64,000 bases of DNA from an uncultured Verrucomicrobiae bacterium (GTDB lineage: Bacteria; Verrucomicrobiota; Verrucomicrobiia; Chthoniobacterales; UBA10450), in NCBI GenBank assembly GCA_963815455.1, contig CAWFGO010000001.1:832001-896000 (forward strand). Reading direction: 5' to 3'. Below the pieces are notes generated by a model. That model searched no databases. It was not told the DNA's origin and worked only from the letters and a program-made list of their open reading frames with translations. Shown here one piece after another: positions 1 to 64,000 of the stretch; the first letter of the stretch is position 1; the number at the start of each line of letters is the position of its first letter. A program made the position numbers and the translations under genes.

Positions 1-9
1 GGTTACGAA

Positions 10-2043
10 ATGTACCAGCCGCCGCTCTATTACGCGATCTCGGCCGCGACGCTTTCGGTGTGCGGTCTCTCCGTTGACGATCCGGCATCGGTCATCGTGT
101 TGCGCTTTTTGACGACGCTGTTTGCCATCGCGCAATTCACCTTCGTCTTCCTGAGCCTGCGTTTCCTCATTCCGAATCGAATCGGATTGCAACTTGTCGG
201 GTTAACGCTGGCCGCTTTCCTGCCAATGCAGCTTTATCTCTCGCATTACGTGACCAACGAAATGCTCGCCGCCGCCCTGATGACCGCGGCGATCTATCTC
301 TGCCTCCGGTTGCTACAGGATGAAAATGCGTCGCTCTTTCATTACGCAGGACTTGGGCTGTGTATTGGCGCGGCCATGCTGACCAAAGCGACCGGAATTC
401 TGCTGCTCCCGGTCGTTGTCGCAGCCGTGGCCGGACGATTGGTCGCCCAACGAGCAATGCTTCCAACCTGGCTGCGCAATGTTGGCGTGATGCTCGCAGT
501 TTGTTTCGCGGTTTGCGGTTGGCATTACCTCCGCATCTGGCTGCGGTTCGGAACGCCGCTTCTTGGCAACTGGGACGTGGCCAGCGGTTTTGCCTGGTGG
601 CAGGAACCCGGCTATCACACGGTGGCGGATTACTTTCGATTTGGCCGCTCACTGGTTAGGCCACTGTTCAGCGGATTCGCCGGAATTGGCGACGGAATCT
701 ATTCGACCCTATGGGGCGATGGATTGTGCGGGGGCGCGGCTGGTTTGGCGTATCGGCCCCCATGGAATTACCAACTCATGGTCGCCGGATATTTGTTGGG
801 CCTGGTGCCGGCGGTGGCCATCCTTACCGGCGCAATCACGGCGGCGGCCGGTTATATTCGCAAACCTTCCGCCGAGTTGTTTCTTTTGCTCGGCCTGTCT
901 TCGGCAGTCGCGTTCGGATTGATCTTCATGACGCTAAGGGTTCCATCGTACGCGCAAGCCAAGGCGTTTTATGGATTGTCGATCCTGGGACCACTCTGTT
1001 TTTTCGGCGTGCTCGGCTGGGAAAGGTTAACCCGAGGCCGCACCATGTTGCGAGTGGGGCTGGGATTATTTCTGGCCGTCTGGGCAATGAATAGCTTCGC
1101 CTCAGTCTGGATGGTTCGTTCGACGCAACAACGACTCTATCTGGTGCGCGGGCTAAGAGCCGACGGCAAGATCGACCTCGCCGCATCCGAAGCGGCCAAA
1201 GCAGTTCAATCCAATCCTTCAAATTCAGAAGCGCGACAAGTGCACGCCTTGATCCTGGATGACGTGAACAAGAACGCTGAAGCGATCATTGAAGCGGAGC
1301 GCGCAGTTGCGCTGAGTCCGGAGGATTCGGCCGCCCATTTGCAATTGGCGATGACGCTAAAGGGGGGCCAGAAGGAACGCGCGATATCCGAGGCGCGCCA
1401 GGCCATCGAGCTGGGCCCTGAGAATTCAGCAGCCTACAAGTTCTTGATGAGCTGCCTGCTTGAAGCGCATCGGAACGAGGAGGCAATCCATCTGGCCGAA
1501 CAATGGCTCACGATAACGCCATTCAACGCCGATGTTCATTATGCCCTGGCGCTCACCCGAGGCGAGAACGGAGATCTGACGCAAGCTGCAAATCAATTTG
1601 GTTATGTCATGGCATTGCGCCCCGATCTCGACGAGGCGCATTCAAAACTTCGCCACACGCTGCTTTTTCTGGCAACGGCGCCTAACGGACCTATGGAACT
1701 TCACGCCGTCGCCGCCCAGGCACCGGATTCGCCGAGAATGTTGGATGAATTAGCGTGGCTATTGGCAACGCATCCCGACCCGAAAGTGCGCGATGGTCAG
1801 GAGGCGACACGGCTGGCAGAGCGAGCGAACGTCCTAACCGACCGGCAGGTCCCTGCCCTGCTCGATACGTTGGCCGCCGCCTACGCCGAAGCAGGGAAAT
1901 TTCCCGCCGCGGTCAGCACTGCGGAGGAAGCGCTCACCCTGGCCCGTTCAACCGGCGACACGGACGGTGGCACTTTGAGCGAGAAAATTCTGGCCACGGT
2001 TCGCCAGCATCAACCGTATCGGGAGGAACCCGTCGGGGAGTAG
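10..2043 (+). CDS. ArnT/PMT-like (GT-C) membrane glycosyltransferase fused to C-terminal TPR repeats; probably 5'-truncated by the window edge
   Basis: Many TM helices with YQPPLYY, VTNE and LTKATG motifs. C-terminal TPR helices and LAWLLAT..RDG.EA..LAE..LDTLAAAYAEAG. Confidence 0.75.
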   Translation: MYQPPLYYAISAATLSVCGLSVDDPASVIVLRFLTTLFAIAQFTFVFLSLRFLIPNRIGLQLVGLTLAAFLPMQLYLSHYVTNEMLAAALMTAAIYLCLRLLQDENASLFHYAGLGLCIGAAMLTKATGILLLPVVVAAVAGRLVAQRAMLPTWLRNVGVMLAVCFAVCGWHYLRIWLRFGTPLLGNWDVASGFAWWQEPGYHTVADYFRFGRSLVRPLFSGFAGIGDGIYSTLWGDGLCGGAAGLAYRPPWNYQLMVAGYLLGLVPAVAILTGAITAAAGYIRKPSAELFLLLGLSSAVAFGLIFMTLRVPSYAQAKAFYGLSILGPLCFFGVLGWERLTRGRTMLRVGLGLFLAVWAMNSFASVWMVRSTQQRLYLVRGLRADGKIDLAASEAAKAVQSNPSNSEARQVHALILDDVNKNAEAIIEAERAVALSPEDSAAHLQLAMTLKGGQKERAISEARQAIELGPENSAAYKFLMSCLLEAHRNEEAIHLAEQWLTITPFNADVHYALALTRGENGDLTQAANQFGYVMALRPDLDEAHSKLRHTLLFLATAPNGPMELHAVAAQAPDSPRMLDELAWLLATHPDPKVRDGQEATRLAERANVLTDRQVPALLDTLAAAYAEAGKFPAAVSTAEEALTLARSTGDTDGGTLSEKILATVRQHQPYREEPVGE

Positions 2044-2216
2044 AAATGATCGTTTGTGTTTTCGCCAAACCAGACGAGAGTCGTCGCTTATTGGATTAGT
2101 TCTGTTCTGTTCGTTGCTTGGTAGATCGTCAGGTGAGGTTCTCCTCAGTGGTGATTTGAAACCCGATTCCCGGGAACGGCTCTGTAGCTGGCAGGTATTT
2201 TCCAAGACAAATCACA

Positions 2217-2528
2217 ATGAAACTGTATGTAGGTAATCTCTCCTTTGAGACCACTGAAAACGATCTTCAGGATCTTTTCGAACAACACGGCAAAGTTGCC
2301 GAAGTCGCGCTGATGATGGATCGCATGACCGGCAAATCGCGCGGTTTTGCGTTCGTCACCATGAACGACGCCACAGAGGCTAACGCAGCCATGGCTGCGC
2401 TCAATGGCAAAGAAGTCAATGGCCGAACATTGAACGTGAACGAAGCGCGCCCGCGTGAAGAGCGGCCGCGTGGCGGCGGTGGCGGTGGCGGCGGTGGAAA
2501 CCGCGGCTATGCCGGTTCTCGCCGATAA
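2217..2528 (+). CDS. RRM RNA-binding protein with Gly-rich tail
   Basis: RNP2 LYVGNL, RNP1 RGFAFVTM, C-terminal poly-Gly. Confidence 0.95.
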   Translation: MKLYVGNLSFETTENDLQDLFEQHGKVAEVALMMDRMTGKSRGFAFVTMNDATEANAAMAALNGKEVNGRTLNVNEARPREERPRGGGGGGGGGNRGYAGSRR

Positions 2529-2543
2529 ATCCGGAGTTTAAAC

Positions 2544-2573
2544 AGCCGGCGCTCACACTAGTGGGCGCCGGCT
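2544..2573 (+). terminator. Stem-loop after RRM gene (terminator or processing/stabilising hairpin)
   Basis: agccggcgctcac-acta-gtgggcgccggct; no U-tract follows. Confidence 0.45.
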
Positions 2574-2639
2574 CGTCCGGAAGCTTAGCAACCCATCAGC
2601 GGCGGGCCTGCCCGCTCCACTTTTCCCCCGGAAAACGAA

Positions 2640-2867
2640 TTGAATCGACAAGTGAATTCAGAAAAAGCGATCGAACTGGAAGGCATCATCATGTCGGTGC
2701 TTCCCGGCACGATGTTTCGCGTCGCACTGGCTAATCAACACCTTGTCCTAGCCCACATTTCTGGAAAGATGCGTAAACGCTTTATTCGGCTTACAGTAGG
2801 CGACCGCGTGAAGTTGCAGATGTCTCCCTACGATATCGACAAAGCACGCATTGTTTATCGTCTCTGA
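2640..2867 (+). CDS. infA: Translation initiation factor IF-1
   Basis: [29 protein letters not shown]...GDRV...SPYD..ARIVYR. Confidence 0.95.
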
Positions 2868-2871
2868 TTAT

Positions 2872-3093
2872 ATGAAATTCTTCGCCGCCAGTGCCCGCCC
2901 AAAAGCCAAGAACGGTCCAGTTATCAAACGCCTTCTGGTTCGTTGCCCTTCGACCTCAAGACTGACCGAGACCGGCCAGACCATTGAAGAACAGCGCTGG
3001 GCCACCGCCAAAGTCAAAAGCCAGAAGTTTAACTGCACCCACTGCGGCCACGTCCATACCTGGACAAAAAAGGACGTCGTCCTGGCTCGCTGA
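2872..3093 (+). CDS. Small putative zinc-ribbon protein
   Basis: ATG 4 nt after the infA stop; RCPST...CTHCGHVHTW ligand pattern. Confidence 0.65.
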   Translation: MKFFAASARPKAKNGPVIKRLLVRCPSTSRLTETGQTIEEQRWATAKVKSQKFNCTHCGHVHTWTKKDVVLAR

Positions 3094-3180
3094 ACGGTTT
3101 TCGCATCCTCGGGAGTGCAGCGCGTTCTTTCGCCTGTGACAACCGAACCCGCTTAGAGTAAGATCGCGGTCCTTTTCTCA

Positions 3181-4119
3181 ATGAAAACGCTCGCGACAGC
3201 CGGTGGTCACCGGCCCGTTTTCGCCCAGCAAGAGCGATGGGTGGTTCCAACCGTCGACCAAATCATGGCGGAAGAACGCGCCGCCGCGTTTGCTAAACGC
3301 AGTATCAAGACTTCGGCCAAGCTTGAAGGTCTCAAACTCGCCATCTCGATGATGGATTTGACCACGCTCGAAGGAAAAGACACCCCCGGAAAAATCGCGT
3401 TTCTCTGCCGCAAAGCGATACAGCCTCTCGATCCGCGCTACGAAGTGCCGTCTTGCGCCGCCGTCTGTGTTTATTCGAACCTTGTCCGGGTCGCGAAAAA
3501 ATTTCTGGGCAACTCCAAGGTCAAAGTCGCTTCGGTTGCGACTGCATTCCCCACCGGGTTAATGCCGTTAAAATTGAAGCTCGCGGAAGTGCGTAGCGCA
3601 GCGGGGGACGGCGCCGACGAGATCGACATGGTCATCGATCGCGGCGTTTTTCTGGCCGGCGATTACGACCGTGTCTTCGATGAGATCGCCGCGACCAAAG
3701 AAGCGTGCGGCGAAGCGCATCTTAAAGTCATTCTCGAAACCGGCGAACTGCAAACCTACGACAACGTTCGTTTGGCCAGTGAGATCGCCATGCGGGCCGG
3801 GGCGGACTTTATCAAGACATCCACCGGAAAAATTTCGCCGGCAGCCACCATGCCGGTCACTCTGGTAATGCTCGAAGCAATCCGCGATTACTTTTACGAA
3901 ACCGGCATTCGAATCGGAATGAAGCCAGCCGGCGGCATTCGCACCGCCAAACAAGGGCTGGCGTATCTGGTCATGCTCAAGGAGACGCTCGGCGACGATT
4001 GGCTCACACCCGACCTCTTTCGCTTCGGCGCCAGCACGCTCGTTAACGATGTCCTGATGCAGATCGTCAAGAACGTGGACGGAAACTATCAGGGACCGGA
4101 TTATTTTTCGTTGCCGTAG
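3181..4119 (+). CDS. deoC: Deoxyribose-phosphate aldolase
   Basis: DLTTL, GADEIDMVI, LKVILETGEL, DFIKTSTGK, KPAGGIR, RFGAS motifs. Confidence 0.95.
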   Translation: MKTLATAGGHRPVFAQQERWVVPTVDQIMAEERAAAFAKRSIKTSAKLEGLKLAISMMDLTTLEGKDTPGKIAFLCRKAIQPLDPRYEVPSCAAVCVYSNLVRVAKKFLGNSKVKVASVATAFPTGLMPLKLKLAEVRSAAGDGADEIDMVIDRGVFLAGDYDRVFDEIAATKEACGEAHLKVILETGELQTYDNVRLASEIAMRAGADFIKTSTGKISPAATMPVTLVMLEAIRDYFYETGIRIGMKPAGGIRTAKQGLAYLVMLKETLGDDWLTPDLFRFGASTLVNDVLMQIVKNVDGNYQGPDYFSLP

Positions 4120-4158
4120 GGCAATGCTTTGCTCCGCGAAAAGCGGCGCCACAGGCGT

Positions 4159-4289
4159 GTCATCCTGAGCGAAGCGAAGGACCCCGCGAGCGGGCTGCCA
4201 ACGTCGCAAGCAATCATACGGTCATGCTTTCAGAGTGGCTCGATGCGTTCAATTCCGATCGCGAGATCCCTCTCTACGCTCGGGATGAC
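4159..4289. repeat. GTCAT-tagged paired palindromic repeat (REP-like) between convergent genes
   Basis: Left arm gtcatcctgagcgaagcgaaggacccc (4159-4185); inverted right arm gagatccctctctacgctcgggatgac (4263-4289). Confidence 0.85.
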
Positions 4290-4330
4290 CGAGCTTTATT
4301 CTGCGAGCACCGACCAAAAGCGCACCAGCC

Positions 4331-5698
4331 CTATTTCTTCTTCGGCTCGACCTTGCGGTAAAGTGTCGCCATGCTAATGCCCAGCATGCTGGCGGCTTTT
4401 TCGCGCGAGGCGCCGCAATGAGCAAGCGTCGCCTCGATGTAACCGCGCTCCTGCTGCTGAATGAATTCATCCAGCGTTTGGCCCACCGGCATCGCAGCAA
4501 TAGCATCGTCCGTTTTCTCGCCTTTCGCCTCGCTCACGATGTTTGGCGGCAAATCGCTGGGCAAAATCAGTTCTTCTTCGCATAGGGCGCAGGCGCGCTC
4601 GATTGCATTCTCCAGCTCGCGCACATTGCCGGGGTAGGAGTAGTGGCACAAAATATCGACTGCTTGCGGATCGATCTTTTTCGGCTCGCCCCCGGCCGTA
4701 CCGGCTTGTTTTTGCAAAAAATGATTCACCAGCAATGGCACGTCCTCCAAACGCTCGCGCAATGGAGGAATCTCCACCGGAATGACGGCTAACCGATAAT
4801 ACAAATCTTCGCGAAACGTTCCGTCCTTGAGTTTGGGCACCAGAGCTTCGTTCGTCGCGCCGACGACGCGGACGTTGACGGGCGAGCTCTTGTTGTCGCC
4901 AACACGCCGAACCTCGCGCTCTTGCAAAACCCGCAGCAATTTCGTCTGCAACTGCGGCGCCATGGAATTTACTTCGTCGAGAAAAATCGTGCCGAGGTTC
5001 GCTTCCTCGAATAATCCGCGCTTGTCCGCCACCGCGCCGGTGAACGAGCCCTTCTTGTGTCCGAACAATTCCGATTCGAGCAAGTTTTCCGGCAACGCGC
5101 TGCAGTTGATGGCGACGAACGGATGTTGTTGCCGGTTAGAATTGAAATGCAGACCGCGGGCGACCAGCTCCTTGCCGGTACCGCTTTCACCCACAATTAG
5201 CACGGTGCTGTCGGTATCGGCGACCTTGTTCACGAGATTGTAAACCTGCTGCATTTTGCGGCTCGTCCCGATAATGTTCTCGAACCGGTAACGATTCTTC
5301 AGTTCCTTTCGCAGGTAGGTGTTTTCTCGGACAGCGGCCTGAAAATCGAGCGCCCGCTGGATCGTCATTTGTAGCTCGTCGATCTTGAACGGCTTCGGCA
5401 CATAACCGTAGGCGCCCATTTTCATCGCCTCGACCGCGGTATCGACCGACGCGTAGGCTGTGATTAAGATCACCGAAGTCTGCCGATGATGTTCGCGCAC
5501 GTGCCGCAACACATCGAACCCGCTCATCGTCTCCATCTTGATGTCGGTGATCACAATTTGGGGCTGGATCGTGTCGAGTTGCTCGACCGCTTTCGGCGCC
5601 GCGTTAAATGGAAAAACTTCGTGCCCCTTGTCCCGACAAAGGGTCACGATCACTTCCACCATCGCCGGCTCGTCATCGATAACTATAATTTTGGCCAT
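4331..5698 (-). CDS. Sigma-54-dependent response regulator (NtrC/AtoC family)
   Basis: Receiver domain, GESGTGKE, ESELFGH, GSFTGA, FREDLYYRL, PGNVRELEN, C-terminal Fis HTH. Confidence 0.95.
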   Translation of the reverse strand: MAKIIVIDDEPAMVEVIVTLCRDKGHEVFPFNAAPKAVEQLDTIQPQIVITDIKMETMSGFDVLRHVREHHRQTSVILITAYASVDTAVEAMKMGAYGYVPKPFKIDELQMTIQRALDFQAAVRENTYLRKELKNRYRFENIIGTSRKMQQVYNLVNKVADTDSTVLIVGESGTGKELVARGLHFNSNRQQHPFVAINCSALPENLLESELFGHKKGSFTGAVADKRGLFEEANLGTIFLDEVNSMAPQLQTKLLRVLQEREVRRVGDNKSSPVNVRVVGATNEALVPKLKDGTFREDLYYRLAVIPVEIPPLRERLEDVPLLVNHFLQKQAGTAGGEPKKIDPQAVDILCHYSYPGNVRELENAIERACALCEEELILPSDLPPNIVSEAKGEKTDDAIAAMPVGQTLDEFIQQQERGYIEATLAHCGASREKAASMLGISMATLYRKVEPKKK

Positions 5699-5767
5699 AA
5701 AATCTCAGCGCGGAGAATATTTCAGATTTGAGAAAAAGAAAGCGGAAATGAGAATTTCCTTCGCAGC

Positions 5768-6973
5768 CTACGAATTGAACCCTCCTCGACCCTCGACCAT
5801 CACCCACTCGACTGCGCCGTCGAAGGCCACGATCTCCTCAAAAACAGCTGTCGATTTTGCCACCGGCACGGCGATTAGGTCGGCTTGCGAGCCGGGACGG
5901 ATTCGGCCAATCGCTTCTGTCCGATCCAATGCCCGGCCCGGATTCACCGTCACCATCTCGAGAATTTCCCGGGGCGAACGTTTCGGCCTGCGTCGTTGGA
6001 ATGCGCGCATCTCGGCGAATAAGCTCAGGCTCTCGTTGCTGGCCAGACTGTCCGTGCCGAGGCAGATGTTGAATCCGAGCGTACGAAACTTTCCGTATTT
6101 AAACGGGGAATGCCCAAAATACTCGTGACTACGCGGGCAATGAACGATGTGGGGCTGCGCTTTCGGCCGGAGCAGCACCTCCAAGTCGTCCATGCCGACT
6201 TCATTCAAGTGAACGAGCAGCCAGCGCTCGTCCAGCTCGCAGAATTCCGCGACTTGCTCCACCGGCGTGACACGATGCAAATCCGAATGATTACGACCGA
6301 GCTGAGAAAGAAAATCGAAGAGCGGGCCCCGAGATTCGCGAAACATCGCCGCTTCCTCGCGCGATTCCGCCAGATGCGTGGTCAACAAGATGTTATCGCG
6401 CCGCGCGATTTCCTGGCACCGCCGATACAAGTCCCGCGAAGCAGTGAATGGCGCGTGCGGTCCGAGTCCCCAGTTTGCTGCGCCATGAATTGATTCGACG
6501 GCCAGATCGACAATCTCATTTGCCCGCTGCGGCGAACGCACATCGATCAACTCGGCAAACCACCATGTCCGGATCGGCGGCCTGATTTGCGAAACCAACT
6601 CGGGAAACGCTGTCAGATTCGCGATCGTCGTGGTTCCATACTTCTTCGCCTCGGCAAAACCTTCCTCGATCGAGGCGACGTAATCCCGCGGCGAAAGTTT
6701 TTCCTTTTCCGTAATGATCGCGCGAATCCAATCGGCAAAGGATTCTTGCCGCGGAATCCTGCCGCGCAAGCAAGTGTAGTCGAGGTGGCAATGGGCGTTG
6801 ATCAGCCCGGGCAAGAGCGCGCGCTCGCCAAGATCGACAACGTCGCCGGCATTGCGCGCCCTGATTTCATGGAAGCCGCCAACATCGACAATCCGATCCC
6901 CGTTGATCGCGACCGCGCCGTTTCCGATTGGTGGCCCATCCATTGTGACAACAACCCGCGCCCGGAGAATCAT
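5768..6973 (-). CDS. Metal-dependent amidohydrolase (deaminase/chlorohydrolase family)
   Basis: PGLINAHCHL, PHAPFT, THLAES, LGTDS. Confidence 0.9.
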   Translation of the reverse strand: MILRARVVVTMDGPPIGNGAVAINGDRIVDVGGFHEIRARNAGDVVDLGERALLPGLINAHCHLDYTCLRGRIPRQESFADWIRAIITEKEKLSPRDYVASIEEGFAEAKKYGTTTIANLTAFPELVSQIRPPIRTWWFAELIDVRSPQRANEIVDLAVESIHGAANWGLGPHAPFTASRDLYRRCQEIARRDNILLTTHLAESREEAAMFRESRGPLFDFLSQLGRNHSDLHRVTPVEQVAEFCELDERWLLVHLNEVGMDDLEVLLRPKAQPHIVHCPRSHEYFGHSPFKYGKFRTLGFNICLGTDSLASNESLSLFAEMRAFQRRRPKRSPREILEMVTVNPGRALDRTEAIGRIRPGSQADLIAVPVAKSTAVFEEIVAFDGAVEWVMVEGRGGFNS

Positions 6974-6974
6974 G

Positions 6975-7619
6975 CTACTCGCCGCCTTTCACAGCCCGTC
7001 TGCACTCGGCCACGAGCAAATTGCACGCTTCCTGACAAAGCAGCGGAATTGTTCGCCCGCCCTGGCCGGCCTGATCGTAAGTCGAATCGAACTTTTCTTT
7101 TGGCAACTCTAACGATGCCGGCGCCCCGGTCCGATCGCGTTTCCACAAAATTGTTCGCAAACAACCGCCTTCGGACCGGCAAAAATTCCCGGCCACGCCG
7201 TCGATCTGGGCATCGGAAATCTTGGCCGCAACGCGATACATCCCCGATTGTCGATCCAACGTTTCGCGCAGCGCCGTGGTGGCAAGGCGATTTTCCTTCC
7301 ATGCAGCGAAGACAGCGAGTCTGCCCGGATAAAAATAATCCAGGGCGCGCCGCGCTTCGTTAAGATCGACAACCTCCAGTCGCCAGCCGTGCCGCAAATT
7401 GGGCGCGGTCTTTAGCGGACGATAATTTCCCGCGTCGTCATATTTCGCAATTTCTATAGCGTCCTCTGCGTTTCGAAACGTTCTTAGACCGCCTCGCCCT
7501 TCGTCGTCGCGGTGTGAAAGCACGCAACCGCCAGCAGCGGTTCTTGTAAGGAGAATCTGTCCGAAACAAATAGGATCGGCGAGCGCGGCTTCGAGGATTC
7601 GCGCGACAGAATCCGGCAT
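6975..7619 (-). CDS. DR2241-family protein (CbiX-associated, putative 4Fe-4S)
   Basis: YRPLKTAPNL..GW, RQSGMY, C...GCLR..W and LCQEACN motifs. Confidence 0.8.
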   Translation of the reverse strand: MPDSVARILEAALADPICFGQILLTRTAAGGCVLSHRDDEGRGGLRTFRNAEDAIEIAKYDDAGNYRPLKTAPNLRHGWRLEVVDLNEARRALDYFYPGRLAVFAAWKENRLATTALRETLDRQSGMYRVAAKISDAQIDGVAGNFCRSEGGCLRTILWKRDRTGAPASLELPKEKFDSTYDQAGQGGRTIPLLCQEACNLLVAECRRAVKGGE

Positions 7620-7633
7620 GGCCGCGCCCGGTG

Positions 7634-8092
7634 TTAGTGCAGGCAATGCGCGATCAAACCACCCGCGCGCTCGAGAAATTGTCGATCTTCCTGGCCGAAA
7701 GCGTTCAACGTTTCGCTCTCGGCATCGATCATCCCAACGATGCGGTGGTGATCGTTCGTCATCGGCACGATGATCTCGGAGCGAGTGGTGTGAAAGGTGG
7801 GCAGGTAGCGGGGGTCGTTCTGCACGTCGCCGACGATAACCGGCTTACCCGATTCCAGCACGGCCGAGCACAGCCCCTGGGTAATGGGAAACCGTGGATA
7901 GGCCGGCGGTTCGTCCCCCGTGCCGGCCATGATCACGAAGTCCTCCTTCACAATCTTATAAACGCCGACCCAGCGATAGCCGCGTGCGGCGCGAATCATC
8001 TCCACCAATTGCTTCATGCGCTTCTTGGTACACCCGCCAGCCAGGGCAAATGCCCCTATCTCTTGTAGCTGCTTGCAGGTCGTGTCTTTCAT
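7634..8092 (-). CDS. GAF domain protein (MsrC/YebR-like fold)
   Basis: WVGVY, GLC, VGDVQNDPRYL, SEIIVP, DAES..AF..ED. Confidence 0.85.
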   Translation of the reverse strand: MKDTTCKQLQEIGAFALAGGCTKKRMKQLVEMIRAARGYRWVGVYKIVKEDFVIMAGTGDEPPAYPRFPITQGLCSAVLESGKPVIVGDVQNDPRYLPTFHTTRSEIIVPMTNDHHRIVGMIDAESETLNAFGQEDRQFLERAGGLIAHCLH

Positions 8093-8152
8093 TCGCGGGA
8101 GAGCAATCTCGTGCAAAAGAAAACAAGCGCGAGCACGATTTCAACCCCTACC

Positions 8153-9022
8153 TCAAGATTTCCCGGCCTGGTCGATAATGATGTCGGCGAAGCCCGGGTC
8201 GGTGCCAATGGCGCTGGCGTAAAACAGGGCACGGTCGTCGATTTTGTAGGGGTTCCTACCGAAGACTGAGCCGTTGCCGTCATCCCGAGCGGAGTCGAGG
8301 GATCCCGGGGAATTACTTAGAAGCTTCGCACCGGGATCCTTCGACCCCGAAAGCTTTCGGGGCTCAGGATGACTGGAAATTCCGAGCAGCTCTGGAATGT
8401 CGTCATAACTGTGAAGCCCGTCCGAGATAAAGAATGGGACCACCACCACGTTCGGCGTTTGCGTCAGTTTTCTCCAATCGGAAACGAGCGGCGCCTCTTC
8501 CATATAAACATTGAGCACCTCAGCGTATTTTCCGATGACCCGGATCTTTTCTGCCTCGCGCTTCGCCGCAGCCGCGCTGTTCTCATTCAAGTCGGTGCCG
8601 TGCGCGACAATCAGCAAACTGGTCATGGCAGGATCGACATCGGGCGCGACGTCGTGCGCCCGTTGCAGCAGCAAATCGGTCATCGACGGGTGATTCCCAA
8701 CCGGCTCGCAATATTTCCAAACTTGTCCGGTCGTCCGTCTCGTGATCGGGCCATCGAGTTCGAGTTCACGGGGAATCACCGTCTGCGTGAAATACCCTTC
8801 GCTAATGAAATTGGGAACGACGTAAACCTTGCGAATCAATTCCGGATCGAACAGGAAAATTGCGTCGCGCAAACTCGGCTCCTCTTTCCAAAAAGCGCAG
8901 CCAACATCGACAAAAACCTTCCGGCGCCGAATTTCGGCTGCTTGCGCCAGCGTCGGCGCGCTCGAATCGGGATTCACCGTCGAACCGTGGCCTACGATAA
9001 GAAGAGCGGAGTCCGGCTTCAC
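8153..9022 (-). CDS. cbiX: CbiX/SirB-family chelatase carrying an in-frame palindromic insertion
   Basis: GHGS, AFWKEEP, VPNFISEG, AHGT, VPFFISDGLH motifs. Confidence 0.85.
   Translation of the reverse strand: MKPDSALLIVGHGSTVNPDSSAPTLAQAAEIRRRKVFVDVGCAFWKEEPSLRDAIFLFDPELIRKVYVVPNFISEGYFTQTVIPRELELDGPITRRTTGQVWKYCEPVGNHPSMTDLLLQRAHDVAPDVDPAMTSLLIVAHGTDLNENSAAAAKREAEKIRVIGKYAEVLNVYMEEAPLVSDWRKLTQTPNVVVVPFFISDGLHSYDDIPELLGISSHPEPRKLSGSKDPGAKLLSNSPGSLDSARDDGNGSVFGRNPYKIDDRALFYASAIGTDPGFADIIIDQAGKS
8278..8373. repeat. CGTC/GTCAT-tagged paired palindrome inside the cbiX CDS
   Basis: cgtcatcccgagcggagtcgagggatccc ... gggatccttcgac(cccgaaagctttcggg)gctcaggatgac; 96 bp. Confidence 0.85.
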
Positions 9023-9027
9023 TCAGA

Positions 9028-9066
9028 AAACGTCCAACGCCCAACGCACAACGTCCAACGCTCAAT
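9028..9066. repeat. Heptamer tandem array (CAACGYY class, 5 units)
   Basis: aaacgtc caacgcc caacgca caacgtc caacgct caat. Confidence 0.85.
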
Positions 9067-9088
9067 TTCTATGGACGATCCAATCGCG

Positions 9089-9116
9089 GTCATCCCGAGC
9101 GCTGTCGAGGGATCCC
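9089..9116. repeat. Single-arm GTCAT-tagged palindromic repeat
   Basis: gtcatcccgagcgctgtcgagggatccc; nearly identical to the arm at 8279. Confidence 0.8.
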
Positions 9117-9126
9117 GTCGGTTCGC

Positions 9127-9726
9127 TCAAGAAGATGGGGTGCGCACCGGACAGAGCGGTAATACGGTTTTGCCGTACAATTCGTTGAGGACCTGGGCGA
9201 GGCCGGTGTAAATGGCGGAAAAGCCGCACAAGATTCCTTCCCAGCCGGTGAAATGTTTAAAGCCTGGGCTTGCGCCGGTGTAATCGCCGTAAGCGAGCAG
9301 GAAAAAAAGAACCGTCAGAGTGAAGAAGACGACCTGGAGGGCGCGGTTGAGCCGCAGGGTCCCGATAAACATGACCGCGGTGAACAGTCCCCACATGGCG
9401 AGATATGCAGCCATGGCGGTGTCGTTAGACGCCGTGCCCCAGCCAAGTTTCGGCAAAACGATCAGCGCGACGAGCGAGAGCCAAAACAAGCCGTAGGAAG
9501 TAAAAGCAGTGGTGGCAAAGGTGTTGCCCTTTTTCCATTCCATGATGCCGGCAATGACCTGGGCGATGCCGCCATAACAAATGCCCATCGCCAGAATCAT
9601 GCTGTTGAGCTCGTAAAAACCGGCATTGTGCAAGTTAAGCAAAACGGTGGTCATACCGAAACCGAGCAGGCCGAGCGGGGCAGGATTGCCGGTCGCATCC
9701 TTGATTTGAGTAAGGGGTTCGTTCAT
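9127..9726 (-). CDS. satP: Acetate/succinate uptake transporter (GPR1/FUN34/YaaH)
   Basis: [33 protein letters not shown]. Confidence 0.92.
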
Positions 9727-9775
9727 GGCGGCAGTGTGTTGAGAAAAACTTTGGAAACGCAATCACAAATCGGCT

Positions 9776-9802
9776 GGCCGGGGTCGGCGACCCCGGCTAC
9801 AG
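9776..9802 (-). repeat. GTAG-tagged REP palindrome
   Basis: Minus strand CTGTAGCCGGGGTCGCCGACCCCGGCC. Confidence 0.8.
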
Positions 9803-9809
9803 ATTACGC

Positions 9810-11147
9810 GTGCTCAATTACATTTGGCTCGCGCTGGTCTTGCTGGCAGTGGCGATTGGCGGCTGGAACGACCGATTCAAGGAGGTCACCGACGGAGCAT
9901 TTGATGGCGCGAAAACGGCGGTGACGATCGCCCTCGGGTTGATCGGGATCATGGCGTTGTGGCTGGGGGTGATGCGCCTGGCCGAGCGCGCCGGCCTGGT
10001 GCAACGGATCGCGCGCGGATTACGCCCCGTAATGCGCCGGCTTTTTCCCGATGTCCCGCCGGCGCACCCAGCCATGGGATCAATGCTCATGAACATGGCC
10101 GCGAACATGCTCGGCCTCGGCAATGCCGCCACTCCGCTCGGGTTGCGCGCGATGCGCGACCTGGAAACACTCAATCCGCGCCCCGGGGTCGCGACCAACG
10201 CGATGTGCACGTTTCTGGCAATCAACACCAGCTCCGTGCAATTGATTCCGGCCACGGCCATTGCCATTCTGGCCGCGGCAGGATCGACAAGGCCGACCGC
10301 GATTGTCGGCACCGCGTTGCTGGCAACGCTTTGCGCGGCGAGCGTGGCTGTTATTTCGGTTAAGCTGCTGGAGAAACTACCGATGTTTCGGCTATCGGAG
10401 CCTCGCACGAATGCCCACATCGAAACGAACAGCAAGGAGGCCGGGATCAACGAGCCCGGCTGCAAGATCGACGAGCCCCCGAAGCGACTGTCGATCCTCG
10501 GTTTGATCGCGCTGATCGCACTCTTCTTTCTCTTTATCGCGATTTTCCTGCGAATGGTGACGCCGAATCTTTTCGGTCTGCCGTTGTCACCCGAAGGGGC
10601 GACTCAGAACATCTTCGTTCGCAGCGTCAACGCATTGTCGATCCTGGCGATCCCGTTTCTCCTCAGTTTTTTTCCGCTGTACGCGACGGCGCGCGGCGTA
10701 AAGGTTTACGAGGAATTTGTCGAGGGCGCGAAAGAGGGCTTCGGAGTGATCCTGAAAATCATTCCGTTTCTGGTCACGATGCTGGTGGCGATCGGGATGT
10801 TCAAAGGCGCCGGTGGGATCGATCTGCTTAGCCGGGCGCTGTCGCCGATCCTGACGCCTTTGCATTTTCCGACCGATCTCCTCCCGTTGGCTTTGATGCG
10901 GCCTTTGAGTGGAAGCGCGACGCTGGCGCTTCTAACCGACATCGTTCATCGTCTCGGGCCGGATAACATCGTGAGTCTGACCGCGGCGACGATCTACGGC
11001 AGCACCGAGACGACCTTTTACGTGGCGGCGGTTTATTTCGGCGCAGTGGGTGTGAAGCAGACGCGTCATGCGATCCCAGCCGGGTTGCTGGCCGATCTCA
11101 CCGGTGTCGTTGCGTCGGTGATCGTTTGCCGGGCTGTTCTGGGCTGA
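9810..11147 (+). CDS. SpmA-SpmB fusion, nucleoside-recognition (Gate) domain membrane protein
   Basis: MLNYIW, ANMLGLGNAATPLGL.AM, NTSSVQL, YEEFVEGAKEG, RPLSGS, GSTETTFY. Confidence 0.9.
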   Translation: MLNYIWLALVLLAVAIGGWNDRFKEVTDGAFDGAKTAVTIALGLIGIMALWLGVMRLAERAGLVQRIARGLRPVMRRLFPDVPPAHPAMGSMLMNMAANMLGLGNAATPLGLRAMRDLETLNPRPGVATNAMCTFLAINTSSVQLIPATAIAILAAAGSTRPTAIVGTALLATLCAASVAVISVKLLEKLPMFRLSEPRTNAHIETNSKEAGINEPGCKIDEPPKRLSILGLIALIALFFLFIAIFLRMVTPNLFGLPLSPEGATQNIFVRSVNALSILAIPFLLSFFPLYATARGVKVYEEFVEGAKEGFGVILKIIPFLVTMLVAIGMFKGAGGIDLLSRALSPILTPLHFPTDLLPLALMRPLSGSATLALLTDIVHRLGPDNIVSLTAATIYGSTETTFYVAAVYFGAVGVKQTRHAIPAGLLADLTGVVASVIVCRAVLG

Positions 11148-11235
11148 ACGAGGGGTTCTAGGGGATAATCGGGCCGTATTAAAATTTTTGCCTCGCCATC
11201 CGGCGAGCGGTTTCTCTATCGTCCATCTTTTCGCA

Positions 11236-12417
11236 ATGATTCATCGCGACTACCTGATTATTGGCAGCGGCATTGGCGGCTTAAGCGCCTGCGAAGGAAT
11301 TCGGCGCCATGACAAGCGCGGTAGCATCACGCTGGTGGGCGCCGAGGCTTTTCATCCCTACAAGCGCTGGATTTTATCAAAGAGTTTTTTGCGCGAGAAA
11401 GTCGCGCCGGTCAAAAAGCTAAATGTTGCCGATCCCAGCTGGTACAAATCGCGCAAGATCGAGACCCGGCTCGGCACGATGGTGACCCAGTTCAATATTG
11501 AGCGCCGCCTGGCTGTGCTCGGCAACGGCGAAAGCATAGAGTTCAAGAAAGCCTGTTTGGCCATGGGGAGCAGACCGGTGCGGCCGCCTGTCGCCGGCGT
11601 CGGCCTGGGCAACGTGATTTACCTGCGCACCATGCGCGATGCCCTCGCATTAAGGGAAATGGCCGACGTGGAAAAAACCGTCGTGGTTGTCGGCGGCGGA
11701 TTGCTCGCCTGCGAGACGGCGGCGAGCCTTCGGCGCATGAAAATGAAGGTGAGCATGATGCACCGCAATTCTGCTCTGCTTAACCGCTATGTGGACCCCG
11801 AAACGGGGACCTGGTTGACCGAGTATTTCGCGAAGCACGGAGTAACGCTGTTAATGGGCGAGAGTCTCAATGGTTTTGAAGGCAAGACTGTGCTTCGCAA
11901 CATTCAAACGAAGAGTGGCAACCGGGTCCCGGCGGGACTGGCGGTGGTGGCCTGCGGAGGCGAGCCGAATCTCGACCTGGTGCGTGGCACTCCTCTTTCG
12001 GGACCGCACGGGTCACCGGTCACCGAGTTTCTCGAGACCGAGGAAAAAGGAATCTTTGCCGTGGGCGATCTGGCCTTTTATCCCGACCGAATGATGGGCG
12101 GCATGCGGCGGCAGACGCACTGGGAAAGCGCGCGCGAACAGGGCTTGATCGCGGGGGCAAACATGACCGGGAAAAAGCGGATACGCTACGAGCAGATTCC
12201 GTATTTCTGGACCGAGATGTTTGATTTGCGGATGAATTTCGTCGGCGACTTTAGCCTGCCTCCCACTCGAATCGACATCACCGGCCCGCGGACGAAAAAG
12301 AAATTCACCGCGCGATATTATCAAGGCGATAAGTTGCGTGCAATTTTGTTGTGCCAGCAAAAGCCACGCGACGTGGAATCCGCCAGGACCCAGCTGCGTC
12401 ACGCGCTCGGCAAGTAG
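11236..12417 (+). CDS. FAD-dependent pyridine nucleotide oxidoreductase (ferredoxin reductase-like)
   Basis: IIGSGIGG, VVGGG, FAVGDLA, PYFWTEMFD. Confidence 0.88.
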   Translation: MIHRDYLIIGSGIGGLSACEGIRRHDKRGSITLVGAEAFHPYKRWILSKSFLREKVAPVKKLNVADPSWYKSRKIETRLGTMVTQFNIERRLAVLGNGESIEFKKACLAMGSRPVRPPVAGVGLGNVIYLRTMRDALALREMADVEKTVVVVGGGLLACETAASLRRMKMKVSMMHRNSALLNRYVDPETGTWLTEYFAKHGVTLLMGESLNGFEGKTVLRNIQTKSGNRVPAGLAVVACGGEPNLDLVRGTPLSGPHGSPVTEFLETEEKGIFAVGDLAFYPDRMMGGMRRQTHWESAREQGLIAGANMTGKKRIRYEQIPYFWTEMFDLRMNFVGDFSLPPTRIDITGPRTKKKFTARYYQGDKLRAILLCQQKPRDVESARTQLRHALGK

Positions 12418-12432
12418 GCATAGATCGGTATT

Positions 12433-12927
12433 TCAATAGGCCGCGGCCGGGATCTCGAGCCCCGGGTTGCTGACGCGCACCAGTTTCCAATCCCACGGTT
12501 TTCCAGAGGCATGGCGCCATTCCAACTCGAAAAGAGTGGCCAGCGAATTGACCCGTTCGTTCAGGACGCTTGCGAGCTCGCCCGGACCGGCGTCGATGTC
12601 GATCTTTCCGGTCCACCGCGCGGTGCCCTTGTCGATTTGGACCGTGACGGAAGAGGAAATGATGCGCGTTTCGCGCAGGTAGCGAAACATCTCGCGGGTG
12701 CGTTTCAGTACGCGGGTGCGATCATGACCCCACTGGTCCTGATAATCGGCAGCAATCAAATTGTCGAGGCGATCCCAGTTCTTCCGCTCAATGGCTTGGA
12801 AAAGATTCTCCACATGCTTTCTGATCTGGCGTTCCGGCTGCCAAAGCCAAAGCAAGAAGATTCCCGAGAAAAGGGCGATGCCTAGGCCGCAATAGAGTCC
12901 ACCCCGAAATCCGGCCGGCATGACCAC
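12433..12927 (-). CDS. Membrane-anchored NTF2-like hypothetical protein
   Basis: N-terminal TM helix; AIERKNW..L..LIA.DY.D..G pattern. Confidence 0.6.
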   Translation of the reverse strand: MVMPAGFRGGLYCGLGIALFSGIFLLWLWQPERQIRKHVENLFQAIERKNWDRLDNLIAADYQDQWGHDRTRVLKRTREMFRYLRETRIISSSVTVQIDKGTARWTGKIDIDAGPGELASVLNERVNSLATLFELEWRHASGKPWDWKLVRVSNPGLEIPAAAY

Positions 12928-13163
12928 AAGCCTAGCTTAATCTTTGGCAGAAGCTTGGGTATTTCTCCGCACCCAAGGGACCGGCCAAGTTGTCGATTCT
13001 GACCGGGGTAAAAGCCCTCACTTAGGGGCACGGAGAGTGCTGATCAGAGCGTTGCCACGGTATGCTTGCTCTTGTCTCGTTCGCGCTCATCTCACTGTCG
13101 ATGCTGGTCTGTCTTTGCTGGGGAAGCAGGAACGATAGCGGGCAATCGTAACCAAACATATTT

Positions 13164-13970
13164 ATGCTGGACCACGAAGATTTGAAATGGATCGCGAGCA
13201 CATCCACGAGCTTGAATTCCATTCTGCAGCAAATTGCTCGTTACGGGGACCTGGCCCAGCGCCACAAAGGCGAACACCATTATCTCGATCTGTTAGGCGA
13301 GCGAATCGAGCTTGGATCGAAAACTGCGCAGGCACTTTTTGACAGGGTGACCTCAAAGATCCTCGCCCAGACGGCTGCTAAATCCGCCGCGCCCACCGGG
13401 CCGCATCCGACGTTCAGCGTCGTGCCGCCTCCGATCGCCACGGTTCCGCCACGGCCATCCGGAAGCGGCGCTGTCATGTTTCCGGGCGAGACAAAAAGAG
13501 ACCCCGCCGCGGCGGGCTCGTCACGATCAGCAGTTGTCGAAGCGAGCGTCTCGCAGGAAATCAAAGTCCGAAATCCTAAGGGCAATCGCGAGTACATCCT
13601 CATCGTGGAGGACAATATCGACGTCGCCGAGCTCGCGGTCGAGATGCTGGCGGCGGAAGGATACAAATTGATCGTGGCCCACGATGGGTTTGAGGCATTG
13701 GAAATTTATCAAAAAATGGGCAAGCAGATCGGCCTCGTCATTCTCGATTTCTTTCTTCCGGTCATGGATGGCGACGCGGTATTCGACGAGCTGCGCGCGC
13801 TGAATCCAAATATTAACGTGGTATTGAGCAGTGGCTTCGCCGAGCAGGAGAAAATCAGCGCGATGCTGGCGAAAGGGCTGCGCGGCTTTATTCCCAAGCC
13901 CTATTCGACCGAGAAACTGCTGACCCAGGTGCGCTCCACGCTGGATGCGCCCCGGCAGGCACTGCGTTGA
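13164..13970 (+). CDS. Response regulator receiver protein with N-terminal helical (DHp-like) extension
   Basis: C-terminal ILIVED..VILDFFLPVMDG..SSGF..FIPKPY; Pro/Ala-rich linker. Confidence 0.85.
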   Translation: MLDHEDLKWIASTSTSLNSILQQIARYGDLAQRHKGEHHYLDLLGERIELGSKTAQALFDRVTSKILAQTAAKSAAPTGPHPTFSVVPPPIATVPPRPSGSGAVMFPGETKRDPAAAGSSRSAVVEASVSQEIKVRNPKGNREYILIVEDNIDVAELAVEMLAAEGYKLIVAHDGFEALEIYQKMGKQIGLVILDFFLPVMDGDAVFDELRALNPNINVVLSSGFAEQEKISAMLAKGLRGFIPKPYSTEKLLTQVRSTLDAPRQALR

Positions 13971-14030
13971 AAACCGGCGGAGCATTGCCGGCCGGCCGGC
14001 CCGGTTACGGCCGGCTCCGAATCGGTCACT

Positions 14031-14047
14031 TTGGCATCGATTTAGCT
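14031..14047 (+). promoter_or_regulatory. Putative sigma-54 (-24/-12) promoter of pilT
   Basis: TTGGCATCGATTTAGCT: GG and GC separated by 10 nt; ends 20 nt before the pilT ATG. Confidence 0.5.
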
Positions 14048-14067
14048 TTAAAAGCACACGGAACTCC

Positions 14068-15150
14068 ATGTCTCGCATTGACGCCTTTTTCAAATTGATG
14101 GCCGAGCAGAAGGCCTCCGATCTGCATCTGTCCACTGGCAATCCGCCAATGCTCCGCATCAATGGCGACCTCGTCCGGGTGGATTTTCCCCCTCTGAACA
14201 ACGACGAACTCAAGGCGATGGTTTACGAGATCGCCCCCGAGGGAAAAATAAAAGTCTTCGAGGAGACCTCGGATGTCGATTTTGGATACGAAGTGCCCGG
14301 CGTCGCCCGTTATCGCGCGAATTTCTTCCAGCAAAAATACGGCATCTCCGCTTGCTTCCGCGCCATTCCGTCCAACGTCCAAACGGTCGAGGAATTGGGA
14401 CTGCCACCCGTCTTGAAAAAATTCCCGATGCTCAAAAAGGGGCTCATTCTTGTGACCGGACCGACCGGTTCTGGCAAATCGACCACCCTGGCGGCAATGG
14501 TCGATTACGCCAACTTGAAACGACAGGATCACATCATCACGGTTGAAGATCCAATCGAATTCGTTCATCGCAGCCAGAATTGCCTGGTCCAGCACCGCGA
14601 AGTGGGCGTTCACACCCGGTCTTTCGCCTCGGCCTTGCGCGGGGCATTGCGCGAGGACCCCGATATTCTCCTCGTCGGCGAATTGCGCGATCTGGAAACG
14701 ATCGAACTCGCACTTACCGCAGCGGCCACCGGTCATCTTGTTTTCGGGACGCTGCATACTTCCAGCGCTTCCAAGGCGGTGGACCGCGTCATCGACGTTT
14801 TCCCGACCAACCAGCAAAACCAAATCCGCGCCACGCTGGCTGAATCGCTCAAAGGCGTGATCGCTCAAAATTTATTCAAACGCATCGACAAACCGGGTCG
14901 GACCGCGGCCCTGGAAATTCTGGTTGTCGATATGGCCATCGCCAACCTCGTTCGGGAAGGAAAAACGCACCAAATCCCTGGCATGATCCAGGTCGGCAAG
15001 AAAAAGGGAAATCAACCGCTCGACGACGCGATCATGGACCACCTGCGCAATATGCGGATCACGCCCGAAGAAGCCTACGACAAGTCGATCGACAAGAAAA
15101 AGTTCCGCCAGTTTTTGAAAGAACCTCCATTGGATGCCTCCGAAGAATAA
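14068..15150 (+). CDS. pilT: Type IV pilus retraction ATPase PilT
   Basis: ASDLHL, GPTGSGKSTT, EDPIE, LREDPD, TGHLVFGTLHT, AIANLVRE. Confidence 0.95.
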   Translation: MSRIDAFFKLMAEQKASDLHLSTGNPPMLRINGDLVRVDFPPLNNDELKAMVYEIAPEGKIKVFEETSDVDFGYEVPGVARYRANFFQQKYGISACFRAIPSNVQTVEELGLPPVLKKFPMLKKGLILVTGPTGSGKSTTLAAMVDYANLKRQDHIITVEDPIEFVHRSQNCLVQHREVGVHTRSFASALRGALREDPDILLVGELRDLETIELALTAAATGHLVFGTLHTSSASKAVDRVIDVFPTNQQNQIRATLAESLKGVIAQNLFKRIDKPGRTAALEILVVDMAIANLVREGKTHQIPGMIQVGKKKGNQPLDDAIMDHLRNMRITPEEAYDKSIDKKKFRQFLKEPPLDASEE

Positions 15151-15159
15151 AGCAACACC

Positions 15160-16326
15160 ATGAGAATACCGGACCTGGACAAAATCCTATCGGCGATGCT
15201 GAAAACGTACGACGGCATCTCGGATCTCAATTTTTCGGTAGGCCGGCCGCTTCAAGTCGAAGATTTCGGCGAACTGAAACAGGTCTTTGTCGATCCTCCC
15301 ATCGAGGCGCTCACGCCCTATCAGACGGAGCAGATCGCCCTCACGCTCATGCGCGGGAATCGCCGTTTGATTTACGATTATCTCACCGGTGGCTCATGCG
15401 ATTGCAGTTACTCGCTCAATGACGAGGCCCGTTTTCGTATCAGTATTTTCCGTCAACAAGGACACTTTTCCATCGTGCTTCGAAAATTGTACGGAGAGGT
15501 CCCGAGCGTTCAGAGCCTGGGACTTCCTTCCATTTTCCATGAAGTAGCCAAGGAGAGAACCGGACTCGTCCTCGTGACTGGCTCGACCGGAAGCGGCAAG
15601 ACGACCACCCTGGCCGCGGTGCTCAACGAGATCAACGAAACGCAGCCGGTCCACGTCATTACCCTTGAGGATCCGATCGAGTTTGTTCACCCGAGGCGCG
15701 TCGCTACTTTTAACCAGCGAGAGCTCGGACACGATTTTAACAATTATCCAAACGGATTGCGCGCCGCGTTGCGCCAGGCGCCCAAGGTTATTCTTGTGGG
15801 CGAAATGCGCGACCGGGCCACGGTCGAAGTCGCGCTCATGGCAGCGGAAACGGGTCATCTGGTTCTCAGCACGTTGCACACGATTGACGCCGGCCAGTCA
15901 ATTAACCGTATCCTTGGTCTCTTTTCCGTAGGCGAAGAAAAGCAGTTGCGGATCCGCTTGGCCGATACGCTGCGCTACATTATCAGCCAGCGGCTGGCCC
16001 CCAAGGTCGGCGGGGGCCGGCATCTACTAACGGAAGTCCTCGGGCACAACTTGCGCACCCAGGAAGCGATTGCGCTCGGCGAAGGCGAGCACCGCAGTTT
16101 TTATGAGATCATCGAGGCGAGTTCGCCGTTTGGCTGGATGACGTTCGACCAATCGATTCTCAATGCCTACGAAAACGATCTGATTAGCGAAGAGACGGCA
16201 AGATTGTTTGCTACACGCAAAGGCCGCATCGCCCGCGGCATCGATCTGATCCAGAAAGCCCGCGGAATGGACACCGATATCGATTCGGGCCTGCGACTCG
16301 ATTTACCGGAGAACGCTTTTTTGTAA
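15160..16326 (+). CDS. PilT/PilU-family ATPase paralog
   Basis: GSTGSGKTTT, EDPIE, LRQAPKVILVGEMRD, TGHLVLSTLHT, MTFDQ. Confidence 0.9.
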   Translation: MRIPDLDKILSAMLKTYDGISDLNFSVGRPLQVEDFGELKQVFVDPPIEALTPYQTEQIALTLMRGNRRLIYDYLTGGSCDCSYSLNDEARFRISIFRQQGHFSIVLRKLYGEVPSVQSLGLPSIFHEVAKERTGLVLVTGSTGSGKTTTLAAVLNEINETQPVHVITLEDPIEFVHPRRVATFNQRELGHDFNNYPNGLRAALRQAPKVILVGEMRDRATVEVALMAAETGHLVLSTLHTIDAGQSINRILGLFSVGEEKQLRIRLADTLRYIISQRLAPKVGGGRHLLTEVLGHNLRTQEAIALGEGEHRSFYEIIEASSPFGWMTFDQSILNAYENDLISEETARLFATRKGRIARGIDLIQKARGMDTDIDSGLRLDLPENAFL

Positions 16327-16337
16327 ACGCTTACGAC

Positions 16338-16805
16338 ATGGAACAAGAATCCGAATCAACGTTTCTCGATCTCGGCGACCACACCGCGCTGGTCTGCATC
16401 GATCACCAGCAATACCAGAAGATCATCGTCCCGCAGCTCATTGATCTCACCTACAAGGTGCATCTGGGCCTGTTTGAAGAGGACGTAGTTCTCAAGCTCC
16501 AGACCTATAGTTACGACATCGTTGTGGTTTACGAGAATTTCAAAAATTCCACTCTCGAGACCAACCCTCTTCTCCGCGAGATCCGTCGGCAGCCGGACCT
16601 GCAGCGCCGCGAACATTTTGTTATCCTGCTTAGCCACCGCTTTGCCACTAACGACGCCATGAGCGCGTTCGTCCAAAGTGTCGATCAGATCATTAACGTC
16701 GCCGATCTGGCCAATTTCAAGCCCGTCGTCCGACGCGGAATCGCCCAGCATCGGGAGCTGTATCAGTCGTTTAACGAGATGTTGAAGAGCGTTCAAGCGC
16801 TCTAA
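16338..16805 (+). CDS. Hypothetical protein, CheY-like pseudoreceiver fold
   Basis: TALVC..., YDIVVVYENF, RRE.FVILLS..F.T.D.M.AF pattern; follows the pilT pair closely. Confidence 0.6.
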   Translation: MEQESESTFLDLGDHTALVCIDHQQYQKIIVPQLIDLTYKVHLGLFEEDVVLKLQTYSYDIVVVYENFKNSTLETNPLLREIRRQPDLQRREHFVILLSHRFATNDAMSAFVQSVDQIINVADLANFKPVVRRGIAQHRELYQSFNEMLKSVQAL

Positions 16806-16814
16806 ATTTCAGCC

Positions 16815-18212
16815 TTACCCCGCATCACGCGCGTACCAGTCCACCCGGCGGGTGACATACATCACCACCGCCAGCACGATGAAAAGGGCGATCGCGCCCA
16901 TCAACAGAGCATAATCCTGTTGCCGCAGCGTGATGTAGAGAAACGTGTAAACACCCGCCAGACCCGCGCCGATCACCAAAGTTCGGGCGCCGCCACCGAG
17001 GAAAAATCGGCAATACCACGTGATCAGAATTGTCGATGCAACTGCCGCGATCAGGTAAGCCCAGCCGAATCCGATAAACTCGGAGATCGACAACAGCAGT
17101 AGATAAAACAGGCACAGGGCGGCGCCGACCATCAGGTATTGGAACGGATGAATTTTCTGCCGGGCCGTGACTTCGAACAGGAAGAATGTCGTAAAAACAA
17201 GCACCAGAAAGAGCACGCCGTATTTGATCGAGCGCTCGACATAACGATAAGCGTCGAGGATCGACAAGAACTGGGCGCCGAAAAACGATTCCGAAACCGC
17301 GCTGGTGGTGAACCGCTCGTTGCCGGCGCGGCTCGTCCACGATTGCGGATAATTGCGCCCGTAATAGGAAACTTTCCACTTGGCATCGAACCCATCCGAA
17401 CGAACCGAGCGTTCGGCCGGCAGAAACGCGCCCCGAAATCCGGGATCGGGCCAGTTCGATTTTAGCGTCGCCTCATTTTGCACGCCGAACGGCGCGAAGA
17501 AAATCCCGTCGCTCCCATTGAAATCGAGTGGAATCGAAAATTGAATCTCGCTCGTTATCGGCCCGGCGCCGGCAAGGGACGCGGTCGCACCGGTCGTATA
17601 TCCGGGAACCTGCGAGCCGGGCAGCAGCGGACGCTTGGTGCCGCCCCAATCGAGCACGATGGCGTCGCGGGTGCCGCGCAAATCGTTGATCGCAATCGTG
17701 ACAAAGGCGTCTTTCCATTGCACATCCTTGATGTCGATCTTGAGCGAACCGAAATCGGGCGGAACAAACTTGCCCGAAAGCGTAACCTGCGCGCGAAACA
17801 CAGCTGCTTCGTAAATCCCCCGATACAAGGTTTGGGTCTGGGCGTCGCCGGTGATGCTGAGGGTTTCCGGAAGAAAATATGCGTTTGCTGTCGCGGTCTC
17901 CTCCACTTCGCGCCGTTCCATTTTTCCATCCGGCCCGGCCATTTCCTTCACGGCTTTAAACTTGTACTGATACGGAATCCCTAGCACCGGCCCGATGACA
18001 TTTTGCTCTCGTCCCCACGACGCCGTGATATCGGTGACCGCTTCGTTGCGCCGCTGCAACCGGTCGCTCAACACGCCGGTGATTAGACCAAGCGGAATCA
18101 ATAACACCAGAACAAGCACGCCGACCCCGAGCAACTTGATAATGGTGCTATTGCGCTTCCCAAATGACGGCTGCGATTTCGGTAACGGCGGCGGAGCTTG
18201 CGTTTCGGCCAT
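16815..18212 (-). CDS. creD: Inner membrane protein CreD
   Basis: LYRGIY, SNWPDPGF.G.FLP, YRYVERSIKYG, IHPFQYL.VG, YALLMG. Confidence 0.93.
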   Translation of the reverse strand: MAETQAPPPLPKSQPSFGKRNSTIIKLLGVGVLVLVLLIPLGLITGVLSDRLQRRNEAVTDITASWGREQNVIGPVLGIPYQYKFKAVKEMAGPDGKMERREVEETATANAYFLPETLSITGDAQTQTLYRGIYEAAVFRAQVTLSGKFVPPDFGSLKIDIKDVQWKDAFVTIAINDLRGTRDAIVLDWGGTKRPLLPGSQVPGYTTGATASLAGAGPITSEIQFSIPLDFNGSDGIFFAPFGVQNEATLKSNWPDPGFRGAFLPAERSVRSDGFDAKWKVSYYGRNYPQSWTSRAGNERFTTSAVSESFFGAQFLSILDAYRYVERSIKYGVLFLVLVFTTFFLFEVTARQKIHPFQYLMVGAALCLFYLLLLSISEFIGFGWAYLIAAVASTILITWYCRFFLGGGARTLVIGAGLAGVYTFLYITLRQQDYALLMGAIALFIVLAVVMYVTRRVDWYARDAG

Positions 18213-18247
18213 GCGCGGAGTTTGAATGAATCAACGCGCTACAATCA

Positions 18248-19095
18248 ATGAAACTTCTTAGCCTCCACCCGACTCGCACAGGATCGACATCCGGCGTGGC
18301 ATTTTTCTTTCTCGTCACTTGTCACTGGCACTGGTCACTGTTTTTGCCGCCGAGCCGATGGCGAAAGGCATTCAGGACAACTCGTTCCTGGTCGAAGAGG
18401 CCTACAATCAGGAGGCGGGCGTCGTTCAGCACATCATTAACGTGCCGATCTCCTTCACGCGCGGGCACGCTGAAACTAGCCCGAGTTTCACCCAGGAGTG
18501 GCCCGTATTCGGTCAGACACACCAACTTTCCTACACGCTCCCATATGTTTTTAACGGAGATGACGATGGATTCGCCGATATCCGGCTCAATTACCGATTG
18601 CAGGCCCTGATGGAAGACGAACGTATTCCGGCATTCGCACCGCGCTTTTCCTGGTGCTTCCTGCCGGCGACGAGGACAAAGGGTTCGGTCCCGGCCGGGT
18701 CGGCTACGAAATCAATCTCCCGTTTAGCAAAATCATAAGCGATCGCTGGACGGTCCATTTCAATGCCGGCGATGTCGATCTTCCCGGATGTGCGCGGCCA
18801 CGATCTGCTGAACTACAATCTCGGCGCCAGCGCGATCTACGCCGTTAGCCGCGATTTCAATCTCATGCTCGAGACCGTTGCCGGCTGGGAAGAAGATGTC
18901 GATCCTGCGCGCCGCCTCACCCGGACAACGGCCGCGCTCATTTCGCCGGGCGCGCGATACGCCTTTAATCGCCCGGGCCAATTGCAAATCGTGGCCGGCG
19001 TCGCCGTGCCTCTGGGTCTCACCTCCGATTCGCCCGACTGGGGATTGTTCTTTTATCTGTCGTTCGAGCACCCATTCGTGGGCAGCTCCAGATAG
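18248..19095 (+). CDS. Putative outer-membrane beta-barrel 'transporter' (MetA-pathway-like), frameshifted in this sequence
   Basis: Signal peptide, IQDNSFLVEEAYNQE.GVVQHI, C-terminal FYLSFEHPF; pieced from three or more frames. Confidence 0.7.
18311..18340. repeat. Heptamer tandem array (CTNGTCA class) within the signal-peptide coding region
   Basis: ctcgtca cttgtca ctgg-ca ctggtca ctg. Confidence 0.75.
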
Positions 19096-19165
19096 AGGCA
19101 CGAAACGATTTCTGAATCCAAATCGACCCGTTCCCGCATCTTAATGAAAACAAACCGAGGTTTTC

Positions 19166-21719
19166 ATGATTCAAGATTTCAAGTTTGCGGTCCGGCAGCT
19201 GGTCAAGGCGCCGGGATTCACGGCGGTGGCGGTGTTAACGCTGGCTCTGGCGATCGGGGTTAATTCGGCGATTTTCGCGCTGATCAATGGAGTGGTGTTG
19301 CGGCCGATGGTGCCGTTGCGGCCACAGGAGGTGGTGAACGTTTTCAATTGCCGCCAAAACGCGAACCACGATTATCGCCAGTTCTCGTACAACGAATATC
19401 GCGAGCTGCGGGAAAGCGGCCGCGATGTTTTCGCCGATGTTGCCGCGCTCGAGTTCGCGGTCGCGGGGATCGGGCGCGATCATGAGATGCGGCGCAGCTT
19501 CGCGTTTCTGACTTCGGAAAATTTCTTTCTCGTTGATGGGGGTGCAGCCGTTTCGCGGCCGATTTTACAGCGCGGAAGAATGCCGGCCGAACGCGAATGT
19601 TCCCGTGGTGGTGGCGAGCTACGGATTTTGGAAACGCATGGGCGGCCGCGAAGATTTTGTCGGCAGCACTCTTCACATCAATGGTCAGCCTTACACGGTG
19701 ATTGGCATCACGCCGGATGGATTCAGCGGCGCGAGCGCGCTGATCGCGCCCGATATCTGGCTTCCGCTCGGCATGCATTCGCAGCTCGGCTCGGCTTTTG
19801 GCGACTCCGAAAGCTATGCACGATCTGGCGAACCCGAAAAATTATGCGCTGAATCTCACCGGCCCGATTGCGGCCCGGCCTGACGATTGGAATCCGCGAA
19901 GGCGCGCCTGCCGGTTTTATCGCAAAGATTCAATGCCATTCAACCGACCGATGCCGAGTTTGCGCGCGAAGTGCAAATTCAAAAGCCGTCGCGATTCAGC
20001 TTGAGCACGTCGCCCGAAGACGACGGCCCGATCACGCTGATCGGCACGCTGCTGATGTGCATGGCCGGCGCCGTTCTGCTCATCGCTTGTCTGAATCTCG
20101 CCAACATGCTGCTGGCCCGCGGCACCGCGCGCGTCGAAGGAAATCGCGCTGCGTCTCGCCCTCGGCGCATCGCGCTGGCGAATCGTGCGGCAATTGCTCG
20201 CCGAAGGTTTGTTGCTCGCGATCTGCGGCGGCGTGGTCGGACTCATTCTCAGCGTCTGGTGCAACAATCTTCTGCTGCATTCGCTGGCACGCTTGCTCAG
20301 TTCGGTGAATTTTTCATTCGTTGTCGATCTTACGCCGGATGCACGCCGTTCTCGCGGTGACATTCCTGTTTTGCCTGCTGGCGACCGCTGCTGTTCAGTC
20401 TCGGCCCCGCGCTCAAGGCGACCAGGGCCGATCTGGTCAACGATCTCAAACAACAGGTTGGCGAACCGGCGCGCGTCGGGCGCTTCAGCCGTTTCTTTGC
20501 GCCGCGCCACATCTCGGTCATGGCGCAAATCGCGCTTTCGCTCATGCTGCTTTTCGCCGCCGGATTATTTTTCCGCGGCGCGCTCAAGGCCGCCGGGCTC
20601 AATCCCGGATTCGTGGCCGCGGGCGATCTGGTGACCGAAATGGATTTCTCGCTTGTCAAAAAAGATCCGGCCGATGCGCGACGGTTGATTTTCGACATCG
20701 TGCAACGCGTGCGAGAGAACTGCCAGGCGTTAAGGCAGTCGGCCGTCGGAACAATGTTGCCCTACGGAAACTTCACCAACACTCGCCGCATCATGTCGAC
20801 ACGCGAGACGCTTTCAACCGATCCGAAAGCGCCGGATCCGGGCGCGAGCGCTCTCTACACCGCAATCACGCCCGGATATTTCGATGCTATCGGCGTAAAA
20901 CTCCTGCGCGGCCGCGATTTCACTCAGGCTGAATGCGAAAACAAAGATGGCCGTCGCGTTGCCATCATCGACGAAGAAATGGCCAAAAAACTTTTTCCGA
21001 AAGAGGACGCGATCGGTCAGCACGTTCGCTATACCATCCCGCCTCGGGACGGTTCGCCTAACGACATCGAAATCGTCGGCGTGGTCGGCACGCATCGCCA
21101 CGATGTCCAAAACGATACGACTCTTCGCCGCGTGTTTGTGCCGTTCGCGCAGGGCTACACCGGCAACATTTTCCTGCATGTTCGCCTCGACACCCAGGAT
21201 CGACAGGCGTTGCCGGCCTGATTCCCGCGATCCGGCAAACATTGCGCGAGATCGATCCCGATCTTCCCATTCTCAGCATCGCGCCATTTGTCGATCTTAT
21301 GCAGAAAAGCGTCGGGCTTTGGGTCGTCAAGCTCGGGGCAACCCTCTTTGGCGCGTTCGGTGGAATCGCGCTCCTCCTCGCCGTCGTCGGCGTTTACGGG
21401 GTGAAAGCGTATGCCGTTGCCTGCCGCACCCGCGAGATCGGCATTCGCATGGCGCTCGGCGCGCATCGTAGCGACGTTTTCGCGTTGATCATGCGTCAAG
21501 GCGCCATGCAGACGGCGCTCGCAGTGAGCGTGGGACTTCTCCTTTCGCTGGCGGCCGGTCGCGTCCTCTCGCAAATCTTGTATGAAGTAAGCCCGACTGA
21601 TCCGCTTCGCCCTGATCACTTCGACCGCTCTGCTCGCCGCTGCCGCGCTCCTGGCCTGTTTTCTTCCCGCGCGCCGCGCGACGCACGTGAACCCGATCAC
21701 AGCTTTGCGGACGGAATAG
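19166..21719 (+). CDS. Duplicated MacB/FtsX-type ABC permease (ADOP-like), multiply frameshifted in this sequence
   Basis: MIQDFKFAVRQL.K.PGF, LLIAC.NLAN, RTREIGIRMALGA, PARRA..V.P..ALR.E* across frames. Confidence 0.88.
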
Positions 21720-22441
21720 AACGGCGAATTTTCGCGGCCTCTCGCATAAAGCCCGGATTCCGGATTATCTTCGTCTTTGTTTGCTGTGATGCATCGCGGA
21801 CGAACAGAGAAAAGCAGTCGATCAAGCTTCGACTGCGCCAGTTGATCAGTTCCTGATTGAGACAATGCAGGCCGTTCTGTGCGCACAAAGTGCGAAACAA
21901 GTCGGCGGTCATGCTCGGATTACGATGATGGTCCCAGTCGAGGACCTGGCTTTTCTGTAGCAGTTTGACGACGAAGGCCGGGAGGCGGTTGCGCGGTGAA
22001 TTCGCATAGGCGCCGAGATTCGAATGATGGAAGAAACCTTTTCCGCCAGTCTTCAATTTCGATCCCAGTTGATGAAGATAAGCTTCGATGAACTCCGCGC
22101 CTGACGTGAACGAGCGAATCAAAGCTGAAAACGAAATCGACTGAGTTGTCCGGCAACATCGACAATGAGCGGCCGTCGTTGTGGTAAATCTTGATGCGCG
22201 GATCGCTACCGAAACGCCGCTGGCAGGCTTGGAAGCATTGCTCGGATTTCTCAACGAGCCATAAGTTATCGCAGTGATCCTTGAGATAATGCGTCCACCG
22301 ACCAAACCCAGGGGCGATTTCGAGAATCGTGCCGGCAGGCAAACAATCGCGGATCCGCGGAAAAATCGCGCCAGCCCATTGCGCGGCGGAGTTTCCCCAC
22401 GGTTTCGACCACTCCTCGCCGCCGTCTTTCCAATACTTCAT
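21697..22441 (-). CDS. Class I SAM-dependent methyltransferase, frameshifted
   Basis: ILEIAPGFGRW, DFVFSFDSLVH, LKTGGKGFFHHSN in two frames. Confidence 0.8.
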
Positions 22442-22465
22442 GAATTTTGGGATGCCCGGAAAATG

Positions 22466-22539
22466 TGGCTGGGGGCGAGAATCGAACCGCCGACACGTGG
22501 ATTTTCAGTCCACTGCTCTGCCAACTGAGCTACCCAGCC
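22466..22539 (-). tRNA. tRNA-Phe (GAA)
   Basis: GGCTGGG acceptor stem, GTGGA-CTGAAAA-TCCAC anticodon arm, TTCGATT loop. One extra base in the T stem; CCA not encoded. Confidence 0.93.
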
Positions 22540-22586
22540 GTTGAAACCTTGCACCGTTTCGGATCGCGGGCTCTCATTAAAGCAGA

Positions 22587-22621
22587 AAACACCAAACGCT
22601 CAACGCCCAACATCCAACACC
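22587..22621. repeat. Heptamer tandem array (CAACRYY class, 5 units)
   Basis: aaacacc aaacgct caacgcc caacatc caacacc; shares the cagaaaac lead-in with the 9028 array. Confidence 0.8.
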
Positions 22622-22625
22622 GAAA

Positions 22626-23193
22626 TTAGAATTTTCGCGGCAATTCGATCGCTCTTCGCAACATGCCCAGATAATGAGCCCGCGAAATTTCGACGGCGCC
22701 AAATTGTTTTAGATGGGGCGTGATCCACTGGGTATCGAGCAAGGCGAACTTTTTCGCGCGCAAATGTTCCACCAGCGCCACCAGCGCGACCTTCGATGCA
22801 TTCGTCTCTCGATGAAACATCGATTCGCCAAAAAAGGCGCCGCCGATGGCGACGCCATATAGGCCGCCTGCCAGCTTGTTCTTGCTCCACGCTTCCACCG
22901 AATGCGCGTAACCGAGTTCGTGCAACGCCTCGTAACTCTCAATGATCTCGCGATTAATCCAGGTGTCCTTGCGCTTGGCACAAGCCCGAATCACTTCGCC
23001 AAATCGATTGTCGATCCTGATCTCGAAAACTTTTTTGCGCACGATCCGCCTCAGCGCATGCGGGACGATGGAAATCGTCCAGCGGCAAAATTGCGCGCGG
23101 ATCGGGCGAGAACCACTCGATCGCGCCATCGTCCATCGCCATCGGGAAAAACCCCGAGTCGATAGCCTTGTAGTAAAAGCTCGGCGGAATCAT
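22626..23193 (-). CDS. aat: Leucyl/phenylalanyl-tRNA--protein transferase, frameshifted
   Basis: GFFPMA..WFSPDPRAILP, TWIN, AHSVEAW, GGLYGV.IG.AFFGESMF, ASKVAL, LLDTQ. Confidence 0.92.
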
Positions 23194-23311
23194 CGATTCA
23201 TTCAGTTGTAGAGGGCTTGTGCCAAGCGCCTGTTTAATTACGGTTCCGGCGCTCGATACAAGCGCCGCTACAACTCTTGCAATGCTATGCCACGCTTCAT
23301 AAAATGCACCG

Positions 23312-23511
23312 ATGAAGAGCCTGTCGATCCTGTTCGCGATCGCATGGACGCTGCTGCGATCGGTTGCGCCGATCCGCTGGAACAGCGCACCGGCACCGAA
23401 GTGCAGGACCAAATCGGGCGCGGCATTCGAGGAGAAGGGCAGATCGGGCCGATTGAACGGGCGCCCGACGATCCGGCCGGGGAACATGGCGTTCCGCAAA
23501 CTCATCCGTAG
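23312..23511 (+). CDS. Small putative lipoprotein, frameshifted
   Basis: MKSLSILFAIAWTLL joined to ..GCADPLEQRTGTEVQ.. in the adjacent frame gives a lipobox-like GC. Confidence 0.5.
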
Positions 23512-23514
23512 CGC

Positions 23515-25120
23515 GTGAAAACGGCCCCCGCTCACTCAAGAATTCTCATCCTCGATTTCGGTTCGCAGTACACCCAGGTCATCGCCCGCCGAATCCGCGA
23601 ATGCCAGGTCTATTCCGAAATTGTGCGCCTGCGACATTCGGCGGCCGAGATCGCCAGGTTAAAACCAAAAGGGATCATCCTTTCCGGCGGGCCGGCCAGC
23701 GTTTACGATAAGGGCGCTCCGCTCGGCGATCCGGAAATTTTTTCGCTTGGAATTCCGGTGCTCGGCATTTGCTACGGAATGCAATTGATGGCCCACCATC
23801 TGGGCGGCGAGGTCGAGTTCAGCGCCCGGCGCGAATACGGCCCGGGAATTTTGCACGTAAAAAAATCATCGCCCTTGCTGGATGGCCTCGGCCAACAGAT
23901 CGACATCTGGAGCAGTCACGGCGATAAACTGACCGCGCTTCCGCCCGGGTTCGAAACGATGGCGACCACGGAGAATTCGAACTTTCGCCGCCATCGAACA
24001 TTCCGAGAGCAAACTTTACGGATTGCAATTTCATCCCGAAGTCGCGCACACGCCCCGCGGCAAGGAGATTCTGCAAAACTTCGTTTATCACATTTGCCAT
24101 TGCACGATGGATTGGACGATGGGCTCGTTTATCGAGGAGGCTTGCGAGCGGGTCCGGCAACAGGTCGGCGATGAGAAAGTCGTGCTCGGTTTGAGCGGCG
24201 GCGTTGATTCATCGGTCACCGCTGCGCTGTTGCACAAAGCAATTGGCGACCAGCTCACCTGCATCTTCGTTAACAACGGCCTGCTTCGCGCCCGCGAGGA
24301 GGAAATGGTGCAGCGCGTTTTCGGCGAAAATTTTCATGTTCGCTTGAAGTATGTCGATGCCAGCGACCGGTTTCTTCGCGCGCTCAATGGCGTGACCTGA
24401 TCCGGAGCAGAAACGAAAGATTATCGGCAACGAATTCATCGAGGTATTCCAGCACGCCGACCGAGGAATTGCTCGAAGGAGATCCAGATCGCGCAGAACG
24501 CGCGCCGGTCGCAAACACGGCGGCTATAAGTTTCTCGCCCAGGGCACGCTTTATCCGGATGTGATCGAGAGCGTTTCAATCGAAGGCAATCCCGCTCAAG
24601 TCATCAAGAGTCATCACAACGTCGGCGGGTTGCCCGAGAAAATGCATTTCGAGCTGGTCGAACCGGTGCGCGCAATTGTTCAAAGACGAAGTGCGCCAGG
24701 CTGGATTACAGCTCGGTCTTGCCGAAGGAAATTGTTTATCGGCAGCCATTTCCCGGGCCCGGCCTGGCCGTGCGCATTCTGGGCGAAGTCACGCCGGAGC
24801 GATTGTCGATCCTGCGCGAGGCCGACACCATCGTTCAAAGCGAAATGGAAGCAGCCGATTGGTATTACAAGGTCTGGCAATCGTTCGCCGTCCTGCTGCC
24901 AGTCCAATCGGTCGGCGTGATGGGCGATCAGCGCACTTACGAAAACACTGTCGCGCTGCGCATCGTGGAAAGCCAGGACGGCATGACGGCCGATTGGGTG
25001 CGGATTCCCTACGAACTGCTCGCCCGCATCTCCAATCGCATCTGCAACGAAGTGAAAGGCGTTAACCGGGTCGTGTTCGATATCTCCAGCAAACCGCCGA
25101 GCACGATCGAGTGGGAGTGA
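23515..25120 (+). CDS. guaA: GMP synthase (glutamine-hydrolysing), multiply frameshifted in this sequence
   Basis: [57 protein letters not shown]. Confidence 0.96.
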
Positions 25121-25206
25121 ATTGTCAGAGGTCAGAATTCGGGTGGATGGCAGTTCGCCGAGAAAGTCCGCGCGCAGCGAAGCGCTAGCCAGCACCCATT
25201 AACCGC

Positions 25207-25250
25207 TCCATCGAGGCCGTCTGCGTGTTTAGCGCAGACGGCCTCATGGA
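25207..25250. terminator. Long hairpin between convergent guaA and secreted-protein genes
   Basis: gaggccgtctgcg-tgtttag-cgcagacggcctc, extended by tccat/atgga. Confidence 0.6.
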
Positions 25251-25255
25251 AAGAA

Positions 25256-28200
25256 CTAAGGCAACCCGTGGCCGATGTTCGATTTGACTGAGGAGGCGTC
25301 GGTGCCGTTTATGGCGCCGTTGGCGTTCACGTCGGAGCGGAAGTTTGCGCTGGTGACCGCTTGGCCAATTCGCCCCTTGGTCTGCGACACATCGGTGGAA
25401 TTGACCGTTGCCATTGTTGTTGGTGTCGCCCAGTAGCCGGCTCATCGGTATCACTACGTTGGCCAAAGGCTCATCCGCGGTATTCACTCCATTGAGCGTG
25501 ACGTTGATGGTCTGCACATCGGCTACGTTGGTGAGCGGGATCGTGACCATGTTTCCGGACACGGTTACCATCCCGCCATTGCTGACGCCACCGGTCCCGA
25601 TGGTTGCTGTGCCCAACGTGACCTGCGCCTGCGGGCTTCCCGTCACGGTCACATTGCCTGAGAACGTGACCACCATCGTGTAATCGTTGGTCCCGCCGCC
25701 GCTACGGCATTCGATTCCGGGCGTGCCGGTAAGCGGCAGATCGATGTCGAAGTCGCCTGCGCCGCCGTGGGTCTTTCGTGATACCGCGCCAGTCACGCTG
25801 GCCGGGCACGGCTCGTAGATGGCGGCGCTGTCCACTCGCCACCCAGCGTGCGAGACGGAGTTGTCCGAACACATCCGCCAGCGCAGCGTCACCGGCTGGC
25901 CAACAGCGGCACCCGGAAGGGTCACCGTAGAGGTTTCGAACCCACCAGAACCCCCATTGGAGATTCCGCTCCAGCCGCCGGTGGTGGTGTGGATAGGCGC
26001 CGTTACGGTGCACGGATTGGCGAACCCGGTGCTGATCGACGTGTGGTTATAGCCCCCGCTAACAAAGCTGCCTCCTGCAGCGATGATGTCCTGATAGGCG
26101 CCGCCGTTAATGCTGATCTCTAAGACCCCTACGTCGTAGGCAATGGCGGCGGACGACTGTTCCAAGTCGTAGTTCTGCCTGAAAGTCAGCTGCGCCGAGG
26201 CCGAGTTGACCGTAAGCGTTGGCGTGTCCAGCCGGTTATCCAGGAGGTTAGCCGGATCTTGCGAGAAAACGGCGTTAGGCAGGCTATCCGCCACCGGGGC
26301 GGGAGTTCCTGAATTGGAGGTAACCCACAATGGGAATCCGCCTCCATTTACACCCTGCGTGGCCACCCATCCCGTGGGCAGCATCGGCGGAGTGACTCCA
26401 TCAAAGTTCTGAGTGAATGTTGGACAGAAATTACCGGTGTAATTGTAATTCCCCGAGAAGGCGAGGTTCGGATTTCCAAACGAATCCGGTGACTGCGCCG
26501 GCGCCAATGCTCGCTGTCACCATGCCCGAGAAAATACTCGTGAAGTTCAACGTAAACCGCGCGGTCGTGTTCCCGTTGATCAGGGTAACCATTGTCACGG
26601 TGCCGGGAATGCCGCTCAGCGTCAGATCGCTCGTTTGCACCGAGGCCGGATCGACGGCTTCATTGAAGTTCACGTCGTACATCGACGACCCCGGCCCCGA
26701 GAAGTTGCCGCCCACCGGCGGATTAGTCGTAGTCACCTGAAGCGCCAGAGCATCGTACCGGAACGTGCACGTGAAATCCAAAATTCCCTGGCCATCCGAA
26801 ATGCGGTTCATGGCGCCAGCCGCAATATGCATTGTCTGGATACCCTGAGTTGTGACCGGCGAGGCGTTAAAGTGGAACGTTATTGTGGTGTCGCCATTCG
26901 ACAGGAGAAAGCTGTTTGCCGGATTCCCGTTCACAGTGAAATCGGCGCCCTGAACAGTCGCCGCATTCACCGCGTCGGTGAGGTTGACAACAAAGTCATT
27001 TGGCTGAATCGAGATGATGCTGCCGCAGGCGGGGGTGGCGGTGGTCACGCTAAAACCCACCAGATCCCTATCGGTGAAGGCGTCCTGCTGGGATGCGCCG
27101 GCAATGGCCACGCGACCGTCCGTCCACGAAGTGACGTGCTTCGCAGCTATCGCAGAACCGTAGTCGTAATCGCCCGCATAAGTCGCTTGAATGCCGGGAT
27201 CGTTTTGAGCCGGGAGCGGGGTGACAACGTCCGACAACGCCATATCAGGCAGCCAGCTTACGCCGTTGTCGTTGGACCTTCGCGAATACATCTTGTAACA
27301 CGGAACGGCTGGGTTACCCGCGGTGCAGCTGGCACTGTCGCGCCCGTCATACCAAGTCGCGAACACGGTGCCAGTCGGGCTAACTGAAAGGTTAGGCTGC
27401 CATTGAGGACGGGCGGTCGCATCGGTGTTCAGCTTGAACGGCGGCGCAAAGGTCAGACCGCCATCGGTGGAACGGATGTAATAGACGTCGCCAGCATCAC
27501 CGGCGGTGCCCTGCTGGGCATAGACCAGGTGAACGACGTTGTTGAAGGCAGCGGGCTCACCCCAGCCTTCGTGCCGCCAATAGGCTGGGCTAAACATGCA
27601 GGCAAAGTAACCCGAAGCCGTTACGCCCGGTCCGGGGAACGCTGGGCCGGTGTAGGGATGACTCCACGTATTACCGCCGTCGGTTGACTTGAAAATATGG
27701 TTGAAGTCGTTGTGGGGGAAGCCGCCACCGCCTTCGTCCATGCCCGCCAGGTACACTATGCCGTTGCCTATAAGGTCGCCGGTGATCTGCACATCGCGGA
27801 TGAAGGGGCTGGCAGGGGCAACAGTTATCGGAGCGTGCCAAGTGGCGCCGTTATCAGAGGAATAGGTTACGGTGAGGGCACTGCTTTGGCCCCAGGAAAT
27901 ATACATTCGCCCATAGAATGGCGAGGCAGGGTTGTTATCAGCCCAACCAGATTCGCGGTCGGCTGAACCGGTGCTGAAAACGCAAAAATGGGTCCAGCTA
28001 GCGGGATCCGCGGGAGTGGCCGACTTGTATCCGCCGAGGCCCTGAGCGCCGCAGCGCCGTGTCGAGCCAGACGGTGAACCAGGTGCCGGTTGGTTTGTTG
28101 TACAGAGCAACAGGGTCGCCCACGTGCCGGCGAAGGGGCTTTGACCGCTGGCAGTGGTGATGCGGGTGAACGTCGTGCCGCCATCGGTGGAAATCGACGC

Positions 28201-28700
28201 GCCGGAGATGTTGATTGGGCTGGCGTTGCGGCCTCGCGAATCGTTGTAGGCGACGAAAATCTGGTTGGGGTTATCCGGATTAACCGCAGTGTACGTCTCC
28301 GACTGGGTAACATTGGGAGAGGTCTCGGTGCCGGTGACCAGGTTGACGTCGGCCGCCGCCAAATACGCAGTGGCGCAAACAGCTTTTTGACGGCTTGGAC
28401 GAACTTGCCAAACGGAAGAGCTGAGCCCCCCTCTGCCTGGCCGCACGCAATCATGATCGCCTGGGCTCGGAAGTTTTCCTGCCTGTCGATGCCCAGTTCG
28501 CGAATCTTGGAACAGTCAAACCCGACAGGCACGAGTGGGTCCGTGGACTTGGTGATGATGGTAGTTTTCTTCCCCTGTGCGAGTGCAGAGAACCCGCCAA
28601 AGCCAGCCAGCGCGAGGAACACACCGACCAGGACTATGGACAGGCCGAATAAGACACGGAGATTAAAGAAGGCGGATTGTGAGGCGGATTTCTTTTTCAT
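25256..28700 (-). CDS. Large secreted protein: BNR/Asp-box beta-propeller, Ig-like domains, beta-sandwich and C-terminal dockerin-like module; frameshifted
   Basis: STDGGTTF, SSDNGATW, STDGGNTW, STDGGLTF, SNDNGVSW Asp boxes; AVSRKTHG.AG.FDIDLP domain; GDTNNNG.VN / SDVNANGAIN Ca-loop repeats ending GHGLP*. Confidence 0.8.
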
Positions 28701-28900
28701 AAGATGTGAATGATCGAGGTGCAGACTAAAGCATATGCGTTTTGTGCTCTTAGCTGAAACGCGGGGAATGCGGGAAAAAGCATCAAAACGTTTCTATTTA
28801 GAATCGACCCCGTTTATCGAATCGCGGAAAAAATAGCAAGCTTTTTAATTTCTTTCGCCGGATTTAGTAATGATCGGTGATTGCCATGGCGGCAAGTTCC

Positions 28901-29452
28901 TTACGGATCTGTCCCTGCACAGCGTGGAGTGCGAGGGCACCGCAATCGTTCGGACGCGCTGGCGTTATCAACCCCGGTACGAATCGCTTTGAACGTGCCG
29001 CTCTTTGATGCTTTGGCTTTGGGGTCATTCGGGTTCTGACCGAGAGGAAAGAACACGGCCTCTCCCGCCATCGCGCCCTCTGTTCCAAATTTCCCTTTCA
29101 ACACCAATGTTCCCGCGTCGCGCCCGACATTGCCGATTGGGAATTCCACCGTGCCAGAGACCGTCACGGAGCCGTCATCGCTCTGGGTCCACTTCGCCTC
29201 CCAGGCCCGGCGCCCCCCCAGTGCGTGCGCTCTTGGACCAACGAGTTGGAAAGAGCCTTTCCCGGAATCTCGGGCCTCAAAACGCAACTGAACGGCTCTC
29301 GCCATTCCCGAACGTGATCTCTACTTCCCAACTGCCGATGATGTTCGCGGACTGCGCCTGGAACAAGCCGGCGCCGAACATTTGGGCGAATACCATCAAA
29401 ATCAATGCCGGTCTTGCTGTCACAATTACCGCCTTCTTATTTGTATTGTCAT
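28901..29452 (-). CDS. Secreted hypothetical beta-rich protein, frameshifted
   Basis: Signal-like segment, then IIGSWEVEITF...VEFPIGNVGRDAGTLVLKGKF across frames; 3' end uncertain. Confidence 0.55.
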
Positions 29453-31124
29453 GTCCGCTCTGGCCATCCATTGGACTCCAAGAGTGATCACTGCGGGATT
29501 CGAAAAATCAGCCTTGCCGAAATACGGACACAGGGGACTTCCTCCAATGACAGCACTTTTCGATTTCAATCCACTCGCGATCGCACTCATGAATTCGCCG
29601 AAATCTTTGCCATTGCGGGCGGCCTGATTGAGCGCGGCCAGCCGAGCATCGATAGCGGCTTCGGGAAAAGCGACCCGACGGGAGCTGCGATTCGTTCGCG
29701 AAAACAATTTCGTCCCATTGGATTGACGAAATCTCGTCGTTGAACCGTGCCACCGCCCGGCCGCGGAAGAATGCGCGCGTCGTTTCCGGCGGGTTGAAGA
29801 TCGACAATTTAATGTCGTCTTCGGTCGGTGAACCGGCGCATGGAGTCCTTGATGCACAAGCTCGTAATATAGGCCGCGATCAAGATCGATATTGTGATAT
29901 TCCAGATCGATCGATTGCAGCCACGGATCGGTCCAGGACAGCTTTTCTTCCTCCTGCAAGGCGTTGAGCAGAAATTTCTTGGCCGCCCAATCGACCCGGT
30001 CGCGCGCCGACATCGGCATCGCGCTCGAGATCGTTGAGAACGTTTTCCCATTCCCGCAAAATCCATTGTCGATCTTCGTCCGCGACGATGCTTGCCGCGC
30101 CGTAGGTCGGCGGCGACCGAAGCGGGTCGATCTTGCTCGCGGCCCGCAAATAAATTCGCTGCACATCGATGGCCGAAATTTTTCGACCATCTTTCAGTTC
30201 GATGATCCAATCGTAAGTTTGATCGCGGCTGATCGATTTGTTGGCATCGATCGGCTGGGCGATTTCGAGCTGTGGCGCTTCGCCGCGTTCGATCAGATCG
30301 AGCACGATCGCGGTGGTCCCGATTTTCATGGCGGTGGCCCATTCGCTCATATTCGAATCGCCCAGAATGACATGGAACCGCCGGTAGCGACTGGCGTCGG
30401 CATGCGGTTCATCGCGGGTATTGACCAGCGGCCGGCGATTCATGGTGTCGATGCTCACCAGTACGCTGAAAAAATCCGCCCGCTGGGAGATTTGATAAAC
30501 GCCCGGCTGGCTCGCGGCGCTCTCCGCTTCGATGCCCATCTTGCCGGCGCCTCCGAAGATTTGGCGCGTGATCAGAAAGGGAAGAATGCCGTTGACGATT
30601 CGGTCCCAGGGCAAATCGCGACGCATCAGGTAATTGTCGTGGCAGCCGTAACTGTGTCCGGCAAAATCGGTGTTGTTCTTGTAAAGACGAATCTCCTGGC
30701 CAGGCGGCAATTTCAAGTTTCGGCGGCGGGCGCATTCGGCCAAAATGCGTTCACCGGCCTTATCCTGGGCCACGATTTGCGGCAGCGTCGTGCATTCCGG
30801 CGTGGAATATTCCGGATGCGCATGATCGTTATAAAAACGGGCGCCGTTGGAAAGAACGAGGTCGCTCTTGATCTCCTCGAAACTCAATCGGCGGCTTTTA
30901 TCGATCTCATAATAGGCCGATTCGTCTGTGTCCTGGAGCAATTCGCGGGCACGAAAACCGCGCGCGTCGAGATGAGGATCCTCCAGCTCGTAATCCCATT
31001 TCATGTGCGCCCCGTGCTCGGTGTAACGCCGCACCAGCTCGATCGATTCCGACACCACATCGACAATCTCCGCGCCGGTCACGGTGATTCCGTATTCGGT
31101 CTCCAGCCCGAAGACACGTTTCAT
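29426..31124 (-). CDS. dop: Dop-type depupylase/deamidase (PafA2 family), frameshifted; true stop possibly near 29566
   Basis: GLETEYG, Dop-loop WDYE.E.P..DARGF, NGARFY.DHAHPEYSTPE, YKNNTD..G.SYGCHDNY, ISQRAD, NTRDEPHAD..YRRFHVI.GD, DLEYH, PPETTRAFFRG. Confidence 0.9.
30091..30126. repeat. Short GTAG-containing palindromic element in frame within dop
   Basis: cttgccgcgccgtaggtcggcggcgaccgaagcggg; stem ggtcg/cgacc directly overlapping GTAG; 36 bp. Confidence 0.5.
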
Positions 31125-31674
31125 AGCCTACCGACGCCTCGCGTGCGTCGCCCGATCGTCTGTAGGGGAAGCTGACAGCTTACCCCCGCTGGTCTATTCT
31201 CTGTAAGGGAAGCCGACGGTTTCCCCGGCCCGTTAATCAAGTCCAGGTAGTACGGCCAATCTTCGGCATTCTGCACGAATCGTGCCGCACTGGATTGTCT
31301 TTCACATAAATCCATTTGCTCCACAAATTTTCATCCGAGCGCAGCAGGCGATCAAAACAGCCACGCTGCCATTCCCGTGACTGAGGTCCGAGCCGCTCCC
31401 GCAATGCCCGTTTGAATCCGTGCGAAAAATCTCCAAACGACAGATTCCGATCCTCAATTGGCGCCACGATCCAATGCGCGTGATCCGGCATCACAACGCC
31501 CGCCAAAACCTGCCATTTCAGCAATTGTGCGATCGTCGTTTTGATGGCATCGAACACTTCACGGTTCGCCAAAACGGCGCGCCGATCCCTCACGCAAATA
31601 GTCACGAAACAAATAATCGATTTCTCCCAGGGAAGAAGAATCGCTGGCAATCTCGGCGGCTCGGCCATAGGCAC
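31121..31674 (-). mobile_element. REP-associated tyrosine transposase (RAYT, HUH/Y1 family), frameshift near the C-terminus
   Basis: FVTIC, MPDHAH (HUH), WQRGCFDRLLR, YVKDNPVR, then FVQNAEDWPY in a shifted frame. Confidence 0.88.
31160..31226 (+). repeat. Two GTAG-type REPs at the 3' side of RAYT
   Basis: ctgtaggggaagctgacagcttacccc (31160-31186); ctgtaagggaagccgacggtttcccc (31201-31226). Confidence 0.85.
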
Positions 31675-31699
31675 GGGAAGCTGTCAGCTTCCCCTACAG
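31675..31699 (-). repeat. GTAG-type REP upstream of RAYT, inverted relative to 31160
   Basis: Minus strand CTGTAGGGGAAGCTGACAGCTTCCC. Confidence 0.88.
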
Positions 31700-31735
31700 G
31701 GATCGCGCAGCAAAGTCGTTGAGAACGTGTGCTCA

Positions 31736-33409
31736 TTAAATCACGCCCGAAGACGGTTGGGCCGATTCCTTCCCGGGCCGGATCGGCGCGATCTTGACCA
31801 CGTTCTCCGGATCGTAATCGATCAACTTTAACCAATCCTCGGTGACATCGCTCGGCGGGAAAATATCGTTCTCGATATATTCGGCATCAAAGGCCACACG
31901 CAAATCGTTTTCGGTAATGCCTTCCTCCATTCCGCTGGCGATCGAGCGCTTAATCGCCGCCGCTTTTGCCCGTTCCACAATCGAGGCGATGATCGCGCCG
32001 CTAATGAGATCGCTGCGGTAAAGCGTTTCCTTGCGGCCACTGCGTAATGTCACTTCAAGGAACTTGTTTTCATCGCGCCGCATGAATTGCCAATCAACGA
32101 AACGCTCGATCAAACGCTCGATGGCCTCGCCGATATGAGCCGCTTCCTTGGCCAGCGCGCCGTCGTAAGGTAAATCGTTAGTCAAATAAATGCGATAAAC
32201 TTCTTTCGCACCTTCTTTATTCGGGCGGTTCACTTTGATTTTCCGATCGATCCGTCCGGGGCGCAAGATGGCTGGATCGATCAGATCGGCTCGATTGGAA
32301 GCGAGAATGATAACCACGTCGTTGAGCGAATCGATCCCGTCCATCTCCGAGCAAAACATCGGGACGAGCGTCGAGAGAATGTTCGAGTAACGGGAAGCGC
32401 GCCGTGTGCCGAGGATCGATTCGGCTTCGTCGATAAACAGGAATGGCATGAACCCTTCCCGTCGCTTCTCCCGCGCCGTGGAAAAAATTTCGCGCACGAT
32501 CCGCTCCGACTCGCCCACCCACATGTTTAAAATCTCCGGGCCTTTGACATGCATGAAATATTCACGCATCTCGACGCCGGTTTTTTCCCGGAGTTGCTTG
32601 GTCAGATTATAGGCCGTGGCTTTGCCAATGAGCGTTTTGCCGCAACCAGGCGGACCGTAGAGCAGAAAACCTTTGGGCGTGGCGTGCTGAAATTTTCGGA
32701 AAAGATCGACATGCAGCAGCGGAAGCTCGATTGCATCTTTGATCGCCTGAAGCGCCGCTTCCTGTCCGCCGACTTTTTCCCAAGGCAGGTCCGGCACAAT
32801 ATCGAGATAATGTTCGTGCGACTTGGGGCTGGAAAGCATCTCGAGCGCCATCCGGTAATTCGAATCGACCCGGACCTCGTCGCCCGATTTCAAAGTTGAG
32901 TTCGCCAGATCGTCCGAACGCTGAAGCACCACCGCCTGCAATCCGTGTTCCGAACCGACGCGCAATCGATCGTTCCCCAGGACTTCGGTGATCTTCGTCA
33001 CCGGTCCGCTCGTCTCGAATCCGAGATCGCCGACGATGACGAACGCCTCGTTCACCAGAACGCGCGTTCCTTTTTTCATTTTCGCCAGTGGAATGCGCGG
33101 ATCGACATTGCAAAAATAGTCGGCGCCGCCCACCACGATATGGGCGGTGTTGGGCGAGGTCGCACCGAGAAATGTGCCGATCCGATTCGCCGGCGAAGTG
33201 ACCTTCTTGATCACGTCCTCGAGTTTCTCGATCATCCGGCGTGCCTCGATCACCATCTCCTCCCGATCGGAAATTTCCGCCCGCAACGCGAGCAGCTCGT
33301 AACGGATCGGATCACCCGGCGGGAGCGCAGCAACAACTCGATCGAACTCATCGAGAAAATTGCGCGCGGCTGATTTATCTTCTTCGCCCTGGAGTCCTTC
33401 GTCGCTCAT
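31736..33409 (-). CDS. arc: Proteasome-associated AAA+ ATPase ARC/Mpa
   Basis: N-terminal coiled coil, OB interdomains, IELP, GPPGCGKT, KGPEILNMWVGESER, FIDEAES, ASNRADLIDPAILRPGRIDRKI. Confidence 0.92.
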   Translation of the reverse strand: MSDEGLQGEEDKSAARNFLDEFDRVVAALPPGDPIRYELLALRAEISDREEMVIEARRMIEKLEDVIKKVTSPANRIGTFLGATSPNTAHIVVGGADYFCNVDPRIPLAKMKKGTRVLVNEAFVIVGDLGFETSGPVTKITEVLGNDRLRVGSEHGLQAVVLQRSDDLANSTLKSGDEVRVDSNYRMALEMLSSPKSHEHYLDIVPDLPWEKVGGQEAALQAIKDAIELPLLHVDLFRKFQHATPKGFLLYGPPGCGKTLIGKATAYNLTKQLREKTGVEMREYFMHVKGPEILNMWVGESERIVREIFSTAREKRREGFMPFLFIDEAESILGTRRASRYSNILSTLVPMFCSEMDGIDSLNDVVIILASNRADLIDPAILRPGRIDRKIKVNRPNKEGAKEVYRIYLTNDLPYDGALAKEAAHIGEAIERLIERFVDWQFMRRDENKFLEVTLRSGRKETLYRSDLISGAIIASIVERAKAAAIKRSIASGMEEGITENDLRVAFDAEYIENDIFPPSDVTEDWLKLIDYDPENVVKIAPIRPGKESAQPSSGVI

Positions 33410-33460
33410 GATGATTTGGGTCTTTACGCCAGTCCGGCTCGGACCCGCCGAATCGGTGCC

Positions 33461-33489
33461 ATTATAACTTTATGGTGTCTTTTGTGCAA
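33461..33489 (-). promoter_or_regulatory. Sigma-70-type promoter upstream of arc
   Basis: Minus strand TTGCAC-N17-TATAAT, about 50 nt before the arc ATG. Confidence 0.7.
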
Positions 33490-33583
33490 TGTTTCGACGC
33501 GATACCCGCATAAAATGTTCAACCAACGAATTGCCGCCACGTTGCACCAGAAACGCCAATTGCCTGGATGAGCGCCCCCCGCC

Positions 33584-34105
33584 GTGAAATTCGATCTTCA
33601 ACCAACACTACGGGGAAATTTGATTGAGTTGCGCCCTCTCACCCGCGATGACTTCAACGCGCTTTTCGCGGCGGCGAGCGATCCGCTCATCTGGGAACAG
33701 CATCCGGAAAGCGACCGATACACGCGGAAGGTCTTTCAGAGCTTTTTCGACGGAGCGATTGATTCCAAGGGCGCCTTTGCCATCGTCGAAGCCAAGTCCG
33801 GCAGAATCATTGGAAGTTCGCGCTACTGCAATCTCGATCCGGCTGAGCGCGAGGTGGAGATCGGCTGGACGTTCCTGGAACGCGCGTTTTGGGGCGGGCC
33901 CTGCAATGCCGAACTGAAATACCTCATGCTGGACCACGCCTTTAGATTTGTTGATCGCGTCGTCTTTGTTGTCGGCGAGAAGAATATCCGATCGCAAAAA
34001 GCGCTGCTCAAGATCGGCGCCCGGTTCTTGAAGAAGACGCAACGGCCGGCCCGTGACGGCTCCACGACGTCCAATGTCGTATTCGTAATTACGCGGGATG
34101 AGTGA
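33584..34105 (+). CDS. GNAT (RimJ/RimL-like) N-acetyltransferase
   Basis: LQPTL.G..I.LRPL, SDPLIWEQHP, EIGWTFL, WGG..N.ELK.LML, N.RSQKA..KIGA. Confidence 0.9.
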   Translation: MKFDLQPTLRGNLIELRPLTRDDFNALFAAASDPLIWEQHPESDRYTRKVFQSFFDGAIDSKGAFAIVEAKSGRIIGSSRYCNLDPAEREVEIGWTFLERAFWGGPCNAELKYLMLDHAFRFVDRVVFVVGEKNIRSQKALLKIGARFLKKTQRPARDGSTTSNVVFVITRDE

Positions 34106-34218
34106 GTGCGTCCGCCGATGAAATTGTTGCAAACATTTAACCTGATGGCCACTCGCCTGTTACACGGGTGTGCCAGGATCGAGAATGCGATCCAACCACC
34201 GAAGTTGGGTCGCTCCAT

Positions 34219-34422
34219 ATGCATAGAAACGGAAACGGCCATTTTGCGTTGGAACCAACTTCCCGCCGCGCCATTCGTCGTATTCAAGATGGTGTCCGCC
34301 AAATGCCGCTTCGCACAAACGGAGTCGACAGTCCTTTTGCAACCGGGACGGTCGGCCGCACTCGAAGGTTACTGCTGGCCGCACTGCGGGTCTGGGAACT
34401 AAAACGCGGAATCCGTGACTGA
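34219..34422 (+). CDS. Small basic hypothetical protein (67 aa)
   Basis: ATG-started ORF filling the gap; stop 4 nt from the convergent gene's stop; no recognisable motif. Confidence 0.4.
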   Translation: MHRNGNGHFALEPTSRRAIRRIQDGVRQMPLRTNGVDSPFATGTVGRTRRLLLAALRVWELKRGIRD

Positions 34423-34426
34423 CCGC

Positions 34427-35986
34427 TTAGGAGAGCGAGAGTTCGTCGAAAAGCGCCTCTTCATCCAGAATGCGTTTGGCGTCGTCGAAGATGGAACGGG
34501 CTTCTTCCGGCGAATTTCCCACAGCAGTGAGGCCGAGGCGTCCCGCGCTGCCCAATGCGCTAAGCATATGGAAAACAACTCCCGTCTGACGAACCTGACC
34601 GAAATGCAGGCCGCGTCGGACGACAAGATCGAACAGATCATCCGGTGTGAATCCCCGGTAGCGCGGCGACTCCACGTGATCGCTGGCCACGAGAAATTTC
34701 TGGCGACCGTTTGATGACGTAAACGTCGCAGCATCCGGATCGTAAACGCCGCCGGTGAGAAATTGCAAAGTTAGGAACGGATGGGTGGTCCCGCCCTTTC
34801 GCAGATTGATTTCGATCGCATAGGTTTCCCACGAGCTTGTGTCGTTTGCGCGAGTCACCACGAAATCGAGAGCGAACCGGCCGATCACGCCCGCATCGCG
34901 CAAAAGCTCGGCGACTTTCGCCGCGTCGCGCGTGATCGCGCCAGCATACGCCGGATCGGCCGGGAAGGTGCAGCCGAGGTAGCTTTGACCGCTGGGACCA
35001 CCCAGCATTTGATCGTGCGTAGAGAGAAGCTCCACTTTGCCCAGCGGCGTAATCCGGAGTTGCACGCTCGGGCTTCGCACCTCGGATGCGCCGACTCCCA
35101 CACGTTCCTCAACGATCCCGCCCCGCTCGCGAAATTTTGCCGCGTATTGATCGAACTTCGTCGAACCGAGTTCGAACTGCATGGCGCGGATCCGTTCCTC
35201 GATCGCGCTGTCGATTGGCGCGGACAGGTTCGACATGTCGACGATTGCGTTCCCTTCGCCGGAAACGCCCTCGTTCAATTTCACCACCGCCTGGGCCATC
35301 GATGGCCGTTTAGCGTTCATTTGAGCCAGCGCCGACGCGACTTCTTCGAGACTCGTCAAATTATCGAACCCAAGCGGATGATTAATCCCGGCTTGAGCGA
35401 ACAGTTGCCGGCACCCGGTTTTCGTCCCGAAGGAAAAATGCCGCGGGTCGGCCCCGTAAAGTGGGATGCCGAGACGCAGCGCCAGATTTCTTTCGAAAAA
35501 CGTCGTGTTGTAACAGACGAGATGCGCGCGGTCTTTGTCGGCGATGCCGGCTTCGATTCGCTGGAGAAGGCGCGGCCGCTCCAGGAGTTTGAGACTGAGC
35601 GGCCGGCTGGAATCATCGTAAGGCGAGAGCAACGTAAGTCGGCGCATGGCGTGGCTGGGGATCACGCCCGGAAGAAGATCGAGATAATATTCGATCACGC
35701 TGGGATGAATCGCCTGCGAGGTCACGTAGATCATTCGCGCCCGCGGTTGAGAAAGCAGCAACAGCAGAAAAAGAAAACGCTCTTCGTAAGCCTGGACCTC
35801 AAAACCGCTGATCGACATGTCCACCGTCATCGACGGCACAACGACAATGGTCTGTTCGTCCTGATTAAACGATTCAATCGACCGCCACAGCGGCACCAGT
35901 TTTTTCTGAAGGAGATCGAACCGCCTGGCCGCTTCATCCGGAGAAACGCCATCGGAAAGTCCAATCACACTGGGATCGCTGCTCAT
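34427..35986 (-). CDS. PGM1-related ATP-grasp peptide ligase
   Basis: YEERFLFLL, VKLNEGVSGEGNA, SPSVQ, STHDQ.LGG..GQSYLGC.FPA, EINLRKGGTTHPF; start taken at MSSDP because the longer ORF overlaps tRNA-Asp. Confidence 0.85.
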   Translation of the reverse strand: MSSDPSVIGLSDGVSPDEAARRFDLLQKKLVPLWRSIESFNQDEQTIVVVPSMTVDMSISGFEVQAYEERFLFLLLLLSQPRARMIYVTSQAIHPSVIEYYLDLLPGVIPSHAMRRLTLLSPYDDSSRPLSLKLLERPRLLQRIEAGIADKDRAHLVCYNTTFFERNLALRLGIPLYGADPRHFSFGTKTGCRQLFAQAGINHPLGFDNLTSLEEVASALAQMNAKRPSMAQAVVKLNEGVSGEGNAIVDMSNLSAPIDSAIEERIRAMQFELGSTKFDQYAAKFRERGGIVEERVGVGASEVRSPSVQLRITPLGKVELLSTHDQMLGGPSGQSYLGCTFPADPAYAGAITRDAAKVAELLRDAGVIGRFALDFVVTRANDTSSWETYAIEINLRKGGTTHPFLTLQFLTGGVYDPDAATFTSSNGRQKFLVASDHVESPRYRGFTPDDLFDLVVRRGLHFGQVRQTGVVFHMLSALGSAGRLGLTAVGNSPEEARSIFDDAKRILDEEALFDELSLS

Positions 35987-36071
35987 ATCGCCGAACGGTA
36001 AAACGCCCGGGAACTGTGCAAAGCACCAAGTGCCGACGCGAGCAGAATTTTCGCCAAACCTCGCGTCATTC

Positions 36072-36145
36072 CGGAGCCTACGGGGCTCGAACCCGCAACC
36101 TCCGCCGTGACAGGGCGGCGCTCTAACCAATTGAGCTAAGGCTCC
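36072..36145 (-). tRNA. tRNA-Asp (GTC)
   Basis: GGAGCCT/AGGCTCC acceptor stem, CCGCC-CTGTCAC-GGCGG anticodon arm, TTCGAGC loop; CCA not encoded. Confidence 0.96.
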
Positions 36146-36251
36146 TCGCAAAAAGCGGAGAGCAGCGTAGTCGCGCACCCGGCCGCTTCAACTGTTTTTC
36201 GCTCCATCGGAATCCTGACTGCAGGGCAACCGCAACGGCGGAACTCTGTTT

Positions 36252-36276
36252 TGCGGCCGACACGGCCGCCTCTACA
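36252..36276 (-). repeat. GTAG-tagged REP palindrome (third stem type)
   Basis: Minus strand TGTAGAGGCGGCCGTGTCGGCCGCA. Confidence 0.75.
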
Positions 36277-36283
36277 CCAATAA

Positions 36284-36304
36284 GCGAAACGCCCTGCGTT
36301 TCGC
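36284..36304 (-). terminator. Probable intrinsic terminator
   Basis: gcgaaacgc-cct-gcgtttcgc, then TTATT on the minus strand, just after the stop at 36311. Confidence 0.55.
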
Positions 36305-36310
36305 GGCCTA

Positions 36311-37117
36311 TTATTGACTTATGACCTGGCCGCCGCTGGTGAGCGCGAGCTGTTCGGCGATGACTTTGCCGTACACTTTGCCCCCGCTTAGAGCGACCTT
36401 CCGTTTAACGGCAAGCAGGATTCCCTGCATCGAAGTGCCCTGATTTAGGGAAACTTGCTCTCCGGTCCCGCGAACATTGAAAAGTACGTGAGAGGCCATG
36501 AGCCCGCCGGAAAGAACGATTTGCGAGTTATTGAGCGAAAATTTCCTACTGACGTTGATGATGTAGGTCGTCATCGCCGTTCCGGAGAGGGTGAACGTGC
36601 CGCCAGTCATGACGAAGTCCTGCAAATTGAGCACGATCTTTCCGGTACCGTTGAGCGTCACATTTTGATTCCCGTTCACGGTCGTGCCGTTAAAGGTTCC
36701 CATCGTGACAACGTAGCTGCCAGTGGACATCTCCATCGCGGCCATGTCGGAAAGCATCCGCGCATCGTTCAACGCGGTATTGAGGGTCGGGTCCTGATTC
36801 AGGAAAAGATTGCCGTTGTGCTGCGCCGGACCGCTTTTCTTAAACTTCCCGTAGTTGTTCATGTAAACGTCGCCGTCAATGACGCCATTTGACATGGAGA
36901 AGTTGCCCCTGCCCCCGACACCGACGTTTCCAATGATATGCGAGGGCCCGGTGAGAGTATTATTTGTGTCGTCCAAATCGCCGCTGGTCAACACGGTGAA
37001 CAAAGACACACTGCCCACGTTGATCGAGCCGTCTGGATTGACAACGATGGTCGCCTGCGCGCCGACCGCGCACAGGAAAATACCCGAGAAAAATAGTAGT
37101 TTGAGGCCGCGACGCAT
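36311..37117 (-). CDS. Secreted beta-helical protein (ice-binding-like DUF3494 / choice-of-anchor A-like)
   Basis: Signal peptide AQA; Gly/Thr/Asn-rich; FTVL..GNVGVG, IINV, VLFNV, GILLA, G.VIA pattern. Confidence 0.6.
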   Translation of the reverse strand: MRRGLKLLFFSGIFLCAVGAQATIVVNPDGSINVGSVSLFTVLTSGDLDDTNNTLTGPSHIIGNVGVGGRGNFSMSNGVIDGDVYMNNYGKFKKSGPAQHNGNLFLNQDPTLNTALNDARMLSDMAAMEMSTGSYVVTMGTFNGTTVNGNQNVTLNGTGKIVLNLQDFVMTGGTFTLSGTAMTTYIINVSRKFSLNNSQIVLSGGLMASHVLFNVRGTGEQVSLNQGTSMQGILLAVKRKVALSGGKVYGKVIAEQLALTSGGQVISQ

Positions 37118-37200
37118 GTTCGTCAGATTGCGACCAAGTGTGAGCCAAATGCCACCGCAGAGTCAAGCTTCAAGTTGCGTAGTCACACCCTTCTAGCGCC

Positions 37201-39609
37201 TTGGCTGACGCGACTTCGTTGCGCGGGCAACGAGTTTTATGGCAGGCTAGCGGTCCCTTGGCTCTTCCAGTTGTAGATTCGACCAAATCGGTGCGCCCGC
37301 CGGTGGCGTATGCCGTGCTTGGGCTGACTGTCCTGGCGCCGGCGATGGGCGGCTCGACCGAACTCTGGGCCCAGGGCATTCTGGCGATCGGTGCGGGCCT
37401 CCTTTTCACCCTGGCTCCGCCGCGCAGATCCCTCGGCCTTATTCCCAATCTCGGTCTTGTCGCGCTGTTCCTGATTGCTCTGCCTGCCTTCCTGCCGATG
37501 AGCTGGTTCGATCCGCCGGATTGGTGGATCGACATGTCCAGGCTGGGCGCTCAACTGCCCGGAACCCGCTCCCCGCAACCCTGGCTGACTTTGCAATGGA
37601 CTGGCCTTTTGTTGCTGGCACTGGCCTGGATGTATTACCTCGCCACCTTCGAATGGAGCCGTCGCTTGCGCGACAATGCCGGCGTCGTTTTCGCCATCGC
37701 TATTCTCGCCTTGGCGGTCGCGTTGACTCTATCTTTCATCCTCGCTCTTCGCATTCCATTCTGGCCCGAGACCAAGGAATTCGGATTTTTCCCGAACCGC
37801 AATCAAACTGGCAACGTTCTGGGCTTGGGTGGCGTCATGATTTACGCGCTGGGGTTGCAACGCTTCCAGGAAGATCGCAAATACTGGTGGCTTTGGCTCG
37901 CCAGTCTTCCGTTGTTGTGCTGGGCGCTTATCCTCAACTACTCGCGCGCCGGGATCATCCTCTTCTTTTTCGGCGCGCTGGCGGTGCATATTTATTGGTG
38001 GTCGATCGCGAAAGAACGGCGACGGCCAATGGTCGCGCTGGGCGGGCTCGCACTGCTCATCGCCCTTTTCATTATCAACGGCGGCGCGACCCTGGTCCGG
38101 TTCGGCAAAGAAACCGCCGGCTTCTTTTTGCCGACGCAAAACTTGCGATTGTCGATCTACCGCGACGCGATCGGCTTAATCGAAAAATCGCCCCTGCTGG
38201 GGAGCGGCCTGGGCAATTTCCGCGGGCTCTTCGCGCTCAACCGGAATTATTCGACAAATATCAGCCAGGCGGCACATCCGGAGAGCGATTGGCTATGGGC
38301 GGCGGCCGACGTTGGATTGATCGGACTGCTGCTCGGGCTCGTTCTTTTCTTTTGGTGGCTAAGACAATGTCCTCCGTTTGATGCCAGAACGAATCGCCTC
38401 GTGCGCGTCGCGGCAATGGTTTGCGGAATTGCCTTTGCCGTTCACGGAGTCTTCGATGTTTCCGGTCATCGTCCCGGCGCGCTTTGGCCAGCGATATTTC
38501 TTGCCAGCATCGCCATGCATCCGGAAAACAAATACCGTCGATCGACGGCCGTTTCGTTGACCTTTCGCGTTATTGGCGTGCTCCTTTTTGCCATCGGCAG
38601 CTGGTGGATGGCTTCCGTCTGCGGCTTGAAAACTCCTCCCACCAGCGCCACGGTCGAACGATTGCGGCCTCAAGTCGAGGCGGCAGTTGCCGCGGAAGAT
38701 TTCAACAGCGTCATAAAGATGACCTCCGCCGCTTTGGTCGTCGCGCCGCTGGACTGGGAGTTTTATTTCAAGCGCGGTGTTGCCGAAGCCGGTTCGTTTC
38801 GAGCGGGTTCGGAAGTGGATCGCGATTTTGCGATCGCACGGTACTTTTTGCCCAACTGGCCGGATCTTTATTTGAAAGAGGGACAGGTGTTGCTCGCGGT
38901 GGGCGAACCGGACCTCGCTTTCGATGTGTGGCAGAAGGGAATGCGACGTATTCCGAGTGAAGCGGCGCCGCTCTACGGACAGATCTTTGGGTTGATCCGA
39001 GGCGACGTTGCGCTCATCGATCGCTGGCGACAGCTCGCGAAAACCAACAAGGAATGCCTGCTGATTTTCCTCCAAAACGCCGGGCCGTTCGAGTTCCAAA
39101 TCGAGCTTCAGCGATTGCTGACGGACGATCCGGACCTACGCTCGTTTTCGGTGGCCGAATTGGCCGGGCTCTTTTCGTCCTGGTATCAAAAGGGCGGCAA
39201 ATTCGATTTGGCTCGGACACTGGAGGAGCACCCCGAATGGCGAAAAATCGGGTGGCGCGAACTGGCCCGGGCCTATGCGGATCGGGAGGATTACCGCCGC
39301 GCATACGAAACGGCGCAAGAATTCTTACCGCAACCTGAGTTGCCCCAATCGGGATCGCCTCAGCCTCTCGACAAGGCGCGTGCCCGTTTCCTTGTGAATC
39401 GAACGAATCTCGATGCCGGGCTCGACGTTTATTTCGCCCAGATCAGGGAAGGCGATATCGACAACGCCCTTGTCACTGTCCGCGAACTGGCCGCGCTACC
39501 AAACAGTCCGAAATATTTATCGTATTTCGAAGCCCAATTATGGGCCCAGAGGAAAGATTGGCGCCGAGCCTGGCAGGCGTTGGCCCGATTTGCGCTAGGG
39601 CAAGGTTAA
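37201..39609 (+). CDS. O-antigen ligase-family (Wzy_C) membrane protein with C-terminal TPR-like region
   Basis: FPNRNQ, SRAG, R..IY.DA..LI..SPLLGSGLGNF, HPESDWL, HGVFDVSGH; start uncertain. Confidence 0.85.
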   Translation: MADATSLRGQRVLWQASGPLALPVVDSTKSVRPPVAYAVLGLTVLAPAMGGSTELWAQGILAIGAGLLFTLAPPRRSLGLIPNLGLVALFLIALPAFLPMSWFDPPDWWIDMSRLGAQLPGTRSPQPWLTLQWTGLLLLALAWMYYLATFEWSRRLRDNAGVVFAIAILALAVALTLSFILALRIPFWPETKEFGFFPNRNQTGNVLGLGGVMIYALGLQRFQEDRKYWWLWLASLPLLCWALILNYSRAGIILFFFGALAVHIYWWSIAKERRRPMVALGGLALLIALFIINGGATLVRFGKETAGFFLPTQNLRLSIYRDAIGLIEKSPLLGSGLGNFRGLFALNRNYSTNISQAAHPESDWLWAAADVGLIGLLLGLVLFFWWLRQCPPFDARTNRLVRVAAMVCGIAFAVHGVFDVSGHRPGALWPAIFLASIAMHPENKYRRSTAVSLTFRVIGVLLFAIGSWWMASVCGLKTPPTSATVERLRPQVEAAVAAEDFNSVIKMTSAALVVAPLDWEFYFKRGVAEAGSFRAGSEVDRDFAIARYFLPNWPDLYLKEGQVLLAVGEPDLAFDVWQKGMRRIPSEAAPLYGQIFGLIRGDVALIDRWRQLAKTNKECLLIFLQNAGPFEFQIELQRLLTDDPDLRSFSVAELAGLFSSWYQKGGKFDLARTLEEHPEWRKIGWRELARAYADREDYRRAYETAQEFLPQPELPQSGSPQPLDKARARFLVNRTNLDAGLDVYFAQIREGDIDNALVTVRELAALPNSPKYLSYFEAQLWAQRKDWRRAWQALARFALGQG

Positions 39610-39694
39610 AAACGACGCTGAGAGCCGGCGCACAGGGTCTATTCCGCGCCTTCGGGATGAAACCCGTTGCGTGTAATCGACGATTATCAGTAAA

Positions 39695-41023
39695 ATGGCG
39701 GCCTCGATTTTGATGTTTCACTTTAATCTTTTCCCCTCGGGCCGCACGGCGCTGATGCTGCTTTTCCTGGCCGTTCCGGAGCTGCTCACCGCGCAGGTGA
39801 TGACGCCGCAATCGCTGGGCACTCATCCATCCGAGGATATTCCCCCTTCCACCAGCCAACCGGTTGCAACTCCTTCGCCCCCGCCGATCGATGAAGGACG
39901 GGCGGTGTCGCCCAATGTGCGCCGTCTGCATTACGAGCTGAAGCTGGATCTGCGCACCGCTTACGACGATAACATTCTCCTCAGCGCGCGCCGGAAAATC
40001 GGCGATTTCAATACTCGGATCGACCCGAGCATCGCCCTTAGTCTTGGAGACCAATCGGGCGAAGCAAACAGGCTGCATTTTCAGTACAATCCCGACATCG
40101 TCCTCTTTTTCGATCACTCCGAATTCGATACTCTTCAACACGTCATTCATCTCGATGGGCAGTCTAACCTCGGCCGATTGAAGCTGGGCCTGAGTGAAGA
40201 CGCCCAATTTCTCAATGGCACCGACGTTAACCAGGCGACCAATACCGGCACATTCGTTAACGCAGTAAATCTGGACGTACGCGGACAACCAGATGTCAAT
40301 ACCTTCGACACGCAATTGACCGCAGCATACGATCTGACGGGAAAGACTTCGTTGAGCGGCGCGTTTCAATGGTCGATTAGCGATTACAGCCAGTTCATCA
40401 GTTCCGAGCGAATTTCAGGGAGCCTCTACTTCAACTATATCTATGGCCCCAAGCTGACGATTGGCGCCGGCGGTTTGGTTGGAAGCGAACTTGTCGATGG
40501 GCCGACGACCGACCAAACCTTCGAGCAGATAAACGTGCGCGCTTCGTATGAGCTCACCGGGAAACTGATGGCGACCGGATCGTTTGGGATCGAGATCCGT
40601 CAGTTCGACACCGGGCGGGGCGATTACGTTTCGCCGGTGTTTGAGCTCGGCATCGACTACACCCCGTTCGATGGAACGATCTTCAACCTTTCCGGTTCGC
40701 GGCGCACCACCAATTCCGCTTCGTTGGCCGGGCAGGATTTTACTTCGACGCAATTGACCGCCAGTGTTCGGCAACGGCTCTTCCAGCGTTTTTTCGTCAG
40801 CCTCACCGGCGGTTATCAAAATCAGACCTACTTCGGGACGACCGGCGCGACCAGTTCGGCTCGGGACGATAACTATTATTTTATCCAACCGGCAATCGAT
40901 GTTAAAATCACTCGCTATTGGTACGGGGGCGGCTTTTATCTCCACCGGCAGAATGAGAGTTCAGCGAGCAGCTTTAGTTTTAACGAGAACCAGGTTGGTG
41001 TTCGGGCAACATTTACGTTCTAA
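39695..41023 (+). CDS. EPS-associated outer-membrane beta-barrel protein
   Basis: Signal peptide, YDDNI, amphipathic strands, C-terminal Phe; upstream of wza/wzc. Confidence 0.8.
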   Translation: MAASILMFHFNLFPSGRTALMLLFLAVPELLTAQVMTPQSLGTHPSEDIPPSTSQPVATPSPPPIDEGRAVSPNVRRLHYELKLDLRTAYDDNILLSARRKIGDFNTRIDPSIALSLGDQSGEANRLHFQYNPDIVLFFDHSEFDTLQHVIHLDGQSNLGRLKLGLSEDAQFLNGTDVNQATNTGTFVNAVNLDVRGQPDVNTFDTQLTAAYDLTGKTSLSGAFQWSISDYSQFISSERISGSLYFNYIYGPKLTIGAGGLVGSELVDGPTTDQTFEQINVRASYELTGKLMATGSFGIEIRQFDTGRGDYVSPVFELGIDYTPFDGTIFNLSGSRRTTNSASLAGQDFTSTQLTASVRQRLFQRFFVSLTGGYQNQTYFGTTGATSSARDDNYYFIQPAIDVKITRYWYGGGFYLHRQNESSASSFSFNENQVGVRATFTF

Positions 41024-41096
41024 GCGTAACTTCGTAGCGCTTCTTACAAGTGCCGTCCGGTCCCGGATTCCCTGGTTGCTGGCGGTTGGTTGGGTG

Positions 41097-41762
41097 ATGG
41101 CGGCGGCCGCGTTCGGCCAAACCGCTCAACCCTCCGAGTCGCCAGTCAGTTCGGCGCTTTCCTCGCCGCCCTCCTCGCTTTTCAACCTCGACACCATGCG
41201 AGCGCCGGCCGCGCCGGCCTCGCCAAGCCCGGGCGCGACAGTCATTAATATAATTAGCGCCCCCACAGATTATCAGCTCAGCACCGACGACCAGATCGCC
41301 GTGGAAGTTTTTGGCGAAGACGATCTCCGTACCGGAGCGCGACTTAATGCCGATGGGGCGGTGAGCCTGCCTCTGCTGGGTTCAGTTAAGCTAGCCGGAC
41401 TTACTCTGAATCAGGCTGCCACCCGGCTAACGGAACTTTACGGTCGCGATTATTTGGTAAACCCGAAGGTGAATGTAATGCTGGTCGCGTATGCCAAACG
41501 CCGGTTCACTGTGCTCGGCCAGGTGAATCGCCCTGGGAGCTACGATATGCCGGAGGGAAGCCCGAGCGGAATCGATTTGCTGGAAGCGATTGCGATTGCC
41601 GGAGGCTACACCCGCATCGCCGCCCCGGAGCGAATCAGCGTGAAACGGCGCGATCAAATCGTGCGCGTGGATGCGAAGAAGCTCGCGCGCCGCAGCGGGG
41701 CCGAAGGCAGCTTCCGGGTCGAGCCGGGAGATACGGTTACCGTTGGCGAAAGTCTCTTTTAA
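41097..41762 (+). CDS. wza: Polysaccharide export protein (short Wza/OPX); start uncertain
   Basis: YQL...D.I.VEVFGE.DL, DG.VSLPLLGSV, YLVNPKV, GQVNRPGSY, GDTV.V.ES.F. Confidence 0.88.
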   Translation: MAAAAFGQTAQPSESPVSSALSSPPSSLFNLDTMRAPAAPASPSPGATVINIISAPTDYQLSTDDQIAVEVFGEDDLRTGARLNADGAVSLPLLGSVKLAGLTLNQAATRLTELYGRDYLVNPKVNVMLVAYAKRRFTVLGQVNRPGSYDMPEGSPSGIDLLEAIAIAGGYTRIAAPERISVKRRDQIVRVDAKKLARRSGAEGSFRVEPGDTVTVGESLF

Positions 41763-41770
41763 TTCTCGTT

Positions 41771-44251
41771 ATGCCGTTACCCGCTTCCCCCACTCAACTC
41801 CCAGCGTCGCCGCCGCCGCCGCGAGCTCCAACTGCGCCGGCGCCACCAGCGCCAATTTCTTTCGAAGTCCCCATGGAAACGTCGCGTGGAATCGACTTTC
41901 GCCATCTTTGGCACACGCTGATCGAGCGGATTTGGATCGTGGCGATCTGCACGCTGGCCGGGATCGTTCTTGCCTTGGGGTACCTGGCGCGAACCCCGAA
42001 ACTTTATCAGGGCCACATCGTGCTGGAAGTCGAGTTTGCCGAACCATCAATGGTGGCCAGCGAGGATTCGAGCAGCCGCATTCGGTCGATGTTTCTGGCC
42101 AGCCAGGAAGCTCTGCGCACAATCGAGCAAAATCTTGTCAATCGCAGTTTGCTCGCTCGAGTGATTCGCGCTGAAAATCTAGCTGAAGACGGCGGGGCCA
42201 TGTTATTGGGCCGCGGCAAAGGCGCGCCGGCAATGCCGAAAGGATCGCCTTCCTCGAATCCAAAGCGGGAAATTTCGTCCCTCACCGAACACGAGCCAGT
42301 CTTTACGCCTACCGAAGAAGCGCTGGCCGGGGCTCTTTCCACGATGGTCAAGCCAGTGATCCGCCGCGGTACTCGTCTGATCGATCTCTATGTCACTAAT
42401 CCCGATCCGGCATTGGCCCATCGGCTGGCGGAAGCCGTTGGTCGCGAATACATCCGCAATTCGATCGAGCGACGCGCATCATTTACCCAGGACACTCTGC
42501 GCTTCCTGCTCGAGGAAGAAGAACGCCTGAAGGCAAACTTGCAAAAGAGTGAGGCTGCGGTTGCGGAATACAAAGAGCGAACGCCCGACGCGCTCCAACT
42601 TGGTGGAGGGGCGGCCGCAACCGGCTCTCAAGCCGGCGCCGGGGGTGGCCGGGGCGGTTTGGTCGAAGACAAACTCCAGGAGCTGAGCACCAAATTGATG
42701 ACCGCCAAAACCGATCGCCTTCGCCTCGAAGGCGAACTAGGGCAGGTGGAGGAAGCTGGCGACAACGTCAAAGCGCTTCTGGCCGCTCCGACCGTGGCAA
42801 ACGCTCCCGTGGTGGCCGAACGGCGCCGCGAACTAAGCCAGATCGAATCCGCCATGGCGACGCTCTCCCAGCGTTACAAGGAAAAACACCCCAAAATGAT
42901 TGCCGCGAAAGCTGCTTTAGCCGAGACCCAAAGCGCCCTGCGCCGTGCCGTCCTCGATCAGCCTTCCGTTTTGCGCAACGCACTCGAGCAGGCGCGCCTG
43001 GCGGAGAAAAATCTCGAAACCGCAGCGCAAGAGCAGGAGAAAGCCGCGCTCGCACTCAACAAGGCCGCGATCGGTTATCAGGAATTGGCCCGACAGGCCG
43101 AAACCGACCGCGCCCTTTACGAAAGCGTCCTGCGCCAGATCAAGCAGACCGATCTTACCAAGGGCGTAAAAGCAAATGCGGTAAGCGTAGTCGAACATTC
43201 TCAGATTCCTCGCATCCCGGTCAGTCCAAACGTGAAGAAATCGGTGGCGCTCGGTTTGCTAGGCGGGCTCGCTGCCGGTCTGGCGATTATTTTCGGACTC
43301 AATGCGCTCGATCGTTCTTTGAAAACGGTCGATCAAACTGAAACCGCACTCGGTCTTCCTGTTTTGGCTGCGGTTCCCGAAGTAAAAATGGGCGAGGCCT
43401 CATTGCGACCCCCAGATGAGGCCGGGCCGCCCGGCACTGCCAGTTATCGCTTGATGGCGGAGGCGCCGGAGGGCCCGGCCGCCGAAGCCTTCCGCAATCT
43501 ACGGGCCTCCCTCTCTCTTCTCGGCCCCGAAGCCGAGCGAAAAGTTTTCATGTTCACCAGTGCTTTGCCCGGTGAAGGAAAAAGTTTTACCAGCGCCAAT
43601 TACGCGCTCGCTCTGGCCCAGCAAGGGCACCGCGTTCTTTTGATCGACGGCGATTTGCGACGCCCGAGTCTTCACAAGATTTTCATCCGGCCGTCGCCCG
43701 GCGAAGGCGCGCATGCCGATTTCGATGTCGATGTTGCCGGCATCGTCGACTATTTGATCGGTGAAGTTACTCTCGAGGAAGCAATCCATCCCGTCGCTGC
43801 CCGCGATGTGGACGTTCTCGGGACAGCCCCCGCTGACGAACGCACCGTGACTGCGACCGGCGGGGAGTTGTCCGTCCTTACCGGCGGTCGCCGCGCGCCA
43901 AACCCCGCCGAGTTGCTCAGCGGCAATTCTTTTGGCGAGCTGGTCGCCGAAGCGGCAAAGGCGTTCGATCGCATCGTTATCGACAGCGCTCCGGTCCTGG
44001 CCGTAAGCGATACATTGCTAATGACGCCGTATGCCCAAAGCGTTTGCATGGTCGTGCACGCCAGTAAAACCGCCCGCAACGCCGTGCAACGGGCGATCTC
44101 GCTTCTTGCCGGAACCGGACGACAACCGGCCGGGATCATTCTCAACCGCCTCCCCCGCCGGCGCGGCGCCGGCTATTACTACTACTACGCCTCCCACGGC
44201 TACGGCGCCGGCGAAGGATCGTATTCGGGCGGGTACATCACGGGGGATTAG
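41771..44251 (+). CDS. wzc: Polysaccharide co-polymerase / tyrosine autokinase
   Basis: Two TM segments, coiled coils, EAFRNLR, SALPGEGKS, IDGDLRRP, IDSAPV, C-terminal YYYYY cluster. Confidence 0.93.
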   Translation: MPLPASPTQLPASPPPPRAPTAPAPPAPISFEVPMETSRGIDFRHLWHTLIERIWIVAICTLAGIVLALGYLARTPKLYQGHIVLEVEFAEPSMVASEDSSSRIRSMFLASQEALRTIEQNLVNRSLLARVIRAENLAEDGGAMLLGRGKGAPAMPKGSPSSNPKREISSLTEHEPVFTPTEEALAGALSTMVKPVIRRGTRLIDLYVTNPDPALAHRLAEAVGREYIRNSIERRASFTQDTLRFLLEEEERLKANLQKSEAAVAEYKERTPDALQLGGGAAATGSQAGAGGGRGGLVEDKLQELSTKLMTAKTDRLRLEGELGQVEEAGDNVKALLAAPTVANAPVVAERRRELSQIESAMATLSQRYKEKHPKMIAAKAALAETQSALRRAVLDQPSVLRNALEQARLAEKNLETAAQEQEKAALALNKAAIGYQELARQAETDRALYESVLRQIKQTDLTKGVKANAVSVVEHSQIPRIPVSPNVKKSVALGLLGGLAAGLAIIFGLNALDRSLKTVDQTETALGLPVLAAVPEVKMGEASLRPPDEAGPPGTASYRLMAEAPEGPAAEAFRNLRASLSLLGPEAERKVFMFTSALPGEGKSFTSANYALALAQQGHRVLLIDGDLRRPSLHKIFIRPSPGEGAHADFDVDVAGIVDYLIGEVTLEEAIHPVAARDVDVLGTAPADERTVTATGGELSVLTGGRRAPNPAELLSGNSFGELVAEAAKAFDRIVIDSAPVLAVSDTLLMTPYAQSVCMVVHASKTARNAVQRAISLLAGTGRQPAGIILNRLPRRRGAGYYYYYASHGYGAGEGSYSGGYITGD

Positions 44252-44299
44252 ACGCAGACAACGTCGAAGATCACAACAGACAAATCTGATCGCATTCTG

Positions 44300-44713
44300 T
44301 CAACCACTCCGACGCAACCGCCACAAATCAAAAATGAGATTGATTCCGAGTTTCGCCGCACTGATTACATTGATACTGGTAACGCCACCCCGGCGTCGCA
44401 TAAACCGAATCGGCTCATTAACCCAGCGCACCTTGCTGTTTTGCTTTAATCGGTAAGTCAGCGCCACGTTATGAACCTCGAAGTCTGCCGGGATCTTCGC
44501 AATCGCGGCCGCCAACACAGATCGAGAAATCAGACGATAAGGAACATTGGGATCCACCATGTCGATTCCGCATATTACCATGGAACTCCACCGGCAAATC
44601 TTTGACGTCAGGGCCCGCGCCCAGCCGTCATCCCGTCGCGTCCGGACTCCAAATACACAATCAGCGTTTGTTCTGGATGCCCAGAATTTCTCTAAATCAC
44701 CGGGGTCGCATTG
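44300..44713 (-). pseudogene. C-terminal remnant of a GT2 (DPM-synthase-like) glycosyltransferase
   Basis: QCDPGDLEKFW..FGVRTRRDDGWAR..DPNVPYRL..PIRF..RRGG; N-terminal half including DxD absent. Confidence 0.7.
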
Positions 44714-44753
44714 ACGTGACCGACGGCAGAAACTGAGCCGGGGTTAGCCCGAG

Positions 44754-44817
44754 CGAAAATAGAAAGTAGAATACGTTTTCTACTAGCCTTTCAAAGTCGT
44801 TAGCCTTTCTACTTTCG
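44754..44817. repeat. Inverted pair of TAGAAAG-class heptamer arrays with no enclosed ORF
   Basis: cgaaaatagaaagtagaata ... ttttctac ... ctttctactttcg. Confidence 0.65.
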
Positions 44818-46355
44818 TTACCTCCCTTTGCCGAACAGCATCGTGTGCACCGTTTTCAGAACGATCATGGCATCCAGTTTCAGCGAGTAATGCCGGATAT
44901 AATAGAGATCGGTACCTGAAGTTTCTCGATCGCGTCCTGCTCGCTTTCCCCGTAGGGATAATTGACCTGAGCCCAGCCGGTGATGCCCGGCTTCACCAGG
45001 TGCCGGAAATGATAAAACGGAATCTTCTTTTCGTAGCGCTCGGCGCATTTGATCCATTCCGCGCGGGGCCCGATCAGGCTCATGTCGCCCCGGAACACAT
45101 TCCAGAGCTGCGGTAATTCATCGAGCCGCAGTTTCCGCAGCCACCGCCCCACACGTGTCACGCGTGGATCATCCACTCTCGTGTAGATATCGTCGTTCTC
45201 ATCCGAAGCCAGCATCGACATCGTCCGAAATTTATAGGCGGTAAAAACTTCACTTTCGCGTCCAATGCGAGCTTGCCGAAAAATGACCGGCGAACCACTC
45301 GTTAACCAGACCAGGCAACCCGCCACCAGCATCAAGGGAGCGCTGATAACCAATAGCAGGCCTGAGAGCGCGACATCGCAAAGCCGTTTCAGGTAATGAT
45401 AAGGCGAAATTCGGGCCAGCTGGAAACCCATCTGCAACGGCCAGAACGGATCGATCGTGTGCATCGGCACATGCCGCCAGTTTGCCTCATAAAATGATTC
45501 GAGCGTGTAAACCCGGGTCCGCTGAAACTGGGTGCGCACCAGGCGGTCGATCAATTCCCGGCTGAGCCTGTCCACGCTTTCAGCCAGGATCACCCCGCTG
45601 TAACTCCGATCGAGCTGGGCCAGCCTTTCCGCCACTCCGCCCTGAATAATGGGGGAACCATCACCCGCGATTGTCGATCCAACCCGAGTCGGATCGTCAT
45701 CCATAAACTCGAGGCGCTGCTGGTTAGGCGATTGTTTGTAAACCTCGTAGAAGCGCTCGGCCAGCTCGCCGCTGCCAATTACCAGAAAAGCCCGTTGCGC
45801 AGTGGAAGCGGCAATTTTTTGCCGGAAAAAGCGCCGATAAAGTAGTGAAATTGGGAGAAAGATCACGAAGCCAAGCAACAACACACCGCGGCTCGGTTTC
45901 ATCGTCGCATCGAATGCCGCCGCCGAATAAAGCAGAAACGAGCTCACCCCTGCAGCCACGATAATCGCCAGGATATGCTCGGTCGTATAAGTCAGGCCGC
46001 GCATCTCCGTATTCCGACTGTAACCGCCGACGATATAAAGCGCCTGGACCAGCACGCCCACGGTAATGAGATCGACCAGAACGAACTCAAACGGACTAAC
46101 AAAGAATGCATCCCGCCGAATAAAGCCGATGAAACCATAGAGAGTGATCCAGCACACGATATCGCACATCAACAAAAGCAACGCCGCAGTCCATTCGTGG
46201 CCACGGCCCCGGGAAAATGCGCCCCGCGCCTTCTCGCCGTGCCCTGTCGTCTCAGGCGCCGGTTCCTGCCAAACCGGCGGCTCGATGAGTTCGTCGGGCA
46301 ACGTCTCTGATCGGGATGGGGTTGGCGATCGTCGAGCAAACATAAACCAAGCCAC
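44818..46355 (-). CDS. Priming glycosyltransferase (WcaJ/WbaP family), frameshift near the C-terminus
   Basis: KRLCD, F..YKFRTM, DPRVTRVG..LRK.RLDELPQLWNV.RGDMSLIGPR, KPGITGWAQV, then DLYYIRHYS. Confidence 0.93.
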
Positions 46356-46383
46356 TTGAGAAGCTAGCAGCCAACCTTAACCG

Positions 46384-46399
46384 TGCAGGAAACGTGCCG
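46384..46399 (-). promoter_or_regulatory. Putative sigma-54 promoter of the priming glycosyltransferase
   Basis: Minus strand CGGCACGTTTCCTGCA; GG-N10-GC with GGCACG and TGCA. Confidence 0.6.
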
Positions 46400-46513
46400 C
46401 TGGCCGCGCCGCATTTTTGCATGGCTACATTATGATAACTCCTAGAATTGTCAGGTGGATTTGACGGTAGCCACGGTCAAGGCCCGATTGTAAATTTCTT
46501 AACCTCCGATCAT

Positions 46514-48324
46514 CTAGCTAGAGATGTCGATCGCATTTGCAGTGATAAAGTTTTCCAAAGCAAACAGGCACCACCGACGATACCAGTTTCTCAATGGAAT
46601 CGGGCTTTCCGCTTCGATCCGACTGAAAATGTCCTGCCATTCTCCCGTTATCCAATCCTTAAACGGAAAGACAAAGCCCTGCTTGGGCCGCTCGCGCACC
46701 CAATCCGGAATCTCTGGCACAGCGTCGAGCAATATCCGTTTGCTGGAAGAGAGTCGAAGATCTGCCGGGATCGGCTCGATCGCCTCCATTAACCGCGTAT
46801 CAACATACGGAACGCGAAGTTCGAGGCTCCACGCCATGCTCATCACATCACTATCGCGCAAAAGTTGATTACGCATGTACCGGGTCAGCTCAAGATAACT
46901 CACTTCATCCGCCAGGGTCGGCTGCGGCGGTACATGAAAGCCGACCTCAGGCGAAAATCCATTTCCAAGCGGATTACAAAAGCGCGCTAGCAGCAGCTTT
47001 ACTTCGGCCGGGGTAAAGATTCCACGCATCGCCCAGTATGCCGCGGCCATAGTCGGTGGCTCGGTCAAAAAATGGCCGAGCCTGTTGGTGCGGGAGCCGG
47101 TAAATCGCATTTGCAGGCTCTTTCCCGCGGCCCGCCGGAGCGCCCACAACGGATTGAGCGCTCTGCTGGCGGTCACCATGCGCGGCACTAGTTCGAATGA
47201 TTGGTACCCGCCGAAGATTTCATCCCCGCCCAAACCGGATAGGACAACCTTCAATTCGTGATCGTGCGCCAGCTTCGAAACACAAAATGTGTTGAAGCCG
47301 TCGATACTGGGCTGATCGGAATGCTCCAGAAAATCCGCGAGCAATCGCTTCGCAGTATTAGAGTCGAGTCTCCAGTCCGCGTGCTGGGTTCGAAAATGGC
47401 TTGCGGTTCGAGTGGCCGCATGCCCCTCATCGAATCGTGGATCATCAAAAGAAATACAGAAGGTTCGCAGATCGCTTTTTGCCAACTGTGAGGCCACCGC
47501 AACGATCGCAGTCGAATCCACTCCGCCACTGAGAAAGACGCCGACCGGGACATCACTGACTAGATGGCGTTCGACAGATTCAAATAAGGCGCGACGCACC
47601 CGGGCAACCGCGTCCCCGCGAGGCAGCGGTTCATCGCCAAACTGGACGTCCCAAAACTTCGTCCGTTTGGTCCTGCCGTCCCGCCAAACGAGCCAGTGCC
47701 CCGCCGGCAGCGCAAAAACATTTTCGACCAGCGTAAGCGGTTCCGGCACGGCGCCAAAGAGCAGGTAACCGGCGGTCGCCTCAGCCGACAACTGCCGCGG
47801 GACCAGTCCGGTCTGCAGCAACGCCCGCACCTCGGACGAGAACAGCAGATGTCCGTTACACTCGTGATAATAAAGTTGTTTGATGCCAAGCGGCCCGCGC
47901 GCGAGAAAACAGGACTGGTCCTGCTCATCCCAAATGGCAATGGCAAACATGCCTTCGAATTCGCGCACGCAGTCCGGCCCGTAGCGCACAAACATTTTCA
48001 GAACTACTTCCGTGTCGGAGCGCGAACTGAACACTTCGCCTTCCGCTTCCAATTCTGCGCGCAGCGCCGCAAAGTTATAGATCTCGCCGTTATAGGTGAT
48101 GTGGAATCGGCCGTCCGGTGTTGACATTGGCTGATGGCCCGCAGTCGGTAAGATCCAAAATCGCGAGCCGGGTGTTGACTAACCCGCTGTGGCCATTGCC
48201 GGAGATAAACATTCCGCCGATCGTCCGGTCCGCGGTGGTGCAAGTCCCGTTGCAATTGTAGCAATATCTTCTCGAGCTCATCTCGGGAAACCTTGGCATT
48301 AATTATTCCGGCGATGCCGCACAT
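46514..48324 (-). CDS. asnB: Asparagine synthase-family amidotransferase (EPS-associated), frameshifted
   Basis: MCGIAG, HRGPD, TRLAILDL, NGEIYN, FLSGGVDS, LSGLGGDEIFGGY, LLRDSD.MSMA.SLE.RVP. Confidence 0.92.
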
Positions 48325-48325
48325 A

Positions 48326-49466
48326 TTAAGATTTTGAATTACCGAATCGTTCTACAATTTGGCGCATCCGTTCGGCAAATTTTTCATATCCATACGCTTC
48401 GAAGACTTCGCGCCGCAATGCTTCCGGCTGAAAAAGAATCTTTGCCGGATGTTGCCGTGTAGAGAATTTGAACGAGCGCGGTGGATATTTCTTCAACGCT
48501 GTCCGGGATCGACCAACAGGCCAAGTTTTCCGTTCAAGCACGGCATCGACCGAGCCATCTTTGTTTCCGGCAACGACCGGTTTGCCACAGGCGAGAGCCT
48601 CCAAGAATACAATACCAAAGCCCTCGCCTTTGCTCGGCATGGCGAAGACATCACACAAATTATAATGCGCCGAGAGTTCATGATCCGGAATGTATCCGGC
48701 CAGAGTCACATATTCCGTTAGGCCGAGCTCACGGATTAACGTGATCACACGCGCGCGGTCCGGCCCCCGTCCACCAAGAACATATCGCGCGGTTGGGAAA
48801 CGCTCACGCACCACAGCAAACGCACGCAACACTTGATCGTACCCCTTGTAACGCTCCGCACTTGCCAGTCGCCCGATTGTCAGGATAACAGGCTGATCAG
48901 GCCGCAAACCGTAACGCTTGAGCAGGAATCGCGGCTTCGTCTCGGGCAAAAACTTTTCTGGGTCGAACGTATTCGGGAGCACTGCTATTTCGGTCCGCGC
49001 AGACTCCAATCGCAGTCGCCATCCGTTGCCGCGTGCACTCACTCACCGCCAGGAGTTGATTAGCCGCGACCAAAGCGCGCTTCACTGGTTCACTCTGGAT
49101 TTCCCACACTTCGACACCATGGCCGATGGCAAGAAATGGAATCTTGAGCAATTTCTGCAACCAGCCCGCGACCGGGGCGAAATTTACGTGAGTCGTAATG
49201 ATCAAATCGGGACGCTCGCGCCAAGCGCATAGTAACAACTTGAGCGTAAATGCCGCCGTGCGTTGCGACGGACTCCACCAGCCCAGGGGCGAAACTTCTG
49301 TGGCTGGCTCATCATCGAGATCGGCCGCGGAGGTGTCGTTCTTCGCGAAAACATGCAATCTGACGTTTGGCAGGCAATCCCTCAACGCGCGCACAACAAA
49401 CCGCGATAGCGTCTGGATCCCGCCGATTCCGGATTCGTAGTCAGGAACCCAGACGTGTACCGTCAT
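48326..49466 (-). CDS. GT4 glycosyltransferase, frameshifted
   Basis: GGIQ, HGVEVW, GRL...ERYKG, EGFGIVFLEALACGKPV. Confidence 0.88.
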
Positions 49467-50264
49467 TTTGCGTATTGGGAGCGATAGCCTCCGGTTTGTG
49501 TCGCTCGGTCAATAATCGGATCGACAATAGCACTTCTGCGATGGTGCGTTGACCAACATAAAACCAACCCGGCCAGCCATCGAGGATCAAGCCACGGGCA
49601 AAAAGCAGATACAAAAACATCACCGGCGGTCCAAAGAACAATCCATCGACGCAACCGATCCTGGAAATTCAGTTGGCTGGAAGATATCGCAAGCAAATGT
49701 CGAGCTTCGATTTTTGCATACGAGTTCTGCGCAGCGATCCAAAGCCGGAAGGACTTGCGATCATCATGATAGATCTTGCCCACCAAGCGACTGGATAATG
49801 CCGTCGGTCCATGACACGGTGAGTGTGCCCGTCATCGCGATAGTATGCAACATCGATCCCTTCTAAATAGCACTATGCGCGGCGGATAAACAGATGCACG
49901 TAGCGGATGCCCGAAAATTCGATATTCAAATTGGCTCTCAAACCCGACGACTTCCTGGTCCGGCTCTAAAGATTGGATTTCTGGCAATCAGATCGGAAGT
50001 CACCACATAATCCGCGTCGAGTGGATAGCACCCATTCGGTCTTAATTTGTGCTCAATCCGAAATTCCACTGACCGGCAAACGAGTCGAATCCGCGGCTCA
50101 AAATGATAATGCCTGGATGCGCGACCTGGGCTATCTCAGATCATCCGTCAGTGCTGAGGCTATCAACGATCACCACCTCCTGCCCACGACAGCGCGCCCA
50201 GAGTGCGCGCAATATTTTCCTTTTCATTAAAGGTGAGAACCAATGGCGTAACGTCGATCCTCAC
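49463..50264 (-). CDS. GT2 glycosyltransferase, multiply frameshifted
   Basis: TPLVLTFNEKENIARTL, IYHDDRK, RGLILDGWPGWFY..QRT.AE fragments. Confidence 0.75.
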
Positions 50265-50585
50265 AATCGTAGACCGCCTTCGCTGATCTCTGGCCTTTGG
50301 TCCGTGATATCCGAAACTGGCCGATCTCCCGACATCAGCATTGTCATCCAAAAATAGGGAACCCGTCCGGCGCCGCGGAAACACAGATTGATGAACCCGG
50401 TTTCGCGCAAAAGTCGAGAAAGTGTGTTGCGGCTCCAGAATTTTATGTGCCCGCCGTCCCACAGCGGATTGGCGTGTACGTCGTGCTTGTTCAATATCGC
50501 AAGAGCAAGATTTTTTAAGTAGCAATGGTATGGAGTCGAACAAACAAATCGTCCACGCGGCCTAACCGCGTGATAACAGCCAGCG
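50261..50585 (-). pseudogene. C-terminal remnant of a class I SAM methyltransferase
   Basis: RPRGRFVCSTPYHCYLKNLAL..LWDGGHIKFWS..TL..LL.ETGF..GAGRVPYFW; SAM-binding N-terminus absent. Confidence 0.7.
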
Positions 50586-50641
50586 ACATTAACGCAGTGA
50601 GAGAAATCATTGCGAATCGCTGAGCGCGTTGAACTCGACGA

Positions 50642-51815
50642 TCAGTCGTACATTTCTCGCAGTCGGCGGCCGACTGAATCAAACGAGTAACGTTCGGTCA
50701 CCAACCGGCGAGCATTTGTTACGAGACGACCAGCTTCGACAATTTTCTTGTCTTAAAAGCCGGAATATTGCCTTAGCGATTTCCGGAGCATTTAGTTAAA
50801 ACACAACAATGCCGGCATCGCCCATTTGAACATCGCCACTGATAGCCACCCCTTCACTTACAATTGTTGGCACTCCTGCAGAAAGAGCTTCGGCGGCGGC
50901 TACGCCAAAATTTTCGGAAGAAGAAGGCAAAACAAAAACGTCGGCCGCACCAAACGCTCCGGATTTACATGCGCCAGTAATGTGACCGGCCCAAACAACG
51001 GAATCCGCAATTCCCAGTTGATCTGCGCGACGACGCAAGGCGCTGACATAGTTCGAATCGCCGCCGCCCGCAATTACTAGCACAACGTCTCGGACCATTC
51101 TTTGCACGTCGGAAAATGCGGCGAGCAGCAGTTCAAGACCTTTTTTCCGATCGATCCGCGAGAGGAATAGTACTATGCGACGTCCGGCAATCTGCGGATA
51201 ATGTTTCAGAAAATCATCCGGGGCACCTCGCAGGTCTTCGATCGGCGGCGGAATAACGACGGATCGTTGCTCGATAATGAAGCGGCTAATCGCATTCGCT
51301 TCCAGTCTTTCGGCCTCGGATGTGAAATGAAGCGCCGCGGCGTTGCGCAGGATTGGCAACTCGATTAACCGAAGCGAGACTCGTTTGGCCAGCGACCGCC
51401 GATTCTCAAGTCCCCACCGATTTAATACTCCCAGAGGGCGGACGATGTACGGCACGCGACGCCGGCGCGCGGCGCGCGCTGCTTGGGTGCTGCTAAATGA
51501 AAAGAGTGCGTGAATATGAACAAGGTCGAACTGTCCGATGTTCTGATTGAGCCAGCGCCCCAATCCGAACGATACCTTATACGGAAGGAAATTACGACGG
51601 AAGTAGAACACGTTTGCTCCGTTCTGCTGCAGGGGTTTGCCCAGGGGAATCTCGAGGTGCGCGTCGTTCCCATCGTCATCGGTCGTCGCGATCGTAACAT
51701 CAACATCAACATCGGCGAGCGCTCGTGCGATTGCGCGTATGGCAAAGCTCGGTCCGCCATGCTTTAAAGAAAGCGACGGGATGACATGCAGCGCGCGAAT
51801 GCGTCGATCATCCAT
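50642..51815 (-). CDS. GT4 glycosyltransferase; C-terminus interrupted after 50796
   Basis: LHVIPS...GGP, LFLSRI..KKG, ENFGVAAAEALSAGVP; ARRLVTERYS..MYD* continues in another frame. Confidence 0.85.
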
Positions 51816-53013
51816 GCGAAAGCAACGGTCGCAACCAAGCTAGAAAACGTTCGGCGTAATTATCCCACGTCCATTTCGCTACTCGCTGTGATGCAGCTGC
51901 GCCCATTTCTCCCAATTCCGCAGGATGCGCAAGCGCCCAATCCAGTGCGGTCGTGAACTGATCCTGGTCGCCGTAATCAATTAAAAGGCCCTCTACGCGA
52001 TTAGTAATCGTGTCGGGCGCGCCACAGTTCTTGCTGGCGATCACTGGGAGGCCACGACTCATTGCCTCGAGAATTACGTGGCCAAATCCATCCGCTACAG
52101 CATTGAACACAAGAGCAGACGCCTCACGATAATGTCGATCTAGTTCTTCGCGTGGCAGGCGCGGCACATGCGTAAACATTCCGTGAAAATCTTCCAGGAA
52201 TTCGCGGGAAAGAAACATGCCGCCGACCAGCCTCAATTCATGCGTGCGATAGGCTTTCAATGTTTTCCAGGCTATCAGCAACCGGTGAACACCCTTGCGC
52301 ATTGTAATATTTCCCACGTAAAGAAACATCGGCCTCCGCGTAATATCTGTTGCTGTTGATGATGCGCTATCGATGCCAAAAGGAATGCATTCCGTGTTAG
52401 CCATGCCGTGCTTTTGCAATGATTCGCTGACAAACTTGGATGGACAGATCACACGGTCGGCAAGTTTGAGTTCAGCATCTTTCCTGTCCGTTCTATCGGG
52501 CGCGAACTCCCGCTGGTCCGTTGCGGCATGGCAAACCCTCGGGAACTCTCTTATTTCATTCCCCATTAATTCCTCAACCAATCGCCAGTACGCGGTCGGC
52601 AATTGATAGATAGTTTTTACTCCGATTTGCTTTGCTCGACGAAAGGTGCGCACGCAGCAATCCTCGCGCGCGAAGACTGCACCAACCGATGGATGCACAC
52701 GCTTCCGCGCGAAGCGATCCAGAAATGCGAATGAAGCATCCGTGGCACGCGTTCGCGATTGTGTAAGCGCGAGAACCACGTAAAACACAATGTCTGCGGT
52801 CCATTTTGCGTCCGTGATGTTGCGTTCAACCGGCGAAGCTGGTCGCCGCGAAAATGGTTGAGTAATCCTCGAGCTTGCGAGGACACGCTTGAATGGCGGC
52901 GCTGTTCCTCGAGTAACAAGTCTTTCAAGTAATCCCGAAGCGTACAGAATCTTTGCCGTTGCCGTCGTATCCGGCCCCAGCGATGGCATCAGACAAACAA
53001 TTCTCCTTTTCAT
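51808..53013 (-). CDS. GT4 glycosyltransferase
   Basis: LYVGNITMRKG, DGFGHVILEAMSRGLPVI. Confidence 0.88.
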   Translation of the reverse strand: MKRRIVCLMPSLGPDTTATAKILYASGLLERLVTRGTAPPFKRVLASSRITQPFSRRPASPVERNITDAKWTADIVFYVVLALTQSRTRATDASFAFLDRFARKRVHPSVGAVFAREDCCVRTFRRAKQIGVKTIYQLPTAYWRLVEELMGNEIREFPRVCHAATDQREFAPDRTDRKDAELKLADRVICPSKFVSESLQKHGMANTECIPFGIDSASSTATDITRRPMFLYVGNITMRKGVHRLLIAWKTLKAYRTHELRLVGGMFLSREFLEDFHGMFTHVPRLPREELDRHYREASALVFNAVADGFGHVILEAMSRGLPVIASKNCGAPDTITNRVEGLLIDYGDQDQFTTALDWALAHPAELGEMGAAASQRVAKWTWDNYAERFLAWLRPLLSHG

Positions 53014-53044
53014 CTGCGCAAGTCTCAGCCTTCGCCGCGGAATA

Positions 53045-54070
53045 TTACCGATGGGACGCTATCAAAAACACGCTATCCGCTACCAGGCGCAGCGGTCGAA
53101 AACCAAAGGATAGCCTCTTGAGCAATTCCGATGTCCACAACAACACCTTTTTCCAAAACGGCATCAAGTGTGAATCTGCTTTTTGCAATCCTAACCCAAA
53201 GTAACAGTCACTTCTTAGATCGACAGCGTATTCGGAAGGAGAAAAGAAGTTCTCGATTGCACGGGGATCTAGATATCGGACCTCGAATCCTCGAGCCTCA
53301 CGAAAACCGCGTCGGGCTTGATGATAGATGGATCGAAGGCCATAACAGTTGGCGAACTGAAGTTGCACGAAGCCGTTGCCATCAAGCACTCGCGTCGCTT
53401 CCTTTAACGTCTTCTTGACGTCTTCGATGCCGAAATGCTGTAACACGCTGTAAGAATAGACGACATCAAAAATATTATCTTTGAAAGGGAGATAACGAGC
53501 ATCTCCAACAACCCACTTAACATCAAGGCTTAAACTTCTGGCGGCCCTTCGACCAGCCAGAACCGCTCCCAACGAAGGATCGATTCCAATCGGAACATAA
53601 CCTTTTCGCGCACCCGCCATACACCAGCGACCCCAACTGCATCCGATATCTAAAAAATATTCCCCGCTACCATTAGGAAGATCGATCTGAGGAATTGGAT
53701 ATTCTTGAAGGCGCCCAACAAGGTGTTTGTATAAGATCCCGTTGGTGTGTGCGACAAGATAATTTATGACAGGGTCAACCGAGTTCTTGCCGGCTTGAAA
53801 ATCCCGGAGCACGCTCTGGCGTTCTTCTTCATGAATCCCAAGTGTCTGCAGAAATAAGCAATCGTCCGTTCGATTCTTTTCTCTCGCCGCCTCGATTGAA
53901 CCTCCAATCACGTGAAGCGTGGGATCGGCTTCCTCGATCAAGAGAACCGGAATTCCACTGATTATTGGAAAGCGGTGGCCGGAAGAACAGACTAGTTCTT
54001 CGTCAATCTCCTCGAAGGCTTGCCGATCTCTCGGGCAGCTAAGATGTCGCGCCAGCCATCCGTCCAACAT
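53045..54070 (-). CDS. Trm112-like domain fused to a class I SAM methyltransferase
   Basis: LSCPRD..LVC..GH.FPI..GIPVLL; LDIGCSWG, GDARYLPF, YSVLQHF. Confidence 0.85.
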   Translation of the reverse strand: MLDGWLARHLSCPRDRQAFEEIDEELVCSSGHRFPIISGIPVLLIEEADPTLHVIGGSIEAAREKNRTDDCLFLQTLGIHEEERQSVLRDFQAGKNSVDPVINYLVAHTNGILYKHLVGRLQEYPIPQIDLPNGSGEYFLDIGCSWGRWCMAGARKGYVPIGIDPSLGAVLAGRRAARSLSLDVKWVVGDARYLPFKDNIFDVVYSYSVLQHFGIEDVKKTLKEATRVLDGNGFVQLQFANCYGLRSIYHQARRGFREARGFEVRYLDPRAIENFFSPSEYAVDLRSDCYFGLGLQKADSHLMPFWKKVLLWTSELLKRLSFGFRPLRLVADSVFLIASHR

Positions 54071-55364
54071 ATTGCTTCTTGATCCTAGGCAGTTGCGGCG
54101 GTGCCGTTGACGAAGCCAGCGTCACAGCAACGATGATCCAGGCAAAAAATGAAGCGATGTGATTGAAAACCACATTCGTATAGAAAAGGCTGCCTGCCAG
54201 GAATGCGCTAAGTACAAAGACCCTTCGCAAGCCTTCATCTGAGATCCGTGCTCGCGTCTTAAAAATCACATAGATCGTGCCAATGCATGTTATCAGAAAT
54301 CCGGCGAGGCCGATCAAGCCTGTTTCCAAAACAAGTCGTGGAAACTGCCACTCGAAACGGTGAAAGGCCATTACTCCAGTTTCTGCAAAAACGCCCGCAA
54401 CTTGCTCTGTGCCAAAGCCGAGGCCCATTGGAGCGATGGCAGCCGCAGGTCCGATTTGCAAAATCGGATCCAGGGTTCTGCTCTCAACCGTATCCCCGGC
54501 CAGTTCGTGGCGTTCGATAACGGTATCCGACAACTTGACGATCATCGGATTCAGATTGAACGCGTATCCGATGAATAGGATTGCTGTGAGTGCGGCAATT
54601 CCTTTGGCCAAATTGACAACAGCGTCCTTACCGGAAACCGCTAGCACAACAAGCATCGCGAGCGCCGTAATGACAGTTCCTCGGGAGATGGAGACTAACG
54701 CGCAAACTAATGAGGCAACATAAAATCCCCATCCTGCAATGATATACGATAGGCGACCACGAGCCAGACAAAGTACGGCCAAACCCGCCCAGCTTCCTAC
54801 AGTCGCGAGGTTCGCATACCCGCTGATGTAGGAAAATGTCCCTACCGCCCGCACATTTTCTTCAAACGCAACCGCCCCTGCCACATCCTCGTTGGCGTAG
54901 TAGTTAATCGCAGCATCGATCGGACTTGAATACTGCGTGATCCCTAAGACTGCGTTCAAAACCGTCAACCCGCCGACTACAAAAACGACGACGTCAATCT
55001 TCATACCCGAGATTCGGCTTACACTCAGATATGCCAGTAAAGGCAAGAGGACCAAGGCGCGAAACGATAAAACTCCTCCGACCAAGTTCAGATCGCGCGC
55101 ACCGCTAAGAACGACGCCCAAAAGAACCAGCGGAATCCCGATGGCCAAAACTCTTCCGAGATATTGCCTGCCAAATGTTTCAACAGTCGGTCTGCAAAAC
55201 AGGACCAGCGCAATCCAAATAAAATCTTTGGAGAAGTAACATGCATATCGCATCAGCCCTCCAGATTCCCGGAATACCCATTTCCGAAGCGTACCTTCGA
55301 AAACGCAGGCAACGATGCTTAACAGCAACATCACCGTTGCAGGTCTCTGGCGGATCCAGCTCAT
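54039..55364 (-). CDS. Putative Wzy-type polymerase (multi-TM)
   Basis: About 10 or more TM segments, RAVGTFSYISG, SISRG, GLGFG, ETGLIG; located in the EPS operon. Confidence 0.65.
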   Translation of the reverse strand: MSWIRQRPATVMLLLSIVACVFEGTLRKWVFRESGGLMRYACYFSKDFIWIALVLFCRPTVETFGRQYLGRVLAIGIPLVLLGVVLSGARDLNLVGGVLSFRALVLLPLLAYLSVSRISGMKIDVVVFVVGGLTVLNAVLGITQYSSPIDAAINYYANEDVAGAVAFEENVRAVGTFSYISGYANLATVGSWAGLAVLCLARGRLSYIIAGWGFYVASLVCALVSISRGTVITALAMLVVLAVSGKDAVVNLAKGIAALTAILFIGYAFNLNPMIVKLSDTVIERHELAGDTVESRTLDPILQIGPAAAIAPMGLGFGTEQVAGVFAETGVMAFHRFEWQFPRLVLETGLIGLAGFLITCIGTIYVIFKTRARISDEGLRRVFVLSAFLAGSLFYTNVVFNHIASFFAWIIVAVTLASSTAPPQLPRIKKQYVGRMAGATS

Positions 55365-55966
55365 TGCGGCAAGTGTCTCGCCTGCCCGAGCCACGCTTCG
55401 AAAGCCGCTACTTTTTGACATGGGCAATAGCGCAGGTCACGTGACCGTTCCCGATCGCCGACCTTTGCTGGATTGCCGGTGGCGATCCTATACGGCTCAA
55501 TTCGGCCCCTTACGACGGCACCCGCGCCAACCACCGCGCCGATCCCGATCTCCGCGCCGGGCAGGAGAATCGCCCCAGTGGCAATCCACGCATGGTCCCC
55601 AATAATGATTGGCCCGGCGGTCGTTCTGAAGTCTTCGGAATCAATGTCGTGACTGGCGGTTAACAGAATGACCCCGTCATTAATAACGACGTTTCGCCCG
55701 ATATCGATTCGATCATGCAAGTGGAAAGTCACTCGGCCAACAAAAGTTCCCCGGCCTACCTTTAACTTTGCGGCACACCCGTTAAGCTTACATTTGGCGA
55801 CAAACGCCGGACTTTCTATAGTCGCCCCGCGAAACGTCATCAGCTTTTGAATGATAAGGGATTCCAGCAGGCGCGGGAGAGTGGCAATCCGTTTCGCCCA
55901 GGATTTCAACCAAGGCTGCGACCCGATTGGAAATCGGGTACGGTTTGACCATAAGTATTTCAACAT
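55361..55966 (-). CDS. Hexapeptide-repeat O-acetyltransferase
   Basis: TASHD, IGDHAWIATGAILLPG..IG.GAVVGAGAVV, GNPA. Confidence 0.88.
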   Translation of the reverse strand: MLKYLWSNRTRFPIGSQPWLKSWAKRIATLPRLLESLIIQKLMTFRGATIESPAFVAKCKLNGCAAKLKVGRGTFVGRVTFHLHDRIDIGRNVVINDGVILLTASHDIDSEDFRTTAGPIIIGDHAWIATGAILLPGAEIGIGAVVGAGAVVRGRIEPYRIATGNPAKVGDRERSRDLRYCPCQKVAAFEAWLGQARHLPQ

Positions 55967-56904
55967 TCTTCGAGTGGCCTGACGAGTCTTCGCCCGCGAC
56001 TCCGAAGGTATATTGCGGACGGCAATGCAGCCAGCCATCTTAATAAAAGCAACGGCACTAACCACGGTCGGGAAAGATTGTAACGATTAAACACGAAATG
56101 CCGTAAGCTGGCGACGAGCAAGTGCCCCCAGTTCGCGCGGTTAAGAAAATTTAGCGTGAAATACCAATCGCCTACACAATGATGCCAGCCGGCAATTCGT
56201 TTGTTGCGGATCCAGTTACGCGATCCGCCTTCCGGCGCACCCGTAGCACCCAGGTGATAGATCGACGCCTTCGGTTCGAATACAAACCGTCCACCAGACT
56301 TTCGAAATCTCATGGCAAAATCGGATTCTTCTCGAAAAGCACCTCGTCTATAATTCGAATCCATTCCGCCTATTTCAAAAAATCGATCGCGACGAATTGC
56401 AAAATTACCGCTTGCCATCCAGGCCGTTTGGCAGCGTCCCGAATAATTTTTCGGAAAATACAACCAACCTGTTTCGGGATCTGTCTGGCGCTTCGATAAT
56501 TCTTCGACCGTCTGAGCAGCACCTTCGAGGATTTGCCCGGCGACAGCTTGAGCGCTCGTATCGGAAAATGCTCGCGCATACGAGGCCAGGAAGTCCGGCT
56601 CTATCGAAATGTCATCGTCCAGAAAAAGAAAGATATCTCCCGTCGCGGCACGTGCTCCCAAATTTCGTGCGAGCGACGCGTTTGGTTCTGATTGTCGAAT
56701 ACGAACGATCACCTTCTCGATGGTCCAAGCGGCCAATAGACGCTCTGTCTCAGCGTCGTGCCTTGGGGTTTGATCAACAATCACAATCTCGTGCGGACGA
56801 TGGGTCTGCTGTTGAAGCAGCCGAATCGTTTCGCAGAGAATGCGTCCGCGATTTAGCGTCGGAATGATGCAGCTAATTCGCGGCGTTTTCGGCTGCGGGT
56901 TCAT
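55960..56904 (-). CDS. GT2 glycosyltransferase
   Basis: IIPTLNR, IVDQ, ARNLG, FLDDD, GGMD, REESD. Confidence 0.9.
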   Translation of the reverse strand: MNPQPKTPRISCIIPTLNRGRILCETIRLLQQQTHRPHEIVIVDQTPRHDAETERLLAAWTIEKVIVRIRQSEPNASLARNLGARAATGDIFLFLDDDISIEPDFLASYARAFSDTSAQAVAGQILEGAAQTVEELSKRQTDPETGWLYFPKNYSGRCQTAWMASGNFAIRRDRFFEIGGMDSNYRRGAFREESDFAMRFRKSGGRFVFEPKASIYHLGATGAPEGGSRNWIRNKRIAGWHHCVGDWYFTLNFLNRANWGHLLVASLRHFVFNRYNLSRPWLVPLLLLRWLAALPSAIYLRSRGRRLVRPLEEC

Positions 56905-57492
56905 CTATTGGGCGATTTCCGATAACCCAGGTTCGCGACGCCCGATGGCTTTCGCCGGCACGCCGGCCCAGATTTCTCCAGGCGGTAACGTCTTCATTTA
57001 CTACGGCACCCGCTCCGATCACTGCACCGCTGCCGATGTGGACCCCTTTCAAAATAACGGCATTTGCACCAATCCAGCAGTCTGAACCGATATCGATCGG
57101 CTCGAAGATGCCAACTTGCTTCCGAATCACAGCCCCAGGAGCAATGGCGTGATCGTGATCGATTAACCGCACGCCGCTTGCTATCAGAGTATCTGCCCCG
57201 ATTTCGATTCTCGCAGCAATATTGAATTCCGCGCCCGTACCAATAAACACTCGATCTCCTATTAAGATAGAAGGGCCTTCTCGATAGGGACCGTCATATT
57301 TGAATGATACGTCATTCTCTATCACGCAGTCGGCCTTGATATAGAGCTGATGCGGCCAGGTGATGCGGTACTCGCCCTAGCTTGAACCGCGTCCTATCTT
57401 GGCGCCAAGGGTCCGATACCAGAATCGCCGGATCATGAGGAGAACCATCCGTTCCTCATCCGAAAGACAAGCTTGGCAACGGTCGCGTTCAT
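56905..57492 (-). CDS. Hexapeptide-repeat acyltransferase, frameshifted
   Basis: TWPHQ, IGDRVFIG, DHDH, WIGANAVILKGV.IG.GAVIGAGAVV, GVPAK. Confidence 0.82.
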
Positions 57493-57618
57493 TTACTTGC
57501 AATGTGGACAGTGCTGCACCGCCAACCGAGCCGATTCGGCACCAAAACGTTGGGTTGTTCTGTTAACAAAAATCTATCGTGTGCCAACTGCTGTGAAGCA
57601 CAAATCATTCTTGCGCCC

Positions 57619-58902
57619 CTATGCTGCAGCCGGCGCTAAAGATCCTCTCCGCCAACTCGTCCATAATCCTCGGCCGGTCATGTAACTCGTAATAATGAGA
57701 GCGGGGATGAGTGAAATAATGCCAAACACGAGGACACCTGCCACCGAATCAAAGTGCACAAATCGCGCACAGGCAAATTGAACCAGAACTGTGGCGACCG
57801 GAACCGTCCATGTCTGCCAGACCCAGCCCCGGGACAAGGCAAGAGTGTGCACTACCCATGTCAAACCGACCACGACCGAGCTGGTCACAAGCAGGGGGAC
57901 TTCGCGCGTTAGCGAAGCATATTTCCCACCAAGAACCCACAGAATTTCACTTGGAAAAGCGATGCTACAAAACAAGAGGAGCGCTGCAAATACCAAATAA
58001 GCGACCAACGCGGTTACGAAGAGCCGGAGTAAACGATCAAGCGATTCACACCGGGCGAACGTCGGCGCGACCAATCCTGTTAGAATGCTCGCGACCAAGG
58101 CAAAGATTAATGCCAGCCGGCTGAGCGCGCCAAGATCCGCGACTTTCTCCGTCGATCCAAAGATCGAGATGATCCAGATTGTGATTTGGCCCTGGTAGGC
58201 AAAGAAAACCGTCGCCAAAGCTTGTCTTTTCATCAACCCGATCAAAGCTCGCCGATCCGACTCTTCTTCCCTGGATTCGCCGACGAGAATCCTGTTGGCG
58301 CTTCGTCGCAGCAGCATTCCTTGCACCGTCAGAGTGATCGCCGTGACTAGCACCGCGCCGATAGCGTTTAGGAAGAACCATGCCAGGATCGCCAGCAGGA
58401 CGAATCGCAAGCTCGCGCCGAAGAGATCAAACTTCTGCACGGTTGTGTAGAGGGAACGCAGTCGCAATGGAACCGCGTAGATATTTGTGAGAAACGTTCC
58501 CCATATCGTCGCGAGCACGCCGGCTGTCAGTGCGACCGTGGCCGGCCAGGACGCGCCGTTTTTTCTAAGAAGATAAAACGCCGAGAGGACAGTCAGGGGC
58601 ACGGCAACGAAGGCCAGGTAGGAACGCAGACGAAGTGCGATCGCGATGAGTCCGCGCAGTCGTGCCGAATCACTCCATATCCGCCCGCCAACGGCGTTCA
58701 AGCCCCAGCCGATTCCGGAGTCGGTCAACGCGTTTAACAGCGTCTGCAGGCTCGCGGCGATTGTGTAGGCGGCGTATTCCGGTTTGGCCAAAATGCGCAC
58801 GATCAAGAATCCGCTGAGCGCCATGACAGCGTGCACCAGTGTCTGCAATCCGCTGAAAGTGATCAGCGTTCTTGCCTTTCTCTTCAAAACCTCGACGGGC
58901 AC
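57619..58902 (-). CDS. Wzx-like flippase / polysaccharide biosynthesis membrane protein
   Basis: About 12 TM segments, LIVRIL...EYA.YT, D.G, LG.KY. Confidence 0.75.
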   Translation of the reverse strand: MPVEVLKRKARTLITFSGLQTLVHAVMALSGFLIVRILAKPEYAAYTIAASLQTLLNALTDSGIGWGLNAVGGRIWSDSARLRGLIAIALRLRSYLAFVAVPLTVLSAFYLLRKNGASWPATVALTAGVLATIWGTFLTNIYAVPLRLRSLYTTVQKFDLFGASLRFVLLAILAWFFLNAIGAVLVTAITLTVQGMLLRRSANRILVGESREEESDRRALIGLMKRQALATVFFAYQGQITIWIISIFGSTEKVADLGALSRLALIFALVASILTGLVAPTFARCESLDRLLRLFVTALVAYLVFAALLLFCSIAFPSEILWVLGGKYASLTREVPLLVTSSVVVGLTWVVHTLALSRGWVWQTWTVPVATVLVQFACARFVHFDSVAGVLVFGIISLIPALIITSYMTGRGLWTSWRRGSLAPAAA

Positions 58903-58948
58903 GCGGCGAAACTAGACTGCAATACCTGGGGAGCAACACCCAGCGCGT

Positions 58949-60701
58949 CTAGCCAAAGCGGCCAATCCAAAAATTCCCGAGAACCAGCACATCCATCTTG
59001 GTGCGCAGGAAACAGTCGAGCGCTTCCTCGGGATAACAGACGATCGGTTCATTTTCGTTAAACGACGTATTCAACACCATGGGAACATCAGTGAGATCGC
59101 GAAAATGCTCGATCAATCGGTAATAGCGCGGGTTAGTTTCCTTGTGCACGGTCTGTAATCGGCCGCTGCCATCGACGTGCGTGACCGCCGGAACCATGGT
59201 GCGGTGTTTTGGACGAAATTGAAACACTTGCATCATGAATGGGACGTCGTCTTCCTGCTCGAACCAGTCCGACACTGCTTCGCGCAGGATCGACGGCGCA
59301 AACGGCCGGAACGATTCCCGTCGTTTGATCTTCGCATTCAAGATGTCTTTCATGTCGGTCCGGCGCGGGTCCGCCAGGATGGAACGATTTCCCAGGGCCC
59401 GCGGCCCCCATTCCATTCGCCCCTGAAACCAGCCGACGACTTTCCCGTCGGCAATCGCTTGCGCGGTCCGGTGCAACAATTCTTCTTCGTTCGGTCATGA
59501 GTGCAATGGTGCAGCCGGCATTGGCGACTTCCGTTCTCTTCCAATCGAGCAAGGCGTGAATTTCCTCCTCGGACGAGATGAAGGGCCAGAGGTAGAGCGG
59601 AATCCAATTTCGACATCTTCCGATTTCGAATTTCGAATTGCACAACAGCGGCCGCGCCGATGGCGCCACCGGCGTCGCCGGCCGCGGCGGGCAGATACAT
59701 TTTCTTGAACGGCGTCCGGCGATAAACCTTGCCGTTGGCGACCGAATTCATCGCACATCCGCCAGCCAGAGCGAGATTGTCGCTCGGGTGCAGTTTGTGC
59801 AGGGCGTGGAGCAGCTCGAAGAACGCTTTTTCGTAAATCGTCTGCACCGAACGCGCGATGTCCTTGTGTTTTTGTTCGAGCGGTTCGTCCGGTTTTCGCG
59901 GCGGGACCGAGAAGAGCGGTCAGCGTTGTTGCGGTAAAGCGTGCCCACCTCGGGCGCGCAATTTTGCCAACTGTAGGAAACGTTGTCGGTGTGGTGCCGG
60001 AAATATTTCAGGTTCAAGCGGAACGTGCCGTCCGGCCGGATCCGGACCATCTCGCGCATCTGCTCGAGGAACGCCGGCTCGCCATAGGGCGCCAGCCCCA
60101 TGACCTTGTATTCGTCGCCGTAATTGGGGAAACCGATGAACTGGGTAAGCGCCGAGTAAAAAATGCCGAGCGAGTGCGGAAAATAAACGCGATTGTCGAT
60201 CTTGATATTGTCGCCCTCGCCGAATCCGAAAGCGGTGCTGGCAAAATCGCCAAAGCCGTCAATGGAAAGACAGGCGGCTTCGTTGAACCCGGAAACGAGA
60301 AAGGCCGAGGCCAGATGGGCGAGATGGTGTTCGACATGATGGATCTCCGCCTTGAGCGCGACCTGATAGTGCGCTTCGAGCGTTTCCTTGATTCGCGGCG
60401 GCGCTGCGAATATTCCGGATCTTTTGCAATCATCAATTTCGGATGCGGCAGATGCGTCAGGACAAACCCGAGCCGGCGCCAATTGTTTACGCCCGGTTTT
60501 CGATTGATCGCGATATGATCGACATCGCGCCAGTTTCAGCCGCCCTTCGCGCAGGCAATAATCGATCGCCTGCGTCGGCAGACCGGCCCAATGCTTGATC
60601 CGGCGAAACCGCTCCTCTTCCGCCGCGGCGACCAGTTTGCCATCAACAATCAAACACGCGGCGGAATCGGCGTGATAAGCGTTAAGTCCCAGGACGATCA
60701 T
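58949..60701 (-). CDS. NodU/CmcH-family carbamoyltransferase, multiply frameshifted
   Basis: HADSAA, EEERF.R.KH, HHLAH, HSLG, EYKVMGLAPYG, AGGCAMN, GDAGGAIG, GRMEWGPRALGNRS, RESFRPFAP, LNTSFN. Confidence 0.93.
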
Positions 60702-60767
60702 TGCTTCAGTCTCTTGCCGATACTGGCAAAGATCGCAAATAGTTCGAACGATTCTTTGTGAATTTTT

Positions 60768-61652
60768 CTAAATCTTTTTCGGTGGGGGAAGGGTGCCTCC
60801 GTATTTCCAGATCAACCACGGCAGGTCCAAACCGCGCGCGAGGCGTGGGATGAAAACATGCGGTTGACGCAAGAGTCTGAATGCCCACCCCAGATAGTAT
60901 CGATCGGCCCAATCCGGAATGGCGACTTGATCGCCGGTCAGGAATCCAAGGGCGGCACCGATGCAATGGATCGCGGGCCGATATTCAAGACGATCTCGTA
61001 AATAGCGCCCGAGCTTTTCCTGCGGACCGCTCCCGATGCCAATGATGACATGCGCCGGTCGCCTGCTCTCGATCTTTTCGAGCAGCCGTCGATCTTCCAC
61101 AACGGGTTCGTAATGTGGCGCGACATAAAGATCGACATCGGAAGACGCCGATTGATTTGCGCCTAACCAGCGCGTCGTTCTCTCCCGGGCGCTCTCGTTT
61201 GGCAGGACCCAAAGAACGCTCTCCTGTTTTTCCGCAAACAAGCGCGCCGTCAAATGCTGAAGATATTTTAGCCCTGAAATGCGAGGAATCCTTCGGTCGT
61301 GTAGAAATTTCCAAAGCAAGACCATCGCGCCGCTATCGGGGATGGCGAGATCCGCGCTTACCATCGCCTCGCGATAGATGAGATCGCGACGGAGCCGGGC
61401 AAAACATGTCCCCGATGGCGCGACCATAAAACCGCCACGTTGAAACATGACCTCGAGCGCTCGATCGACATCTCCATCGAAGAAACGAATGCCGAGGATT
61501 TTTTGCGACGCGTAATTTGGTTCGCCCGCCGGGCCGAGGATCTGCTCCACGAGGTCAGAGCCTAATCGCGTTTTCGCACCGCGAGAATCTGAATATGCTA
61601 TGCCCTCGTTGACCTCTCTTGCTTCCCCCGTCGAATCGAAACCGGCTCTCAA
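60768..61652 (-). CDS. WecB/TagA/CpsF-family glycosyltransferase; true start probably downstream of the ORF start
   Basis: ADLAIPDSG, RISGLKYL, GSGPQEKLG, CIGAA..F.TG, LGW..RL. Confidence 0.85.
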   Translation of the reverse strand: MRAGFDSTGEAREVNEGIAYSDSRGAKTRLGSDLVEQILGPAGEPNYASQKILGIRFFDGDVDRALEVMFQRGGFMVAPSGTCFARLRRDLIYREAMVSADLAIPDSGAMVLLWKFLHDRRIPRISGLKYLQHLTARLFAEKQESVLWVLPNESARERTTRWLGANQSASSDVDLYVAPHYEPVVEDRRLLEKIESRRPAHVIIGIGSGPQEKLGRYLRDRLEYRPAIHCIGAALGFLTGDQVAIPDWADRYYLGWAFRLLRQPHVFIPRLARGLDLPWLIWKYGGTLPPPKKI

Positions 61653-63262
61653 CCGAGTTGACTCGTCCCGTTCTTGTCCTTGGTGGTCTCTTTCTGGCCG
61701 GGCTCTGGTTCGTACTCTGCCGGCATCTAAGCGACGAATGGACGGTCAACGAACAATACAATTACGGCTGGTTCGTCCCTTTTTTTGCGCTCTTTCTTTT
61801 CTGGTTGCGGTGGGAGGCGCGTCCCGCGCCGGAGATCGGCGATCGGCGGCGAACGTGGGTCGCGGCGCTTATCGTTGTTTCCGCGCTTCTGTTGCTCTTA
61901 CCGGTCCGCGTCTTTGAAATCGGCAATCCCGATTGGCGGCCACTCAGTTGGTTCCATGCCGGTATTGTCGTCGCGATCACTTTGTTTGCGGTCTGGTTTG
62001 CCGGGGGCCGTCCCTGGCTGCGGCATTTCGCGTTTCCAATCGTTTTCTTTCTGGTCGCCGTGCCTTGGATCACGCCGATCGAGGTTCCGATCATCCAGGG
62101 CCTGATGCGATTTGTGGCCGGTTTCGCAACGGAAGCGGTTGCGCTGCTTGGAATTCCCGCAGAACTCGACGGCAATCTGATTCGGATCAACAACGGGCTG
62201 GTCGGCGTGAACGAAGCCTGCAGCGGCGTCCGCTCGTTTCAAACCTCGCTCATGATCGGCCTTCTTTTTGGCGAGCTAAAACGATTGTCGATCTTCAACC
62301 GGGTAGCGCTGGTTGCCGGCGCGATCGCCATCGCCGTGGTCGCCAATTTGGGGCGCGCCACTTTTCTGGTTTGGATCGCCGCCACCAAAAATATCTCCGA
62401 GGTTGATCGCTGGCACGATCTCGCCGGTTACGCAATCGTCGGGATTGTATTCGTCGGCTCGATGTTTTTGGCCGGCTGGCTGGCTAGGCAACAGAGGTCA
62501 CAGGTCGACTCTCCCTCTGGCCGCTCGTCACTCGTCACTCGTCACTTTTTTCGACTTCCTAATTTCTACTTTCTAATTCCGGCCGTGATTTGGATTGCGC
62601 TTGTCGAAATCGGCGCGGCGTCCTGGTACCGGGCGCACGAAACGAACCTGGCGGCGACAGCACGCTGGGATGTTCGCTGGCCGGAATCGGCGCCAAATTT
62701 TCACGAACTGAAAATTCAACAGGCAATCAAGAACACATTGCGCTTCGACGATGGCCGCGAGGTCGCCTGGCGCGAAGAAGCAGATTCGGCCAAGGGCGGA
62801 CTGTATCTGCTTTATTTTTTCCGCTGGGAGCCGGGAACATCGACGGTCCTGCGAGCACGCGCACATCGCCCCGATATCTGTCTGCCCAGTGCGGGCTGGC
62901 GACAAACCGCCGACGAAGGCACTCGTATGTACTCAGTAACAGACAAATTTGCGGTGCCATTTCATCATTTCGCCTTTACCCGCGAAGGCACGGTGCACTC
63001 CCCGCCGGTCTATGCTCATGCCTTCTTTTGTTTGCGCGAAGATACGGTGCGACCCGGTGAAGCGTCGCAGTTAAGCAAGAGTAACCCGGGCGACTGGTCG
63101 CGATCAGAGCGCTGGCGTGTTGTGCGCGAGGGAATTCGCAACCCGGGCCAGCAGGTGATGGAGTTTCTTATGGTGTCGCCGCACCAGCGTTCTAGCGCAG
63201 AAGCCGCGGAGCGCTTCGAACGGCTTCTTCCGGAACTAATCAAGGTGGAAGATAGAAAGTAG
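61619..63262 (+). CDS. Exosortase/archaeosortase-family protein with C-terminal EpsI-like domain
   Basis: W..N.QY.YGW, V.EACSG.RS (Cys), N..R, HD..G (His), H.PDICLP..GW. Confidence 0.9.
   Translation: MLPPSNRNRLSTELTRPVLVLGGLFLAGLWFVLCRHLSDEWTVNEQYNYGWFVPFFALFLFWLRWEARPAPEIGDRRRTWVAALIVVSALLLLLPVRVFEIGNPDWRPLSWFHAGIVVAITLFAVWFAGGRPWLRHFAFPIVFFLVAVPWITPIEVPIIQGLMRFVAGFATEAVALLGIPAELDGNLIRINNGLVGVNEACSGVRSFQTSLMIGLLFGELKRLSIFNRVALVAGAIAIAVVANLGRATFLVWIAATKNISEVDRWHDLAGYAIVGIVFVGSMFLAGWLARQQRSQVDSPSGRSSLVTRHFFRLPNFYFLIPAVIWIALVEIGAASWYRAHETNLAATARWDVRWPESAPNFHELKIQQAIKNTLRFDDGREVAWREEADSAKGGLYLLYFFRWEPGTSTVLRARAHRPDICLPSAGWRQTADEGTRMYSVTDKFAVPFHHFAFTREGTVHSPPVYAHAFFCLREDTVRPGEASQLSKSNPGDWSRSERWRVVREGIRNPGQQVMEFLMVSPHQRSSAEAAERFERLLPELIKVEDRK
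62492..62578. repeat. Composite heptamer arrays in frame within the exosortase linker
   Basis: cagaggt cacaggt; ctcgtca x3 (62524-62544); cttccta atttcta ctttcta (62555-62575). Confidence 0.75.
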
Positions 63263-63287
63263 GAATTACAAAGTAGGAAGTAGAAAA
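63253..63287 (+). repeat. Heptamer array TAGRAAG (5 units), left arm
   Basis: tagaaag taggaat tacaaag taggaag tagaaaa. Confidence 0.88.
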
Positions 63288-63291
63288 CGAG

Positions 63292-63655
63292 ATGGAAAAA
63301 GATCTGGAGCAACGAACGAAGCGATTCGCATTGGCGGTCATTAGATTTGTATCGGCGCTGCCGCGAACGCGCGAAGCAGACGTCTTGGGAAGACAGCTGT
63401 TGCGCTCGGCAACGTCCATCGGTGCAAATTATCGAGAGGCAAACCGCGGGGTGTCCCGGGCCGATTTCGCAAACAAGATCGGTACCGTCCAAAAGGAGGC
63501 TGCCGAAACGCAGTACCTGGCTGGAGCTGGTAACAGAATCCGGAACGGCAAAAGATCCGGCGGCTGATCTTCGCCGCGAGTCATCTGAGCTGCTTGCGAT
63601 TTTTGCAAGCATTGGCAAGAAACTCAAAGAGCAGTCGTCACCTTCTAATTTCTAA
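63292..63655 (+). CDS. Four-helix-bundle protein (23S rRNA IVP / Avd-like fold family), one frameshift
   Basis: DLEQRTKRFA, QLLRSATSIGANYREA, SRADF..KI..V.KEA.ET, then WLEL..E..EL.AIF. Confidence 0.9.
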
Positions 63656-63678
63656 TTTCTACTTCCTACTTCCTTCTA
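63641..63678 (-). repeat. Heptamer array, inverted right arm
   Basis: ccttcta atttcta atttcta cttccta cttcctt cta. Confidence 0.88.
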
Positions 63679-64000
63679 ATGCCTGCTGATTTCATGCTGA
63701 CCGCCGACGAGCGGCGACTCAAACAGCGCAAGCGTCGCCGCGTCGTCGTGCTCCTGCTCCTGTTCGTGCTCATGCTCGGCGCCCTATTTCTTGCCGGCCG
63801 CCCAACCATGAACGCGATCAAAGCCTGGCAGGCACGGCGGCATGCGCGAAGTGCATTTGCCAATATCGAAAAGGAAAAATGGCTGGATGCTCGCAAAGAA
63901 GCGACTGCTGCCTATCAGCTTCGTCCGACCGAACCGGAGGCGTTACGCGCGGTGGCGCGTTTCCTTTCCCGTACCCACCAAGTCGAAGCGCTCGATTTCT
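63679..64000 (+). CDS. Membrane-anchored TPR-like protein, runs off the window
   Basis: MPADFMLTADERRLKQRKRRR, TM helix, then WQARRHA..A..AYQLRP.EPEALR; open to the end. Confidence 0.7.
   Translation, partial: MPADFMLTADERRLKQRKRRRVVVLLLLFVLMLGALFLAGRPTMNAIKAWQARRHARSAFANIEKEKWLDARKEATAAYQLRPTEPEALRAVARFLSRTHQVEALDF

Follow-up and report, generated by a model that had tools for sequence, protein, structure and literature searches.

Comparison with related genomes suggested that a small gene and the inverted arrays of 7-nt units enclosing it form a cassette subject to gain, loss and replacement at the junctions between genes. The cassette probably moves as a unit, and its own protein is predicted to recognize the arms. 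Since the gene-plus-arms unit is present, absent or replaced at one and the same site in relatives, it is likely to represent an undescribed kind of mobile insert. Judged from sequence, it appears to be an element related to the intervening sequences (IVSs) of rRNA but located outside rRNA, and the comparative evidence for its mobility is good. The member of this family described here lies near the end of the window, the 64,000-nt stretch of DNA that was analysed, in a 3.6-Mb genome (G000) that is 90% complete.

The upstream host gene (61619..63262, + strand) encodes an exosortase with an uncertain start codon (TIGR02602, 122.7 bits, cut-off 105.55). The downstream host gene (63679..64000, + strand) extends beyond the window end and encodes 596 aa. 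We take this protein to be TPR-like, following the label in the original prediction; its first 107 aa found no match in an NCBIfam search. The left arm of the cassette (63251..63285, + strand) consists of five 7-nt units with the consensus AGTAGAA (GATAGAA, AGTAGGA, ATTACAA, AGTAGGA and AGTAGAA), and a sixth, degenerate unit precedes them at 63244-63250. This arm carries the last codons of the exosortase gene and its TAG (63260-63262), after which the ATG of the four-helix-bundle gene follows at 63292. The right arm (63643..63677, - strand) consists of five inverted units (TTCTAAT, TTCTAAT, TTCTACT, TCCTACT and TCCTTCT). The original prediction had placed five units before the gene and about five reverse-complement units after it, with the exosortase stop supplied by the left array, and our count of five per side and the position of the TAG agreed with both statements. 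It had also described the right array as abutting the next ATG and supplying the stop of the enclosed gene. The array does end one base short of the ATG at 63679, but the gene carries a 1-base frameshift, and the array therefore provides its stop (TAA, 63653-63655) only in a shifted frame. Tandem Repeats Finder reported period 7 on both flanks of the gene. The inverted match between the arms scored 40; for 1000 random controls the 99th percentile lay at 26, and the best control reached 36. The single ORF of the cassette matched PF05635 and TIGR02436 only, with no transposase of a known family encoded, and an Rfam search of 60000-64000 returned no family at E values up to 1. Across the family, the cassette measures roughly 430 bp and is made up of a four-helix-bundle gene and two inverted arms of four to five heptamers.

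The four-helix-bundle gene (S23p/Avd-like; 63292..63655, + strand) scored 65.8 bits against TIGR02436 (cut-off 24) and 51.3 bits against PF05635 (cut-off 33.8), compared with 67.8 bits for the intact orthologue in genome G035. A single additional base near 63516-63520 disrupts it, so that the assembled reading frame ends at a stop at 63565-63567, outside the right array, and the last helix and the TAA sit in the +1 frame. Sequence comparison indicated that the frameshift is most likely a sequencing error, because a related soil contig (6 differences over 260 nt; depth 2.9) lacks the extra base, the G035 orthologue is intact, and an unrelated assembly (L103) has the identical 1-base insertion in the same codon. 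A programmed frameshift was not favoured, as six full-length homologues in the alignment are intact. It was further disfavoured by two other genes that are likewise broken, the carbamoyltransferase gene of the window and a GIY-YIG ORF in the 23S gene.

The structure model of the G035 orthologue (pLDDT 92.5) adopts a four-helix bundle. Its closest folds were BT_0352 and Xcc0516, and in a wide VIA-align search it gave Z 16.4 with 2RLD (rmsd 1.7, 106 aligned) and Z 15.4 with 2GSC (rmsd 2.2, 108 aligned). The comparison with Avd (4DWL, 8UB7) gave Z 12.3-12.4 and an rmsd of 2.4 over 105-107 aligned residues with 16% identity, and a Z of 12.3 falls in the range of unrelated helical bundles. Residues Q35, S42, N46 and E72 (G035 protein numbering) are nearly invariant in the family. 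The 2RLD structure contains 5 chains, and a homopentameric ring has been reported for Xcc0516, as cited in the accessible text of PMC4990558 and PMC10053308. The same two sources, in the parts available, together with the profile scores and the fold comparison, upheld the original assignment to this family, its link to 23S IVSs and its Avd-like fold.

The arms were a regular companion of the gene. Flanking period-7 inverted arrays had been proposed for the paralogues, and they were found both in this genome, which contains 20 TIGR02436 matches at 19 loci, and in a wider pool. At 18 of the 19 loci (one tie), the upstream flank was matched best by the reverse complement of its own downstream flank, and 18 paralogues exceeded the 99th percentile of 1000 random controls for inverted arms. 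The unit differed at each of the 19 loci, and several of the paralogues look broken. Two paralogues (L018 at C2:636003 and L019 at C1:1594879) are longer, with about 175 codons from the profile start, and have weaker arms. The wider pool comprised 131 loci (19 own, 32 from relatives and 80 from GTDB), of which 124 remained after removal of 2 duplicates and 5 short-flanked loci; loci from G008 and G015 are included, and the conclusions are independent of both. The arms of 111 of the 124 loci scored above all 50 shuffles, the remaining 13 being without clear arms, and the inverted score was higher than the direct score at 118. Among the 111 loci with significant arms, period 7 was best in 99, and arms of 4-5 units were present on the left in 78 and on the right in 75. 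The order of variant units tended to be mirrored between the arms: of 95 loci, 60 exceeded the permutation mean and 31 fell short of it (p 8e-5). The arms are therefore true inverted repeats with a preferred register. This p-value, like the others, overstates the significance, given the kinship among the loci and the choice of 80 of them by peptide patterns. At 99 loci a common unit pattern was recognized, roughly NNRAWKK with fixed polarity, whose information content of 3.21 exceeded the values obtained with permuted columns (1.95) and with polarity assigned at random (2.74).

The unit also varied in step with the protein. The distance between units was 3.6 at 10-20% protein identity and 1.3 at 70-80% (Mantel rho -0.39, with 0 of 500 permutations as strong), and the correspondence, for which FastTree trees were used, as for the host comparisons, extended to clades with members from different phyla. 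Plain co-inheritance would predict such a correlation as well. We also examined what the inverted arrays enclose. Among the 35 inverted array pairs in G000, all 13 rows with loops of 356-532 nt (12 loci) enclose the four-helix family; 19 others have loops of 7-118 nt without a gene, and the remaining 3 extend across host genes. No other small cargo was found between inverted arms among the 35.

Period-7 arrays were abundant beyond the cassettes themselves. We found 160 strict period-7 arrays in G000, whereas the counts for periods 4-13 were 3-59 and codon-shuffled DNA contained none. Slippage is a known origin of short tandem repeats, and with 160 arrays in one genome those beside the four-helix gene might be there by chance. 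We consider this highly improbable, given that codon-shuffled DNA yields no array of comparable score, that matched inverted arms accompany nearly all paralogues and most pooled loci (18/19 and 111/124), and that the unit follows the protein tree. The solo arrays, those away from cassettes, resembled cassette units in 113 of 140 cases, versus 17% of column-shuffled controls. They also faced inward as the arms do, the ratio of left-type to right-type being 20:5 after stops and 7:22 before starts (p 9e-5; 33 arrays were ambiguous, 50 were near no gene end, and the gene calls came from a crude purpose-made caller). Most of the 140 solo arrays thus look like cassette arms.

Some of the arrays have become part of host genes. 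In G000, 24 heptamer arrays lie well inside called ORFs and are translated in frame; the products presumably include proteins resembling AlaRS, TrmD, aconitase and RHS proteins. The exosortase of the window is itself an example. Its linker contains period-7 arrays in frame (62490..62578, + strand) that represent gene-less arms of three unit types, the last block being the same unit as the cassette right arm. Similar nested arms were present in many orthologues of the same family and in none of four orthologues from two other families. The carbamoyltransferase gene of the window (58949-60701, - strand) is in several frameshifted pieces and has a period-7 array inside it at 59606-59639. The 23S gene of G000 (C1:532045-535337) contains no S23p ORF. 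It does carry an insert of about 275 nt with short inverted ends (C1:532625-532908, L225), in which a frameshifted GIY-YIG-like ORF is found, both pieces being below the Pfam cut-off. A 147-nt gene-less hairpin with degenerate heptamer-like arms occurs at C1:534040-534186 (L225) in the same 23S gene. Both inserts are absent from G035, and at the site equivalent to the hairpin G013 has a different hairpin with heptamer units.

The exosortase-TPR junction provided the most direct view of gain and loss. The original prediction of a mobile or excisable cassette had called for empty alleles at this junction, and they exist. Soil contigs about 92% identical to the window, all from one study, run the exosortase gene into the next gene with no cassette between; in three of four runs 63247 is joined to 63679 via 15 letters, and in the fourth 63243 is joined to 63688 via 60 letters. 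Our survey of the junction started from 61 orthologous loci and covered 54 family genomes after removal of 2 duplicates and 5 loci without an exosortase end. The junction was filled in 19 genomes, short and empty in 14, occupied by arms only in 8 and by other DNA in 13. The 19 filled junctions belong to about six clades (7 to clade A, 5 to B, 4 to E, and three singletons). At least 7 presence changes and at least 12 state changes were required on the host-protein tree, and clades A and B interleave inside one well-supported host clade. Arms of different types were also nested at this junction, A-type units lying outside and a different unit inside in G265, G206, G253 and G140, and gene-less nested arms being present in G007 and G061. 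Neither of the findings that would have spoken against the prediction, fixed synteny in all relatives and paralogue flanks unenriched in inverted arrays, was encountered, and a cassette subject to gain and loss is thus supported by both the empty alleles and the arm enrichment.

The empty alleles must be read with care. In G178, G193 and the soil contigs, the exosortase ends in codons resembling the left arm, and these alleles may therefore be deletion products and not pre-insertion sites. The empty alleles were too diverged or deletion-like for a target-site duplication or the exact cassette ends to be fixed from them. Two further arrangements were seen at this junction. In G071 (L191), the four-helix gene is on the opposite strand between very long arms, and an inversion between the arms is possible. 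In G006 and G016 (L084, L085), an unrelated small gene occupies the junction; we assume from its resemblance to PEP-CTERM proteins that it encodes a likely exosortase substrate.

Homologues 77-94% identical to the window gene were found at 5-7 different junctions, all with one unit type. The neighbours at these junctions were named by our recognition of their sequences and should be taken as presumptive, except for the asparagine synthase, carbamoyltransferase and WecG-like genes. One such site lies only 2.5 kb from the window cassette, between the WecG-like and carbamoyltransferase genes, where an armless, internally deleted sister copy of the same clade remains (60695..60783, - strand). In this copy the first codons have been joined to the last helix, and the stop codon shares bases with the start of the carbamoyltransferase gene. 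In L099, a complete cassette occupies this same junction. Most resolved sites of the window's clade fall within polysaccharide gene clusters, and a single neighbour is common to some of them (neighbours were judged by eye), so shuffling of host genes could explain part of the apparent moves.

This leads to a less likely reading, in which the cassette does not move by itself. The junction arrays would serve as sites of recombination or gene conversion, cassettes and adjacent host genes would be swapped through host recombination and through horizontal transfer of polysaccharide-cluster segments, and the protein may be a resident RNA-binding regulator with the arrays as its binding sites. The concentration of clade A sites in similar gene clusters, some with a common neighbour, fits this reading. 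So does the clustering of cassette presence on the host tree (7 changes versus a shuffled mean of 15.7 and a minimum of 11), from which it also follows that copies are inherited for long periods. A regulatory role would agree with the fixed polarity of solo arrays at starts and stops, which MacGregor reported for TAACTGA and interpreted as translational control (PMC4679880), and with the orientation of the paralogues, since 15 of the 18 with both neighbours called are co-oriented with both (2 oppose both). However, unlike units swap and nest at one junction, which recombination between like arrays leaves unexplained. Unrelated genes contain arms that are read in frame, arms are present in 23S rRNA too, and each of the 19 paralogues has its own unit at an unrelated site, several of them looking broken.

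We then considered whether the arms act in RNA. Folding of the transcript predicted a stem of about 25 bp around the ORF (z -2.99, mean pairing probability 0.52), with one dominant register in the ensemble (weight 14.8; slipping by one unit weighed 0.7 and by two units 0.3). The original prediction of a register-slipping stem of ~35 bp was not supported in this form, as the predicted stem is shorter and its register largely fixed. Slipping as the main behaviour was ruled out by these weights together with the mirrored variant units. The pooled loci showed no RNA-strand signature: wobble mismatches numbered 146 on the sense and 151 on the antisense strand, which left the proposal of an RNA-specific stem without support, and the sense duplex was more stable than the antisense duplex at only 49 of 99 loci. 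No reverse transcriptase (PF00078) was matched in the 90%-complete G000, in which an RNase III gene is present. The 16 Y1_Tnp loci of G000 were tried as HUH transposase partners or alternative cargo and rejected, since none had period-7 flanks (0/16 with a score > 6 in the 250 nt before or the 400 nt after the gene). GxxExxY genes (2 loci) were rejected on the same ground.

These data bear on an unlikely alternative that treats the cassette as an intervening sequence of mRNA, whose stem is excised by RNase III, whose RNA is bound by an Avd-like pentamer and which is copied back to DNA by a reverse transcriptase acting in trans. The predicted stem closing round the ORF, the RNase III gene, the resemblance of the four-helix family to Avd and the general rule of co-orientation with operons are all compatible with it. 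A precedent is the Coxiella 23S IVS, which has heptamers before the S23p ORF, a 28-bp terminal stem and excision by RNase III, according to the accessible text of PMC4990558. The lack of sense-strand wobble bias or stability and of a PF00078 match in G000 argues against it, as do the genes opposite to their neighbours (2/18 in G000, and that of G071 at the exosortase junction). Moreover, an mRNA would be split by cutting without re-ligation. A cassette acting at the DNA level was favoured because there was no RNA-strand signal, no reverse transcriptase and no arm at the HUH loci. We therefore rank it first, as the probable explanation, ahead of host recombination with a resident regulator, and place retro-copying of an RNA-level IVS third.

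For the DNA-level cassette, the following mechanism can be envisaged. In single-stranded form, and most likely in DNA, the arms would pair with each other in one fixed register. The protein, predicted to be a pentamer like its solved relatives, may bind the unit of its own clade, about five units per arm, and bring the cassette ends together for a host or trans-acting enzyme, which is invoked because the cassette encodes no known transposase or reverse transcriptase. Operon junctions and the interior of older arms seem to be the preferred landing sites of new copies, a preference that would produce nested arms. Loss of the gene would leave short hairpins and solo arrays, and likely accounts for most of the period-7 arrays in G000. 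At the RNA level, the predicted stem would extend over the gene start and the region ahead of the next gene, and RNase III might cut it, by analogy with rRNA intervening sequences.

Several known systems share features with the cassette. The IVS of Coxiella in helix 45 of 23S rRNA is 428 nt long; its S23p ORF is preceded by heptamers in tandem, and RNase III cuts its terminal stem (accessible text of PMC4990558). ORF-bearing 23S IVSs of this kind resemble the cassette in protein family, size, terminal inverted stem and heptamers before the ORF start. In contrast, one genome contains numerous cassettes that differ from one another in their unit, and cassettes are gained or replaced at junctions. 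The cassette lies between protein-coding genes, so it lacks the 23S location of an IVS; complementary termini, another mark of an IVS, are present as the ~25 bp stem, by prediction only. In the part of PMC4990558 available, the Coxiella repeats are noted only on the 5' side of that one element. Avd of diversity-generating retroelements (DGRs) and the S23p family have been placed in one CDD family (PMC10053308, accessible text). The cassette protein resembles DGR Avd in its four-helix-bundle fold (Z 12.3-12.4), but no reverse transcriptase lies beside the gene, where the neighbours are the exosortase and the 596-aa presumed TPR-like gene, or elsewhere in G000.

The cassette has several features in common with insertion sequences and their MITEs, and with REP/BIME elements and their RAYT transposases. 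These are inverted repeats at the termini, forms with and without a gene, numerous copies between genes, and nested insertions. Unlike insertion sequences and MITEs, it has no transposase of a known family and its arms are tandem heptamers, and unlike the REP/BIME-RAYT system, none of the 16 Y1_Tnp loci is flanked by heptamer arrays. Heptamer repeats have themselves been described, TAACTGA in Beggiatoaceae, Cyanobacteria and Bacteroidetes, for which MacGregor proposed translational control (PMC4679880), and GGGAATC in Xanthomonas (PMC4692102). They likewise occur between genes as short period-7 arrays with an orientation relative to starts and stops, frequently in facing pairs and sometimes in ORFs. 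The accessible texts of the two reports propose translational control or quadruplexes and leave the source of the arrays unexplained, and in the main text of PMC4679880 the terms four helix, intervening and S23 are absent. We found no description of the cassette class in the literature searched, mostly open-access main texts.

Many bacterial genomes contain scattered 7-base repeats that have lacked an explanation, and the cassette is a likely source of them. Since its gene-less arms occur in frame in host proteins and in rRNA, the element would also reshape host genes. A more far-reaching and tentative possibility is a new class of minimal elements in which the PF05635 pentamer would itself act as the mobility protein. 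Each ring would read the five heptamers of each arm in a clade-specific manner and drive insertion into operon junctions, protein loops and rRNA. ORF-bearing 23S IVSs would then represent insertions of such elements into rRNA, Avd would be a relative recruited by DGRs, and the excess of heptamers in many bacterial genomes would be debris of the class. The natural pairs of protein and unit differ by clade. If true, the cassette reading would provide a large orphan protein family with a role and over-represented 7-base repeats with an origin.
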